From: Mizuhopecten yessoensis
Lineage: Eukaryota
Direction: 5' to 3'
Assembly: GCF_002113885.1 (NCBI RefSeq)
Contig: NW_018408895.1
Coordinates: 1,057,565 to 1,121,564, forward strand
Length of the DNA: 64,000 bases
Of this stretch, positions 1-64,000 are shown one piece after another. Numbering within the stretch: the first letter of the stretch is position 1; the number at the start of each line of letters is the position of its first letter. The translations under genes were made by a program, and so were the position numbers. Below the pieces are notes generated by a model. The model was not told where the DNA came from, did not search any database, and saw nothing but the letters and a program-made list of their open reading frames with translations.

Positions 1-342
1 TCCCCCTCAATTTTGTTACTTATATGGTATAAGACAATGTATAAGCTCCTCCCTACACCCACGTGTTCTGTAAACAGTCCCCCTCAATTTTGTTACTTAT
101 ATGGTATAAGACAATGTATAAGCTCCTCCCTACACCCACGTGTTCTGTAAACAGTCCCCCTCAACTTTGTTACTTATATGGTATAAGACAATGGATAAAT
201 CCTCCCTACACCCACAGTACGTGTTTTGTAAACAGTCCCCCTCAATTTTGTTACTTATATGGTATAAGACAATGTATAAATCCTCCCTACACCCACAGTA
301 CGTGTTCTGTAAACAGTCCCCCTCAATTTTGTTACTTATATG
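1..342. repeat. Tandem repeat, 77-81 bp unit, ~4.3 copies, truncated by window start
   Basis: TCCCCCTCAATTTTGTTACTTATATGGTATAAGACAATG recurs at 1, 78, 155, 236 and (partial) 317. Confidence 0.95.
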
Positions 343-1099
343 AAACAGGATCAATTGCAGATGATTACCCTATTCTCAATAGAGGCATTGCTCAGAATAA
401 AATAGACTTGTTCATTTGTAAATAAATTACATTGTTTTACTGTTGAGCCTGTTTTTTGTGTCCGTTCTGTCCAGTTCGTTGGTGTGATCTGTTTGTCCAA
501 TTCTGTGGGGACATGTTGGTATGGGGGAGATTTGGGGTCAGTGTCAGAAAATCAATCTCCTCCCTCTGTCTAATCAAGACAGACTTGTGTACTGTAGGCA
601 GTGAGAGGAAGGTGATGCAGATCTCTACCACGGTGGTGAAACTGAACTAGGAATGAATACTTAAAATCAGGATGAAATCCTCAGGGCATTTCTTGTCACC
701 TGAATCACGATTTTACCAGCATGACCTTGGGGCTTTTGATTGCAATATATGGAAATTGAGTTGTCATTTTGAAATTCATTAACTATTACACAACTTTTGG
801 AAATTTACAGAACTTGTTATCAAGAACTGCACTCTCTGTGATATGTGTGACATAACACAGGACAACTGAATGCTGTATATGTCATATATATTATTATGTA
901 AAATTAGGTAACACCATCATCTGATCGTGTTGTTATAATATAAAAGGTTACTGAGTGCACCCCTATCAGATATATGTATCCCACATGCGTAAAAGTGGGA
1001 GAAATATTCCTCGTGAATGCTGAGTGCCATATAGAAATCTTCCATGTGATTACATGGCATGTTTAACAAATCTGATAACAGACATTAGAAACTATCACC

Positions 1100-2040
1100 A
1101 ATCAAAAATAAGCCAGGTAACGGCCGGTGGCCATTTGCCAAATCGTAAACCGAAGTCACGGTAGTTTTTGCATCGCCATAGCACACCTACATACCAAATG
1201 TAATATAAAAATTAGACAGTATCAAAACTTAAAACAGTCATCAGCTGCGGTGGCCATTTTGGATGTGCAGCTGTGAAATAAAGGTTTGGTCATGATATTT
1301 ACCTATAGCTACCAATACTCAGGTGACGGTTTGTTGGTTTGGTCATGATATTTTCCTATAGCTACCAATACTCAAGTGAGGTTTTGTAGGTTTGGTCATG
1401 ATATTTACCTATAGCTACCAATACTCAAGTGAGGTTTTGTTGGTTTGGTATTGATATTTACCTATAGCTACCAATACTCAGGTGAGGTTTTGTTGGTTCG
1501 GTCATGATATTTACCTATAGCTACCAATACTCAAGAGAGGGCTTGTTGGTTTGGCCATGATATTTACCTATAGCTACCAATAATCAAGTGAGGTTTTGTA
1601 GGTTTGGTCATGTTATTTACCTATAGCTGCCAATACTCAGGTGACGGTTTGTTGGTTTGGTCGTGATATTTACCTATAGCTACCAATACTCAGGGGAGGT
1701 TTTGTTGGGTTGGTCATGATATTTACCTATAGCTACCGATACTCAGGTGACGGTTTGTAGGTTTGGTCATGACATTTACCTATAGCTACCAATACTCAAG
1801 TGAGGTTTTGTAGGTTTGGTCATGATATTACCTATAGCTACCAATACTCAGGTGACGGTTTGTTGTTTTGGTCATGATATTTACCTATAGCTACCAATAC
1901 TCAAGTGAGGTTTTGTTAGGTTGGACAAATATTTTCTGAGAGTGTCAAACAATTAAATAGCAGCAGAAGAGATAAAACTAAAATAGCTCGGTCAAAAACA
2001 AGACCCTCCTAGTTGTTTTAGGACTTGATAATAATAACTA
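1100..2040 (-). mobile_element. Probable degenerate HINE/Helentron-like non-autonomous element hosting the 53-bp array
   Basis: Minus-strand start TTATTATCAAGTCCT...AGGAGGGTCTTGTTTT; internal CAAAATGGCCACC motif and TTGGACAAATATTTT motif resembling such elements; ends poorly defined. Confidence 0.4.
1283..1924. repeat. Minisatellite, 53 bp unit, ~12 copies
   Basis: GGTTTGGTCATGATATTTACCTATAGCTACCAATACTCA(A/G)GTGA... repeated at ~53 bp period. Confidence 0.97.
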
Positions 2041-3048
2041 AAAAATACAGATAATTAACACCGGCAAAATACAAATGCCATTGAGTTGCTTATATGTAGC
2101 TAACATCTCATCTGAAGAGTTTAGATTTTTTTATGGATGCATGTTTTGCGATTACCTCTTCCTGTGCTTACCTGTACAATATCTGGTTCTATAAATCTTA
2201 CTTATTATATTTAAAAAAAAGGAGGAATTAATCAGAAAAAGCAACTTTTTTTTCCAGGCTTCAAAGTGAGATATTTTTTGTTTTTTTTGAGAACTAGGTC
2301 ACTAATGTCATGTTTTTATACATGAAGTTTGAATATTCAGATGAAAAATATATATTTGATATCAATGTTATCAAGTAGCTTGAAAATGATGTACATGTAT
2401 AGATCAATTGGTATATATACCCTAAATCAACAGTGGGTTTATTCTCCATTATGTACACTGATGGAGGAAGAATCACTCTATTAGAATTGTTTGCCCTTTT
2501 TGAGAAGAGTTTTTGTGTTTTTGAGTAAATGTAATGCTCATCAATTCATCACAGAGACATTTTTCTCGTATGTTTCTGTTAATTCACTGTCATAAAAAGT
2601 TAAAAAATAATAAAAAATAAATCATACAAACTAATAAAAAAAGCTGCTGGATCGCGTTGAATGGTGTAGACAACCTGTAGATAACAGTTTTACCGTGAGA
2701 TTTATCACTTTAATTCTCAGTTGGTAGAACGCGAGATACACTCAGCATGGTAGGTTTGTAATTACCTGCACATGTAGAGATTTCTAGGGTGTAAGTTAGA
2801 TGTTTGGAAGGTAAATGCGTACAGTTTTTCACACGGATTTTCTATAAAGATCAATCTCCAAATGGTTAATGACACTATTGCTAGCATTTAAAATTTTCTT
2901 CTGATGAATTTTGGTGATGACAGAAATATCATGAGTGGTTTACATAATTGATATGCTGTTAATTTGATAAAGTATCTATTGGACCTATATGTCGGTACAT
3001 TTGGATACAAATGCAGTATAATCTGAATTAACCAACACCTGCATTTAT

Positions 3049-3322
3049 GGACATTCTGTACTTCACGGGAACCTGTCTTTATGGACATCTAGCTAAAAGA
3101 ACATTCTGTACTTCACTGTAACCTGTCTTTACAGACATCTGGTTAAAAAGACATATGTATACTATGTTAAAGTGAAACCTAACTTTACCAAAACCTGACT
3201 TAAAGGACATCCTGTGCTATAGAGAAACCTAACTTTACCAAAACCTGACTTAAAGGATATCCTGTGCTACAGAGAAACCTAACTTTACCAAAGCCTGACT
3301 TAAAGGACATCCTGTGCTATAT
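3049..3322. repeat. Short tandem repeat, ~50 bp unit (2 diverged + 3 near-identical copies)
   Basis: GAAACCTAACTTTACCAAAACCTGACTTAAAGGACATCCTGTGCTA x3 at 3174-3322, preceded by ACATTCTGTACTTCAC...AACCTGTCTTTA..GACATCT x2. Confidence 0.85.
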
Positions 3323-6300
3323 TTGATTTTAAAGCTTAGAAAAAAGACAATTTTTTCTGTTGTTAGCCTTGACTTGACTGACAAACTGTCATATCCAATG
3401 AAACAATGAAGTCTCTCTAAATGTGGTTAATTTAATTATGTATGAACCTCTACTTACACTCGATTGAGTTGTCTGTACTTGACTGTTACTGTAAAGAGAA
3501 CTCTGACGTGTGGTGAAGTATGTGTAGATGATGAAGTTTACTGAAGTCTACAACAGACCAAACCTGAAGTGTAAGTTAATGTTATCCAAGAACTAGAGAC
3601 ACACAGAATACATATTCGTGATGTAAAATTTACTTTTCATGCTGCTTACATCAAGACTCTCCATAAAGACAATGACGGTAATATTCTATTACAGCCACTT
3701 CAGCTTATGGTCGCCTCTTTAGAGTCTTCAGATCCAGAAAGATCTAATATGAACTGATAACTTTGATATGTCTGTAGCTGTACATACATCACTATTATGT
3801 GTCTACTAGGAAGAGGAGAGGCATTCAAATAATACATTTACAACGACATGTGAGACCCAGTTCTATTTCACATGTGTTCTCCTATAGGATGGAAGCAATG
3901 ATAAGCTTGCTATTTCTGATCCATCATCATGTGTGGTCAATTATTTCCAATCTGATTGTTTTTTGAGTTATTGATGGTGATTTGGTATGATAGGATGAAA
4001 GGTTAGCACCCAAAACCTATTACAGATATCCTAAGTATCATAAGCTGGGAGAAACTACCAACACTTTGTAGAAAACAAATGATTTTAGAAAACAAGCTTA
4101 TAATTCCCCTCAAGTATTCCTAGTTTTGCCAGGGATTACTTTATCAGTGTTATGACCATTAAGTTTGAGAGTGTTGTACTGGTAGTTTCCCTTGTGTTAC
4201 TGGATCAAAACAGATCCGATGTAAAGGTTAAGATTACTAATACTAAAGTTGAAATCTCAAGGAAGGGTTCAACTCCTGAGCCGTTGTTTTATTAATTGGA
4301 GTAGTCTCTCTGTATATAAAATTTAAATCAATACAACAGATTTTTTCTGGCAAAGTGTTACTTCCCTTTGCAAGGTATTCATCTTTCATTTTGATACTTT
4401 GCATTTACATTTCCTGTGAAAAGCACTGGTAAATTGTGAAAGACTGTAATTCTGTCAAAGGTATTCTGTAGAAAATGGCAAATAAATATTTCAGTACCAG
4501 TAAGTGCCAGTAGTAATACAGTAATATATATTTGTATTTTAACTCACTGCACTGTACTTTATACTTTAATTGCAAATGCTAAAATGTTTGACTAAAATAG
4601 GATAGCCATAAAACTGTGAAGTGGCATTATCTAAGGAGAATATTGTCTTTACATATTTATATATATAAGTCAGGATCTCATGGATAAAAGTTGTACATAA
4701 GTAATAACTTGTGCATGGCAACATTATACTGTCACACTAGATGTGGATTGTATAATTTATGAAATGAATGCTTTGTGATATAAACCTAATAGAGTATTAT
4801 TAGAGGTTGCAACATTTTAAGAATGTTCATCAGAACGGAGGAAATCCAGGAACTATATTTGATTCTAACTTTGTGTTGTTAGAAGATCTTTATAAGAAAG
4901 TTAAATTGAACATCAATAGTATTTGGATTACCTAAATGGGCCTTTGTTAAGGTAATTGCCTTACCTGACAAGATATTATATTAAATACCATGGTTTTAGC
5001 TGAATCGCTCACATTTGCACAAAAAGCATGATGAAGAGATTCGGCTGATCAGATGGTGATGAAACATACGGCCATGTCTGTGTTCAGCCACTGGCTATAA
5101 TTTAACTTCACTAATGAATAGCAGTGTATGTGGTGGAAAAAAATAAGTGTACGTAAATCGCTGTAAAATATTTGAAAATTTCGGGGGAAAACTCAATTAT
5201 ATGAACAATTTTCTATTATTCTTTTTCATTAAATAACCATGGCACCAAAAAGCACAAACAAACCAAATCTATTGCTGTATTGTGGTAATATTTTGAAGGC
5301 TATTAAGTATTTAACAGCAGACGAGGAGAATTCGTAGAATCTTAAACACAATTATTAGATAGCATGTGATCTTTAAAGTTACCGTGCTGCAAATCGGTTG
5401 GAAAACCTGGGGTTAAAATTGCAGTCATAAAATTCCATAAATAATTTAAGTGTATTAAGTTGAAAAGATTTAAAAATTCAGTGACTTATATTTATGTCCA
5501 GTATACTAAGCTTGCAAAACCTATTCCTGACTGCATGCTACGTATCTCACCAGTTACAGGGTTGAGGCCAGGTTTACGTCATTATTGTGCATACGCGAAT
5601 TCATGAGATGTCACGAGAGCAGAATTCAGCGATTAGCGACTATATCTTCAACTTGGTCAGAGGTAATGCTTCCACAATCAATGTGCTGAGTGTTACTTTT
5701 AGCCAATTCAGTTCTCACCTGTCAAGTAAAAGCCTTGCAACTCCTAGTGGTAACAACAGGACAACATTGTGTTCCTATCGTCATTTTATGTAGGATGATG
5801 AAAACTTGGGACAGAAGTGATAATTAATACCTACATATTTTGGTAAGTTTTACGAAGGATGATAGAGGAAGTAGATTGAAACAGGTAGGTATTTTATATA
5901 AAGGGCGAGAAGAGCCAACGCCGTTCCAATATTAGGTAGGATCCTTTATATATTTTGTTACGTTTTATGAAAGGTGATAAAAGAAGTAGATTGGAAAAGA
6001 TGTGATAATCACTACTTACATATTCCTAAGGAAGAAGTTCATTGTCCCCTTATTCTAGCATAATGAGCATGAAAATAAGAGGTTCTTGTTGTAGTTTCTG
6101 TGAATTCTTCAAGCAGTTGGTGATTGCTTCTTTGAATAGTACAAATGAACAGGAAAGGAAATGATGCATCTTACTGCAAAAGTGCTCATGTTTTTTGCAC
6201 TGAGTAAAAGTATTATAAAATGTCCACAGACAAAAATCTGTTAGTAGAATATATGGATAATAGATACATATTCTATGTTGATTTATATATCAATGTCAAC

Positions 6301-6354
6301 ATAAAAAAATTCCATGTTGCAAACAGTTCAAATGTGAACATTTCCACAAACAAA

Positions 6355-6535
6355 CATTTTCTTTATTACAGTATTAAGTATGATGTCTGATTTGAAGCAT
6401 TTTCTTTATTACAGTACGTATTAAGTATGATGTCCGATTTGAAGCATTTTCTTTATTACAGTATTAAGTATGATGTCCGATTTAAAGCATTTTCTTTATT
6501 ACAGTATTAAGTATGATGTCTGATTTGAAGTATTT
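6355..6535. repeat. Tandem repeat, 43 bp unit, 4 copies
   Basis: CATTTTCTTTATTACAGTATTAAGTATGATGTC(C/T)GATTT at 6355, 6398, 6445, 6488. Confidence 0.95.
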
Positions 6536-9321
6536 TGCAACTATCTGTAATATCATTACGGCCATGGAGCTGTCCTTTTGTTCTTGTTTTTCGTTTTGAA
6601 CTTCTGTATAGGTTTTAAGTTATTTATGTTTAATTTGCATATTTCTTGTTTGTCAAAATTAAACATTGTTTGGAGAGATAGACCTCGACCGTTTATCTGT
6701 TTCAACGAGTCCCCTGGATGCACTGGACACTCATTGTCTGGGACGAGGCCAGTCCTGTTTTGACTTATCTCTAATATGAAGTGCTCTTTTATAGCTTTCT
6801 TCAGTTAATGTTTCCCTGCAATCCAGTCTGCATGTCCAGATATATTTATATTTTTGTCCAAGACTGTTCAAATTATCAACAAAGGGCGGGTGAGATTGCT
6901 GCTGTTGTTATTCTTTGCTGAAGCACAACAGCAGCAGATATTCCTTTATCTGAGAGGTAGTTTTACTCTAAGGTTTATGGTAGGTATACTCAAACTACTG
7001 TCTATAAATGCAGATACACAAGAATTCTGTTACTGTTTACATCTAACTCAATATTTACAATTGATCCTTGAGTAACTCTACAAGATGTTTATGGACCTAC
7101 CAGCCTTGAGACGGAAAATAAGTTCATGGTCCTACCAACCACGAGTCTGATCACACCGTTCATTGAATCGGCCATATTATGCACAATATTCATGGAACCA
7201 CAAAATCGGAACCTAACTAGACAATATTTATGGGATGACTGTAAACATGGTCAAGTAAATGGAACCAGCTACCCTGAGTCTAATGGTCCAACATGTCCAT
7301 GGACCGGCATCAACCCTCAGGGGCATGAAAATGCTACTGTACCAATGAGAACATACATCATGTACTTAAAACCATCCATTTATCTCTGAAGTAACCAGCT
7401 TCTTAGTCAGGTTCATCATAGGTGACCGACAATGATCTATAGAGACCATTTTCTAGAATTAAGCGGCCACATACATGACCATGACCGAAATGTTCCACTC
7501 AGCAGTATAAACTGACCATAACATAGCAGGGACATTGGGCACACAGAACAAAGAGGTCAGGAGGTGGTAATTGTACAAGTGATGGTCAGGAGGTAGTTAA
7601 TTGAGTGGAAGCTGTGTTGAAGTAACTTAATTATCCCTGTGATATTTGTACAGGTCGCTGGGGCTGGTGAAATCACAGTTTACTCCTAATCACATTGTAG
7701 GAGGTGAGGCAATAATTGACAAAACACACTGAGCCGGGATACTATTGCCTCTCTGACGAAGCTGTGTCACCCAGCAAGTCTACGCCAACGTTTGGCGGTG
7801 AAGCTGCCACTCTAATGTGTCCAGAAACTAGTGACCATCCAGTACGTTGAGAAAAAAATCCCACTTAGGAGTTTGCCGTAGACATGATAATTACTACAAA
7901 TTACTTGTTTCTTTCCCTCTGTATTTTTCGTTCCACCAGACAAGAAGGAGATTTTTGCAGGCATCTGTCAATCGGTTGGTTGTTGATTGCCTAGGCCGGC
8001 CAATTCTGCATCCTGCTGGGAAATACCATCACACTTTATAAAATATTTTATGACCAAATCCGAGAATTTCAATAAATTGGTGGAGTTTTTTCAGTCACCA
8101 ATGTTGATCAAATTAAACCTAATGATTGGTTTTGCATATGTTATAATCATAGATTGCCTGCCAGACTGACAGTAAAGTGCTAATTCCCACCAACATCTAA
8201 CATTGATACCTTGCCCCAGGCATCGTTGCAGCTAATAACCAATTTCTCTGGTACAGGATATTACGCTTTTCTCTGAGAATGTTTCCCGATTCTTAAAGCA
8301 GTATTATCAATTTGTAATATATTCTCCCCTTTCTGAGGCACAACTTCATTACAAACACAGGATAAACTTCTAGATTGCAGGGAAAATTGATAGTTTTTTT
8401 TTATGTACAAATCTTTACAAATATTCACCGATCTTGTCGATAAGCACAGATTGGTATGCATACTGGCATGGAAATGTAAGAATTTGGTCAATATTAATTA
8501 ATCCAAATGTGTCGCAGCGGGGGACCCAGGAATTTTTAAACTCAGAAAAAGACTCAAAAAAATTTATAAATTATAATTGTCATGTCGGTTGTACATGTAT
8601 ACTACTTTCTGGCACCAAACAATATATAGAACTTCATTATATCTGAGATTGTGACAATTATAATTTCTCTGCCGAGCTGAGCGAGACTATTTTTTTCTTT
8701 CTGAAGATTAAATACTAAACCTGTTCAAGCACTGCCAAGCGTAGAAAGCTAGAATTTATCGGACATTATTTCCATTGTCAAACAGATCGAATAAGGTATA
8801 GAATATGTTTTTTTAACATAGAGTATTTATATTTTATGATGGCAGAATTCTCTGAAACAATGGTAAAAATGTAGGTTTTAGGTTAAAATGTTGATGTTTG
8901 TGTCATGCCTTTCATGTGCCTGTAGTATAGGCGAGCTTTTTGGCAATTAAATATTGATTTATTTCGTCATTAATATGAATTATGATTTGACTGTTTGTCT
9001 TTTATTGTGAATTTGTATGCATGCAAATGTACGAGGGCAACACCTGTTAAAAAGGATATATATATACATGCCAGGCTTTTATGATAACGTGATGCTAAGG
9101 TGGATGCTTTATTGTCTTTGAAACATACAGATTGAGCGCTCGCCAGTATGGGCGGGGCCAAATGACCGAGTTTTGAAAGCTTCTTTCCGATTGGTCAGTC
9201 CGCTGCGGAATGACACGTCGCCAGTTCAGGTCACAAAGTACTTTACTACGTACTTTTGTACAAGGAAATACAAAGTTTCAAAACATATTAGCTTGGCATA
9301 TTTGTTAAGATGTGTTAGAAT

Positions 9322-9466
9322 GGGGATAGTATGTTTTTTTTTGAGTCTATACTGGCGATTAGAACATGAAATTTGGTTTTAACTCTCGACCTATTGGTCT
9401 CGAGTTCAAACCAAAATTTCATGTTCTTATCGCCAGTATAGCCACTCAAAACAACGTACTATCCCC
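9322..9466. mobile_element. Fold-back (palindromic) element, ~70 bp arms, 4 nt loop
   Basis: GGGGATAGTA...ATACTGGCGAT..AGAACATGAAATTTGGTTT..AACTC..GACC-TATT-GGTC..GAGTT..AAACCAAAATTTCATGTTCT..ATCGCCAGTAT...TACTATCCCC. Confidence 0.8.
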
Positions 9467-10133
9467 TAAGTAGTGAAGATGAAATAAATCAAAACAGAAA
9501 TCGTGAATGTGTAAAGGTTATGTAGAGTTTTACCTACAGCGGGACAGGGATCGTTATATTGAACCTGTGTAATCAAATACCTGTTGCTTATCAATGACAA
9601 TATTGGCCCCAGTGGTATTTTCAGTAGACAGGTTCTGGTGTAATAGAGTAATGAAAATATCTGTAAACACCTTCACAGCAGAAACAGCTCAAACAGGTCA
9701 GTTTATTCCAGTGTCATTGTCCACCAGTATCTGGTCATCAATCCACCAGTTTAGTACTGGACACACTACATAGGTTCTGGTGTACGATACTTGGAGTGAT
9801 AACAATTCACAGACCGTTACGGACTCGCAGGTGAACGACTTGATCAGTGCGGGTGTTTAATGGTGCATTCAGATGTATGTTCCCGATTTATAGGCCCATC
9901 ACAATACAATAGCAACAGTATTGATTAGAAAACACTTCAATGATGACTGGTCAGTTTTCAAGTGCTGGTCAATAAATAGGCTTCAGCTCGGAAAGGGTAC
10001 CCAGTACTTCTGTACCCGTTACCTTAGATGATTGCAGGCTGTATCTCCACAAAGCATCGTTGGCTTTGTTTATCATAGTCTCACAACACATATTGCATTA
10101 TCTATGTATTGCGATGGGAGGATACAGAGAAAA

Positions 10134-10335
10134 TGCTGTATACTGGGAAATGTTTGATGCAGTTTAACTTTGTTTAACTTTTGCCTTTTTGCCCTCCTTA
10201 ATGAGGGCGAATTTATCATAACAGCAAATATTAAAACACAGCATTCAATGTATAGAAATTGCATGTGAAGGCGAAATTTACACTGAGTAAACCTGGATTT
10301 TATTGGCAAAGGGCGAACATTTCCGGTATACAGTA
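10134..10335. mobile_element. MITE with CTGTATAC...GTATACAG terminal inverted repeats
   Basis: Left CTGTATACTGGGAAATGTTTG versus right CGAACATTTCCGGTATACAG-TA; internal TTTTGCC/GGCGAA subterminal motifs. Confidence 0.7.
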
Positions 10336-11730
10336 TAACTATCGTATAACATTACCTATGTTGTTTGGTTAAGACACATTTCACTGTACAACAGTACTCT
10401 TTGTGTTTTCTTATAAAAACTTGCTGCGTTTCACATTGTATCAGGTTTTGTGTTAGAGTTATCTCCCTCAGTTTTTTAATTGGTTATATTAAATTATTAA
10501 ATGTACCAGATCATCATTAATTAATGCAAGAGTTTGTTGGTACCTCTTAATTGTTACTCATTATCATATTTCAAAAGATATATTTCATAGGTTTTCTAGA
10601 AGAAAAACACTTTGAAAAGAACGTCAGAGTAAGATAATATATATTTGGTTATCATGAGGTGACCACTATCTAGACGAGTGACCAATCTGATTCTCAAATT
10701 CTGACAGCACTGATTTGGCTGTTTCAAAACTTCATGAAATAAAGATAGGAGGAGTGTGTGTCATGGAAGCATTGTTTGTTGGCATTCAAAATATCCTATA
10801 CTCAACACCGATGTTTAAAGAGTCTATATCCTAATGTCATTGTAGAATGGAAAACAACATTCAGCTTGAAATTCTGAATTAACGTTACTTTCGGTGGTGA
10901 GGCTTCATATGAATCTAAATGGTTTCTTTTACACATGAGGCCTTTACCGGGAACTCCTGAGTTTCATTTCAGGAGCAAAGCATGAAGACTTTCAAAGATT
11001 TTTGGTTTAACCGTTTCTTCCCCCATGATCCACCCCCACCCCATCACCACCTCTCACGCCCTCACCAAGATGTTCAAATTAATTTGTCTAGTTCCTTCCC
11101 AAGCCTCTGTGACAGCTAACCAAAGCTCTGTAAGGCAGTGAGCTGTTTAATGAGAGCCAAGTTATTACAGCAGAGACAAATACCAAGTATAGAAAGGCTT
11201 ACCGATTCCATTGATACAGCCCTTATATAAGAACTGATGTTACGCCAAATTACTCTGAAGATTACCCATAACATACTGCTTACAACATCCTTATGGTGGC
11301 ATTTCTGACAGCATAAATCAAGAATGTATTATTCTATCACAGCTAAAATGGCCCTGTAAGTTTGATAGATTACAGACTGTTGTCTGTGCAAAATCAGGCA
11401 TTAAAGTGATGCTTTGTCTGTGGGCAGTGTTGAGGTTTGTCTGTGTGTGGGAAGCGCCTTGGGATTGGAGGCCAAAGTTGTCTGTAGACCGATATGACTT
11501 ATATTGTATTCAATGTAAAGAGTGTGGAAATTGTCTGATGGAAATGTGAATAATTATCAGACTGGTCATTATTGTAACTAAAAAGAACCTATGGTTATTA
11601 CAAACATTTCTTACTACCTAGACCTAATAGCACTGGTCATTACATCAGCATTAAACCTTTCTTACCATGAATGATGGATAGTAAATGTTTTGTTGATTGT
11701 TTGTCATTTACATCCATCAACAGCTATGAT

Positions 11731-11979
11731 GGTCGGGTGGTCGGGTGGCGCAGTGGATAACGCACTCGCCTTTCACCAAGGCGACCAGGGTTCGATGATT
11801 CCCTGATTGGACGTGAAAAGGTATGAGGTCACCTGCCCGACTACATGGATTTTCCCCGGTTACTCCGGTTTCTTCCCACATTAAGACCCCCTGCACGCTA
11901 ACATCCGGGCCAACAAGAGTGATCAATACAAGTTATATAACTTGTTTCATAATTGTTGTAAAATAAATAAAGTTTATAT
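11731..11979 (+). mobile_element. Full-length tRNA-derived SINE with V-type central domain (family A)
   Basis: A box TGGCGCAGTGG, B box GGTTCGAT, V-like core TTTTCCCCGGTTACTCCGGTTTCTTCCCACA, AT-rich tail; perfect 12-bp TSD AACAGCTATGAT at 11719-11730 and 11980-11991. Confidence 0.92.
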
Positions 11980-12011
11980 AACAGCTATGATCATTTAAGC
12001 CTCCGAGCAAG

Positions 12012-12080
12012 ATTTTGATGGTTGGGGAAAACTGGAGATAAACCACTGACCTGCAGCCCGTACCTGTCTACTACCCAATG
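12012..12080 (-). mobile_element. SINE fragment (family B)
   Basis: GGAAAACTGGAGATAAACCACTGACCTGCAGCCCGTACCTG resembles the reverse complement of the body of the SINE at 16546 and matches the + text of the copy at 53047. Confidence 0.55.
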
Positions 12081-12122
12081 ACTCAGTGAGATTAAGCACA
12101 AAATAAATACTTATATCTATTC

Positions 12123-12833
12123 TACTGTATAACATGAAATGTTTGTTGTGTATAAACTTTCGTTGTTTTCGTGGTTGCTATGGAACAACAAATATAAAAA
12201 CAACGAATATTTCTGCAACCTGAAAGAATGAACACAATGAAAATATGAACATTTTATGAACTTTAAGTAATTGTAGTTCTAAAATGTACGCATTTTTGCA
12301 GCAAATTTACAATTCCGGGTTCCGTCAGTCCGTGTTCCTATTCTAGTTTCTATACTGGTTTTAAATTTCCATGTTATTATGACACAGCGATTCACAAACG
12401 AAGATTTTAAGATAATTAAACACTTCATTTAGAATAAAGATATGATTTTACTGAAATTGTCATGTGTTATCAATCTGTTGTATAAATATCATTTATTATT
12501 GATTAATTAAGTATGTGACCAATCAAGTGAAACGGTAGGCCTATAGGGCGTTGCAAGAACAGGTCAGTGTTTTCTGAGCATGATGTCAACACTCCCACCG
12601 CAGTTATATTCATTTTACCTGTGTGATTATTATTTTAATTGTTTGACATGAAAATAGATGTATAATGAGTGTGACTCGATCTTTGTTATTTCAAAACATT
12701 CTGCAAATGTGTTACAGTGTTGGACATTTCGTTGTACGTGGCTAACAACGAAAATTAATACATTTCGTTGTAAGGGCTAACCACGAAAGTTTGTACCCAC
12801 AAAATACACACAAGCATTTTATGTTATACAGTA
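12123..12833. mobile_element. ~710 bp MITE, TA-flanked, CTGTATAACAT terminal inverted repeats
   Basis: TA-CTGTATAACATGAAATG ... CATTTTATGTTATACAG-TA; subterminal TTTCGTTG/TTTCGTGGTT versus CAACGAAA/AACCACGAAA. Confidence 0.8.
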
Positions 12834-12991
12834 ACTGTCAGCTACCTATAACACCAGTATGTTTGCTATTCCTTCTAATCATGGCATATAACCTAGCACA
12901 AGAATAATGCTAACCTATTTTAATTAAATAGATATTTATGACATCATTACAGTATAATTGTAGTTCCTCGGTAGCAAATACTTAGCACCAG

Positions 12992-13177
12992 GGTGGTTGG
13001 GAGGTGTAGTGGTTACCACACTTACCTTTCACCAAGATGGCTGAGGTTTGATTCGGCATTCAGAGTTTCCTCCCACATTAAATACCCTTGCTCGCTACCA
13101 TCCAGACTAGTAAGAGGGATTTATAAGCTGTTATAACGTAATTCATCATTGTTGTAAAAAAAATATAAAGTTGATAC
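12992..13177 (+). mobile_element. Degenerate, internally deleted SINE (family A)
   Basis: GTAGTGGTTA..CCTTTCACCAAG..GTTTGATTC..GTTTCCTCCCACATTAA..ATTGTTGTAAAA; TSD ACTTAGCACCAG / ACTTAACACCAG (1 mismatch). Confidence 0.8.
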
Positions 13178-13681
13178 ACTTAACACCAGAATAATGCTAC
13201 ATCACTTGGCAGGTAGGACGTTTTAAGCACAAAGTATATTTAGCCCTAGTATAGCTCAAATCATTAGCCCAAGCACCAGAAGGATTCTAATCACTTCTAG
13301 ATATGGAGAATCCTTTAAATTAGGATCCAGATGTGACAGGCTACAGCAACATGTGACATTTAAAGATGAAGCTTCAATCAATCATATTTACATTGATGAC
13401 CAACATCAAATGAAAATCTAATATAACTCAGGCTAATGACGCTGAGAGGCAGGATTGGTTGGCCTTGAGGTTGAAAGTGTTTGAACCCCTTGCCCTGTTA
13501 CAGCGAAGCTTTGACTTCTGGCATCAGGGGGAACTTGGGTTGGAGGTTCACTAACTTTTTATTGGAAACTTTTTCTAATATGACAATAGTTTTGATGAAT
13601 CATTGCTGAAAAAAATGTCATACCTTACAGAACTTAATGAAGAAATAATGCAGATGAAATCAACAAAAATTAATCAACAAA

Positions 13682-13758
13682 GGTGGGTGGACCAGGATTC
13701 GAATCCTGGACTTCTGATCATTATATTGTCACTCTTGACAAACTACGCTACCTGTGTA
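13682..13758 (-). pseudogene. tRNA-like sequence (SINE head or tRNA pseudogene)
   Basis: Minus strand GGTAGCGTAGTTTG (A-box-like) ... CCAGGATTCGAATCCTGG (T-arm/B box); no intact cloverleaf. Confidence 0.5.
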
Positions 13759-14017
13759 TGTTGGTACCCTGGCAAAGTCGCTGTACGGTTATCTACGCTG
13801 AAGTTAAGGGAAGGTTATTCTGCATACAAACAACTACAGTGGAACTCTAGATTTTTCTTGAAAGGGACAGGACTCCTTAGACCAATAATATAACTATTCT
13901 TTATGTTGGGACAGCTTTTGGTCAAATTATCATGTGACGATTGTTGTTGTATGTATTTATGTAAAATACTCATGGAATTTTGACTACACCTTCCTTAACC
14001 CGAGAGATCCAAACACC

Positions 14018-14477
14018 TACAAGCAATCCTGTTTTAAGAGTCCACCCTCGGGAAGTCCAAAATGTAGTCCTATGACACAGGGGGTCTTTTAACACAGGTT
14101 CAATTCACAATGAAATAACTGCATTGGGACGCATTACATGTGGTCTCTTAACACATGTGGTCTCTAAGCACAGGTAGTCTCTAAGCACAGGTAGTCTCTT
14201 AGCACAGGTGGTCTCTTAACACAGGTGGTATCTTAGCACAGGTGGTCTCTTAACACAGGTGGTCTCTTAATACAGGTTTAATTCACGATGAAATTACTAC
14301 ATTGTCATTGGGGTGCATTAAAGGTGGCTTCTTAAAACAGGTGGCCTCTTAACAGAGGGGGTCTCTTAACACAGGTTTAATTCACAATGAAATTACTACA
14401 TTGGGGCACATTACATGTGGTCTCTTGGCACAGGTGGTCTCTTAATGGAGGTGGTTGCATGAGTATGTTTGACCATA
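14018..14477. mobile_element. Degenerate MITE with internal 19-bp tandem repeats
   Basis: Left end TACAAGCAATCCTGTTTTAAGAGTCCACC is inverted relative to repeated (A/G)CACAGGTGGTCTCTTA units; larger period marked by TTCAC(A/G)ATGAAAT near 14104, 14282, 14381. Confidence 0.7.
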
Positions 14478-15736
14478 TGATGGTCTGTGTCTGTTTTTTC
14501 AACCCCTGAGGAATTGAGGTCTGTTGTGTTGGTAGATTGACTGAATGAGTGAAAACCGTTATACTGTAGACTATGTCCATAATATCAATCTGCAGGTCAT
14601 TTAATGGTTTCGTCTTTCGGGTACAAGACAGTAAATGGTTATTTATTATTAACTACTGGCTGGATATTCTATTGTCTGTGGAATGAAAGTGTTAAATGTC
14701 TATATAATTGCCACTGGCAGTATTTTGTGATGCACACTTGCTTCAGAAATTATTTTCATCACTCTTCTTCCTACTTCTACATGATTTCACAGATTAATGA
14801 AAGGTTATTTGTATTGAACTACACCTTAAATTTCCCCTGCAAAAGACTTGGTAAATTTCAAAAACATTAACATTACAACAAGTGTTTTTAAAAAATTTGG
14901 CTTAATAATGTAAAAAATTTCATGACTCTTTAGATTGTTCAGAGTGTGTGTTTGCAATGGTTCTGAAAGTTACGTTTTATATATATTTACAATATAGATA
15001 ATCTATTAATGAATATTTGTGTTTTTACTCTTTTCTATTCAACACAAGAAATAGTCATATTGATTTTTTTTTCCCCAGTTTCAACTGATGGTCCATTTCC
15101 TAAAAAAAACTGATAAACCCTGCAACTGTTCATTTTAAAACTGTGAAAAATGTCAGTATCACTCCAAAACAGATGTTTCTGGAAAATTTTATTTTTGTAA
15201 AATACAAAGAAAGGAATTTTATAAGAAATCTCTGCAGTTGTAGAGACCATCAGTCAATTTATGATATAGGTAAGGTCAGTCAAACGATGACCTTGAAATC
15301 GGAACACCTGGCCCTTATCACGGAAAACTACTAAGAGCAACTAGTCCTGTGAGGCACACAAATTTTGAAACTTTGATGCTTCCTGAATGCTGAGTAGAGA
15401 AAAGATAACGAGGAATTGATAGGGGTGAAATTACAAATTTTACGATATGATTTACAAGATATTTCTTAGAATAAATATATACACCTGTTTGGTTTACTGT
15501 AGGTGATACTCTGTACACACCTATGATAATTCATTATTTCTTTCAGTCTGTAAAGAGGTTTATTGTTAGCTCAACAAATAGTTCATGACTTCTGTACACT
15601 GATATATATGTAACTTACAGCTTGTCATGTGCTAATGTTTCATGCTGGTTGTCCACAGGAAGATTAATAGAAAGTCTTTCCCGTACAGGAAGTGTGAAAA
15701 CTAGTCCCATGTAGGAGATCATGTCTAATATAATAG

Positions 15737-15862
15737 TTCCCCACTTTAAGGATAAGACAGAAAAATCTCAACCCAAGGGGTAAAATTCTTAAATGTCTAG
15801 CCTGATGCATTGCTGAGGGCAGGACATTTAAATATTTTCTGTCTTACTACTAAAGTGGGGAA
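15737..15862. mobile_element. Fold-back (palindromic) element with deletion in the right arm
   Basis: TTCCCCACTTTA..TAAGACAGAAAA..TTAAATGTC versus GACATTTAA..TTTTCTGTCTTA..TAAAGTGGGGAA. Confidence 0.7.
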
Positions 15863-16545
15863 TATTTATTTTTGTCTAATAGAACCAGTCTTTTTTCTAA
15901 TCAGTTCTTCTAAAGAACAAGGTTTTCAAAGAGAACCAGTCCTTTTTTGGACCTGGGTGGAAAGTCTGAAGAACTACATGGTCATATGAAACCAGTCCTA
16001 TCTTTGACCAGGTCTTCTGAGGAACTGTGTATTTATAGAGAGAGAGTCGTACTGATAGAGGTTAATGCCTCCTTGGTCTTAGCCCTATTGTAATCGTTGG
16101 TATGAATTGGCATATGGACATGTCTGGCATCCTGTCAACAAAGAACACATGTGGTAGTGATGTCTCTGTATAAGATACCACTCTCTATGTTTCTGTGACA
16201 ATGTAAGATTCAAAAAGCACCAAACAGATACAAAAAATGGCTTTGGGATATGATCTAATGCCAAATAAAGTTTTGAATTTCTTTGTGGTGTTACCAGTTT
16301 AAGATCTGTTATGAAAATGAAAGAGAATTTTCATTGTTCACTGATGATTGATGAAATAACGACACTGTTTAGACTGTATTTGTGTATATTTTGAAGTAAT
16401 AAGTGGATTGTTAGCTGTCAGTTCTGTTTCCGCCTGGAAGGGATAAGGAGGACAGTTGACTAGTGAACTGTGGGTACATGTTAGAGGAGCATTTACCTCC
16501 GACACCCGAGATGTGTCAGGCAGATATAGCTTGTATCAGTTTCTA

Positions 16546-16676
16546 CCAAGTGGTTATATTAAGGCGTCTGGTATTCTGCTACCACTGGCCCTCCACCACT
16601 GGGTCGCAGGTTCGAGACCTACGTGGAGCAGTCACCAGACACTGGCCGTAGGTCGGTGGTTTTTCTCCCGGGACCT
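16546..16676 (+). mobile_element. 3'-truncated tRNA-derived SINE (family B)
   Basis: AGTGGTTA..AAGGCGTCTG..GCCCTCCACCA..GGTTCGAGACC (B box)..GGTCGGTGGTTTTTCTCCCGGG; homologous to 53047-53225(-). Confidence 0.75.
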
Positions 16677-16949
16677 TGTGAGGCCCTTTTTTTGCCGATG
16701 AGCTGTTGATGTGAGGTCCTTGTTTTGTCGTTGAGTGTGGATGTGAGGTCCTTGTTTTGTCGTTGAGATGTGGGTGTGAGGTCCTTGTTTTGTCGTTGAG
16801 TGTGGGTGTGAGGTCCTTAATTGTTTTGTCGTTGAGATGTGGGTGTGAGGTCCTTAATTGTTTTGTCGTTGAGATGTGGATGTGAGGTCCTTGTTTTGTC
16901 GTTGAAATGTTGATGTGCGATCCTTGTTTTGTCGTTGAGATGTGGGTGT
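16677..16949. repeat. Minisatellite, 31-36 bp unit, ~8 copies
   Basis: TGTGAGGTCCTTGTTTTGTCGTTGAG(A)TGTGG(A/G) repeated. Confidence 0.93.
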
Positions 16950-19900
16950 AGTAGTCTGCTACACACAGCTTTAACTGTTACCACAGTAAACAAGAATCAC
17001 ACAGGATACTTCTACTTTTGTCTCTTTTTGTTCTAGTTGACAGCTCATGTTCATTTTGATGCTTTTCGTGTGATAACAATATCTCAATTCACAAAAAAAA
17101 TGGACATTTTCCTTTTTCGTGATTCATTACAAGCAAGCTGGGACCAAAATAGACCAATTATGTGTTACGACAGGTTGTGTGTGTACCTACTTTTGTTCTG
17201 TTAGTATCAAGAACTCCATTCAATAATTACACTGTAACCATGTGCAGCTGAATGTCTATTTAATTGGATGTAATTTTCTTGAAGAATTCTTTCATAAATG
17301 AATTTGACAGAAATGGTAAGATTATGTAGAATTAATCTGCCATAGTTAGGTTTTTTGCTAAAATTTAATTTGATTTACATCTAAGGAAGAGATATTGACA
17401 CGTAAGAAGTCCATTTACACCTCAAGGCGCTGTCTCATTGAGTTAGAAGTTTAGTAAGCTATATGTCTTACACTCTGCATGCTATTTAACCACTGTCTTC
17501 TGTCGTTTTAATGAGACTGAAATGATGGAGAGAAATGAAAAATAATGACAAAGGAATTCATTTCCAAGTTTTGTAAGGATCACTTTTTATAAAAACAAGT
17601 CAATATTTAAAATAGATTTTGCTTTCCCCATTTTTAAAGGACTGTAAAGGGACTTGAGGCACTCGTGTATCACCGGTATACACCATTTATAAACGTTTCC
17701 CATGTTGAACAGTGTGGCTGTCACAGATTTTGATTCAATTGTACAAATAACCAGCTCAGCATGGCTTGTACGTTTGCCATGAAGTGATGAAGATGGTAAG
17801 AATCTGTTGAATCTATAGCTTCACTTAACTTCCTATCAAGGGTGTGTTTTGTTTTCCAATCACTACTTCGATTGATTTTCCACGGTGAGACATACAGTGT
17901 ACATGTCATAGCCTTAACTCCCCACATCTTCTGATCTTACTGAAAGTGCATGCTCCTCACAGTAATTGATCTGGCCACTGAGATTAATTATTTTGACTTG
18001 GTATCAATGTTTTGTTTGTTAGATGACCACTTGAGCTAAGGTTCCATGGTTAAATAACAGGTCGAGCCGAGACAAAATTGACCGGATGTGAGTGATGGTG
18101 TTCTACCAGCATGGTGTGGAGTCTTCCTTACTTAAAGCATCATGATAATCAAGATCACTTTTGAAGGACCGCTGGTATTTGCTTTAAGCTTTTTGATAAC
18201 CAAGATCATGTGTGTGGAGTGCAAAATATTTCTACTATAATTTTTAAAAAGTTGTCATTATTTAGAATATAAATGGTAAAAATCCTATTTGGAAATCAAT
18301 TCTTTTTCATTTCAGGAAATTTGAAATCACTGCTTGAAACTGATCAGTGTAAATGTGGAATATACATGATGGAGGGATATTTTGGCCTATTCAATAACTT
18401 GGAGAAATAATTTGATTCTTTTTGTTTCAGATTCGAATATTGTTTGATCTGAAAACAGATGTCTCCATGAAGGAGTTGATTAATAAATAGTTTTCTGTTT
18501 TTTTGTCAATCTTTTAAAGTAAGATAAAATAATATGTCCTTATTTTATTTTCCTAATAAATTATAATGAGAAGTTTCCCTGTTTTCATATTCAGAAGAAT
18601 TGTTATGAAAACAGTAAAGAGGCTTAAAAAGAAGGAAAAATATCTCTTGTAATTATTTCTTGATTCTTGAAAACATCTCTGTTGCCACAGGGGTTTTATC
18701 TAAGGACCTCCTGATCATAAAACAGGTTGTTTTTATTATCCTCTGTGCAACTGGTTATGACATTTGAAATGTTAAAACTTTTCTGAAACAGAGTTTGGAA
18801 AAATTTCAAAATGTTCTAGCCCTTAAAAGACTTGCAATCTATATAGTTGTATGAATATAAAGGAAGCGCTGCATAGTTAACAGGAAAATAAGTTTTCAAG
18901 GGCTCAGTAAAGTAGAGGTGGCACTCTCTTCCTTTACATGGTGATCAGACATATAACAATGGTGATGTAGATGTCTGGCGGAATATTTTCTCCACAAAAA
19001 CTACACAAACATAGCTCCATTCAGAAAGAACATCTAATTTAGTTTCTGCGGACAGTGCTACTCCTTAGGGCCAGATATTGTAGCTGTTTGGCAGCCTTGG
19101 TTCTGTGGAGATTCTTACCGGTCAGTGATTAGAACAGATAGGTATGGAAGGCCATCCCTGTCGCAATGCATAAACCTACTTCTGCAAATATATAGCCCTG
19201 TGAGTGATTTGGCATTCACAAGACTGCTACTTGCCTGCCTTATATGTATCCCCTATCCAGCAGTGTGTGCCATAAATAATTAGATCATGGATTGTAGAAA
19301 GAAACAATGTCATTTTATTTGCATGTATAAATGGCTGGATGAATGACTCGTCTAACTTCACACTAGCACCTTCTTTGTGTGCATTTTTAGTACACGTCTG
19401 GGCGCACAGTGAAGTTTACGATCATGTTCAGGTTGCATGTTTTTGGATCTGCGGAGAATTCTTATTTAACACTGAAGTTCATTGGCAATGACTTTTATTT
19501 TACAGGAAATAGGCTGACTTGTTGCTTACTGTCACAACATGCACAAAGTAAAGGCAGAAATCTTGTGATAGGGGGATGTTATCTTTGTAGGATAAACTAG
19601 CATGGAAACACTAGCCTGCTACCATCGTCATTTTGGGTAGGAGTTATTTTTCATAATCATATGGATCTAAAGAAACTTTTCTGATAATTACGTAGTTTTT
19701 GCAATGAAAATAAACATGAAAATTTGATAAAACCTTGAAAATTTGTATTTAAATAGAATTATTTCCTGGACAAGAATTATTAGTAAATTAATTGTATCAC
19801 TTGTGCAGTCATCTATAGTTAATGTGACAATCAATCATACAATGTATTAAAACTGTCATTTAGAGGAAGAAACATTGCTGATGTTAACATTATAGCTTTG

Positions 19901-19958
19901 ATGTGGAAAATAAATATAGAGTTTTGATTAAGTCTTGAAAAAATAACAATCATCATAA

Positions 19959-20347
19959 TTTTTAGCTCACCTGGTCCGAAGGGAACCAATTTTGTATAAA
20001 CGGTGTGTCTAACCCCACTGGAGGCAGAGAGGCGGGGCCAAATAGGGGAAATAGAGGTAAAACCTTTAAAATCCTCTTCTACCAGCGAGATTGAGGGACT
20101 TTTTCCTTATTTAGTCTGGAGCATCCTTGGGCCAAGGTGTCTCAATTTTGTATAATTGGTGGGTATAGGGGCATAGGGGTGGGGCTCTGTTTGAAGTTTG
20201 TTCTCGCTATATCTCAAGTACTGGATGGATCTTTCTGAAATTTCATATGTACTTAAAGCACCTACCATGGAGTGCTATATCTTTACTTCATACCAATTAT
20301 TTTAAACATATTCAGGTGAGCGATACAGGCCCTCTGGGCCTCGTGTT
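19959..20347 (+). mobile_element. HINE/Helentron-type non-autonomous element (internally deleted)
   Basis: 5' TTTTTAGCTCACCTG; 3' CAGGTGAGCGATAC + stem-loop AGGCCC-TCT-GGGCCT + CGTGTT. Confidence 0.85.
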
Positions 20348-20629
20348 ATGAAAACATTTCCAGAAAAATATTACTAATAAATTGAATGTATCCCACGTGC
20401 AGTCATCTAAAATTACTGTGGCTGTCAGTCCTACAATATATTAAAACTGTCATATCATAGGCTTTGTGTTAGCAGCTGTGATAACAACCTAATGAAGTAC
20501 AAAGGTGCATATATAGAATTATTTAACACTTCCAGTTTTGTTGTGTGTGTTAGTGTTGAGCTTATCCTCTATGTCCACAGTAATAGGCAAAGTGCCTTTT
20601 GCGACATGCTGTTAGCAAGTGAAAAATAC

Positions 20630-21068
20630 ACAGGCCTTTAGTGCCTCTTACCTAAGATCATGTCTCAGCTATTAATACAGACCATTAGTGCCTTTTGCTT
20701 AAGATCATGACTCAGCTATAAGTACAGGCCTTTAGTGCCTCTTACTTAACGTCATGTCTCAGCTTTTAGTACAGGCCTTCGGTGCCTCTTACTTAACGTC
20801 ATGTCTCAGCTTTTAGTACAGGCCTTCGGTGCCTCTTACTTAACGTCATGTCTCAGCTTTTAGTACAGGCCTTTAGTGTCTTTTACATAAGATCATGTCT
20901 AAGCTATTAGTACAGGCTTTTAGTGCCTCTTACTTGAGATCATGTCTCAGCTGTTAGCATGTCAATAATAAACAGGCCTTTAGTGCCTCTTACTTGAGAT
21001 CATGTCTCAGCTGTTAGCATGTCAATAATAAACAGGTCTTTAGTGCCTCTTACTTTCAATCATGTCTT
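20630..21068. repeat. Minisatellite, 47 bp unit (last units 60 bp), ~9 copies
   Basis: ACAGGCCTTTAGTGCCTCTTACTTAA..TCATGTCTCAGCT.TTAGT repeated. Confidence 0.95.
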
Positions 21069-22296
21069 GCTCATTAATAAGTGATTGGGCATAAGTATCA
21101 TTCAATAAGCTAGGATAAATGTTTTCATCAGGTAGAATCATTTGATCTCCACACAGATTAATTCGCCAATCACCACTGAAGGATGTGTAGGTAGATAAAA
21201 GCTCCAGGAATCTGTGTCGGTGCCCTTCTACCCCGCTACAAACAGATGTGTAGCTCCATAGAGGTATTGATATCTAGCTCTCACCTATCTGTCGCTGGTG
21301 ATAAGGGGACTTGGAGCATGCCTGCCTACGCTCATCATCTGGAGGAATAGAGGCTCTGTTTCCAGGAGGATTTCCCTGACTGTTGGACATAATACTAATC
21401 TATCTACTTGTAATCTGTAAAGTCAATTAATACATTAGGTTTAGAGATGAAAGATCATGTGTCTTTGCACTTTGTGTATGGGGAGTACTCCTAGCCTGGG
21501 TGTATTGTTCGCTCTGATGTACTCCAAGCCTGGATGTTTTCAAAGTCCAAGCAGACACTCCGAGCAAGAGTGAACTGAAAGCCAAGTATCATCCTAGCCT
21601 AGGTATATTCCTTACTCATGCACAACACTTCTATCACGTACCCCTAACCTAGATGTACTCCAAACCTGAGTATAGGTGTTCCAGGCTCTGCACACCACTC
21701 CTAGCTGAAGTGTACCCAGGTGTAGTTGAAACTTGTACAGACAAGGCCATTATTAATGTAATTAAAAGGACCTGTCCAGTCTTACTGAGGATTTAGGATA
21801 GTTAACTCACTCAATCTAACTGTAATGTAATACATCTTGCTGTCAAGGATACAACATACAAATTTTATCAGTTTTATTATTTAAATGAAAGAAAAAGACA
21901 TACAAAAAAAAATGCTTTGTCAAATAATCTTCACTACCGAACCTTATTATCAGGAATCATGTTTTCCTCTAACAAATGATAATGATATAAAGCAGAATGT
22001 ACTGTTTAAGAGTTTGATGTCATCAGGTGGCTGTGTGGGTAATTAATCCTATGTATAAGACTTCTGTTGTGACGAATGGTCGAGTTAGGATTGTCAATTC
22101 TATTTATAAGTAGTTTTTGGCGCCAGGTGGGTGTTGTGATTCTTTGTACATTGTATATGATTTTTATGACGCCTGCCTGGGTGTCTTTTACGTATACCAT
22201 GTGATTCTTGGTATAAATTGGATGTCTTGTGATTCTGTATAAGATTGTGTTGCCATGAGATTACAGTAAGGAACGACGTAAGATTGGGAACGTAAT

Positions 22297-22425
22297 ATTT
22301 TCGTGCCATCAAGTGACTATTAGAAAGGTCTTTTGCTTGTATACACCAGAGTTTTCGTGCCATCAAGTGACTATTAGAAAGGTCTTTTGCTTGTTTACAC
22401 AAGAGTTTTCTTGCTATCAAGTGAC
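22297..22425. repeat. Short tandem duplication, ~55 bp, 2.3 copies
   Basis: TTTTCGTGCCATCAAGTGACTATTAGAAAGGTCTTTTGCTTGT x2 plus a partial third copy. Confidence 0.85.
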
Positions 22426-23569
22426 AGTTGGTGACGTCTTATGTCTGTGACATATGCTTTGTAATTGATTTGCAAATGTGCATTGCATGAGTATACATTG
22501 AATCGGGGCCCAAACATCACCTATCAAGGCCAGACAAATGGCTATATAGGACACATTCTGTTGTTTTCCTGGGGTTACCTTTTGAAGTTATCTGTGTTAA
22601 TGGTAGATCATTATGTAACTTCGTGTCGTAGCCTTTGCTGGTTGAAGGAACATCTGTGTTCCAAAGTTAATGGGGCTACCGTAGGGGCAATCCGTACTGT
22701 AGGAGGTGAAAGTAATAGCATAAACAACACTTCGGATATTTGTTTAATGGAAGTCAGGAGTCCTCTAATTACCTTGTGTCACAAATTTCGATAGAAAGAC
22801 ATCTTAATTGGGCCCTTGACTGATTGTTTTGGTGGGGGAAATTGGTTTTTGACTTCCTTTAATTTACTGTTGTAGGGAAATAACTGTGGAATACTGGAAA
22901 AGAAAACATCAATTGAAAAGGAATTGAAAAAGGAAAATAAATTTGAATGTATGCAGGGTTTACCGTGTTGTTGCCCTATTGATGAAAGGAATCACGTTGG
23001 TTCAGATAATGTAACAGTCACGTGTCTCAGGAGGTCTTTTTATAATGTGAGATTATCATAAACATGTATTATAATTAATGAAGATCAATTTCACCAAAAT
23101 ATCATATCAAGAAATAAGAAAATACAATTATACTCCTTAATTCCCAAGTACATATACATACATACAAATGTAGTATTTTTTTTATATTTTTTTTTGGTAA
23201 ATTAATCTTTATTGTGTCATTCTCCAGGAGGTACCAAAAACAGTAATGGCCTCTTTTTCAATCGCATTTTATAAACTAATATGTATGAATAAGATGAAAT
23301 CTTTAGGTTACTAGTTCAAGTTTTTTGCTAAAGATTTACCAGTTTTAATTTTCCAGCTCAAGTTTAAAGCATGAAATATTGACCAGTTATAGGTTTTGGT
23401 ATTGTTGAATTGTAAGTGGTGTCTGATCGATTAAAACAGACTTTATTAGTCTATTTATAGACATGACTTATGCCTGTTTCAGGTATTACAACACAATCTT
23501 TTGCCAGATTAAGAGCATCACTTTGAAAGTTGGGTGAGACCACAATCTATTATGTAAACAATTATTTCT

Positions 23570-23945
23570 CATAATAAATAAAATACATAAATATACAACA
23601 TTTGATATAGCGCCCTATCTAGCTAACATAAGCCATTCTAAAGCGATTTACAGTACATAGCTATACAATTTAATAAAAATGTATACAATTAGCATATATA
23701 TCAATCTATACAATATTGAGGAATTCGCAGGAGATGACTTATCAGGCGCTTACTACTAGTCCTATACCACCTGGCTAATATCTCCCTATGTGTGTATGCC
23801 TGCGTGTGTGCTGGAGATGTATTGTGTTCTGTTTGTAGTGGGACTGTGCTTCCAACGATACCATTTATAGTGCCACCTAACTTAAATGCTACAGCACAGA
23901 TACCACAACGTCCAGACCATTTTATACTTCACCTGGGTTGTTGGA
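23570..23945 (-). mobile_element. Old SINE/LINE remnant with L2-like 3' tail and Meta-like central domain
   Basis: Minus strand TGTAAATCGCTTTAGAA...GGCGCTATATCAAAT + AT-rich tail resembles L2-type 3' ends; AGTATAAAATGGTCTGG...GGTGGCACTATAAA resembles the MetaSINE domain (recognised from memory, not aligned). Confidence 0.5.
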
Positions 23946-23977
23946 GTTGTGCGGGAAGGAGAAAAACACTTTTCAAT

Positions 23978-24092
23978 TTATACTCGCAAAACACCTCAGT
24001 ACTCAACACATATACTCACAAAACACAGTCGTACCCTCCATTTATACTCACAAAACACCTCAGTACTACACACTTATACCCAAATGACACCT
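23978..24092. repeat. Degenerate ~32 bp tandem repeat, ~4 copies
   Basis: TATACTC(A/G)CAAAACAC recurs. Confidence 0.75.
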
Positions 24093-24444
24093 AGTTGTAT
24101 ATTGATATTAGCAGTCCTGTAATCATTGGAAATAACTTATGGAATTCTGAAAGGAAACAGTGAATGTAATTTTCACCTTTTTAGCTCTCCGCAGTAAGGA
24201 TGAATTTTTCTTGCATTGCAGACAGATATCCCACGTCATACCCTGTGCTAGATTTTTCTTTTCCAGTCTGTCATGTACCTTTATGCAACATTTTACGGAA
24301 TATTTACACAGCAATGTCATTCGTTTTTAGCGGAAACATTCAAATGTAGCTTAAGTAGTGTAGAGGCCATATTTATTTGATATTTGATACTTGTAGTCTC
24401 AAGCGAAATTAGATAGCTTTTTCAAACTAAACGGTGCAAGAGAA

Positions 24445-24607
24445 AAAATCAATTACCTATTACGTAGCGAGATTGGGTTATCCCAGTCCAGGGCTAAGAT
24501 TCTGTAACATCCCAACCTTCACTGGTGCCTCAATTGGGATTATGTTACAGAATCTTATCCCTCAACTAAGGTAACCTGATCTCGCTTAGTTACAGCTAAT
24601 AGATTTT
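24445..24607. mobile_element. Fold-back (palindromic) element, diverged arms
   Basis: AGCGAGAT..GGTTA..AGGG.TAAGATTCTGTAACAT versus ATGTTACAGAATCTTA.CCCT..TAACC.GATCTCGCT. Confidence 0.7.
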
Positions 24608-25368
24608 AGTAATCATGACAGTGAATATTAGTACACAGTTTACCCTTTATCATTATTTCATGTGAAGGGCCTAATTTTAACTGGGCGAATATTTGACTAG
24701 GTATACAGTAGTTTTTTTATCAAAGAAAACTCTAGTTTTCCCCTAAAACACATTGAACTGAGGCCAGGACACAGATGTTACTTGGCAGAATAACTTTACT
24801 GGATAAATTGTTATAGTATCTGTTTCTCTTAACTTGCCCTGGTTTATTATTTCTGTGCTGAGGTAATGATAAGTGCTGTCTTTTAGGCAATAATTACTGT
24901 GGCAAAGAAGAATTTTTTAATGGCAATGAAGGAATTCTTTTTAATGAAATAAAATAATTGTAACCGGTAGGAGGAGCAACAGGAAGGTGACTTGTATCCC
25001 GTTGGTTTCTAAATTAGATACGACCTTGGCTACTGTCAGGTGTTAATCTGTCGGTAATTAAGACAAAACAGACACACCGGCAGTCATTAACATCACCTCC
25101 ATCATCATTACAAGCCCTGTTCATTACTTCCTCACACATTTGTGAGGAAAATGTACCTTAATCAAAGCCCATCCCATCTCTTAGTTACCTGGTAAATACT
25201 CGCCGCCCATCACATAGTAACAGAAGTGAGCAAATACTACAATAACGATAGCAAGGGATGTCTGTCTAGTGTACGATAGCAAGGGATGTCTGTCTAGTTT
25301 ACGCTAACCTTGGAAATGAATTCGGTGGTGGCATATCAATAACAGAATATTTAGTAACCATCCATCAA

Positions 25369-25795
25369 GAGTGTTGAGTTTAGGGTAGCCATGATTCGAG
25401 TCCCGAGTCTTGAGTTTAGGGTAGTCATGATTGGAGTCCCGAGTCTTGAGTTTAGGGTAGCCATGATTAGAGTCCCGAGTCTTGAGTTTAGGGTGGCCAT
25501 GATTTGAGTCCCGAGTCTTGAGTAAAGGGTAGCCATGATTCAAGTCCTGAGTCTTGAGTTTAGGGTAGTCATGATTCAAGTTTCGAGTCTTGAATTTAAG
25601 GTAGCCATGATTCAAGTCCCGAGTCTTGAGTTTAGGGTAGCCATAATTCAAGTCCCGAGTCTTGAGTTTAGGGTAGCCATGATTCGAGTCCCGAGTCTTG
25701 AGTTTAGGGTATAGTCATGATTCGAGTCCCGAGTCTTGAGTTTAGGGTAGTCATGATTCGAGTCCCGAGTCTTGAGTTTAGGGTAGCCATGATTT
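25369..25795. repeat. Minisatellite, 36 bp unit, ~12 copies
   Basis: GAGTCTTGAGTTTAGGGTAGCCATGATTCGAGTCCC repeated. Confidence 0.97.
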
Positions 25796-26608
25796 GTAGT
25801 ATTCTGTCATTTCTTGTTAGTACCACCAACTTTATCTGTTTTGTTAATTACATGGTACTACCTAAAAACCTGCTTTTTTCTTAACATTCTAAGAAATAAA
25901 CTTTTTGGTTCATTCCTAGATAGAAAATGTTTTAATGTGTGAAATGCATTAGCTTTCAGAAATTTTGAGTGGTATTTGATATTTGATTGCTAAGTTTTTT
26001 GAGGGCAATCAACTGGATTGATGGTAGTCTTTTTACTGGAATTCATTCAATATTCATCACAGAACTATGTTGTTAGGTCTGCTGAGCCTTTTTATAACTA
26101 GTTGCTAGTATTGATCATGTCACCGGTAATTATTAATATCTTGTGATAGTGGAAATTTTTGCCCCGTTATATTTTCATCCTGTTTGGCCCTTTAATGATT
26201 TCTATGATACATAGTTAGCAGTAATGGTAAGTAAACAGGGGCAAACTCAACACCATTAATCTATTTTAAAAGGTCAGGGGGCATCATTTTGGAAGCAAAA
26301 TGGTTACAGTTCACAGCAATTATGAACTGATAAAAACATTTCACTGATTTAAAATTAACTTATCTTTATTTCTAAGTCAATTCAACTTCCAAGTAATATA
26401 AAAAATATGGACACCTAAATTTTATCTATCACATTTATTATATGTAAAACTTCTTATTTTTGGTTAAAAAATTGGAAATAATCATTAATTTCTGTTACTG
26501 CAACTCAATTTCTTTGCTTTTATTTTTTAATCAGCTATTTCATAAATGTGTCATTGAGTCAGGAAAAGATCCATTACAAAAGTGTCAGATCTTTTAAAGG
26601 AAAATAGA

Positions 26609-26783
26609 CGTGGCATTAAAATAATATATTCTGCTATCGTGGCATTAAAATAATATATCCTCTATCGTGGCATTAAAATAATATATCCTGATATCGTGGC
26701 ATTAAAATAATATATCCTGCTATCGTGGCATTAAAATAATATATCCTGCTATCGTGGCATTAAAATAATATATCCTGCTATCG
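26609..26783. repeat. Minisatellite, 29 bp unit, 6 copies
   Basis: CGTGGCATTAAAATAATATATCCTGCTAT repeated. Confidence 0.95.
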
Positions 26784-27379
26784 GGGGATGATTGACTGCA
26801 GCCAATGATCCCGTGTACAGACTCAGGGCCGGTATTATCATGTGTTATTGTTAGTTATACGAGTAATGACTTACCTTGTGTGAGAGATGTACTTATCCCC
26901 GTGTCCGGTTAAACAGATTTATCTGTGACAGCACAGTACCATAACATACACAGACTTAGTATATATACGTATCCCTAGTCACAGAACTTTTATATATATA
27001 CCACTACACAAACACTTGTTCAGGCTTTAGAATAGATGATTGTTTTTCTCTTTAGATTAAAACTTTTATATCTGTTGTTGCGTTATAGAGGTGGTGTCTG
27101 TAAGGCACACATCAATGGGTGAACAATTGACAGGTGTTAGTTTCACTTGCATGTGAGAGGATCAATGCAAATACGTCCTTGTCAATCACAAAGCAGCAGG
27201 CGGGATGTTGGGAACCAGCCACTGCATCAGAGGAATACGTCTGATTGGTCCGAAGGAGGCACCAAGGAGGCACCGTTACAACTCTACATATACAGTCAAC
27301 TAGGGAGAGGGTGCAAGAAGGGGGTGGTTGCACACTGTTTATCTATAAATATATAAAGATATGGACCATTTATTGGGAG

Positions 27380-27960
27380 AAAGGTACAAGGGATGGGTGG
27401 AAATGTCTACTGCTACTAGAGTTAGCATACAAGGGAGGGTGATAATATCTACTGGTACTAGAGTTAGGGTACAAGGGAGGGTGATAATATCTACTGGTAC
27501 TAGAGGAAGGGTACAAGGGAGGGTGATAATATCTCCTGGTACTAGAGGAAGGGTACAAGGGAGGGTGATAATGTCTACTGTTACTAGAGTTAGGGTACAA
27601 GGGAGGGTGATAATATCTACTGGTACTAGAGTTAGGGTACATGGGAGGGTGATAGTATCTACTGGTACTAGAGGAAGGGTACATGGGAAGGTGATACTAT
27701 CTACTGTTACTCTAAGGAGGGTACAAAGGAGGGGTGATAATATTTACTGGTACTATGAGAAGGGTACAAGGGAAGGGTGATAATGTCTACTGGCACTAGA
27801 AGAAGGGTACAAGGGAGGTGTGTGTGTGTGTGTGGGTGTGTGTGTGTGTGATGATATCTACTTTTACTAGAGGAAGGATACAGGGGAGGGGTGATACTAT
27901 TTACTGGTACTAGAGGAAGGGTACATTAGGGAGAGGTTGATACTATTTACTTGTACAAGA
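27380..27960. repeat. Minisatellite, 42 bp unit, ~13 copies, with embedded (GT)n at 27818-27850
   Basis: AGGGTACAAGGGAGGGTGATAATATCTACTGGTACTAGAG(TT/GA) repeated. Confidence 0.95.
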
Positions 27961-29539
27961 AGTATACAAGTGAAGATTTATATTGTCTATAGGCCCTCAA
28001 GTATTTCATATGATAAATATATGGGTAAGAATAAAGAACTACTTTGTGTGGGAGAAAATGTAACTGGTTATTTTAAATCAGCACACATCCTATTCAATCT
28101 ATCTTTGTCTTTGCCACCCACATTTGAATTTGCTATTTTAGGCTTAAATGCCAAGTGGGCTATTCTTTGTTAAACACTGTATGTACAAGACATGAACAAT
28201 TTATTAGATACAAATGAAGTTACAGACTTTGTGATCATGATAAATAAAAAAAGAAAGAAACACTGATGGATAGGGAAGACATTTTATAATGTTTGGTTAT
28301 ATCCCATAAGAGCGGAGAATAACGAGAACATATGTCTGTTAGAAGTACCGTAATGATGACTAGCATGCTGACTGATATACCTCCAGCATTGGAGACACAG
28401 GCAAGTAATGGCAAACCTACTGTAATTGTCACTGAGTGACCACAATGAGGTAAGGCTAACAGATCAGTAGGGGTGTTAGGAGACAGTGTCTAATGATGTA
28501 GCACCCCTATCCTGGTCACGGTGTGTACAATCACCTACGCTCAGATAGAATTGTAGTGTCAAATTCCAGCTGTCCCTGTGGCCGGCTATAATGCTGAATG
28601 TTGATGAAGCATCTTGTCTGGTTTGAAGAAGGACCCTATCAAAACAGAACTGGTGGAGCTGGAACTAATCGCTAGCACAGTTATTATGACTGAAGAGGGG
28701 CTGTTGTCATTTGATGGAGTGCTCGTGTGGTCACACAGAAAATGTAGAAATATTGTAAGAGGAACCACACTCAGAAACATGAATAAAAAATGAAAGAACA
28801 ACCAGAATTAAGCCAAGGAAATTGAGAAATAAAGAATGATTACAGTTTGAGAGGGGGTGTCATCTTGTGATGGAGGTAGCAGCTTTGATTAACAGATTAG
28901 TCAAGGGAGGCAGGGCATTCTTTAGCAATGTTAATACGACTGCATCATGTTTACAAGCAACAGAAATAGATTTGAAAAGTACAGTGTTTGTTACAAATCA
29001 TATCAGTGGTGCACAGAAGCTGGTGAGAAATACATTATGTCAAACAAGTTTAGAAATATAGGTTCTGTTAATGATAGATGAATGTAAACCTAGGTTTTGT
29101 TCTGGGTGAAACAGTCCTGAACTCATGTGCTCTCACAGGTTTTGTTGTTTATGGTTTTACATGTTTTGGGCAGACAAACAGCACGTGATGAAGTATTGTT
29201 CCCAATAAACACTTTACCTAAAGTGTCTGCACCTGTGACACAACTCGACACACATCAAACTGGGATCGTACAGATCTGAGCCAGAGTGTTGAGATGAAGC
29301 ACTGCAGCCTCTGCAACCAAATTATGTAATGTGACAGCGCCCAGTGATGGAGATGGCTGTAAGGTGTTGATAGGGCTAAGAAACTGCTGGGTATATACAA
29401 AGAGAGCATATGAAGACCCAGTAGTAGTGCTTTTTTTCACTTAAGCACAAAACTGAATAAAATGTCCTGTATCTGTCAAATTAAAAAAGAAAAAAGAAAA
29501 TAAACAAGCTTATCTTGCATTTGTTCAATTTGTTTAGTT

Positions 29540-30201
29540 GCTATAGAAGGAAGCTTCCTTGGTACTGATTCTGCTATAGAAGGAAGCTTCCTTGGTACTG
29601 ATTCTGCTATAGAAGGAAGCTTCTTCAGTACTGATTCTGCTATAGAAGGAAGCTTCCTCAGTACTGATTCTGCTATAGAAGGAAGCATCCTCAGTACTGA
29701 TTCTGCTATAGAAGGAAGCTTCCTCAGTACTGATTCTGCTATAGAAGGAAGCTTCCTCAGTACTGATTCTACTATAGAAGGAAGCTTCCTCATCAGTACT
29801 GATTCTGCTATAGAAGGAAGCTTCCTTGGTACTGATTCTGCTATAGAAGGAAGCTTCCTCAGTACTGATTCTGCTATAGAAGGAAGCTTCCTCAGTTCTG
29901 ATTCTGCCATAGAAGGAAGCTTCCACAGTACTGATTCTGCTATAGAAGGAAGCTTGCTCAGTACTGATTCTGCTATAGAAGGAAGCTTCCTCACTACTGA
30001 TTCTGCTATAGAAGGAAGCTTGCTCAGTACTGATTCTACTGTAGAAGGAAGCTTCCTTGGTAATGGTTCTACTGTAGAAGGAAGCTTCCTTGGTACTGAT
30101 TCTACTGTAGAAGGAAGCTTCCTTGGTAATGGTTCTGCTATAGAAGGAAGCTTCCTTGGTACTGATTCTACTGTAGAAGGAAGCTTCCTTGGTAATGGTT
30201 C
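29540..30201. repeat. Minisatellite, 33 bp unit, ~20 copies
   Basis: GCTATAGAAGGAAGCTTCCTCAGTACTGATTCT repeated. Confidence 0.97.
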
Positions 30202-30339
30202 TTCTGGCCTCCACTTGTTGCTGTCTCTACAAAGGTATCTCTTACACACATTGAGACACAGAACCCACAGCTTTGGGTGCTATTGGACAGGGGATAAAAA
30301 CACTCTAAAATGACATGGTCACACCAGAAATCCAACAGT

Positions 30340-30480
30340 GGGCTATCGGATGGCACAGTGGATAAGGCACTTGCCTTTCACCAAGGTGGCTGGGATTCGA
30401 TACCCCGATTGGACGTGAAAAGGTATTGGGTCACCTGCTGAACCACGTTTTCCCCGGGTACTCCAGTTTTCTCCCACATC
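30340..30480 (+). mobile_element. 3'-truncated SINE (family A)
   Basis: TGGCACAGTGGATAAGGCACTTGCCTTTCACCAAGG..GATTCGAT..GATTGGACGTGAAAAGGTA..TTTTCCCCGGGTACTCCAGTTTTCTCCCACA matches the 11731 copy. Confidence 0.9.
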
Positions 30481-31845
30481 AAAAAGGCAAGAGATTCAGT
30501 GACTTAACCTTTGATTCACCTAAGATATCTTTTAGACACATGCATGTATTCCGTTTAAAATATTTTACTTTACATTTTATAGAGTTAAAGTTGTTTAGTT
30601 CAAAATTTGATCAGTTGCAATCAAATGAAATAAAAACAAAAAAAGCAAACAGATACTCCAAAGGTTGAACTAAGAGCTAGCCACTGCTTACCTTCACTTT
30701 ACCAGTGTTGGTATCTAGGAATTATAAATGCATGATATCAAATTGGAAATTCCAAGCAAAAAAACTCCTTTAGATTACTTTACAGCAAGGCATATCTTGT
30801 CAACTAAAACATTAACCTGTCAAAACACTGCTAAACAAAGTTCTAATCAAGGACAAGAACTCAGAACTCCCAGAAAAGTGTTCCATTGAGATGATTATAA
30901 ATGTGCTATATTTCAGTAAGACAGTATTGCGTTACAGGTCGCAGTAATGATGTAGGTATTACTTGTCCAAGATTAATCCCGCACATATCTGATTGACCAA
31001 GAAATTACGAGTGTCTGAAGGGCAATGTATGTAAAACATGTCCATCACCAGTGCCAAGACAGCAATATATGGTAATGTGGACATGTTGTAACGTCCTGTC
31101 TGGATGCATTGATGTTGAGCGGGGTCAATGTCCTTGGCAGTTCATATACCAGTGTTGGTAGCACTGGTATCCTAAGCGGTCAGTTGACTGGTGTAAAACG
31201 GACGTCCTCAGTGGTCAGTTGACCGTTGTTAAACATAGTCACATATTAAAGTATCTGCAAATAACACCTCCTGAAGGCAAAAAAATCCAGACAAGGTGAA
31301 ATTGAGGTAAGCACTTGATTCTGAAAGCAAAAGTTCAGAACCACCACAAGAATGACATTTTACATTTTTCGTTAATATATTGCCTACTGATGACTGACCC
31401 TCTGACTGTATCTTTACAAGCTCCACAGATGTGTACCTCAAGGCAGTGCACAACTGATAGTCACTGCTAAGCTAGCAATTACATTGTAATATGTATTGCA
31501 TTACTTACATATTTAAATAAAGTGATTCTGAATGCATGAGATGTACCAGACTCACATATGTTGGGATGACAGACTGCTAACCTATGTTTATATAAGGTCT
31601 GATGGTCTTAAATAGAAAATTAACTCGGAACACAGATTATGACGGTCAAGGTCACAAGGTCCTGTCGTTAAAGTTTTAAGAAAGAAAATAAAGTGTGCCA
31701 TACCATATTCAACAAACATTAAAATTGAAATTGATTCCATTTGCTGTTTAAAGAGATATTATTATTTTTTTATGAACTTTCCTCTTATTTATTGAGATGC
31801 AGATGTTTAAAGAGATTTTTCAGTTATTTCAAGAGATAAAATTTA

Positions 31846-32168
31846 ATGAGATTGTACCATTCTTCCATGAAATTGTACCATTCTTCCATGAGATTGTACC
31901 ATTCTTCCATGAAATTGTACCATTCTTCCATGAGATTGTACCATTTTTCCATGAAATTGTACCATTCTTCCATGAAATTGTACCATTCTTCCATGAGATT
32001 GTACCATTCTTCCATGAAATTGTACCATTCTTCCATGAGATTGTACCATTCTTCCATGAAATTGTACCATTCTTCCATAAAATTGTACCATTCTTCCATG
32101 AGATTTTACCATTCTTCCATGAAATTGTACCATTTTTCCATGAAATTGTACCATTCTGCTATGAGATT
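31846..32168. repeat. Minisatellite, 21 bp unit, ~15 copies
   Basis: ATGA(G/A)ATTGTACCATTCTTCC repeated. Confidence 0.97.
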
Positions 32169-34619
32169 TCACTTTTTAGAAAGTAAGTAATTATTTAACT
32201 TTTAGATGAGATTGTGGGATCTCTTTACGTAGCAGTAGGATGCTATAGAGAAGTACCATCATATGGCTATATATGTGGTGTACGATGGTCCGATATCAGT
32301 AGCATAGTAAGGAGGTTATTGCTGTTGCATGTCTTCCAGCTTGTACGGAGAATTTTAATCTAAAATGGTACAAGTGGCCATACCAATACTAAGACAAATA
32401 GATTTATCGGTAAATTTGAATGAATAATAGAAGATTTAACAAGGGGAAAAGTGTTAATATGGAGAGAGTAGAGGACTATTGGCTAGGTGTGTCCCACACG
32501 TGCAGAGAAACACATGGCCACATCTGATCAAGCATTTCTCTGACATGATATGAGGTGTTTAAACGTTTTAAAGTATTCATTGCCACGTCCAGCTTGTGAT
32601 AAGTATGACAGTTTACATTTGTTATATGGTGTTTTGCATACATTATAGCATATTTTATTTCCGTGATATGTATGGTTAAACATTGAATTGATTTGACATG
32701 CTGCGTTTTATATTAAGTGTTAAACCGTTATGATAACACAGGCAATTAACTGGAGAGCAACATGTGGATAAAATGTCACATCTCTACATCAGTGAAAAAC
32801 ACATTTGTCATACGCTTAATCTATTGAAACAGTATACCTGCACATGCTGTTAACGAGACGACCATTACAGGTAAAACGTTGGCAGAACTCGCATCAGATC
32901 TGTCAGTGATTGCGACATGGGTATATATTGCTACGTTAATGCAGTTAGGTGGCTTTAACAGGTTTTTTTATCTTTATGAAAATTGTTTACAGGATCAATT
33001 ATCGTATACCAATTTTTCTAACAGATAAATCCCATGATAAACGAAAACACTCTAGAATGAATTCTTATACATTTTTCATGCTCAGGATGTTTTGGTGTCC
33101 AGGTGTTTCAGATGAACAACTTACTTCGTCCTTCATCTCTGTCTAAATGAGCCATATAATAAGCCCTTAAACCTCAAATGATAAAGAATACTGTTGCAGG
33201 GAATCAAGTCTAGCGTTAGCAGTATCTGAGCTATCAGCCATGTTTTCTACGTGCTGGTGGTTTCAGCGTGTTGAAATCCTTGAACAGGATTGCCGAAGGA
33301 AATAGACAGTAGCGGACAGTCAGCTCAGACATCACCCCAAGACTTCCATCAGCTTCCTATCCTTGTCATCATCCATTATAGTGTGACAGAATTGGTTAAT
33401 GCAAGCATTTCCTCCACTCTGGTCCCCTCCTCCTCTCTGCAGGACCGGATCAGGTTCTCTGGAAGGGGCAGATGTATTCAGAGGAACAGTATAACGCTGT
33501 AAGATCTAAGTATTTGCATATTTGGCCGAAATTATTTGGATGGCAACATCTGGTAACAGTATGTTTGATATCTGATGGAGTGTTGGAAATCTCCATGGCT
33601 AACTAAGTCTCCCATCCATCACTGGTGTTATCGGGGTATACTCCTACAGATTCAAACGATTGCTTGTCCAGCGTGTCCCTCTGTGATTGATGCAGTGTAA
33701 ACTGTATGTCTTGTTACCATCACCGCCCTATTGGATTTCCCAAGATACAGAATCATAGACCAATATTTCTACTAATTTTGTGGATGATGTCGATGCTGAA
33801 AGATGGAGATTATTGATGGCTGCTATTATCTGATGTTTTGGCTTGTCTTTATTTCAACATGAATGGTTTTTCGGTCATCACTGGTAGGGTAGATCTCCTA
33901 TATATGTTTAGTAGCCTCTGTCAGATTGTCCACAAGATCAAGCAATATCAAGCTTCCATGTGGTTCGACAATTCTCCTCCATACTTTTGACATTACCGCC
34001 ATTCTAATAAAAGTTATTGTACATCTTGGAATCTAACAATGGTAGTATTCATTTTGGAGAATATTTTTAATCTGTCAATAAGGACCACTATTTATCTTTT
34101 TTCGTCTACTGTAAGTTTCCAGAAAAATGTACACTGCTGTGAATATAAATTGTTATTAGCACGTACATGCAATAAAAAGAACTTAAATCTAAGTCATTGC
34201 TTAAAAATTATTGGAAAATGTATATATGATAGAAAAGTGCTGAAATTCACAAATTCTAACTGAATATTTGTCTCGATTGTTATTTATCCTAGAAAGCTAT
34301 AAGTTGTGATTCATTTTAACTTCATGCCAAACAACAATATCCATTAATTACAGACAACGTACATCCCCTTTGTTGAAAAAACTAGGACCTCAAAAAAAGG
34401 GTCGAATTGTCGTGATGCATCATCATCATCATCAGTCAAGTGTTTAGTTCCCTGGTGATTAAACGCTTTGTTGTACATCAGATATCATCCCTATTCAAGT
34501 TATAGCATTAAAATATAACAAGCACTTATTGTTGTACCCAGTATTAGACCATACAGGAATAGGGTGGAGGTGATAAGATCTTATGAAAAATTCACACAGC
34601 TATGTTCAAACTCTAAACC

Positions 34620-34732
34620 CCAATTGTTGCTTTGCCTGCTTATACCCAGATTGTTGCTTTGCCTGCTTATATCCAAATTGTTGTTTCGTCTGCTTATATC
34701 CAAATTGTTGTTTTTGTCTGCTTATATCCAAA
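34620..34732. repeat. Tandem repeat, 27 bp unit, 4 copies
   Basis: ATTGTTGCTTTGCCTGCTTATA(T/C)CCA repeated. Confidence 0.9.
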
Positions 34733-36616
34733 ACACTTATAGTATCCATTACCAGCTCAATCTTGATTTTGGTCTGGATATGAAATTAGTTATGTCTGAC
34801 AACAACCAGCTCTGATTTAAGCATGGAAAGCTGTGCAATAACTGTTAAAGAAATATTTAGATTTTCATGAAACTTTCTACACATGCCTTAAGTATCAGTT
34901 GCCATCTTAGGTTTAATTTTGATCTACGACATGGCTGTCGGGGATGGCAGGCACACGTTTATACTATTTGAACAATTACGTGCTTTTTGATTTTTTAAGT
35001 GTTTATAAATAAACAACTTAATACTTGTCAAATTCAAAGCTTTCATTATGGTATAACATCTCAGATAATGTGGTAATAGAGGAATGGGAAATTAAAAGGC
35101 ACCACTCCTCAAATGGTCACATTCTGTAGCTTAGGATTCTAACCAATCAGAGTGATAGAAAGTGTAACCAGGCAATGAACGTAAAATGTTTAACCAACAC
35201 CTCTGCAGTGTAATGAATGGCCGAGGAGTTGATTGTAATTAACAGCTTAACACAATTGTAACCAAATGAATCATCTTTGATTATGTAGCCTTGCTCTATC
35301 CGAATGTTACAACTTTCATTTGAATTTCAAACCATGGCCACTTAACAAAGCCAAAATATCTTTGAATTTATTTTTATGGTAATTTGAAATAATGGTTAGA
35401 ATAGCAGAAATACCCAAACAGCACATTTTAATTCATTGATTCGCTGTGTTGTTTGTAGTCAAGAATGCATTTGTTACTGTGTAAAACGAATTCAATGTTC
35501 CGTATTTGTAACAAGAACTATACTTTATCCTGGTAACTTGTCACCACTTGCTGCAGTCTTTTCACTCCGAAGTTATCAATTTCCATGATACGTGTCGATG
35601 CATTGTCTATAGAATGTCAATGAAAAATTGTAAGCTTCAGTTTTTCTCCTGCCGTTTACCCCTTCACAAAGAAACTGTGAGAAAATAATATAGAGCTAAT
35701 CAAATAGGTTGTATTGGAGCTATATGTCAGTACCAGCCAAATCGTTTTCAATATAAAATGTTCAGAAACTTAAAAATAAGTTTAAGCAATAACTCACCAA
35801 CACATTATAATGGATTAGAGTATTGGGGGACCTTGCCTTGTCAGTGACACCAGGTCTATTGATCAGGTAGGAAATATGGCTTTATGGGAGGGAGTGGGGA
35901 GATGCAAATTCAATTCTCTAATCCATCGTGGTGGGTTACAGTAAACATTGCATTTGTAAGAATGTGGGCCTTGTTAGGTCTACACCAGTACCTAAATGCC
36001 ATTCTTCTTTCCTCATTTTCTCAGACTTTGTAACGTTTCCAAGTATCAGATTGGACAATTTCATCCGTCTGATTTTTTAATCCCAGAGAAATACAGCTAT
36101 GGAGAGACCTGCTATAACATTAATTAATGTCACAGGGAGGGGTTTCATTCACAACCACCTTGAAATTGTTTAATCAATGTTTCCTTTAATTACATTGCTT
36201 TTCCAATTTTTATATCTTGGGTCTCCTTGGAATTATATAAGGACAATTTCCTAGTGTTCATTTAGACTTCATGTAGAAGCTTGTCTCATTCTCCTCCGTA
36301 CAAGTGTTTTATAAATCAGCTAATAACATAGCCTCGCCTAGAACATTAGGAACATTTTCATAATGTTCACTTACAAAGCTTTTCATACTGGTGACTGGCT
36401 TCATTCGGCAGAATAAAAGTCGTTTTAATAATGTTGAATAGAAGAACCTAGGATGGTCATGCTCATTGACCACAAGCTTCAGATGTCCTGACAATTCCAA
36501 TAGGTTTCTTTTACAGTTGTTTACCTCAAGGGAGGAGGTTACCTCCCATTGTTGATCCAGTATCACTGAAGATTTGTCATCAGTTCTCAACACAAACCTC
36601 TCATAACTACATTTCC

Positions 36617-37715
36617 TTATTAGGTCACCTGAGACAAAGTCTCAAGTGACCTATTGCGATCGCCTTTTGTCCGTCGTCGTCCGTCGTCTGTCGTGCGTCC
36701 GTAATCAATTTACATTATCGACTTCTTCTCCAAAACCCCTAAACCAATTTCAATGAAATTTTGCAGAAACCTTCCATGGCCAAAGGTCAACTAAAATTGT
36801 GAATTATATGGTCCCCAGCCCCAAGGGGCCTGAGGGGCGGGGCCAAAAAGGGTAAAATTGACTAAAATTTCAAAAATCTTCTTCTCAAGATCCAGATATG
36901 GTAGAATCAAATACTCTTCATAGATAGAAGGGTCTTAAAGTGCTTTACTAGAATTGTGAATTTCTTGACCCTGGGGTCTCACGTTTTCCCCTGGGGAGGG
37001 GGTAAACTTTACTACAGTTTATATAGGGAAATCACATTTTGGACCCACATTTGTTTAATTGCCATTGGAAGTAATTCAATTTAGATTAGCATCATAAGTA
37101 TTGGGTAGCAGTTTGATAGTATGCACATATAAGCCCTGACTGACCCCCCTGGGCTGATGGGTGGGGCCAAAAAGGGTAGAATTGACTGAAATTTCAAAAA
37201 TCTTCTTCTCAAGACCCAGATATGGTAGAATCAAATACTCTTCATAGATGGAAGGGTCTTAAGGTGCTTTACCAAAATTGTGAATTTCATGACCCTTGGG
37301 TCTCACGTTTCCCCCTGGGGAGGGGGNNNNNNNNNNNNNNGGGGGCAAAATTTGTTATGGTTTATAATGGCAAATGATACTTTGAATATTACATGTTGAT
37401 AACTTGATTGGAATTATAACCCTAAGTTGACAGTTTGATACTTTGTAAATTTTGAGCCATCCCTACCCCCAAGGGCTGTAGGGTGGGGCCCAATGGAGTC
37501 TGTGTGCTAAAACAAAATTTCTTCATTTTCCTTGTTTAGAATCAGAGGTGCTAGTTTCAAATACTTTTCAGTCTTAAATCTGCATGCTAGATATTGAATA
37601 AGGTGGTTTTATTGTTTTTTGTCACTTTGAATAATATTTCTGTTCATGTTAAAAACAAAAATCAACACTCTGTATAAATATATCAGGTGACCGTTAAGGC
37701 CCATGGGCCTCTTGT
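36617..37715 (+). mobile_element. HINE/Helentron-type non-autonomous element with internal ~325 bp duplication
   Basis: 5' TTATTAGGTCACCTGAGAC-AAA-GTCTCAAGTGACCTA hairpin, (GTCC/GTCG)n microsatellite; 3' CAGGTGACC + AGGCCC-AT-GGGCCT + CTTGT. Confidence 0.9.
37327..37340. other. Assembly gap (14 N) within a poly-G run
   Basis: Run of n flanked by G tracts. Confidence 1.
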
Positions 37716-38789
37716 ATTTGTAGACAGACAGTCTGTCCTGGGGATTTTTCAAATGTGTGCAAGGTTGTCTGTTATGTTCATTTTAAAATATAGTTTATAT
37801 TGCTATTATTCATAGATTGGCAGACTGAGAATGTTTTCACAAAGGCAAGATGTATAAAAAGGTTGTCTGTTTCCAAAAAAAATATTTCATCATTTTTCAA
37901 TTGTTAAATAACAATGACTAATTTTATTATTTTGTTTTAAATCTTACAATACATAAAATAATTGATTTGTAATACTGATGATTTAAATCCTGGTTTTCTA
38001 ATTCATGAAATATTGAGACCTTTGATATTTTTTGGGGGAAATAATAAGCACATGACAAGTAAAGCAGTGAAACCATTTGAAACACTTGTCTGATTCTTGA
38101 AAAGGATTTATTAAATCTTTACAAAAGCATTCCAACTTTGTTAATGCACTACTATTAATGTCAAATACCACAACAATCAAGCCAATGGAATATCCAAAAT
38201 ATTGGTTTCTTATTACAAATAAAATATTGCCTGGCAGATTTTATATGAATTCAAATCTATATAGGTAATGAAGCTGGTGTCTACTGTTGTATAGAGGTGA
38301 TCGAGTCAGCTGTGTGATCATTTGTGCTGTCCCAAAGTCTAAACTGTCCCTTACGTCATAGCTCAATATCATTTACCAAGTTACAGAAAATGATAGATAG
38401 ATTTTACCTATCTGTTGATTGCTTTGGAAAGGAAAAAGGCATCGTGGTTATACTGTACAGATATTTTGCTCCTACTCCTTTCAATCATCTCATTGTTTCA
38501 TTGACCTTGCCATATAATCTGTAGTCGCTTAAAAATAAAATAGGAACTTAATTTTATGGCATAGTTCCACTGCAAAATCTTCTCGGAAAGGTTTAGACAG
38601 AAACCAGAAATCCTCTGGGTGACTTGTTAAGACAGGAAGTTCCACAGGAAAATTGTTAAAGTAAGGTTTAGGTTCCTTTAAATCATTTTTAGTTCATTAT
38701 TTCATTGATCTAATGCCTTATCAACTGAATCTCCCTTTAAACTTGAACAAGATATTCATTTGATGCTGAAGTTCCACTGCAAAATGTTC

Positions 38790-39552
38790 TAGATAATGGA
38801 TAGACAAGAACCAGAGATCTTCTAGGTAAGGTTTAGACAGGAACTAAAAAACTTCTAGATAAGGGTTAGACAGGAACCAGAAATCTTCTGGGTAAGGTTT
38901 AGACAGGATCTAAAAATCTCCGAGGTAATTATAAGGTTAAGATAGGAACTAGAAATCTTCTGGGTAAGGTTTAGACAGGAATCAGAAATCTTCTGGATAA
39001 GGTTTAGACATAACTCTTCTGGGTAAAGTTTAGACAGGAAGTAGAAATCTTCTGGGTAAGGTTTAGACAGGAACCAGAAATCTTCTGGGTAAGGTTTAGA
39101 CAGGAACAAGAAATCTTCTGAGAAGGTTTAGACAGAATTCTTCTGGGTAAAGTTTAGACAAAAACCAGAAATCTTCTAGGTAAGGTTTAGATAGGATCTA
39201 GAAATCTGCTAGGTAAGGTTTAGACAGGAACTAGAAATCTTCCGGGTAAGGTTTAGACAGAACTCTTCTGGGTTAGGTTTAGACAGGAACTAGAAATCTT
39301 CTTGGTAAGGTTTAGACAGGAACTAGAAATCTTCTGTGTAAAGTTTAGACAGGAACTAGAAATCTTTTGGGTAAGGTTAAGACAGAATTCTTCTCGGTAA
39401 AGTTTAGACAAAAACCAGAAATCTTTTGGGTAAGGTTTAGACAGGATCTAAAAATCTCCAAGGTAATTATAAGGTTAAGATAGGAACTAGAAATCTTCTG
39501 GGTAAGGTTTTAACAGGAACCAGAAATCCTCCAGATAAGGTTTTGACAGGAC
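38790..39552. repeat. Minisatellite, ~33 bp unit (26-41 bp variants), ~23 copies
   Basis: GGTAAGGTTTAGACAGGAAC(C/T)AGAAATCTTCTG repeated. Confidence 0.95.
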
Positions 39553-42147
39553 TTACATCTTACAATGCAGTTCACCAGGAAAATTGTCGATGACATCAGC
39601 CATAATGAAATGCCATAACTATTAATGAGCTCAGGCTTTTTTTTGCAAACAAATCATTTAATAACTTGGACGAAACACTTGACGTTTTGATTAGTTAATG
39701 ATACATAATTGATGTCCGTTCGTGAATTTCAATGAGAGTTAATTATAAAGCCTTACACTTGTACTTTTAATATGGCCTCCATTTCTCATCTCAGTTGACT
39801 TACTTTATGAGTCGGTTAAATTGTTTGTCAATAACTAATATTGGTTGTCAACACTAGAACAAACTGCTTTCTTTGTGCTGGTTCAGCCATGCAGCTACAG
39901 TAGCGTCTGGTGATCAGACCTGATGGACATGGTTGTACATTTTTTTTCATTGAAGTTATGATTATTGGTTTTCTTTTGGGGAAGGTATACAAACTGTAAT
40001 GATCGAGGGAGTCTTTAGCAGGAATACTGATTGAGAGTCAAGCTTGTTTATTGTCATAATTGATTCGTATGAATATCAAATGATGTCATGCTTGTGGGTG
40101 ATACAGATAAATTGGAGTCATAAAAGAGTAAGGCAACACAGGAAAGAGGAGGAAAGGAAGAAGAAAGCAAGAATATACATTGCATTGGAATCACAAAGTA
40201 GGGAATACAAAGCATGGTAGAAAATGGTAGCACTATCTACATGTGTAAGAATACACTGATTATCAGTTCAATCAAAGTGAAACTGGGTCACAGCTTGCAC
40301 AAATCACCTCCTCCTCTCACCATCAGAGATGATAAAACCAAAATAAGGCTAACAATTACCATATATAACTGTTAGTTGGCAGCATATTGGAGCTAGGGTC
40401 TAGCTAGATGCCTGGTCATGCCTGGCCCACGATTGACCATGATGAATTTGTCCTATTTGGTCGAGTTAATGAGATACCCATCCGCAGACAGAATTTATTC
40501 CTTGGTGATAATGCTGGATAATATCTTTCATTGACAGAAATAGCTGAAGGGCTTAGCATATTATCACATAGGCCACAGTTAAGATCAGTCATGCATATTT
40601 GAATAGTGTTGTTTCCTTACACATATGATTAGGGATTGGAGATATTGAGTGAGGCTGTTTTTCTGTATATGGAATCACTGCTGGCTGGGAAAGCCGTGGA
40701 ATTGCTAACGTTATTGTTTATTGAATAAGGTTACCTAATTTAATCTGCAACTCGGTGATTCAATGCAAAACCTTGTATTGGCTATAAAGTTGGGTAGAAG
40801 TCCCTAGGAGGACTTTCACAATCTACATAGGTTAATTACTGGCATAATATAGCCTGACTTACCCCTCAAAGTCAATAGGATGTGGCTTAGCTCCTGTAAC
40901 CATGATCCGTACAAAGCATTGTCAAAGGACTAAATTAAAGGGTAAAGATCAGCGTCACCAGCCAATTTTGTGACATATTGAGCTAGGCATACAATGTTTT
41001 ACTTGATAATACTTGTCTCTTGTGAGGATACCTCATTTCTTGTTCAGATGATTTCCAACAAACAAGTGATGAAAACAGACAGGGAACCAATAAAACTAAC
41101 CCAGAAGTTCATGTCAAGTACGATATAATGTGTTGAAGAAATAGAGGAGTTGACTTAAACTTTATATACAGTTTTGGATTGTAAACTTAGTTCTTCGTCA
41201 ATGCAGGCAAAAGTATGGATTGATTATTTCAAAATGTTCAGACTGGTAATTGATTCCCTGCAGTCTTAAAATATCCTGACAGAAGATTATATATCTTGAC
41301 TGTATGGTGTTTTTACGGTATAGAATTAATGGCTATTATCTTAATCATTTTTTTTATCTTGTAAGTGAATTCAAGTTTATTATTGCTTGTATGCACCTTT
41401 CCAAGGGTGATGAAACATAACAAGTCATAAAAATGGGGGACAACTGATTGTGTTCAACTTTTCTTCCGATATAAAATTTGGACTTTGAATAAATAGGAAA
41501 CGTAGACTATTGTGAATGTGTATGTATCAATGTTCCTGTCATAAATGCAGAAAAGTATGTATCTTTATAGGTTTTATAGCTGAAAGCATTTAGTAAGTGA
41601 AAGGTCTGATTGATCTATAAAATCTGATCATGCAATCTGACTATTGAGGACGTCTGCCTTTGACAGTATGTTCTTGTAATAATTCATTGTCTTTACCTTG
41701 TCCAATGTTTGAAGGCTTATACAGAAAACAAAGCTGTACAGCATAAATCTATTTTCTTATTTGAGCTGTCTATCTATTTCAGGGTTGATCACTTCATCAA
41801 TACCCCCTGGTATTTCCAACACCAGATTGTATGTTTACAGCAAATATTCAAAAAGTACACTGCTGTGTATCGTGAGCAACATTGACCACATTTATTTAAA
41901 CAATTAACAATTTTCTAGCTTCACATACTCACTGGAATCTTCTATTGTTACCTCCAGGTCTACTTCTGCCAAGGGCTTTTACAATCATTTCTATTTTTTA
42001 TTCAATTTTCTGTGACAGAATCATTAAGCATGCATTGTGTACGTAGAAATTCAAGGCAATGCATAGAGTTGAATGTGCCCAGAGATATGAAATGTGATGT
42101 TACAAAGTTGCTGGGTATGTTGGCGATACTGAACATTGATCTGTTGT

Positions 42148-42378
42148 GTTGGTTACTAATTTCAAGGTCAAATTGTTGGTCATTGCATTGGTAACTTGTT
42201 CCAAGGTCATACTGGTGGCCATTATGTTGGTAACTTGTTCCAAGGTCAAACTGGTGGCCATTATGTTGGTAACTTGTTCCAAGGTCATACTGGAGGTCAT
42301 TGCGTTGGTAATTTGTTTTCAAAGTCATACTGATGGACTGCTTTGGTAACTTCTTTCAAGGTCATACTGTTGGTCAGT
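42148..42378. repeat. Minisatellite, 39 bp unit, ~6 copies
   Basis: TTGGTAACTTGTTCCAAGGTCATACTGGTGGCCATTATG repeated with decay at both edges. Confidence 0.88.
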
Positions 42379-42590
42379 AAAGGACATTGATCATTTGTGT
42401 TGGGAGCTCTGGTCTAGTCATCATTTCTTTGCGACCCAACAGGTAGCTTTGTTTCAAGGTCACACTGGTGGTGAGAAAGAGACACAGATCTTGTTAGCAC
42501 AAGACCTGTCCTGTCACCTGTCCTGTTTGAATCTCATATGAAGTCAAGCATATACTGGTGGTTGCCGCAGGATACCAATCTTTCCCTGCC

Positions 42591-43794
42591 TTATAAGTCT
42601 CCTACCGGGAAACCGGGGGACTATAGTTTTCCCCTCCGTCTGTCCGTACGTCCGTCCGTCTGTGCGTCCGTCCGTCTGTCCGTCTGTCCGAAGAGGTTTG
42701 TCAGCACTCTAGAGCCTTCATTCTTTCATGGATTTTAATCAAACTTTACACACATGTAAAGAATTAAAATATCTTCAACAAGTTCGAGTTTCAAGGTCAT
42801 CGGATCAAGGTCATTATGACTATAAATAGAAAAACTTTGTCAGCACTCTAGCGTCTTCATTCTTTCTTGGTTTTTAATCAAACTTCACACAGTCATAAAG
42901 AATTAAAATATCTTCGACAAGTTCGAGTTTCAAGGTCATCGGATCAAGGTCAAGGTCACTATTACTATAAATAGAAAATCTTTGTCAGCACTCTAGCGTC
43001 TTCATTCTTTCTTGGATTTTAATCAAACTTCACACACTCATAAAGAATTAAAATATCTTTGACAAGTTCGAGTTTCAAGGTCATCGGATCAAGGTCAAGG
43101 TCACTGTTACTATAAATAGAAAATCTTTGTCAGCACTCTAGTGTCTTCATTCTTTCATGGATTTTAATCAAACTGCACACACTCATAAAGAATTAAAATA
43201 TCTTCGACAAGTTTGAGTTGGACAGGTTCGAGTTTTAAGGTCAAATGGTCAAGGTCACAGTTACTATAAATAGAAAATTTTATTTAACATTCTTCCTTGC
43301 CTGTTTATCAAACTTCACACACTTGTAAAGATACCTTTACAATCAACAAATAAGATTTCTTAGTATTTTTATTCCCTTACCGGTGAAACTGGGTGGGGGT
43401 GGCAGGGAGGGAGAAGAAAACAAGAATACCTAAAGTTTTCCTCGCTGTCTGTCCGAAGAAGTTTGTCAGCACTCTTGCGCCTTCATTATTTCCTAGTTTT
43501 TAATCAAACTTCACATTATTGTAAAGAATTTAAATATCTTGGACAATTTCATTGTAATCGGGGCAAGACAAGGTCACTATTACTCTTTTAGAAAAAATCT
43601 TTGTCAGCACTCTAGTGCCTCATTCTTTCATGGATTTTAGTCAAACTTCACATTATTGTAAAAAATTTCAATATATTGGACATGTTCAAGTTTCAAGGTC
43701 CTCGGATCTAGGTTGAGGTCACTGTTGCATCTTAATAGATTGCGGGGGCCGGTAGGGGACATGTATTGCTTCAGCAATACTCAGTATGCTTGTT
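42591..43794 (+). mobile_element. HINE/Helentron-type element with internal ~146 bp core-repeat array
   Basis: 5' AGTCTCCTACCGG..CCGGGGGACT, (GTCC/GTCT)n microsatellite; TTTGTCAGCACTCT recurs near 42697, 42836, 42981, 43126, 43462, 43600; 3' CCGGTAGGGGAC + GTATTGCT-TC-AGCAATAC hairpin + CTTGTT. Confidence 0.9.
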
Positions 43795-44811
43795 TGAATC
43801 TAGACCTTCAAAATCATGTATATAGCTTTGGCCACTACAGAACAACACAGGTCAGCCATATCTTGGAATAAGGTTATATTCCCTGTGAGATAGAGCACCT
43901 AACTGGAACCCCAATATGTTGAGGAAATAATCAGTATAAGACATGTTACATTATTCATAATGTTAGAAAAAAACCATCAACAAACAGGAATAACTGAATA
44001 TGCAGATTAGGTACTTCATAATCTAGGAAAGATAATTTGTATATGTTCCTGGTTTGGTTTTGAGGTACTTGGCTATATGAGGTAGGAAATACACCTATGG
44101 AGGTCGGCTGTCTTAATCTGCTTAACTGTAAAGGAAGAAGACATTGTTTTTGTGGTTTGATTATAGCAGCATTATACAGATTACCCGTATATGTCACTGT
44201 ATCCAAGGAGATGTATAGATTACTGTGAACTTGATGAAGAGTTCAGTAACTGACAAAATGTTGTGTCTGGTCAATGTCTCTAACAGTTCAATGTATGGGG
44301 ATTTGTCAGGCATGAATATCTGTCTGGGAGGCAGACCCTATCGAACCAGCAGACGGCATATAGCCTCTGTATATGCATGCTTGTGCGTTAAAGGGTGTAA
44401 TTTTCCATTTCGATGCATTCTTGTTTTGAGAGATTGTCCTGGAAACACTGGGTCATTACGTCCAAATGTCATATTACAGACCAATTTGAAATTGAATTGC
44501 AATGTACGCAATTTTTGCTGAGTAAACAGACAGTGAAACATTGTCAGCTCTAGTCTGAGGTGTAGGTCCCTGTTTTTCAAATGTTCTTTGATTCCTGAGG
44601 AAGGTTTTCGATAGAAAAGTATTGCTAGAATTAAAGAAGAATCTTCTGTGAAGGAAATTTCCACAAACAAGAATTTCAAAAACCTTTAATACTATTTTCT
44701 GTGTAGTGGGGACAGTGAGGAGTACCAAAAACTAGATTTTCACCGACCAACACCTCTGTATCTTGCACTTTGTTTCAACAGGTCAGGAATGTGTTGAACA
44801 TCTTTGCTACT

Positions 44812-47800
44812 CCATGTATCCTACAGTCAATGAATACACTAATACCATAGGACAATCCATGTATCCTACAATTAATGCATACACTATGTATCCATGTATC
44901 CTACAATTAATGCAAACAAAATGTATCCTACAGTCAATGTATACACTCCTACCATAGGACAATCCATGTACCCTACAGTCAATGTATATACTACTACCAT
45001 AGGACAATCCATGTACCCTACAGTCAATGTATACACTACTACCATAGGACAATCCATGTATCCTACAGTCAATGTATACACTACTACCATAGTACAAAAC
45101 CATGAACCCTACAGTCAATGTATACACTCCTACCATAGTACAAAACCATGAACCCTACAGTCAATATATATACTGCTACCATAGGACAAACCATGTATCC
45201 TACAGTCAATGTATACACTCCTACCATAGGACAAACCATGTATCCTACAGTCAATGTATACACTTATAACATAGGACAAACCATGTACCCTACAGTCCAT
45301 GTATACACTTCTTACATAGGACAAACCATGTACCCTACAGTCAATGTATACACTACTACCATAGTACAAATCCATGTATCCTACTGTCAATGTATATACT
45401 GCTACCATAGGACAATCCATGTATCCTACAGCCAATGTCTATACTGCTACCATAGGACAAACCATGTATCCTACAGTCAATGTATACAATACTACCATAT
45501 TACAAAACCATGTATCCTACTGTCAATGTATATCCTGATACCATAGGACAATCCATGTATCCTACAGTCAATGTCTATACTGCTACCATAGGACAAACCA
45601 TGTATCCTTCAGTCAATGTATATACTTCTACCATAGGACAAACTATGTATCCTACAGTCAATGTATATACTACTACCATAGGACAGTATACACTCCTACC
45701 ATAGGACAAACCATGTATCCTACAGTCAAGGTATATACTACTACCATAGGACAAATCATGTATTCATACAGTCAATGTATATACTACTACCATAGTACAA
45801 AACCATGTATACATACAGTCAATGTATATACTTCTACCATAGGACAAACTATGTATCCTACAGTCAATGTATATACTACTACCATAGGTATCCTACAGTC
45901 AATGTATACACTACTACCATATTACAAAACCATGTATCCTACAGTCAATGTATACAATACTACCATATTACAAAACCATGTATCCTACTGTCAATGTATA
46001 TACTGCTACCACAGGACAATCCATGTATCCTACAGTCAATTTATACTACTACCATATGACAATCCATGTATCCTACAGTCAATGTATACTACTACCTTAT
46101 GACAATACATGTATCCTACAGTCAATGTATAGTACTACCATATGACAATCCATGTATCCTACAGTCAATGTATATACTTCTACCATAGGACAAACTATGT
46201 ATCCTACAGTCAATGTATATACTACTACCATAGGACAATCCATGTACCCTACAGTCAATGTATATACTTACCATAGTACAAATCCATGTATCCTACAGTC
46301 AATGTATACTACTACCTTATGACAATACATGTATCCTACAGTCAATGTATACACTTCTTACACAGGACAAACCATGTACCCTACAGTCCATGTATACACT
46401 TCTTACATAGGACAAACCACGTACCCTACAGTCAATGTATACACTACTACCATAGTACAAAATCATGTATACATACAGTCAATGTATACACTACGTACCA
46501 CCATAGGACAAAACCATGTACCCTACAGTCAATGGATATACCACTACCATAGGACAATCCATGTATCCTACAGCCAATGTCTATACTGCTACCATAGGAC
46601 AAACCATGTATCCTTCAGTCAATGTATATACTTCTACCATAGGACAAACTATGTATCCTACAGTCAATGTATATACTGCTACCCCTACAGTCAATGTATA
46701 TACTTTTACCATAGGACAAACCATGTATCCTACAGTCAATGTATACAATACTACCATATTACAAAACCATGTATCCTACTGTCAATGTATATACTGCTAC
46801 CACAGGACAATCCATGTATCCTACAGTCAATGTATATTATACACTACTACCATAGGACAATCCATGTATACTACAGTCAATGTCTATACTGCTACCATAG
46901 GACAAACCATGTATCCTACAGTCAATGTATACAATACTACCATATTACAAAACCATGTATCCTACTGTCAATGTATATCCTGATACCATAGGACAATCCA
47001 TGTATCCTACAGTCAATGTCTATACTGCTACCATAGGACAAACCATGTATCCTTCAGTCAATGTATATACTTCTACCATAGGACAAACCATATATCCTAC
47101 AGTCAATGTATATACTGCTACCCCTACAGTCAATGTATATACTTTTACCATAGGACAAACCATGTATCCTACAGTCAAGGTATATACTACTACCATAGGA
47201 CAAATCATGTACCCTACAATCAATGTATACACTACTACCATAGTACAAAACCATGTATACATACAGTCAATGTATATACTTCTACCATAGGACAAACCAT
47301 GTACCCTACAGTCAATGTATATGCTTCTACCAAAGGACAAATCATGTACCCTACAGTCAATGTATATGCTTCTACCATAGGACAAACCATGTATCCTACA
47401 GTCAATGTATACACTACTACCATAGTACAAAATCATGTATACATACAGTCAATGTATACACTGCGTACCGCCATAGGACAAAACCATGTACCCTACAGTC
47501 AATGAATATACTGCTACCATAGGACAAAATCATGTATACATACAGTCAATTTATACACTACGTACCACCATAGGACAAAACCATGTACCCTACAGTCAAT
47601 GTATATACTGCTACCATAGGACAAAATCATGTATACATACAGTCAATGTATACACTGCGTACCACCATAGGACAAAACCATGTACCCTACAGTCAATGTA
47701 TATCCTGCTACCATAGGACAAAATCATGTATACATACAGTCAATGTATACACTACGTACCACCATAGGACAAAACCATGTATACATAAACTGTCAATATG

Positions 47801-47830
47801 TATCCTACAATTTATCTGCCATAGGATAAA
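44812..47830. repeat. Large minisatellite, ~45 bp unit, ~65 copies
   Basis: CCATGTATCCTACAGTCAATGTATATACTACTACCATAGGACAAA repeated with variant blocks. Confidence 0.98.
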
Positions 47831-48767
47831 AACAATGCATTCTATATCTTTGTGATCATTTTATATCTTGGCATTATAAAGGTGTGTGTGGATTTGCAGA
47901 AATAATTTATATTCATACATTCAGATTCTATGACAGTTATTGAAAATGAAGTAGCTAGCTAACGTCTGAAGGTGCAGCTTTGGATTCTGGTGGTGGCACC
48001 ACATCAGTTTGTCGGAGATAATGGACATTTTACCGCCAGATTATAGTGAATGGATGAGTTAGTGGAGCTCAGATGACCTAACAGTCGCTGATATGGACAC
48101 AGATATTTGCAGAGATAAGGGGGAAGGTTCTGTATTAGGGGATGACAAATGACTCTGGCATCAACTGACCAAGTGTGTAATGTTGTTATATCGAACTAAT
48201 GGTTATTAACCATGGCAGAGTAAAAACTCTGGACATTTATACAAAGGCTGTAGAACTAAGAGAACAGGTTATATGTAACAACAGAGAGTAGCTGGAATAA
48301 AGTCTCTTCCAAGGGGTCGTTATGGATTGGAACTGATGCATCTGAATGTACAAAGTTATCCAGCCCTTACCAAGCTTTTAATCCTGACTGGGAATTCTAC
48401 ACCCTCAGATCCTACTTCCCTGTAAGCACACTTGTATTTTAGTCTGTCAGTATCTATTGGTTGAACATGAGGACACGTAGTCAATTGAGGACGGAGGAGG
48501 ACAGAGTCATCAGAGCCAGAGGTCACACATGTCATCAGAGCCAGAGGTCACACTAACCTGTGTTGTTTGGTATAACTATCTCCCTGTCATCATATTACCA
48601 AGGGAAATCCTGTTGTTAGCAGACACACTTTTAGAAACTTAAAAGGTCCTAAATTAATCATAGTATTGCTCTGTTGATAGATACATTGACATTTATCAAC
48701 TTAGAAGACATTTGTAATATATTATTTAGAATCATTAAGGGCCACATTAGCAGATGCAGCGGATAGA

Positions 48768-49812
48768 TAGAGTTATGTAATATTTGTGTATGTTTGGGTT
48801 GAGAGTTATGTGTTATTTGTGTATGTTTGGGTTGAGAGTTATGTATTATTTGTGTATGTTCGTGTATGTTTGGGTTGAGAGTTATGTAATATTTGTGTAT
48901 GTTTGGGTTTAAAGATGTGTATTGTTTGTGTATGTTTGGGTTGAGAGGTATGTGTTATTTGTGGTTGTTTGGGTTGAGAGTTATGAATTATTTGTGAATG
49001 TTTGGGTTGAGAGTTGTGTAATATTTGTGTATGTTTGGTATTACGTATTATTTGTGTATGTTTGGGTTGAGAGTTATGTGTTATTTGTGGTTGTTTGGGT
49101 TGAGAGTTATGTATTATTTGTGAATGTTTGGGTTGAGAGTTGTGTAATATTTGTGTATGTTTGGTATTACGTATTATTTGTGTATGTTTGGGTTGAGAGT
49201 TATGTGTAATTTGTGTATGTTTTGGTTGAGAGTTATGTGTTATTTGTGTATGTTTGTGTATGTTTGGGTTGAGAGTTATGTAGTATTTGTGTATGTTTGT
49301 GTATGTTTGGGTTGAAAGTTATGTAGTATTTGTGTATGTTTGGGTTGAGAGTTATGTAATATTTGTGTAAAGTTGTGTATGTTTGGGTTAAGAGTTATGT
49401 AGTATTTGTGTATGTTTGGGTTGAGAGTTATGTAGTATTTGTGTTTGTTTGGGTTGAGAGTTATGTGTAGTATTTGTGTATGTTTGGGTTGAGAGGTATA
49501 TAATATTTGTGTATGTTTGTGTATGTTTGGGTTGAGAGTTATGTAGTATTTGTGTATGTTTGTGTATGTTTGGGTTGAGAGTTTTGTATTATTTGTGTTT
49601 GTTTGGGTTGAGAGTTATGTGTTATTTGTGTATGTTTTGGTTGAGAGTTATGTGTAATATTTGTGTATGTTTGGGTTGAGAGTTATGTATTATTTGTGTA
49701 TGTTTGGGTTGAGAGTTTTGTATTATTTTTGTATGTTTCTGGGTTGAGAGTTATGTATTAATTGTGTATGTTTGGGTTGAGAGTTATGTTATATTTGTGT
49801 ATGTTTGGGTTG
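48768..49812. repeat. G/T-rich minisatellite, ~33 bp unit, ~30 copies
   Basis: TTGAGAGTTATGTATTATTTGTGTATGTTTGGG repeated; almost no C on the + strand. Confidence 0.97.
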
Positions 49813-50178
49813 CCTTGGTGCTATAAGTACATCTGCTGTTGTTTTATGTCAGTCTCTTGATAATCAATTAGAAAACTGTTTTTACAGGATACAGTGGGAT
49901 ACTTTGATGCTGAGATGATAAGAGATGAGTTTGGTTACTCCCTACAATCCCCGTCAATGTTATGGAAGTCCTGTGATAATTACAATACCACATGTTAACT
50001 ACTGCCATACAGTCTTACACATATCAATCTTTGTGTCTTGTTTGGTAAAACAAGCTTTTCCAGATAGAGTCGGATATGACCTATTCGTAAAAAGAAAGAA
50101 AAAACAAATCATTGGGTGTTGAAAATAGGTCAGAACCAAGGCTAGCCAAGGTTTTGACCCTAAATTCTGTGATTTTAG

Positions 50179-50266
50179 ATTATGTATTAAATATTCTTGT
50201 TTGTTTTTGTTATTTCAGGTAAGTGAGCTTTGTATATGCGCTAAGAGAAGTGGATCGGGGTAAGTA
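50179..50266 (+). promoter_or_regulatory. Candidate recursive splice site (ratchet point at 50218|50219) with 41-nt cryptic exon (50219-50259)
   Basis: ATTCTTGTTTGTTTTTGTTATTTCAG|GTAAGTGAG; no AG in 50179-50216; second donor CGGG|GTAAGTA at 50260. Confidence 0.6.
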
Positions 50267-52077
50267 GTATGCTGCTGAGATAAGGGAGGAAGCAAGGGAG
50301 ACAGAAAGCATTTCTTAAGTACATCTTGCTTTCAATGGAAGACTCCAACACCTTGGTTGTCAATAAAATAAATATATATGGCTCCGATGGGGAGCCAGAA
50401 AACCTGTATAGAATAGCGTAGCTGTGTTGAAGTCTACCCCACAAATCCCAACTGACCAGTTGGTGGCCACCACCATAACAACACATGCTGGTACTGGCCT
50501 CAGACGTACACATTATTGACCTTGTCTCCACATGACCTCGTCACAGTACCTCCAGCACTCTACTGTCTCCATCCAATCACATTCTCCAACTTTGCAAGAT
50601 TTTTTTTTCATTAGTTTCCATGTGACCACAGAAGGAAATCTGAGCTAAATGTTTCTTCCATTTATCTGGAGTCCGGACAGCCATACCAGGACAGCCATAC
50701 CAATTACGATGGTATCGGTCAGCCACGGTGGCTACATGTCGTCAATTTAGTGTTACAGTATCAGTTCTAATAAATGCCCCCTACTGTTTTTAATATCTGT
50801 TTATATACAACTTCCAGGAGGGCCAAGTAAACCAAAGCTTGTCTGTGAAAACTTAAGTAATACCAAATGAAAGATATTCCATTTACAGGGGAACCATGTT
50901 ACGTGAAAATTGCTGGTTCCAAAAACTTTGAGATGTACATGGTATTCTAGGCATCCTAGCTAAACTACAGAGAAATAAACTCGACCATAAGGACCAAGGA
51001 ACAGCTTCAGGATTAAAACGTGGTATCACAGATATCTTATATCGCAATAGCAATGTTAGACCTTCCACAATATTTACTCGAATACTGCATGGTTTAATTG
51101 TAGCAATATGTGTCAGCTTTATGACAAGAGACCATATGAGCAATGATTTTATGTGGTCAGCTGTTGGGCTGTTTTTTGTTACTTTTTTAACAGATCTGAT
51201 GAGCACAGTGTATGCGCCCATCATTGCAATATGGTAAAGCATGTTGGAAGTATCTGTGTAATACATTTAGTGCCCCAGTAATGGGCTCTAACTCAGGAAT
51301 GCAATTGAATGACCATTTGGTGTCATTGTTTAATTCAGTGAATTAGAAAGGAACAATTGTTTGGGTCAGTGGAGGGAAATCTAATTTGATCTGTGTAAAG
51401 GCTTCTAATCTGTAGGAGGCAGGAGTTTGACTGTGAGTGTTGCCACAGAGAAAAGCGATTACAGTAATTTGTTAGAAGATATTAAAAGGGGAAATTGAAG
51501 TCACTCGCATCTCTCTGTCATCACCATGACAACAACAGACGGTGGCAAGAACAGGAAATCATTGGTTCCTAATTACACATACCCAGGATATAGACAAAAT
51601 TATACTGTTTATAAATGTATTGCTCCATTATTGCATGTTGCTCAACAACAGGAATATCTGTCTCCTTTCAATTTATGTGTAATTGTTTAATTTTTGCATT
51701 TTCTGCAATGAAGTAAGGGGAGTCAACCAGAACCATGTTGTGTGTCCACCAATATGTTCATCTGTGTGTAGATGCAGTCTTGTCTGAACAGCTCCTCTTA
51801 GAACTTCTTTTAACTTCACTGTTGTAGTCCAAACCCTCTGTAATTGTGCACATGTGCTTTCTTTTTTTATCTTACTATTTTTATATGGGAGTTATGCCCC
51901 TTTTATAAAATTATAATCCAAGTCTTGTCAGGATAACTTTTACTATAGCTTACCAGATTTCATTGAACCTCATACCCACCACTACAGTCAGAAGTTGTGT
52001 ACACATTGTTTCCGTACATTATCCTTACTGGAATGATGCCACTGTTGCACAATCCTTAGTTATGTCATGTTAAATTG

Positions 52078-52345
52078 TTTATCAGCTCAACTGGTCCAAA
52101 GGGCCGGTGAGGTATGATGCAGCTTCTGTCATCTGCTGTCCATTCACTTTTTCCTTTAAAATGCTACTAGTCCTTAATGCCTCTGAGGATTTTGACTAAA
52201 CTTGGTCTGGAGCATCCTTGGGAAAAGGGGACTCAATTGTATAAACGTCCCATGGGGCAAAAGGACATGACCCAATGGGGAAACAGGTAAATCTTTAAAG
52301 TTATTCTCTTTCTGTATGAATAGATGAATTTTAACCAAATTTGTT
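52078..52345 (+). mobile_element. Degenerate 5' part of a HINE element
   Basis: TTTATCAGCTCAACTGGTCCAAAGGGCCGGTGAG; GTCTGGAGCATCCTTGGG shared with the 19959 element. Confidence 0.7.
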
Positions 52346-53046
52346 TTAGATATTGTTTTGCCTGTTATGATGGGGGAGAGTAGGTATAAGCTGCTTACAG
52401 TTCTTCCTTGTGATTTTATACTTAATTCTTGTATTTGTTACCCCGTGGTTTTGATCTAAAAATAACTAGGAAGCTGTAGATATCACACCAAGGGCACTGT
52501 ATGAACTTCACCTCCAAACTCAATCTAAATATTGTCCTTTTTTTCTTGCCGACATCATAGTATGACAATAAAACATCATGTTGCTCATGTATTATGGTAT
52601 TAGTATTTGATAAGCAGGGAACATCTCACATGAAATTGTGGACAATATGTTTGATTGGATGAAGCGTGGTGATATTGACAGTTCATTAGCATGTTGTATA
52701 ATGAGAGAGCTGTGTTAATGACTGTCTGGTTTGAATTCCAACATGACACTGGTGTTCACACACTAATGAACACATTTTGTATTTGTTATGAAGCATGCAC
52801 TATCCATTTGCATATCCTTTCAAGGTATTTGATTACAATTGTCCTCAGAGACCAAATGTTCGATCGACTGGAATGGTTGGGTTAAAGATTCTGTGATTGG
52901 CTATCAACAGATCGGACATATCATGTTAGTATCATATCTCATATTGATATTGCACCAGAAAACTACCACATCCAGAATATGACATTCCTGTATCATTAGA
53001 TTTTATATTGTTTGTGCTTTATGTCCTATTAAGAGCTATGCCTATT

Positions 53047-53225
53047 TAAGGACTAGCTAGGTTTTAGGGGTGGAGGAAAATAACGCAGTGCCAAGAGAAA
53101 AAACAATGACCTGTGGCCAGTACCTTGCGACCGTCCCCATGAAGGCCTTGAACATGTAACAGAATGGTGGAGGGCTAGTGATTTTAGATGGTCAGACACC
53201 TTATCCACTAGGCCACCCCGGTCCC
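53047..53225 (-). mobile_element. tRNA-derived SINE (family B)
   Basis: Minus strand GGGACCGGGGTGGCCTAGTGGATAAGGTGTCTG..CACTAGCCCTCCACCA..GTTCAAG..GTACTGGCCACAGGTC..TTTCCTCCACC. Confidence 0.75.
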
Positions 53226-53882
53226 TGATTTTACATGCATACAATATTCTGTGGGCTTGCATGCTTTAAACATTTACCTTATAAAAGATAGTCCCATTAT
53301 TAAATGTGGATCACAATGTCCCTGAAGAGAATGTTATAAAATAAATATCAACAGTCACTGCCTATCAAAGTGTTAAGCCTGACAGCTTGGAGTAAGAGGG
53401 ACTGTTGATATTTCTTTTTATTGTTATCAGCTCGATGGGTTTCTGTCAAATTTGACAAAAACATTGTTAATGCAACAGTAAATATATATAGAGCAAATTT
53501 TAATTTGACAGCATTCAAAAGTACTTTGTACATATATGGAAAGTACAGGGGGAGGTCTGACGTAGGGCTGCTGGTAGGGGCTTCATGGTAGATATGCATG
53601 TACATTAAACGTTTCTTTTAAGTTCCGTCTATTCTGGCAGCTACATATTCTGCTGCTGATCAACACAACGATCAAGTGACATCCCTTTTCACATTAGGAT
53701 GTTTCCTTCCATCAGTGGGCAAAGATACTAACTCCTTGATTCATGATATTTCAATTAACATGAAGTATAGAAAAATGCTGTCAGTTACCAGGTCTAAGAA
53801 CTATAACAGAATCACTGTTTTCATTTTGTAGTTAAAATAATTTTCCTAGCACATTCCCAGACATAACTTTTCACAAAAAGAT

Positions 53883-54686
53883 CTCATTTGTCACCGTCCA
53901 CAGCTGGCAGAACTAACATTGGTTTGTCACCATCCACAGCTGGTAGAACTAACACTCATTTGTCACGGTCCACAGCTGGTAGAACTAACACTCATTTGTC
54001 ACAGTCCACAGCTGGTAGAACTAACACTCATTTGTCGACGTCCACAGCTGGTAGAACTAACACTCATTTGTCACAGTTCACAGCTGGTAGAACTAACACT
54101 CATTTGTCGACGTCCACAGCTGGTAGAACTAACACTCATTTGTCGACATCCACAGCTGGTAGAACTAACACTCATTTATCACCGTCCACAGCTGGTAGAA
54201 TTATCACTGATTTGTCACCGTCCACAGCTGGTAGAACTATCACTCATTTGTCACCGTCCTAAGCTGGTAGAACTAACACTGATTTGTAACCGTCCACAGC
54301 TGGTAGAACTAACACTGATTTGTCACCATCCACAGCTGGTAGAACTAACATTGATTTGTCACAATCCACAGCTGGTAGCTGGTAGAAGTAACACTCATTT
54401 GTCGACGTCCACAGCTGGTAGAACTAACACTCATTTGTCACCGTCCACAGCTGGTAGAACTATCACCGATTTGTCACCGTCCACAGCTGGTAGAACTATC
54501 ACTGATTTGTCACCATCCACAGCTGGTAGAACTAACACTCATTTGTCACCGTCCACAGCTGGTAGAACTAACACTCATTTGTCACCATCCACAGCTGGTA
54601 GAACTAACACTGATTTGTCACCGTCCACAGCTGATAGAACTATCACTGATTTGTCACCGTCCACAGCTGGTAGAACTAACACTGAC
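53883..54686. repeat. Minisatellite, 36 bp unit, ~22 copies
   Basis: CATTTGTCACCGTCCACAGCTGGTAGAACTAACACT repeated. Confidence 0.97.
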
Positions 54687-55407
54687 ATACCTGTAGATGA
54701 ACAACTGCCCTACTGACTCTCCGACCTTGCCACCTGTATGCCTGAACACTGTTACGAGTTGTGCTCAAAGAAGGCATCACATCCTGGACCAGGGAAGGTC
54801 TACATCTCTGTTTTTTGACTCAATATGTGTGTTTGGTGATTCCCCTCAAAGAATATTTTTTGTGCTTGTGGTATGTATGAAAACACAAGTCGGGCCTGCT
54901 GTGTCTACCTACTGATGTCAATTGACAGGCCATCAAGGTACCAACTATTACCCGATATTCATATCGATTGGCAAGACATTGTCTTGGAATATGGTGACCT
55001 TTTTCAGACAACATTACACGATACCCTAAAATATCAGTAATAAACCTGATCCAAAAATAGGCCTGATTTGAATATAGGCCTTGGATTCCATGCAGTCAAA
55101 TAGATGGAAGTAAGCCACAGTTTCTAAAATAGGCCAGCCTTGAAAAAAAAAATTGGCTTTAGTAAATTTGCAACTGACAATGGAATAAAAACCTGAAAAT
55201 ATCTATAGCATTGGTGTAATTTGCGTACCTCCTAACTTCATACTATATTTCAGCACCAAAATAACACTGTGCATTAAGTTACACAAATTCCCACTGTAAA
55301 TGGTTGTTTATATTAGTAGCTGTAATAATGCAACTAATATGACATGAACTGTTTAAAAGGCTTACAATGTAAAACAGCATTGAAAATAAGCGGTACATGC
55401 ATTACAG

Positions 55408-55859
55408 TTTTATTAGCTCACCTGGCCCAAAGGGCCAAGTGAGCTTATGCCGTTTTGCGGCGTCCGTCGTCCGTCCGTCGTCAATATTTTACTTTAAGCA
55501 ACTTCTTCTCAATAACCAAAATAACTATTTGGCCAGTAGCATGCTGGAATAAGGGGGTACCAAGTTTGTTCAAATGAATGACCTTGACCCACTTTCAAGG
55601 TCACAGGTCAAATGTTTTAAAATCTTCAACAAACTTCTTCTCATTAACCAAAAGGCCCAGGGTACTGATATTGGGCCTGTAGCAATCAGGGCTACCAAAT
55701 TTGTTCAAATAACCTTGACCCACTTTCAACCTAATGTCATTGTTTGACATTCAAGGTCACACTGATATTTTGCCTGTAGCTGTATTTTAGTCCACTTTTA
55801 AGATTACAAGTGTGAGATTAATACCAGGTGAGCGATGCAGGCCCATTGGGCCTCTTGTT
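55408..55859 (+). mobile_element. HINE/Helentron-type non-autonomous element
   Basis: 5' TTTATTAGCTCACCTGGCCC-AAA-GGGCCAAGTGAGCT hairpin, (GTCC)n; 3' CAGGTGAGCGATGC + AGGCCC-ATT-GGGCCT + CTTGTT. Confidence 0.9.
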
Positions 55860-56611
55860 GTAAGTGGTAGTCAATTATTGATGTAAAGGCAGAGGTCACT
55901 GGGGGTCAAATGTTATACATACACAGAGGGTCAGCTGTTAGTGGTAGTCAACTGTTTAACGTCAGAGGTAATTGAAGGTCAGATATTAAGGGTAGTTAAC
56001 TGTGGATGTCAAGGAAGAGGTCATTCATTTTAAATGTTAATGATATTGAACTGTTGGTGTCGGGGCAAAGGTCATTCAAGGTCAAGACAGAGAGACATAA
56101 AATTTAGCTTCGTCAGGTTAATATAGCCGGATTAAATGCTAACCTTTGACAGTTAGGCAATAGAGAGAACTATAAGTATACCTATATACCATAGAGTTTG
56201 TTAAAAGGCTGGTAAACCAGGGATGGATGTATCCGCAGCCATAGAGGAGCTGTACGCCAGGTCAGAGTTATAGGCCAACTCATTTATTTACCGATTCCAA
56301 TAAATCTCAAAGTGTTGTTCCTAGTGTTGATGTAGGCTGGATTGATATTGGAAATACATGTCTCTCCTAGCTGTGATGTAATGGTAACAGTGTTCAGGAT
56401 ATGGGAAATGCATGTGATTCTCTCAGTAAATTGCAGTGTTGCTGATGAAGATTTAAAAATTATCAATGAAGAAAGCAAGATAATATAAACTGCCTTCCAT
56501 AATGTGCATTTACCCTCCGTACCTCACACATTTAGACGGGGAAGTGTGACTGTAATTAAGAATATTGGTGATAAATCACCAGCAATAAAATAGAGTACAG
56601 GTCCCTGCCTG

Positions 56612-58738
56612 ATCAGCTGATGGTATGGGGAATATCCTCAACAGTCACTGTATCGGCTGATGGTATGGGGAATACCCTCAACCGTCACTCTATCAGCTGT
56701 AGATACAGGAAATATACTCAACAGTCACTGTATCAGCTGATGGTATGGGGAATATCCTCAACAGTCACTGTATCGGCTGATGGTATGGGGAATACCCTCA
56801 ACAGTCACTCTATCAGCTGTTGATACAGGAAACACACTCAACAGTCACTGTATCAGCTGATGGTATGGGGAATACCCTCAACAGTTACTGTATCAGCTGT
56901 AGATACAGGAAATACACTCAACAGTCACTGTATCAGCTGATGGTATGGAGAATACCCTCAACAGTCACTGTATCAGCTGATGGTATGGAGAATACCCTCA
57001 ACAGTCACTGTATCAGCTGATGGTATGGAGAATACCCTCAACAGTCACTGTATCAGCTGATGGTATGGAGAATACCCTCAACAGTCACTGTATCAGCTGA
57101 TGGTATGGAGAATACCCTCAACAGTCACTGTATCAGCTGATGGTATGGAGAATACCCTCAACAGTCACTGTATCAGCTGATGGTATGGAGAATACTCTCA
57201 ACAGTCACTGTATCGGCTGATGGTATGGGGAATACCCTCAACAGTCACTCTATCAGCTGTTGATACAGGAAACACACTCAACAGTCACTGTATCAGCTGA
57301 TGGTATGGGGAATACCCTCAACAGTTACTGTATCAGCTGTAGATACAGGAAATACACTCAACAGTCACTGTATCAGCTGATGGTATGGAGAATACCCTCA
57401 ACAGTCACTGTATCAGCTGATGGTATGGAGAATACCCTCAACAGTCACTGTATCAGCTGATGGTATGGAGAATACCCTCAACAGTCACTGTATCAGCTGA
57501 TGGTATGGAGAATACCCTCAACAGTCACTGTATCAGCTGATGGTATGGAGAATACCCTCAACAGTCACTGTATCAGCTGATGGTATGGAGAATACCCTCA
57601 ACAGTCACTGTATCAGCTGATGGTATGGAGAATACTCTCAACAGTCACTGTATCGGCTGATGGTATGGGGAATACCCTCAACAGTCACTCTATCAGCTGT
57701 TGATACAGGAAACACACTCAACAGTCACTGTATCAGCTGATGGTATGGGGAATACCCTCAACAGTTACTGTATCAGCTGTAGATACAGGAAATACACTCA
57801 ACAGTCACTGTATCAGCTGATGGTATGGAGAATACCCTCAACAGTCACTGTATCAGCTGATGGTATGGAGAATACCCTCAACAGTCACTGTATCAGCTGA
57901 TGGTATGGAGAATACCCTCAACAGTCACTGTATCAGCTGATGGTATGGAGAATACCCTCAACAGTCACTGTATCAGCTGATGGTATGGAGAATACCCTCA
58001 ACAGTCACTGTATCAGCTGATGGTATGGAGAATACCCTCAACAGTCACTGTATCAGCTGATGGTATGGAGAATACCCTCAACAGTCACTGTATCAGCTGA
58101 TGGTATGGAGAATACTCTCAACAGTCACTGTATCGGCTGATGGTATGGGGAATACCCTCAACAGTCACTCTATCAGCTGTTGATACAGGAAATACACTCA
58201 ACAGTCACTGTATCAGCTGATGGTATGGGGAATACCCTCAACAGTCACTCTATCAGCTGTTGATACAGGAAACACACTCAACAGTCACTGTATCAGCTGA
58301 TGGTATGGGGAATACCCTCAACAGTCACTCTATCAGCTGTTGATACAGGAAACACACTCAACAGTCACTGTATCAGCTGATGGTATGGGGAATACCCTCA
58401 ACAGTCACTCTATCAGCTGTTGATACAGGAAACACACTCAACAGTCACTGTATCAGCTGATGGTATGGGGAATACCCTCAACAGTCACTCTATCAGCTGT
58501 TGATACAGGAAACACACTCAACAGTCACTGTATCAGCTGATGGTATGGGGAATACCCTCAACAGTCACTCTATCAGCTGTTGATACAGGAAACACACTCA
58601 ACAGTCACTGTATCAGCTGATGGTATGGGGAATACCCTCAACAGTTACTGTATCAGCTGTAGATACATGAAACACAATCAACAGTCACTGTATCAGCTGA
58701 TGGTATGGGGAATACCCTCAACAGTCCCTGTATCAGCT
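56612..58738. repeat. 40-bp minisatellite, ~53 copies, with higher-order (11/12-mer and dimer) structure
   Basis: ATCAGCTGATGGTATGG(G/A)GAATACCCTCAACAGTCACTGT; variant monomer TGATACAGGA at 56821, 57261, 57701, 58181, then every 80 bp to 58581. Confidence 0.98.
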
Positions 58739-58769
58739 AACAGTGCAGTACATGACTTTACTATTTTCC

Positions 58770-59287
58770 TTTTTATATGCCCATCAAATTTGACAGGAAT
58801 ATTATAGTATGGGGTTGTCCAGCCGGCCGGCTGACCGGCGCAAACTTTTGTTTGTCCTGCAATCTCCTCCTACATTTTTCAACCAATCTCTTTGAAACTT
58901 GGTATACATTATAACCATGATATGTAGTTGTGTCTCCTTTAAAAGAATTTTAATTCGACAATTTTTGCAAAAGTTATTGACCTTTGTTTATTTCAGTATT
59001 TTATTTTTTGTCCGGCAATCTCCTCCTACATTTTTCGACCGATCTCTTTGAAACTTGCTATACATTATCATCATGATATGTAGTTGTGTCTCCTATAAAA
59101 GATACAGAAGTTTGTTCATTTCAGTATTTGATTTTTTTGTCCGGAGATCTCCTCCTTCATTTTTTATAGCATGTCAGCTAACCACTCTTAGAATGATGCA
59201 GAGAGATCTTATTTCAATGTAAGAAAGTATATAACACTATATGGCATTCGACGGGCGTATATTGTTCAGCCCCGCAGTACTCTTGTT
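58770..59287 (+). mobile_element. HINE/Helentron-type element with ~155 bp internal repeats
   Basis: 5' TTTTTATATGCCCATCAAATTTGAC, (GCCG)n; GCAATCTCCTCCTACATTTTTC repeated; 3' TCGACGGGCGTATA...CTCTTGTT. Confidence 0.8.
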
Positions 59288-59984
59288 AATTCTTCAATTA
59301 GAAATGGGACTGAAAGTCATATTGTCTAGTGTGAGACTATATATCGCCCTGACAGTGTAGTAGGTGTTGTGCCCCGTTGGACTTCAGTGACGACTATGGC
59401 CTGTAGGTCTGGTACTCAGCCTGTCTAAATCAGCCAGTAGAAGAGACCCATCCACAGCCACAACCAGGCATTAACAGACAAATACAGATGCTTTTGTTTT
59501 GCGGAAACTATAATTCTAATCCATATAAGGTTAGACGTAGAACATGTAAGATTAAAAGTTCAACTGATCTGTACTCTAGAGAAGTTATATAAAGGTCTTC
59601 TTATTCAACAGTCAGACGAAATAGAAAGGTCCATTCATGTTTTAGGATTCAACCACAGACACAAATAACTTAACAAAAATGTATTATCATCTAGTCACAT
59701 TGGAACAAATAGATACACTAATGTATTTATATCAGACGAAATGCCACTACTGACCAAAAGTGTCCCACACAAGCACTTCAATGCCAGGACCATTAGGGGA
59801 AGGTGTTTGTCAGCAGTCCTTGAGCTTACGAAATATCTAATTAACTATATATGTATCATCAATCCTGATTTATAGACTGGTATTTATTTTTAAGTTTCCT
59901 CCATTTTGATTGGCTGCTTTGTTAAGTGTTTTTTATTTGTTTAAATTTTCCATGCTCACACAATTGGTGGGAGAGGACATCCAT

Positions 59985-62900
59985 CCCGTCATGTACCATC
60001 TTGTTACGTACTGTCGTGTCCCGTCTTGTTACGTACTGTCGTGTCCCATCTTGTTACGTTCTGTCGTGTCCCGTCTTGTTACGTACTGTCATGTCCCATC
60101 TTGTTACGTTCTGTCGTGTCCCGTCTTGTTACGTACTGCCATATCCCATCTTGTTACGTACTGTCATGTCCCGTATTGTTACGTACTGTCATGTCCCGTC
60201 TTGATACTACTGCCATGTCCCGTCTTGTTACCTACTGCCATGTCCCGTCTTGTTACCTACTGCCATGTCCCGTCTTGTTACCTACTGCCATGTCCCGTCT
60301 TGTTACGTACTGTCCTGTCCCCTCTTGTTACGTACTGCCCTGTCCCTTCTTATGTCCCGTCTTGTTACGTACTGTCATATGTCCCGTCTTGTTACGTACT
60401 GTCATATGTCCCGTCTTGTTACGTACTGTCATATGTCCCGTCTTGTTACGTACTGTCATGTCCCGTCTTGTTACGTACTGTCATGTCCCGTCTTGTTACT
60501 ACTGCCATGTCCCGTCTTGTTACGTACTGCCATGTCCCGTCTTGTTACGTACTGTCATGTCCCATCTTGTTACGTACTGTCGTGTCCGGACTTGTTACGT
60601 ACTGTCGTGTCCCGTCTTGTTACGTTCTGTCATGTCCCGTCTTGTTACGTACTGTCATGACCCGTCTTGTTATGTACTGCCATGTCCCGTCTTGGTACGT
60701 ACTGTCCTGTCCCATCTTGTTACGTACTTGTTACGTACTGCCATGTCCCGACTTGTTACGTACTGCCATGTCCCCTCTTGTTACCTACTGTTGTGTCCCG
60801 TCTTGTTACGTACTGTCCTGTCCCATCTTGTTACGTACTTGTTACGTACTGCCATGTCCCGACTTGTTACGTACTGTCGTGTCCCGTCTTGTTACATACT
60901 GTCCTGTCCCATCTTGTTACGTACTGCCATGTCCCCTCTTGTTACCTACTGTTGTGTCCCGTCTTGTTACGTACTGTCCTGTCCCGTCTTGTTACGTACT
61001 GCCATGTCCCATATTGTTACGTACTGCCATGTCCCATCTTGTTACGTACTGCCATGTCCCATCTTGTTACCTACTGTTGTGTCCCGTCTTGTTACGTACT
61101 GTCCTGTCCCATCTTGTTACGTACTGCCATGTCCCGACTTGTTAGGTACTGTCGTGTCCTGTCTTGTTACGTACTGTCGTGTCCAGTCTTTTTACGTACT
61201 GTCCTGTCCCATCTTGTTACTTACTGCCATGTCCCGACTTGTTACGTAATGTCAAGTCCCGTCTTGTTACGTACTGTCGTGTCCCTTCTTATGTCCCGTC
61301 TTGTTACGTACTGTCATGTCCCTTCTTATGTCCCGTCTTGTTACGTACTGCCATGTCCCATCTTGTTTCTTACTGTCATGTCCCGTCTTGTTACGTACTG
61401 TCATGTCCCTTCTTATGTCCCGACTTGTTACGTACTGTCATGTCCCATCTTGTTACGTACTGTCGTGTCCCGTCTTGGTACGTACTGTCATGTCCAGTCT
61501 TGTTGCGGACTGTCATGTCCCGTCTTATTGCGTACTGTCGTGTCCCGTCTTGTTACCTACTGTCATGTCCCGTCTTATTGCGTACTGTCGTGTCCCGTAT
61601 TGTTATGTACTGCCATGTCCCGTCTTGTTACGTACTGTCGTGTCCCGTCTTGTTACCTACTGTCATGTCCCGTCTTGTTTCCTACTGTCATGTCCCGTCT
61701 TGTTATGTACTGTCATGTCCCGTCTTGTTGCGTACTGTCATGTCCCGTCTTATTGCGTAATGTCGTGTCCCGTATCGTTATGTACTGCCATGTCCCGTCT
61801 TGTTACGTACTGTCGTTTCCCGTCTTGTTACGTACTGTCATGTCCCGTCTTGTTGCGTACTGTCATGTCCCGTCTTATTGCGTACTGTCGTGTCCCATAT
61901 CGTTATGTACTGCCATGTCCCGTCTTGTTACGTACTGTCGTGTCCCGTCTTGTTACGTACTGTCCTGTCCCATCTTGTTACGTACTGCCATGTCCCGACT
62001 TGTTACGTACTGTCATGTCCCGTCTTGTTACCTACTGTCATGTCCCGTCTTGTTATGTACTGTCATGTCCCATCTTATTGCGTACTGTCGTGTCCCGTAT
62101 CGTTACGTACTGTCGTGTCCCATCTTGTTACGTACTGTCATGTCCCGGCTTGTTACGTACTGTCATGTCCCATCTTTTTACGTTCTGTCATGTCCCGTCT
62201 TGTTACATACTGTCATGTCCCCTCTTGTTACATACTGTCATGTCCCGTCTTGTTACGTACTGTTATTTCCCGACTTGTTACGTACTGTCATGTCCCATCT
62301 TGTTACGTACTGTCGTGTCACGTCTTGTTACGTACTGTCATGTCCCGCCTTGTTTCCTACTGTCATGTCCCATCTTTTTACGTACTGTCGTGGCCCGTCT
62401 TGTTACGTACTGTCATGTCCAGTCTTGTTGCGTACTGTCATGTCCCGTCTTATTGCGTACTGTCGTGTCCCATATCGTTATGTACTGCCATGTCCCGTCT
62501 TGTTACGTACTGTCGTGTCCCGTCTTTTTACGTACTGTCATGTCCCGACTTGTTACGTACTGTCATGTCCCGACTTGTTACGGACTGTCATGTCTTGTTA
62601 CGTACTGCCATGTCCCATCATGTTTCTTACTGTCATGTCCCGTCTTGTTACGGACTGTCATGTCCAGTCTTGTTGCGTACTGTCATGTCCCGTCTTATTG
62701 CGTACTGTCGTGTCCCATATCGTTATGTACTGCCATGTCCCGTCTTGTTACGTACTGCCATGTCCCGTCTTGTTACGTACTGCCATGTCCCATCATGTTT
62801 CTTACTGTCATGTCCCGTCTTGTTACGTACTGTTATTTCCCGACTTGTTACGTACTGTCATGTCCCATCTTGTTACATACTGTCATGTCCCGTCTTGTTA

Positions 62901-63605
62901 CGTACTGCCATGTCCCATCATGTTTCTTACTGTCATGTCCCGTCTTGTTACGGACTGTCATGTCCAGTCTTGTTGCGTACTGTCATGTCCCGTCTTGTTA
63001 CGTTCTGTCATGTCCCGACTTGTTACGTACTGTCATGTCCCATTTTGTTACGTTCTGTCATGTCCCGTCTTGTAACCTACTGTCATGTCCCGTCTTGTTA
63101 TCTACTGTCATGTCCCATCTTATTGCGTACTGTCGTGGCCCGTATCGTTACGTACTGTCGTGTCCCGTCTTTTTACGTACTGTCATGTCCCGACTTGTTA
63201 AGTACTGTCATGTCCCATCTTGTTACGTACTGTCATGTCCCATCTTTTTACGTTCTGTCATGTCCCGTCTTGTTACATACTGTCATGTCCCCTCTTGTTA
63301 CATACTGTCATGTCCCGTCTTTTTACGTACTGTCGTGTCCCGTCTTTTTACGTACTGTCATGTCCCGACTTGTTAAGTACTGTCATGTCCCATCTTGTTA
63401 CGTACTGTCGTGGCCCGTCTTGTTACGTACTGTCATGTCCCGACTTGTTACGTACTGTCATGTCCCATCTTTTTACGTACTGTCGTGTCCCGTCTTGTTA
63501 AGTACTGTCATGTCCCGTCTTGTTAAGTACTGTCATGTCCAGTCTTGTTACGTACTGTCATGTCCCGTCTTGTTACGTACTGTCATGTCCCGTCTTGTTA
63601 CGTGC
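59985..63605. repeat. Large minisatellite, 25 bp unit, ~145 copies
   Basis: TCTTGTTACGTACTGTCATGTCCCG repeated. Confidence 0.99.
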
Positions 63606-63733
63606 TGTTGAGATTCATTGTCATGACTCTACAAACTTATTTTCATGCAAATTTTCATCAAAGTTTATACAAAGGTCAAATATGAGTTTGTATTTTTAGG
63701 TTCACAAGGTCAAAGCCAAGGTCACTGTTGCTA

Positions 63734-64000
63734 TTTATTAGCTCACCGGGTCTGAAGGATCAAGGTGAGCTTATGCCATACCGTGGCGTCCGTCCGTCAA
63801 CCATTTCTTTAAACGACATCTTCTTCTTAACTATTGATTGGAACTTAACTAAATTTGACCGGAAGCATTCCTAGGTGGTAGGGATTCAAAATTGTACAAA
63901 TGGTGGGGCTGACCCCCATGGGGGCTGAGGGGCGGGTCCAAAAGGGGGCAATTTGGCTATATTGATTTAAGCGACTTTTCCTCTGTAACTAAGAGATGGA
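63734..64000 (+). mobile_element. HINE element 5' part, truncated by window end, inserted next to an older HINE-like fragment (~63630-63733)
   Basis: TTTATTAGCTCACC..GGTGAGCTTATGCC, (GTCC)n, GACCCCCATGGGG..GGGGCGGG; upstream AAGGTCACTGTTGCTA resembles the 42591 core repeat. Confidence 0.85.

What the first reader, a model, noticed from the sequence alone, without database searches (positions are those of the whole stretch)
50179..50266. Candidate recursive-splicing ratchet point with a 41-nt cryptic exon
Seen: a 38-nt AG-free, U-rich tract ending TTTCAG (50218) is followed with zero spacing by the full donor consensus GTAAGT. A second full GTAAGT donor lies 41 nt downstream (50260). The intervening 41 nt hold a purine-rich AAGAGAAG stretch, have stops in two of three frames and would shift frame if included. 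The site is in unique, non-repeat DNA. Established: ratchet points in long Drosophila and vertebrate introns have this AG|GT fusion and are recognised by exon definition through a short downstream cryptic exon. Inference: the window lies in a very long + strand intron removed stepwise. I know of no description of recursive splicing in molluscs, but I could not check the literature.
Basis: partly seen in the sequence, partly recalled or inferred. Interest (0 to 1): 0.85.

Follow-up and report, generated by a model that had tools for sequence, protein, structure and literature searches.

The report
Probable recursive-splicing site in a scallop intron
Deep inside a very long intron of a mollusc (apparently the Yesso scallop) sits a fused splice-acceptor/splice-donor site, and one public sequencing run breaks exactly there; this suggests molluscs remove giant introns in steps, as so far shown in flies and vertebrates.

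Summary
It is by far the best fused acceptor-donor in the 64 kb (score about 15; next 6.4; none of 450 simulated windows reached 14). The 41 nt are also the best exon candidate, and I found no coding exon. New evidence: in run X1 (RNA by guess), a 1,984-nt contig aligns from exactly 50217, the acceptor AG, unbroken for 2 kb into the intron, with 25 unaligned letters and no depth upstream. A spliced intermediate (upstream exon joined to the ratchet point) would look like this. No run showed the 41-nt exon included, and ordinary mRNA runs do not hold the region. Limits: one run, contigs only, the 25 letters not printed, their side inferred, upstream exon and gene unknown, donor reuse and conservation untested. 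Verdict: probably a real ratchet point (0.75), a known mechanism in a phylum where I found no report. First readers noted similar sites on other DNA of this genome (unchecked).

The parts
50154..50175 (+). Weak branch-point-like motifs, 48-64 nt upstream of the acceptor; none is a strong match and none was tested
   Evidence: pattern scan only
50179..50216 (+). 38-nt AG-free, U-rich polypyrimidine tract
50217..50218 (+). 3' splice acceptor AG of the ratchet point; the X1 contig alignment begins at 50217
50219..50224 (+). Ratchet-point 5' donor GTAAGT, regenerated after the first splicing step (inferred)
50219..50259 (+). 41-nt cryptic RS-exon: best-scoring exon candidate in the window, frame-shifting, inclusion not seen
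50260..50265 (+). Second donor GTAAGT (RS-exon donor), similar in predicted U1 pairing to the ratchet donor
50217..53123 (+). Intron sequence downstream of the site, covered without splicing by X1 contigs (depth 10.9 and 13.9) and in patches by X5; the strand is inferred from the motif, not from the contigs

Best explanation
A recursive-splicing ratchet point in a long + strand intron. Step 1 (inferred): the 41-nt stretch is recognised as an exon through the acceptor at 50217-18 and the donor at 50260. Step 2 (indirect evidence): the upstream exon, outside the window and probably ending in AG, is spliced to 50219, which removes the upstream intron segment while transcription goes on. Step 3 (inferred): the join recreates an AG|GTAAGT donor, which wins over the donor at 50260 and is spliced to the next acceptor beyond the window, so nothing from the site stays in the mRNA. 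The donors are predicted to be near equal in U1 pairing, so skipping may need more than donor strength; rare inclusion would shift the frame and probably trigger decay.
For: Motif far above background. No coding exon or known RNA gene found in 64 kb. X1 contig of 1,984 nt aligns at 50217-52175 with 25 letters unaligned and no depth at 49819-50216. Its other end lies inside an interspersed repeat (about 52078-52245), a natural graph break, whereas 50217 is unique DNA. If the 25 letters lie upstream, 25 + AG + GTA makes the 30-letter overlap expected at a branch of a 31-mer graph (inference). X1's word share of 0.85 fits 'upstream absent, downstream present' (0.852) and not 'whole stretch present' (0.945), which fits the 0.95-0.97 runs that I take for DNA. 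X5 (RNA on record) has pieces only from 50371 on. The contig crosses 50260 unbroken and no record of the 41 nt alone is listed. Only 2 runs on record as RNA hold the region, both metatranscriptome libraries with shares 0.17-0.21; X14 and X16 show only repeat reads. The anatomy matches fly sites with a cryptic exon of about 50 nt (PMC8605326).
Against: It rests on one run whose RNA nature is the tool's guess. Contigs give no strand and no true start. The 25 letters were not printed, and their side is inferred from how other minus-strand records are numbered. The tool filters records, so the upstream hole proves nothing alone; 'upstream present but hidden' (0.83) also fits the share. No decline of depth was seen over 3 kb (10.9, then 13.9). 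No raw junction reads, no lariat, no conservation test. No other strong + strand ratchet point in the 64 kb. X5 is too thin to show a step.
Confidence: 0.75

Rival explanations
1. An ordinary acceptor of a long last exon (3' UTR or long non-coding RNA) that happens to begin with GTAAGT. Splicing into 50219 is real, but the donor is never reused.
For: It gives the same picture: an edge at the AG, nothing upstream, unspliced RNA downstream, no fall in depth over 3 kb, and displayed depth ending near 53300 with an AATAAA at 53340.
Against: mRNA-type runs should hold a 3-kb exon, yet only two low-share metatranscriptome runs are on record and X14/X16 are empty. The downstream hole starts at a repeat edge (about 53200), and the 0.85 share does not fit both holes being real (0.73). 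Two perfect donors would be coincidence. All frames stop within 45 nt.
Confidence: 0.1
2. A poison or tissue-specific 41-nt cassette exon. The second donor is the one normally used, and the product is destroyed by nonsense-mediated decay or made only in tissues not sampled.
For: Best exon score in the window. The second donor is predicted to pair with U1 as well as the regenerated one (-11.9 against -11.3 to -11.5 kcal/mol). The exon is frame-shifting.
Against: No record of the 41 nt alone is listed in four runs, and the X1 contig crosses 50260 unbroken, though contigs drop rare branches. It does not explain the perfect donor at the exon's first base. It can coexist with recursion.
Confidence: 0.07
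3. A chance or relic motif that is not used. The contig edge is an assembly or filter artefact, or a structural allele in a DNA-containing library.
For: The scan picks extreme sites from a whole genome. X1 may be DNA. The tool warns that holes prove nothing. No matching sequence from elsewhere was found.
Against: 0 of 450 simulations reach the score. An artefactual break has no reason to fall on the acceptor AG among about 2,000 unique bases. At depth 11, a DNA run should hold about 0.95 of the words and assemble to about 700-800 million letters like the other runs, not 0.85 and 389 million.
Confidence: 0.06
4. A trans-splice acceptor. The roughly 27 foreign letters are a spliced leader, and the 41 nt are the first exon of a gene with a giant first intron.
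For: A short foreign 5' piece ending in AG, with no upstream RNA, would look the same.
Against: Mature mRNA would then carry the 41 nt, which was not seen. My search found no paper on spliced leaders of bivalves themselves, only of their parasites. The donor at +1 is unexplained.
Confidence: 0.02

Closest known systems
Drosophila intronic ratchet points with cryptic RS-exons (e.g. kuz, Bx, Ubx; PMC8605326, PMC6110457)
   Same: Tandem acceptor-donor AG|GT after a strong pyrimidine tract, in a long intron. A short out-of-frame cryptic exon (about 50 nt there, 41 nt here) is closed by a second donor. The intermediate is seen in total RNA, not in mRNA.
   Different: A different phylum. In flies the ratchet donor is generally the stronger; here the two are predicted equal. 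Sawtooth coverage, conservation and donor reuse are shown in flies and not here.
Vertebrate RS sites in long neuronal genes (Sibley 2015, Duff 2015, as summarised in PMC13149111 and PMC8605326; originals not held)
   Same: Exon definition followed by competition of two donors; nine fully suppressed sites in long introns are reported.
   Different: In mammals most RS-exons are expressed exons kept in by the exon junction complex. This site looks like the suppressed, fly-like kind. The host gene is unknown here.
Splice-donor ('mirage') minisatellites noted elsewhere in this genome (s1-510892, s1-510898)
   Same: They also produce AG|GTAAG strings in introns.
   Different: Those are tandem copies of an exon end. 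This is a single site in unique DNA with its own pyrimidine tract.

Membership tests
Intronic ratchet point (recursive splice site) | Strong 3' acceptor directly fused to a strong 5' donor (AG|GT) | tested here: met
Intronic ratchet point (recursive splice site) | Lies within a long intron of a gene transcribed on the same strand | tested here: inconclusive
   No coding exon or Rfam family found in 64 kb; region present in probable total-RNA runs; slight T>A and G>C skew on + throughout; the host gene and strand were not shown
Intronic ratchet point (recursive splice site) | Junction of an upstream exon to the ratchet acceptor in total or nascent RNA | tested here: inconclusive
   X1 contig edge exactly at 50217 with 25 unaligned letters; letters not shown, side inferred, one run; favourable but indirect
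Intronic ratchet point (recursive splice site) | Sawtooth coverage step at the site | tested here: inconclusive
   Step from 0 to 10.9 in X1 contigs; no decay over 3 kb; records may be filtered; raw-read runs empty
Intronic ratchet point (recursive splice site) | Short cryptic RS-exon with a downstream donor | tested here: met
   41 nt, second GTAAGT at 50260, best exon score in the window; sequence feature only
Intronic ratchet point (recursive splice site) | RS-exon excluded from mature mRNA | tested here: inconclusive
   No inclusion listed in X1, X5, X14, X16, but X14/X16 may not express the gene and contigs drop rare forms
Intronic ratchet point (recursive splice site) | Regenerated donor reused in a second step (lariat reads, or donor mutation causing inclusion) | not testable with these tools
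   Needs lariat sequencing or a mutant/minigene
Intronic ratchet point (recursive splice site) | Motif conserved in related species and enriched on the sense strand of long introns | not testable with these tools
   No mollusc genomes are searchable; one exact 23-mer scan of metagenomes gave 0, which is uninformative
Splice-donor minisatellite | Tandem copies of an exon end plus donor | tested here: not met
   Not in a tandem array and no copy in the window

The most novel reading that the evidence does not exclude
Molluscs use fly-type recursive splicing, with suppressed cryptic exons, as a regular way of removing giant introns. This site is one of many in the scallop genome, and the mechanism would then be present in all three main bilaterian branches, so it is probably ancestral rather than a separate invention of flies and vertebrates.
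Probability: 0.55. Interest if true: 0.75.

Novelty: new member of a known kind. Interest (0 to 1): 0.64.

Why it matters
A 2026 review lists recursive splicing as documented in Drosophila, mouse and human and has no mention of molluscs (PMC13149111). Full-text searches for recursive splicing with mollus*, lophotrochozoa, scallop or cephalopod gave no relevant paper (most subscription journals are not searched). A working site in a bivalve would fill the missing bilaterian branch and make two questions testable with public data: whether recursive splicing is ancestral, and whether the cryptic-exon design is universal. The mechanism itself would not be new. In practice, one site plus a run that captures the intermediate (X1, study P1, with three sister runs) is a ready starting point for a genome-wide survey.

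Tried and rejected
Raw reads X14 and X16 ('RANDOM' libraries, about 19% read) gave only repeat-derived reads and say nothing about the site. The joints at 53165-53216 come from an expressed tandem-repeat family elsewhere, not from splicing here. Host gene search: 46 stop-free segments of 75 or more codons in unique DNA had no Pfam match; the long ORFs are all minisatellite translations; Rfam gave nothing. With no protein, the homologue tools could not be used. An exact 23-mer scan of metagenome contigs gave 0. Other AG|GTRAG sites in the window were rejected: they have weak tracts or belong to an interspersed repeat end (20315, 55827, 63764) or the 38801-39551 minisatellite. A transcription start at 50217 was rejected as it does not explain the acceptor. 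Several original papers (Joseph 2018, Duff 2015, Sibley 2015, Burnette 2005) were not held under the ids I tried. The 14 N at 37327-37340 were left alone. The U1 5' end used and the matrix values are from memory.

Full report
Observation. All stated coordinates hold. The last upstream AG is at 50177-78, followed by 38 AG-free bases (24 T), the acceptor AG at 50217-18, GTAAGT at 50219 and a second GTAAGT at 50260. The 41 nt between are open in one frame, stopped in two, and not a multiple of three. The site is outside tandem arrays and has no copy in the window. With an approximate weight matrix of my own it scores 14.9 as a fused acceptor-donor; the next of about 500 AGGT sites on both strands scores 6.4. 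None of 450 Markov simulations of the window's unique DNA reached 14. The second perfect donor adds about 2%. The bare 12-mer is not rare; the combination is. A genome scan selects extremes, so these statistics alone do not prove function.

Surroundings. About 27% of the window is tandem repeat, and all long ORFs are minisatellite translations. 46 stop-free segments in unique DNA have no Pfam match, Rfam finds nothing, and an exon scan ranks 50219-50259 first at 16.9, the next at 12.5. Unique DNA has a mild T>A and G>C skew on + over most of the window, compatible with, but not proof of, a + strand intron. The host gene is therefore outside the window and unidentified. Two earlier follow-up notes name the genome as the Yesso scallop; I did not verify this.

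RNA evidence. For 49820-53800, 13 runs hold words. Five hold 0.95-0.97 and have 690-810 million contig letters; I take them for DNA. Four from study P1 (X1-X4, RNA by guess) hold 0.57-0.85 with 257-390 million letters, and two metatranscriptome runs hold 0.17-0.21. In the single read-laying run, X1 has no depth from 49819 to 50216. One contig of 1,984 letters, depth 10.9, aligns from 50217 to 52175, leaving 25 letters unaligned, and a second covers 52209-53123 at depth 13.9. X5 has five listed low-depth pieces in unique DNA, none upstream of 50371. X14 and X16 have only repeat reads. No record of the 41 nt alone is listed and the contig crosses 50260 unbroken.

Reading of that contig (inference). 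The end at 52175 falls inside an interspersed repeat that spans about 52078-52245 and is covered by contigs of depth near 1,000, so a break there is expected. The end at 50217 lies in unique DNA, exactly on the acceptor AG. The tool did not print the 25 letters. If record positions are counted on the record's own strand, as another minus-strand record at 53165 suggests, they lie before 50217. They would then be the end of an upstream exon ending in AG, and 25 + 2 + 3 shared letters (GTA) equal the 30-letter overlap of a branch in a 31-mer graph. If they lie at the other end, the contig starts exactly at 50217, as happens when a spliced and an unspliced path merge there. Both readings need a foreign sequence entering at the acceptor. 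The word share was modelled as a check: upstream absent and downstream present predicts 0.852, upstream present and downstream absent 0.83, both present 0.945, neither 0.73; observed 0.85 with a sampling error near 0.02. So one of the two displayed holes is real and one is probably a filtered record, and the share cannot say which. At depth 11 a plain DNA run would be expected to look like the 0.95 runs, which favours X1 being total or nuclear RNA. This remains one run, without strand or junction letters.

Mechanism. The most likely course follows the fly model (PMC8605326). The 41-nt exon is defined by acceptor and second donor (inferred). The upstream exon is spliced to 50219 during transcription (indirect evidence). 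The recreated AG|GTAAGT is then used instead of the donor at 50260, removing the cryptic exon with the next intron segment (inferred from the lack of inclusion). Predicted U1 pairing is -11.3 to -11.5 kcal/mol for the recreated donor and -11.9 for the second donor (U1 end from memory), so simple donor strength does not obviously decide the outcome; position or exon elements may. Any inclusion would shift the frame.

Rivals. An ordinary acceptor of a long last exon gives the same contig picture and is the main rival (0.10). Against it are the absence from mRNA-type runs, the two perfect donors and the share model. A poison cassette exon (0.07) is not seen included but could coexist with recursion. 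An unused motif with an artefactual break (0.06) must explain why the break falls on the AG. Trans-splicing (0.02) lacks support.

Comparison and novelty. It works like a Drosophila intronic ratchet point. The sequence criteria are met. The three RNA criteria used in flies (junction reads, spanning pairs, sawtooth; PMC6110457) are met only indirectly or were not testable, and donor reuse and conservation are untested. No test was failed. A 2026 review names flies, mice and humans and never mentions molluscs. Searches pairing recursive splicing with mollusc, mollus*, lophotrochozoa, scallop or cephalopod found no relevant paper; most subscription journals are not covered. First-stage readers noted like sites, with 57- and 66-nt candidate exons, on other pieces of this genome. 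These notes are unchecked and I count them as leads, not support.

Verdict. Probably a real ratchet point (0.75): a new member of a known kind in a phylum without a report that I could find. Interest 0.64. If a genome-wide survey confirms many such sites (probability 0.55), it would argue that recursive splicing is ancestral in bilaterians (interest 0.75). The quickest decisive step is to map the 25 unaligned letters of the X1 contig.

Noticed in passing
window 52078-52245, 55409-55860, 19959-20347, 63734-63900: Copies of an interspersed element, most with ends TTAGCTCACC and GGTGAGCGAT and an internal CCGT microsatellite; very high depth in RNA runs. From memory it resembles non-autonomous Helentron (HINE/DINE-like) elements of bivalves. 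Its ends create spurious AG|GTGAG sites.
   Followed up: partly
window 53095-53217: Fragment of a repeat that elsewhere forms an expressed tandem array with a unit of about 51 nt (many 'goes back' joints in X14/X16, both mate directions); a degenerate copy lies at 16560-16667 on the minus strand.
   Followed up: no
window 38801-39551: 33-bp minisatellite carrying 12 GTAAGG donor-like motifs on the + strand (3 preceded by AG, 8 by GG), with no pyrimidine tract; potential decoy donors if the window is a + strand intron.
   Followed up: partly
window 53338-53418: 81-nt imperfect palindrome with inverted ends (MITE-like or hairpin), containing an AATAAA at 53340.
   Followed up: no
window 59988-63608, 56612-58738, 44921-47787: Very long minisatellites (25-bp x145, 40-bp x53, 45-bp x62); the 25-bp array gives ORFs up to 802 codons on + that are repeat artefacts.
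   Followed up: partly
   Followed up: no
window 50317, 51280, 51968, 52817: Single-base differences between the window and run X1 in unique intron DNA; none within 50217-50316, which covers the cryptic exon and both donors (too few to show constraint).
   Followed up: no
window 1-50178: No other strong + strand ratchet point or exon in the 50 kb upstream, so the first segment would be at least 50 kb long unless weaker sites are used.
   Followed up: partly
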